From NCBI RefSeq assembly GCF_001194135.2, contig NC_068991.1, positions 2,547,782 through 2,611,781 of the forward strand: 64,000 bases of DNA. Direction: 5' to 3'. This document shows, piece by piece, positions 1-64,000 of the stretch. Both the position numbers and the translations under genes were made by a program. Within the stretch, counting starts at the first letter, position 1; each line of letters starts with the position of its first letter. This stretch comes from Octopus bimaculoides. Its lineage: Eukaryota. Under the pieces are notes generated by a model. It worked only from the letters and a program-made list of their open reading frames with translations, made no database searches and was not told the origin of the DNA.

Positions 1-57314: not shown

Positions 57315-59349
57315 TGGGTGGGGACAGATAGACAGACAAATAGGCAGACAGGTAGCTAAATAGACAGACAGACAGACAGATAGACAGATATATAGATAAA
57401 TAGACAGACAGACAGATAGATAGATATATAGATAAATAGACAGACAGGCAGGCAGACAGACAGACAGACAGATAGAGAGATAGATGGATGGATGGATGGA
57501 TGGATGGATGGATGGAGGGATAGACAAACAAACATGCACACATTTCCCCGTACAATTTACTGGTCATTTCTGTTATGATCATTTGAAATCAGAAATGAAT
57601 AAATAAATAAACAAATCAGAGTTAATTATCAGAATCAAATATTGGAAACATTGGAAGAAATTATGGATCTGGAATTGTTATTTTTGAGTTGGAGCCAAAA
57701 AAAAAAAAAAAAAAAAAAACCTCAAGAATGAAAAACAAAACTTCAACATTAAACTTGTTAGCCAGACATATGGTTGTGTTTCCAATAGTACAACTTTGAA
57801 AGAAACTCTCCTGCCAAGATATACAGACACATCATCATCATCATCAACATCATTTGATATCTGTTTTGCATGCTGGCATGGGTTGGATGGTTTCACAGGA
57901 TTTGGCAAACTATAGGGCTGTGTTGAGCTCCAGTGTCATTTCTGGCATGCTTCCTACACCTGGATGCCTTCCCTATCGTCGACCACTTTACACTGCATAC
58001 CAGGTGTTTTTTACATAGCACCAGCACTAATGAGGTCACCATGTAATTTGCAAAACAGAAAAGGAACATACGTATTAAACCACACACACACACACACATG
58101 TGCATACTCACATATGGTAATAAATGGAAACTGATTTATGCATGTATATATGTTTTGAGTATTTAAAATGATTTCATTTAATGGCTCTGAGGGAGCAAGA
58201 GGATGTTGCACAAAAACTCCATCCTGAACGTATTGCTTCTGATAGCAGAAACAGCTACAAGCCAATGAAGCTGATTGTGTGATTCTTGTTCTTTTGTCAT
58301 TTATTAATAAATATTACACTTTGCATTTGCTGAATACTTTACTCTAAAAGCTTAGACATATCAAATGAATATAAAAATATGTAATAAATTTTTTTTTTTT
58401 TTCGTGAAGGTGTATGGCCCAGTGGTTAGAATGTCAGGCTCACAATCATGAGGTAGTGAGTTTGGTTCCTGGATGGGGCTGTGTGTTGTGTTCTTGAGCA
58501 AGACTTTTTATTTCACATTGTTCCACTTCATTCAGATGTAGAAATGAGTTGCAACATCACTGGTGCCAAGCTGTATCGGCCCCTTTGCTTTTCCCTTGGA
58601 CAACATCAGTGGTGTGGAAAGTGGAAGACTAGTATGCATAGGCAACTGCTGGTCTTCCATAAATAACCTTGCCCAGACTTGTGCTTCAGAGGGTAACTTT
58701 CTAGGTGCAATCCCATGATCCTTCATGACCAAAGGGGGTCTTTTAATTAACATTTTAAAAAAATATGTGTATATAAATATCTATTATAATATTTAGTGTG
58801 TGCAATGTAAATACTTATCCCCTGGGGGGACGCACACAACTCAGCACAGTCCAACACATCACACCCTACCACATACCTGAAACTCACCAGATCCAGCCTG
58901 GAATCCATTGCAGTTATCAGGATTAAACATGTGACCCAGCATCACAGCCACAGCATCTTTAGCAGAAGAAAACTGAAATACAGACAGAATTGTAGAAGGA
59001 ATAACAAGTAAAGAAAGAAAAAAAGATCTCAAGAATACAATTGCAATTTGCTAGAATGTTACCAACAGCATCAAGAAATCTGACCATTCAAAAGTTCATG
59101 TGGAACCAGATCTAACAACAATTTCATCTTAAGTGCACATTTTCAAGGCAAGACTATTACTATATATTGATAGCAAAGAGCCTTCTTGGATCTTCAGCTT
59201 TGGAAGTAGTCAGGGAGGAAGGGATACACATAAAACAAAAGAGAAGGATACAGTTCTATATTCAAGAGATGAGGAATTATGTACGTTATTTACATTATTT
59301 ACATTTGACGGATATTTGTCCTCATCTTGTTTGTTGTTGTTGTTATTAC

Positions 59350-59393
<44 letters not shown>

Positions 59394-59779
59394 CCCATGG
59401 GCATATGGCATAGTGGTTAAGAGAGCGGGGCTACTAACCCCAAGATTCCGAGTTCGATTCCAGGCAGTGACCTGAATGATAATAATAATAACAACAACAA
59501 CATCGAAAAATAACTTAGGAATGAGAACCCAGGTTCGAAATTTCCCCAAGACACCTGATGAAGGCTGGAGGGTATATCAGCCGAAACGTTGTGTTAACAA
59601 CAAACAAGATGAGGACAAATATCCGTCAAATGTAAATAATGTAAAAGAGAAGGATTCTAGGAATACAAGAATATGCCTAAGGCAAAACCAAAATAAGATG
59701 TCTTACCTTTAGTCTTTTCACACCTGCTTCTCCATGAAGACCTGGGTTAGAAAGATTAGTGGTTGGGGTTACAAGATTG

Positions 59780-59836
<57 letters not shown>

Positions 59837-60576
59837 GTGGTTTTATGTTGCCTCCTTTCAGGTATTTCTTACAGAAAGACCATCTTGTCGGCTGGATACA
59901 GGATAGGTACACAGGTACACCCCACCCCACTCTCTTTAACCAACTCAAGGAAGAAACAAGTCACTGACAATGGGTACCTCTACCATATTTCTGCAGAATG
60001 GTTCCTCTCATTTTGGCAGCTCGCATATGCAACAACAACAACAGCAATAATGACAATAACGATAGGAAAAAGACAGGTAACACAGGTTGTTACTTACCCA
60101 GACCAAGTTCCATTTCACCTGTCTCCAAAGAGAAGAGAGGGCCAACCCCTGGAACGGTACAACCACTGAGACTAAGGCCAATGGTACCTGCGAATAAGAC
60201 AGAATAGCAAAACAGTGAAAGGTCAATGGTAGTGAGAGAGACAGTGATGGTGATGGTGATGATGATGGGGTTGGTGGTGGTGAGGGGAGGTAGGGTGGAG
60301 CAGTGTCTCTGATAGTGAAGACAAAGTGATGATAGTGTCAGGGTGTAAAATGGATTAGTTGGTGGTAGTGTAGCTGTTGACATGATGTAGTAGTAGTAGC
60401 AGTAGTAGTAGTAGTAGTGTTGGTGGTGATAGTAGTAGTAATGGTGGTGGTGGTAGTGATGGTAGTAGCCAGTACTCACAGATGCACTTGAGTACATCCC
60501 GACAGACAGTCGTAATCTCAGCCAGACTCCTGCCTTCTTCTGCCATGGCACCAGCAATCTGTGGAATTGTTCAGAT

Positions 60577-60614
<38 letters not shown>

Positions 60615-62746
60615 ACATGACAGCCTACTCCCCTCTGCACCCTATTCCTATAGACACAATCTACAGTGAAAAAAAAATGGAAAGGCTAGGAAGTGGAGGT
60701 GGTCATCATATTACTGTTGTTTTTGCTCTGGTGGTGGTAGTGGTGGTGGTCATGGGCAGATTGGTGTTGGTTTTTATCTCATTCAGCTCAACACTACACT
60801 GGATCACTAAGCTGGATCATACTGNNNNNNNNNNNNNNNNNNNNNNNNNNNNNNNNNNNNNNNNNNNNNNNNNNNNNNNNNNNNNNNNNNNNNNNNNNNN
60901 NNNNNNNNNNNNNNNNNNNNNNNNNNNNNNNNNNNNNNNNNNNNNNNNNNNNNNNNNNNNNNNNNNNNNNNNNNNNNNNNNNNNNNNNNNNNNNNNNNNN
61001 NNNNNNNNNNNNNNNNNNNNNNNNNNNNNNNNNNNNNNNNNNNNNNNNNNNNNNNNNNNNNNNNNNNNNNNNNNNNNNNNNNNNNNNNNNNNNNNNNNNN
61101 NNNNNNNNNNNNNNNNNNNNNNNNNNNNNNNNNNNNNNNNNNNNNNNNNNNNNNNNNNNNNNNNNNNNNNNNNNNNNNNNNNNNNNNNNNNNNNNNNNNN
61201 NNNNNNNNNNNNNNNNNNNNNNNNNNNNNNNNNNNNNNNNNNNNNNNNNNNNNNNNNNNNNNNNNNNNNNNNNNNNNNNNNNNNNNNNNNNNNNNNNNNN
61301 NNNNNNNNNNNNNNNNNNNNNNNNNNNNNNNNNNNNNNNNNNNNNNNNNNNNNNNNNNNNNNNNNNNNNNNNNNNNNTTTAGGTGCAAAGTGAACTATGC
61401 AATCACATAGCCATGCCAGCCATGCCAGAATATAAAATATATTAACAATTTCAATGCACTAACAAAATCATAATTTTAATTTTCCCCTCAAAATGTTTGA
61501 TTGAAACTGTTAAAATTCCAATTCTTAATAATGAATTATTCTCATAATATATTAGCAAACCAAGTGAAACTAAATCTAATCCTAAACTACAAAGATGATA
61601 ATTTTGATGATGACAATGATGATGACATTTTGATGATGACAACGATGAGTATTATGGTGGTGGTGGTGGTGGTAACAAAACAACAAAGTCTACCTTCAGC
61701 ACAAGTATGCTTCCACAAAGTCCTCTCCGTCCGGCAGATCTAGCGTTGGAGGTAGATGCACAATCCTCGCCAATGATGACCGAATCTAAGCTGACCTTTG
61801 GCCACTGACTTCGGCAGCTCTCCAGGGACAAACCAAAATTTAGGCGGTCACCAGTGTAGTTGAGGAGCAAAAGAAGGCAGCCACCTGTTAAAGAAGACAA
61901 CAGCAATAACAACAACCACATCAGCAAATCTCTCTTCCCATTGTGTCAAACGGAAGCACTCACTTTCGACCACTGGGAGAAATTTTGTAGCAACATTTAA
62001 CACAAAATTAGGGGTGCCACTTATACCTGAATGTACCTGAGTATATACATTATGTATAGAGGTTACAAAAGTGATGGTGGATGCTGACTAGAACTGCTTA
62101 TGCTAAAATAACAGTTAAATTAACTCCAAATCCACTAAAGCACCATAGTGACAAAGGAAGGTAAGTCCCTAGCATATATAGCCATATCGCGATTTCGAAT
62201 TTTGGGTGTAGACCACCTTAATTCTTGTCAACAGCTCTTAATGCCTAGGGTTAAACTCAACTTCCTTAGTGAATCTTATACGAAAATCTGTTGAAAACAT
62301 ATACTGAATTTCAACATGATAAAAGTGTAAACAACAAATTATAAAGGGTGGCTTATTAGCAATTACAACCTAAAAGCAAAATTAATTGAAGTCACAAAAG
62401 TGACAGCGGGAGCACTATACTTAATGAATGACAATCATTAATGAATGTCAGTCTTTATGTATGGGCTTAAGTGGCTTTGGAGTTAATTTAACTCTTATCT
62501 TTAGCATAAGCAGTGTTAGTCAGCAGTACCCTCCGTCACTTTTATGACCTCTATTAACTTTTTTCTTTAGGTTCTAATTGCTTATAAGCCACCACCTGTT
62601 GAATTTGTTGTGTGTCATGAATATATATTTACCTTTAGATTCTGGTGTACAGATGGCATTGATAGCAGCGCTGATACTCATTGGTGGGGGTGATGTAAAA
62701 ACAGGACCAGAAACTGAAGCACTGAGGAGTCCTTCACCAACGTAAC
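51043..62746 (-). CDS. TKFC: Triokinase/FMN cyclase (dihydroxyacetone kinase, DhaK+DhaL domains); 15 exons in window, 5' end outside window
   Basis: join(-): 62633-62746, 61694-61884, 60480-60558, 60098-60187, 59707-59741, 58888-58972, 57111-57200, 56601-56720, 55363-55497, 54714-54848, 53665-53783, 52753-52865, 52235-52268, 51551-51637, 51043-51189. All introns GT-AG and phase-compatible (1574 nt). Family motifs: [70 protein letters not shown]. Confidence 0.97.
51551..51637 (-). CDS. TKFC: TKFC exon ([29 protein letters not shown])
   Basis: ccag/gtaagc boundaries; phase 0 to 0. Confidence 0.92.
52235..52268 (-). CDS. TKFC: TKFC 34-nt exon ([12 protein letters not shown])
   Basis: tacag/gtgagt boundaries; PGDRTM motif. 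Confidence 0.93.
52753..52865 (-). CDS. TKFC: TKFC exon ([16 protein letters not shown]...GLETIQ)
   Basis: ttcag/gtaggt boundaries; phase 0 to 2. Confidence 0.93.
53330..53630 (+). mobile_element. SINE family A copy in TKFC intron (CpG-decayed)
   Basis: match to family A with CpG to TpG/CpA changes. Confidence 0.7.
53665..53783 (-). CDS. TKFC: TKFC exon (VVIERLNTV...NCMGGTSGA)
   Basis: cag/gtgagt boundaries; MGGTSGA motif. Confidence 0.95.
54305..54705. repeat. Higher-order purine-rich repeat (about 220-bp unit x2, about 70-bp subunits)
   Basis: GAATGT(G/C)AACAGGAGAGACT motif recurs about 6 times. Confidence 0.75.
54714..54848 (-). CDS. TKFC: TKFC exon ([14 protein letters not shown]...[15 protein letters not shown])
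   Basis: cag/gtaagt boundaries; GDGDCG motif of DhaL. Confidence 0.96.
55363..55497 (-). CDS. TKFC: TKFC linker exon ([15 protein letters not shown]...LTNTSA)
   Basis: cag/gtaagt boundaries; DAxTxAxxWP motif. Confidence 0.92.
56601..56720 (-). CDS. TKFC: TKFC exon ([40 protein letters not shown])
   Basis: cag/gtaagt boundaries; GTFxTSLxMxGxSITL motif. Confidence 0.95.
56855..57060 (+). mobile_element. SINE family A 3' half in TKFC intron
   Basis: match to the family A 3' half. Confidence 0.8.
57111..57200 (-). CDS. TKFC: TKFC exon ([30 protein letters not shown])
   Basis: ttcag/gtaagt boundaries; NNLGG motif. Confidence 0.95.
58410..58742 (+). mobile_element. tRNA-derived SINE of a further family (ttgagcaagac core)
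   Basis: A box TGGCCCAGTGG, degenerate B box; related heads at 24900-25020 (-) and 42400-42570 (-). Confidence 0.7.
58888..58972 (-). CDS. TKFC: TKFC exon ([28 protein letters not shown])
   Basis: ttcag/gtgagt boundaries; phase-compatible with neighbours. Confidence 0.9.
59399..59472 (+). promoter_or_regulatory. tRNA-derived Pol III head (A and B boxes) of the HHR-SINE
   Basis: A box TGGCATAGTGG 59406-59416; anticodon-like arm GGGG-CTACTAA-CCCC 59427-59441; B box GTTCGATTC 59452-59460; acceptor stem does not close. Confidence 0.8.
59550..59595 (+). ncRNA. Minimal type I hammerhead ribozyme (Penelope-type)
   Basis: stem I GACAC/GUGUU; core CUGAUGA 59555-59561 plus extra A; stem II GGCUG/CAGCC; GAAA 59583-59586; palindromic ACGU in place of stem III; GUU triplet ending at 59590. 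Confidence 0.75.
59707..59741 (-). CDS. TKFC: TKFC 35-nt exon ([12 protein letters not shown], catalytic His)
   Basis: cag/gtaaga boundaries; G[I/L]HGE motif. Confidence 0.93.
60098..60187 (-). CDS. TKFC: TKFC exon ([31 protein letters not shown])
   Basis: cag/gtaagt boundaries; MELGLG motif. Confidence 0.95.
60480..60558 (-). CDS. TKFC: TKFC exon ([26 protein letters not shown])
   Basis: cag/gtgagt boundaries; phase 0 to 1. Confidence 0.93.
61694..61884 (-). CDS. TKFC: TKFC exon ([17 protein letters not shown]...[14 protein letters not shown])
   Basis: cag/gtagac boundaries; [10 protein letters not shown] and GRRGLCG motifs. Confidence 0.96.
62633..62746 (-). CDS. TKFC: TKFC exon ([38 protein letters not shown])
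   Basis: cag acceptor, gtaaat donor, DhaK VFTSP motif. Confidence 0.93.
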
Positions 62747-62779
62747 CTGAAGGGAATAACAGAAATATAGAAACTTAGA

Positions 62780-62990
62780 GTCGTGTGTGTCTGTGTGTCC
62801 CCCCACCATCGCTTGACAACCGATGCTGGTGTGTTTACGTTCCCGTAACTTAGCGGTTCGGCAAAAGGGCCCGATAGAATAAGTACTAGCCTTACAAAGA
62901 ATAAGTCCTGGGGTCGATTTGCTCGACTAAAGGCAGTGCTCCAGCATGGCCACAGTCAAATGACTGAAACAAGTAAAAGAGTAAAGAGTA
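62780..62990 (+). mobile_element. SINE family A 3' half (young)
   Basis: near-identical to 5990-6195. Confidence 0.85.
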
Positions 62991-64000
62991 TCTTAAATAC
63001 ATTATATGAATATAAATCGATTCTTATTATTTCACTGGAACTTTTAATTTACGAAACTTAGAGATGGATGAAAGGTAAAGTTGATCTCGGCAGAATTTGA
63101 ACTCAGAACGTAATGGGACGCAACTTAATACTACAATGCCCTTAGACCAGCGTCTTTCACTTCACTGTCATAACTCACAACTCACATTTGTAATGAAGTA
63201 GGTTTTGGGGTTACGAATAAATTAACTGCGTGTTTGTGTGTAACTGACATTCAAAATAACTTTTTTTTATCAACATCTCAGCCACAACTAAATCTGTCTA
63301 CACAGCGATCTGTTGCTCATCAGCCTTGCTAGAAATAACAGCCAAATACCTCTCGAATCACACTCTGCAGTCTCAGAAGGAGAAAGACACATTTAATAAA
63401 GTGGTCTTGGGTGCACATTGTCTGATAAACAGGTCGTTATGGCTTAGTGCCATAGCTCGACGGAGTTATGACTGGCCTAGGGTTAAACAGCAACGTTAAC
63501 TTTCACGAAACGACTTTGATTTCCACTCAAATTTTTTTCTTTATATATTCATGTATTTTTTCTTCCAGAATTTTCGTTGCTTCTTGCAACCTCAATAGAC
63601 GTTGAATCTCTCCGTTATCGGAGCTACGTTCCTTTTGCATGGTTGTGCACATGTGTGTGCGTCAGCGTGCATGTGTATACACACGTGTATGTATGTATGT
63701 ATGTATGTATGCATGCATGTATGTATGCGTGGGTACGTATGTATGTATGTATGTATGTATGTATGTATGTATTCTGCACATTCGTGTTTTTGTGTGTGTT
63801 TGTATATACGTGTGTCTTTGTGTGTACCCCTGTCTCCTTGTGTATGCGTGTATGGGTTTCTGTGATTATGTCCGTGTCTGTTATGTATGGATGTGTGTAT
63901 GTGTGTGTATACGGTCATGTGTCTCCGTCTCCGCGCGTGTGTGTGTGTGCAAACCAGATACAAAAACGAAGTATATATATATATATATATATATATATAT

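What the first reader, a model, noticed from the sequence alone, without database searches (positions are those of the whole stretch)
59237..59655. tRNA-headed SINE carrying a Penelope-type hammerhead ribozyme (candidate ribozyme-SINE family)
Seen in sequence: a 393-bp insert bounded by a perfect 13-bp TSD (AAAAGAGAAGGAT). It contains a tRNA-like Pol III head (A box 59406, GGGG-CTACTAA-CCCC arm, B box 59452), an (AAT)n/(AAC)n spacer, a second B-box-like GGTTCGAAAT near 59532, and an HHR: GACAC-CUGAUGA-A-GGCUG-loop-CAGCC-GAAA-CG-UU-GUGUU. Established: Penelope-like element pLTRs carry minimal type I HHRs whose helix III is a short palindrome and which cleave as dimers, and an extra A between A9 and G10.1 is tolerated in natural HHRs. 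Inference: this is a Pol III-driven SINE whose 3' part comes from a Penelope pLTR, using self-cleavage to set its RNA end and Penelope RT to spread. Its CpGs are intact inside a CpG-decayed gene, which suggests a young insertion. I do not know of this tRNA-head plus HHR combination as a described cephalopod family, but I could not check that.
Basis: partly seen in the sequence, partly recalled or inferred. Interest (0 to 1): 0.92.

Follow-up and report, generated by a model that had tools for sequence, protein, structure and literature searches.

The report
Ribozyme-carrying SINE in octopus intron
A recently inserted jumping-gene copy in an octopus intron joins a tRNA-like promoter to a minimal hammerhead ribozyme; it belongs to a multi-copy family with relatives elsewhere and has the insertion scars typical of Penelope-like retroelements, so it is a compact system for asking what these ribozymes do.

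Summary
These are the 13-bp target-site duplication (TSD), the A and B boxes, the spacer, and a complete Penelope-type minimal hammerhead at 59550-59595. That hammerhead is the only descriptor hit in the window, against 0 hits in 300 simulated windows.

A full-length forward copy (59394-59642) is preceded by an inverted partial copy (59250-59393). The two share a perfect 50-nt inverted repeat, and only the inverted copy carries a 40-nt terminal "tail".

The family is real. Three Octopus bimaculoides gene models contain copies, and 121 ORF clusters match the module. DNA from eight other loci shows the same architecture, with an inverted copy just upstream in 5 of 6 informative loci. Two diverged relatives (L022, L023) also combine a tRNA-like head with an intact hammerhead.

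An inverted 5' copy, a one-sided 30-40-bp tail and a long TSD are the published hallmarks of Penelope-like element (PLE) integration. No PLE partner could be searched for.

The claim that self-cleavage sets the RNA end is not supported, because the insert runs 52 nt past the predicted cut.

Verdict: a real, young ribozyme-SINE, probably PLE-mobilised, and a new variant of known kinds.

The parts
59237..59249 (.). Left target-site duplication, AAAAGAGAAGGAT.
   Evidence: Identical 13-mer at 59643-59655.
59250..59288 (-). The roughly 40-nt 3' 'tail' of the family, present only on the inverted copy. On the minus strand it reads ...TAACGTACATAATTCCTCATCTCTTGAATATAGAACTGT.
   Evidence: It is unique in the window. 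The same tail follows the 3' arm in forward copies elsewhere: P0001 and L009, L020, L021, L022. It is therefore the true 3' end of the family.
59289..59338 (-). Inverted copy of the 3' arm.
   Evidence: Perfect 50-nt inverted repeat with 59596-59645 (I1).
59339..59393 (-). Rest of the inverted partial copy: (TTG)n(TTA)n...TTCAGG. This mirrors the spacer CCTGAAT(AAT)n(AAC)n of the forward copy. The 94-nt body plus hammerhead segment is missing here.
   Evidence: (I2-I15), 51 and 101: (TTA)15.7 at 59343-59389.
59394..59474 (+). tRNA-derived head of the forward copy. It has an A box at 59406-59416, an anticodon-like arm at 59427-59441 and a B box at 59451-59461. The 5' end lies 12 nt upstream of the A box, where a Pol III start would be.
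   Evidence: The same head occurs in other copies: P0002 and P0003 and L011.
59475..59501 (+). Internal (AAT)n(AAC)n microsatellite spacer.
   Evidence: It varies in length between copies (P0003; L011, L018).
59502..59549 (+). Body upstream of the ribozyme. It includes the small hairpin GAACC-CA-GGTTC and the B-box-like GGTTCGAAAT (59532-59541). It resembles the tail of the preceding unit in type B tandem arrays.
   Evidence: Conserved as 'MRTQVRN' in many ORFs. Alignment; fold.
59550..59595 (+). Minimal type I hammerhead. Helix I is 59550-54/59591-95. CUGAUGA is 59555-61. The extra A is 59562. Helix II is 59563-68/59577-82. GAAA is 59583-86. The palindrome A-CG-U is 59586-89. The predicted cut is between 59590 and 59591.
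59596..59642 (+). 3' arm of the forward copy. It ends without the tail, and its last AAA overlaps the TSD (59643-45).
59643..59655 (.). Right target-site duplication.

Best explanation
The locus holds one young insertion of a tRNA-derived, presumably Pol III-transcribed SINE in Octopus bimaculoides.

The element's last 175 nt or so are slightly more than one unit of a minimal-hammerhead repeat of the kind carried by Penelope-like elements (PLEs). That unit consists of the hammerhead, an AAC-rich linker, a 50-nt arm and a 40-nt tail. The arm and tail can close into a 7-9-bp stem.

Inferred mechanism:
- The RNA was copied by a PLE-type RT/GIY-YIG endonuclease at a staggered break 13 bp wide.
- Both DNA ends primed cDNA synthesis on the 3' end of SINE RNA.
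- One end primed at the true 3' end and gave the inverted partial copy, which has the tail.
- The other end primed internally through AAA microhomology and gave the full-length forward copy, which lacks the tail.
- The two cDNAs were then joined head to head.

The hammerhead has no helix III, so it is predicted to be inactive as a monomer. That would keep the Pol III head attached to the 3' recognition end. It is conserved in active lineages as part of the PLE-like 3' module. Its role could be recognition, pairing of two RNAs, or processing of tandem arrays. It does not define the end of this SINE's RNA.

Shown here: the anatomy, family membership, recurrence of the inverted architecture, and conservation of the ribozyme core and helices.
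Inferred only: Pol III transcription, the PLE enzyme, the priming order, and what the ribozyme does.
For: Anatomy:
- TSD, 50-nt perfect inverted repeat, one-sided tail, and AAA overlap at the right junction.

PLE hallmarks as published (Craig et al. 2021, PMC8557442):
- An inverted 5'-truncated copy adjacent to the 5' end.
- A 30-40-bp tail that is often present at one end only.
- A bias toward microsatellites.

Min-HHR features not imposed by the core boxes (Cervera & de la Pena 2014, PMC4209133). All are present:
- G10.1-C11.1.
- A palindromic 15.2-16.2 with no loop 3.
- A short helix I and a long helix II.

Family:
- O. bimaculoides proteins P0001, P0002 and P0003 contain copies.
- 121 ORF clusters match the module.
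- An inverted copy lies immediately upstream in the window, L011/14, L009/10, L016/17 and L021, but not in L020.
- L016 repeats the pattern of a tail on the inverted copy only, with a 9-bp TSD.
- 14 of 122 ORFs read from an antisense copy into a sense copy.

Conservation of the ribozyme:
- Intact hammerheads of identical design occur with tRNA-like heads in L022 and L023. These were the only two descriptor hits in 49 kb.
- Across 12 copies, 82.6% of helix cells pair, against 31-50% when partners are slid.
- Pair 10.4-11.4 is U-A in 6 copies, C-G in 5 and U-G in 1, with none unpaired.
- The 3' stem shows G-C in 6 copies and A-U in 2.

Context: PLEs are recently active in Octopus, with 31 families in O. 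vulgaris (PMC13282606).
Against: - The only RT near a relative (L019) is an AP-endonuclease LINE.
- Most other copies have decayed hammerheads. Conservation is therefore inferred from three intact copies and from consensus translations.
- The U-A/C-G alternation in helix II can arise from CpG decay alone.
- The covariation rests on very few independent events, and the tested structure was derived from one of the aligned sequences.
- The head scores below the tRNA thresholds.
- The inverted copy lacks the hammerhead segment. This needs an extra step, such as a template jump between (AAC)n tracts.
- The host organisms of the Logan and ENA relatives are unknown.
- No RNA or cleavage data exist.
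Confidence: 0.6

Rival explanations
1. It is an ordinary LINE-dependent SINE. The hammerhead-containing module would be one more 'highly conserved domain' of a SINE superfamily. The inverted 5' piece would come from twin priming or template switching by a LINE RT.
For: - SINE superfamilies with conserved central domains and unknown partners are common in molluscs (PMC4758252; PMC4824008).
- LINEs dominate recent octopus activity.
- A LINE lies near one relative.
- No PLE partner has been shown.
Against: - Classical twin priming inverts an upstream segment of the RNA. It does not duplicate the same 3' terminus at both ends (my own knowledge of L1 inversions). Here both ends start from the 3' arm.
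- The inverted copy recurs in 5 of 6 loci, with variable extent and a one-sided 40-nt tail. This matches the PLE description.
- The ribozyme is specifically the PLE minimal type.
Confidence: 0.2
2. The hammerhead is catalytically used in the SINE's own cycle, and self-cleavage defines the RNA terminus, or produces circular unit-length RNA as in retrozymes, before reverse transcription.
For: - The core is intact.
- Type B relatives form 129-nt head-to-tail arrays in which neighbouring hammerheads could act as dimers and release units (L019).
- Animal retrozymes work in this way (PMC7229834).
Against: - The window copy is a single unit, not a tandem.
- The insert extends 52 nt past the cut site, and about 95 nt in copies with the tail.
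- The Pol III head lies upstream of the cut, so a cleaved RNA could not carry both the head and the 3' end.
- Minimal hammerheads show no activity as monomers and low activity as dimers in vitro (PMC4209133).
Confidence: 0.1
3. It is a DNA transposon or MITE (foldback element) with 50-bp terminal inverted repeats that happens to carry tRNA-like and hammerhead-like sequence.
For: There is a perfect 50-nt inverted repeat and a flanking direct repeat.
Against: - The left repeat arm is not terminal. 39-40 nt of tail lie between it and the TSD.
- The inverted part differs in length at every locus: about 80 bp, about 85 bp, 144 bp and at least 210 bp.
- L020 has no inverted part.
- Forward copies alone carry the full element.
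- A 13-bp TSD is unusual for cut-and-paste superfamilies (my own knowledge).
Confidence: 0.04
4. It is not a biological feature. Either the hammerhead match is a chance match, or the inverted repeat is an artefact of a gappy short-read assembly.
For: - The window contains 5,020 N in 16 gaps.
- PLE-like structures are known to confuse short-read assemblies.
- Rfam gives no hammerhead hit.
Against: - The descriptor gave 0 hits in 300 simulations.
- The same motif sits at the homologous position in L022 and L023.
- Inverted arrangements are seen in independent assemblies of several sequencing runs: L009/L010, L011/L014 and L016/L017.
Confidence: 0.03

Closest known systems
Sm-alpha / Sj-alpha SINE-like retroposons of Schistosoma (Ferbeyre et al. 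1998; Laha et al. 2000; as summarised in PMC6765202 and PMC8490949)
   Same: A short non-autonomous retroposon that combines a Pol III-type promoter with a type I hammerhead. It is multi-copy and dispersed.
   Different: - Sm-alpha carries a canonical hammerhead that is active in vitro and frees units from multimeric transcripts.
- The hammerhead here is the minimal, helix-III-less, PLE-type motif.
- Here the promoter is upstream of the ribozyme in a single unit, and insertions carry an inverted partial copy.
- The host is a cephalopod.
- Sequence relatedness was not tested because no Sm-alpha sequence was available.
Minimal hammerheads of Penelope-like elements (Cervera & de la Pena 2014, PMC4209133; Lunse et al. 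2017, not readable here)
   Same: - All motif features match: the extra nucleotide after A9, G10.1-C11.1, the palindromic ACGU in place of helix III, helix I of 3-5 bp, and helix II of 6 bp.
- Thousands of such solo motifs, and pairs on opposite strands 100-700 bp apart, were reported in metazoan genomes.
   Different: Those solo motifs were read as truncated PLEs. Here the motif is part of a defined tRNA-headed unit that retroposes as a whole. No PLE ORF or pLTR is attached.
Animal non-LTR retrozymes (Cervera & de la Pena 2020, PMC7229834; Li et al. 2026, bioRxiv 10.64898/2026.07.22.740005)
   Same: They are non-autonomous, carry a hammerhead, are AT-rich, and are proposed to depend on PLEs. 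The type B relatives found here (L019) form head-to-tail arrays like retrozymes.
   Different: - Retrozymes are 170-400-bp tandem units without a Pol III head. They are expressed as circular RNAs and mostly have canonical hammerheads.
- The window copy is one unit with a tRNA-like head.
- The related tandem unit is only 129 nt long.
PLE insertion architecture (Craig et al. 2021, PMC8557442)
   Same: An inverted 5'-truncated copy abuts the 5' end. A 30-40-bp tail sits at one end only. The element is associated with microsatellites. TSDs are variable and rather long.
   Different: The architecture was described for autonomous 3-4-kb elements. Here it is seen on a 250-290-bp SINE.
SINE superfamilies with highly conserved domains (CORE, V, Deu/Nin-DC, Ceph, Meta, MESC; PMC4824008, PMC4758252)
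   Same: A tRNA-derived head plus a module conserved across diverged families and hosts. Types A to D here behave like such a superfamily.
   Different: - The conserved module here is at the 3' end and folds as a hammerhead.
- No held paper links any SINE domain to a hammerhead.
- Identity with a named domain could not be checked, because consensus sequences are not held.

Membership tests
Hammerhead ribozyme, PLE-type minimal variant | CUGANGA and GAAA boxes in type I order, with helix II between them and helix I closing the motif. | tested here: met
   59550-59595. It is the single descriptor hit in the window, against 0 of 300 simulations. The isolated motif folds into helices I and II.
Hammerhead ribozyme, PLE-type minimal variant | An unpaired nucleotide between A9 and G10.1, and a G10.1-C11.1 pair. 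| tested here: met
   A at 59562, and G59563-C59582. The same holds in L022 and L023.
Hammerhead ribozyme, PLE-type minimal variant | No helix III or loop 3, and a palindromic 15.1-16.1 (ACGU) that allows a dimeric helix III. | tested here: met
   GAAA-CG-UU at 59583-59590. It is identical in L022 and L023.
Hammerhead ribozyme, PLE-type minimal variant | Location in the pseudo-LTR of a Penelope-like element. | not testable with these tools
No PLE ORF lies in the window or in the fetched loci.
Hammerhead ribozyme, PLE-type minimal variant | Self-cleavage (as a dimer). | not testable with these tools
   This needs in vitro transcription.
Hammerhead ribozyme (Rfam models) | A match to an Rfam hammerhead covariance model. 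| tested here: not met
   No hit at the gathering score or at E<=10. The models expect a helix III.
tRNA-derived SINE | Internal A and B boxes with tRNA-like spacing. | tested here: met
   The A box at 59406-16 is 11/11 and the B box at 59451-61 is 10/11. Their starts are 45 nt apart.
tRNA-derived SINE | A recognisable tRNA cloverleaf or similarity to tRNA. | tested here: inconclusive
   Rfam tRNA scores 14.7 bits against 29. ARAGORN finds nothing at default and a degenerate 'Ser(act)' cloverleaf at the 90% threshold.
tRNA-derived SINE | Dispersed multi-copy family sharing the whole architecture, flanked by TSDs. | tested here: met
   Copies: P0001-3; L011, L016, L018, L020. The TSD is 13 bp here and 9 bp in L016.
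tRNA-derived SINE | A 3' end shared with an autonomous partner. | not testable with these tools
   No partner sequence could be retrieved.
PLE-mobilised (non-autonomous PLE) insertion | An inverted 5'-truncated copy next to the 5' end, and a 30-40-bp tail at one end. | tested here: met
   Window. It recurs in L009/10, L011/14, L016/17 and L021, and is absent in L020.
Animal non-LTR retrozyme | Head-to-tail tandem units of 170-400 bp, each with a hammerhead. | tested here: not met
   There is no unit-length tandem in the window. Type B relatives do form 129-nt arrays (L019).
Sm-alpha-type SINE | A canonical type I hammerhead with helix III. | tested here: not met
   The motif has no helix III.
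MITE / cut-and-paste transposon | Terminal inverted repeats that reach both ends, with a TSD of fixed length. | tested here: not met
   The left arm starts 39-40 nt inside the TSD. The inverted part varies from 0 to at least 210 bp between loci.

The most novel reading that the evidence does not exclude
The conserved 3' module of a widespread tRNA-headed SINE superfamily is a minimal hammerhead, and its selected role is not to cut the element out. Instead it would pair two template RNAs through the palindromic ACGU, which would form a dimeric helix III.

This pairing would explain why PLE-type integrations so often deposit two copies, inverted or tandem. It would be the first molecular function assigned to a 'highly conserved domain' of SINEs. 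It would also give the PLE ribozyme puzzle a 250-nt experimental handle.
Probability: 0.15. Interest if true: 0.85.

Novelty: new variant of a known kind. Interest (0 to 1): 0.68.

Why it matters
What hammerheads do in Penelope-like elements is an open question. Craig et al. 2021 call the function unclear, and Cervera & de la Pena 2014 found little activity.

A 250-290-nt Pol III-type element keeps the same ribozyme intact in three diverged subfamilies. Cleavage at that ribozyme would be self-defeating for the element, so the conservation argues for a role other than simple end-trimming. The element is also small enough to mutate and test.

If confirmed, it would add a class of SINEs that parasitise PLEs rather than LINEs. 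It would also explain part of the large 'unclassified SINE' fraction of octopus genomes.

Locally, the insertion places a perfect 50-bp hairpin 51 nt from a splice donor of a triokinase-like gene. Family copies have also been taken up as exons in at least two O. bimaculoides gene models.

Tried and rejected
- Rfam at gathering and permissive thresholds gave no hammerhead hit. Window-wide permissive hits were microsatellite-driven miRNA false positives.
- ARAGORN at default settings found nothing.
- BLAST of the element parts against the window found no second copy.
- A metagenome scan for GGCTGGAGGGTATATCAG gave 8 chance hits without hammerhead context.
- A search with a host-gene exon peptide, meant to reach orthologous loci and an empty site, found no candidates. 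The empty site was therefore never checked.
- DNA for P0001, P0002 and P0003 could not be retrieved.
- Paper searches for element k-mers and for the SRR run accessions returned nothing. Lunse et al. 2017 and Ferbeyre et al. 1998 are not held.
- Fold energies of the motif, the module and the 3' stem are not significantly better than shuffles, with z from -0.9 to -1.9. I did not use them as evidence.
- The dimeric helix III could not be evaluated, because my target structure was pseudoknotted in the notation used.
- The codon-level W/R and Q/R tally for helix II is explainable by CpG decay. I count it only as weak support.
- I considered run-off at a self-cleaved end as the cause of the missing hammerhead in the inverted copy. 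I rejected it because the switch point lies 5 nt downstream of the cut.
Full report
**1. What is in the window**

The 13-bp direct repeat AAAAGAGAAGGAT flanks 393 bp (59250-59642). It is the only non-microsatellite 13-mer direct repeat at that spacing in the surrounding 1.5 kb.

- A box TGGCATAGTGG at 59406-59416.
- Arm GGGG-CTACTAA-CCCC at 59427-59441.
- B box AGTTCGATTCC at 59451-59461.
- Spacer (AAT)n(AAC)n at 59475-59501.
- GGTTCGAAAT at 59532-59541.
- Hammerhead GACAC/CUGAUGA/A/GGCUGG-AGGGUAUA-UCAGCC/GAAA/CG/UU/GUGUU at 59550-59595.

I wrote a descriptor for the minimal hammerhead. It requires the core boxes, an optional extra base, helix II of at least 4 bp, a paired 15.2-16.2, U16.1, H17, and helix I of at least 4 bp. 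It hits only this site on either strand of the window. It hits nothing in 300 second-order Markov simulations of the window.

Rfam has no matching hammerhead model. This is expected, because the motif has no helix III.

The head is tRNA-derived but degenerate. Rfam tRNA scores 14.7 bits against 29. ARAGORN detects it only at a relaxed threshold.

**2.

The repeat finder reports a perfect 50-nt inverted repeat, 59289-59338 against 59596-59645.

The left part of the insert, read on the minus strand, aligns to the right part as follows. It runs CCTGAAT-(AAT)n-(AAC)n, then the 50-nt arm, then about 40 further nt (…TAACGTACATAATTCCTCATCTCTTGAATATAGAACTGT) that abut the left TSD.

The insert therefore consists of two pieces:
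- A forward copy, 59394-59642. It starts 12 nt upstream of the A box, where a Pol III transcript would start.
- An inverted partial copy, 59250-59393.

The inverted copy has the 40-nt tail that the forward copy lacks. The inverted copy also lacks the 94-nt body plus hammerhead segment (59502-59595). That segment sits between two (AAC)n tracts in the forward copy.

At the right junction the arm and the TSD share AAA (59643-45).

**3. The family is real**

No cephalopod genome collection was available, so I searched with translations of the element.

Frame 0 of the forward copy hit two Octopus bimaculoides proteins:
- A0A0L8FV75 (P0001) reads through the hammerhead, the arm and then the tail. 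This shows that the tail is the true 3' end of the family.
- Dystrobrevin beta isoform X1 (P0002) has an N-terminus built from a copy.

A multi-frame query hit NUP42 A0A0L8FR24 (P0003). Its C-terminus is an antisense copy covering the CUGAUGA box, body, spacer and head in the same order.

A profile of these translations, run against 1.84 billion representative proteins, found 121 ORF clusters. They fall into four groups:
- Type A: octopus-like, [23 protein letters not shown]…
- Type B: QTPEEGRRTYRPKRCGNNNKDEDNSPK…QKFRQ, often as 43-residue tandem repeats.
- Types C and D.

DNA could be fetched for several of them. The Logan contigs carrying type A share other repeats with the window at about 82-84% identity. 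They therefore come from an octopod-like genome, but the host species of all Logan and ENA samples are unknown.

**4. The inverted architecture recurs**

An inverted copy lies immediately upstream of the forward copy at these loci:
- L011/L014: at least 210 bp, including the head.
- L009/L010: about 85 bp, including a decayed hammerhead.
- L016/L017: about 80 bp, arm plus tail only.
- L021: a module lacking the head.

L020 has none. The other contigs start inside the element and are uninformative. Counting the window, that is 5 of 6 informative loci.

The inverted part has a different length each time. This argues that it is made anew at each insertion and is not part of the transposing unit.

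L016 reproduces the window's asymmetry. The tail is on the inverted copy only, and the flanking repeat is the 9-bp ATAAATAGT.

Fourteen of 122 ORFs read from an antisense copy straight into a sense copy, always in that order. L023 has a 92%-identical inverted copy about 520 bp upstream.

Craig et al. 2021 (PMC8557442) describe PLE insertions in these terms. They report an inverted 5'-truncated copy adjacent to the 5' end, a 30-40-bp tail often at only one end, and a bias toward microsatellites.

**5. The ribozyme is conserved**

Cervera & de la Pena 2014 (PMC4209133) list features of PLE minimal hammerheads that their search did not impose:
- G10.1-C11.1.
- A palindromic 15.2-16.2.
- Helix I of 4-5 bp and a long helix II.

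The window motif has all of them.

Among 49 kb of fetched loci the descriptor (helix I of at least 3 bp) hits twice. Both hits are at the homologous position of relatives:
- L022 (type C): UAC/CUGAUGA/A/GGCCGU-8 nt-ACGGCC/GAAA/CGUU/GUA.
- L023 (type B): CAC/CUGAAGA/A/GGCCGG-8 nt-UCGGCC/GAAA/CGUU/GUG.

Both also have a tRNA-like head upstream:
- L023: TGGCGTAACGG … GGTTCGATTCT.
- L022: TGGAGCAGTGG … GGTTCAATCCC.

The head-plus-minimal-hammerhead design is therefore shared by diverged subfamilies in at least three sequence sources.

On an alignment of 12 copies, I counted pairs for helices I and II and for a 3' stem:
- 82.6% of cells are paired, against 31-50% when partners are slid by 1-3 columns.
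- Pair 10.4-11.4 is U-A in six copies, C-G in five and U-G in one, with none unpaired.
- One pair of the 3' stem (AGAUGAGGA/UCCUCAUCU against GAUGAAG/CUUCAUC) is G-C in six copies and A-U in two.

These represent few independent events. The structure was derived from one member of the alignment. The helix II alternation can also arise from CpG decay. I therefore treat this as moderate support.

Most other copies are decayed, as expected for dead insertions.

**6. Relation to tandem hammerhead repeats**

In L019 the type B module forms a three-unit head-to-tail array of 129-nt units, again preceded by an inverted copy.

The sequence just upstream of the hammerhead in type A (TTCGAAATTTCCCCAAG) resembles the tail of the preceding unit in such arrays (CAGAAATTTAGACAAC). 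The SINE therefore carries slightly more than one unit. This links it to animal non-LTR retrozymes, which are now argued to be non-autonomous PLEs (PMC7229834; bioRxiv 10.64898/2026.07.22.740005).

**7. How it most likely works**

Shown:
- The composite anatomy.
- Its recurrence at other loci.
- The conserved ribozyme design.
- The youth of this copy. The arms are identical at 50/50 positions and the TSD at 13/13. CpG observed/expected is 0.72-0.86 in the element and 0.13 in the flanks.

Inferred:
- Pol III transcribes the unit from the head.
- A PLE RT/endonuclease makes a staggered break.
- Both DNA ends prime on SINE RNA 3' ends. One primes at the true end and yields the tail-bearing inverted copy. 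The other primes internally by AAA microhomology and yields the tail-less forward copy.
- The two cDNAs are joined at 59393/59394.
- The loss of the hammerhead segment from the inverted copy is best explained by a jump between the two (AAC)n tracts. A cleaved-end run-off does not fit, because GTGTT is absent.

The insert runs 52 nt past the cut, and about 95 nt where the tail is present. Cleavage would also detach the promoter-bearing head from the 3' end.

A monomeric minimal hammerhead is reported to be inactive in vitro. That would suit a single-unit SINE.

**8. Comparison with what is known, and novelty**

- Pol III SINE-like elements with canonical hammerheads exist in schistosomes.
- PLE minimal hammerheads are known as abundant solo motifs, sometimes in opposite-strand pairs.
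- Octopus genomes are rich in unclassified SINEs and have recently active PLEs.

I found no held paper that links a SINE domain, or any cephalopod SINE, to a hammerhead. Repbase, Dfam and SINEBase could not be consulted.

I rate the finding as a new variant of known kinds. It is a tRNA-headed SINE superfamily whose conserved 3' module is a PLE-type minimal hammerhead and whose insertions look PLE-made.

**9. Context**

The element lies in an intron of a minus-strand triokinase-like (Dak1/Dak2) gene. It is 51 nt downstream of the splice donor at 59706/59707, and the forward copy is antisense to the gene.

Noticed in passing
P0002 and P0003 (O. bimaculoides proteins; no window coordinates): Copies of the family have been taken up as exons in gene models. 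The N-terminus of dystrobrevin beta isoform X1 ([33 protein letters not shown]…) comes from a sense copy, with a splice donor in AAATGTAAAT. The C-terminus of NUP42 A0A0L8FR24 comes from an antisense copy that supplies a splice acceptor.
   Followed up: partly
window 59289-59338 / 59596-59645, relative to the splice donor at 59706/59707 (minus strand): The insertion puts a perfect 50-bp inverted repeat, 257 nt apart, into the pre-mRNA of a triokinase-like gene, 51 nt from a 5' splice site. This could form a long double-stranded RNA, which is a possible editing or splicing influence.
   Followed up: no
window ~24940-25010 (-) and ~42400-42590 (-): Two other tRNA-derived SINE copies of a different family (A box …CAGTGGTTAAG / …TTAGTG, B box GTTTCGATTCC). 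Each is directly preceded by a microsatellite: (AT)n/(AC)n in one case and (TTA)10 in the other.
   Followed up: partly
window 46481-46653 and 46670-46788 (-); ORF 46729-46971 (-): Sub-threshold matches to eukaryotic LSU rRNA (39.5 and 45 bits, gathering score 50). They lie next to, and overlap, an ORF with a Mos1-type HTH_48 domain (Pfam E = 2.8e-7). This is a mariner-like remnant beside rRNA-like sequence.
   Followed up: no
window 10600-10815 (-): Fragment of a non-LTR (LINE) reverse transcriptase (…GVPRGPALGPLLFIVYINDL…; weak RVT_1 hit).
   Followed up: no
window 20159-20956 (+): A 265-residue ORF rich in His, Gln and Arg, with no Pfam match. It may be an exon or low-complexity read-through.
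   Followed up: no
L019 10065-10520 (ENA ERZ21867824, contig ctg122172l): A three-unit tandem array of 129-nt units, each with a partly decayed minimal hammerhead, preceded by an inverted copy. This is a very small retrozyme-like repeat in an unidentified host. The 694-residue ORF 4.8 kb upstream is an AP-endonuclease LINE, not a PLE.
   Followed up: partly
L023 1873-2215 and 1024-1352 (ENA ERZ21867824); L022 560-880 (Logan ERR1711875): Complete relatives with a tRNA-like head, an intact minimal hammerhead, the arm and the tail. L023 has a 92%-identical inverted copy about 520 bp upstream. Types B and D occur in the same assembly.
   Followed up: partly
window 59607-59615, with 59267-59275 / 59319-59327 on the inverted copy: The arm and tail can close a 9-bp stem (AGAUGAGGA/UCCUCAUCU) around an AU-rich loop. 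Type B has GAUGAAG/CUUCAUC at the same place, which is one compensatory change. It is possibly the RT recognition structure. Its fold energy is not significant (z = -1.1 to -1.6).
   Followed up: partly
window, whole: This is a draft assembly with 16 runs of N (5,020 bases), many next to (AC)n, (AT)n or (AG)n microsatellites. A permissive Rfam scan is flooded by microsatellite-driven miRNA false positives (mir-297, mir-466, mir-3149).
   Followed up: no
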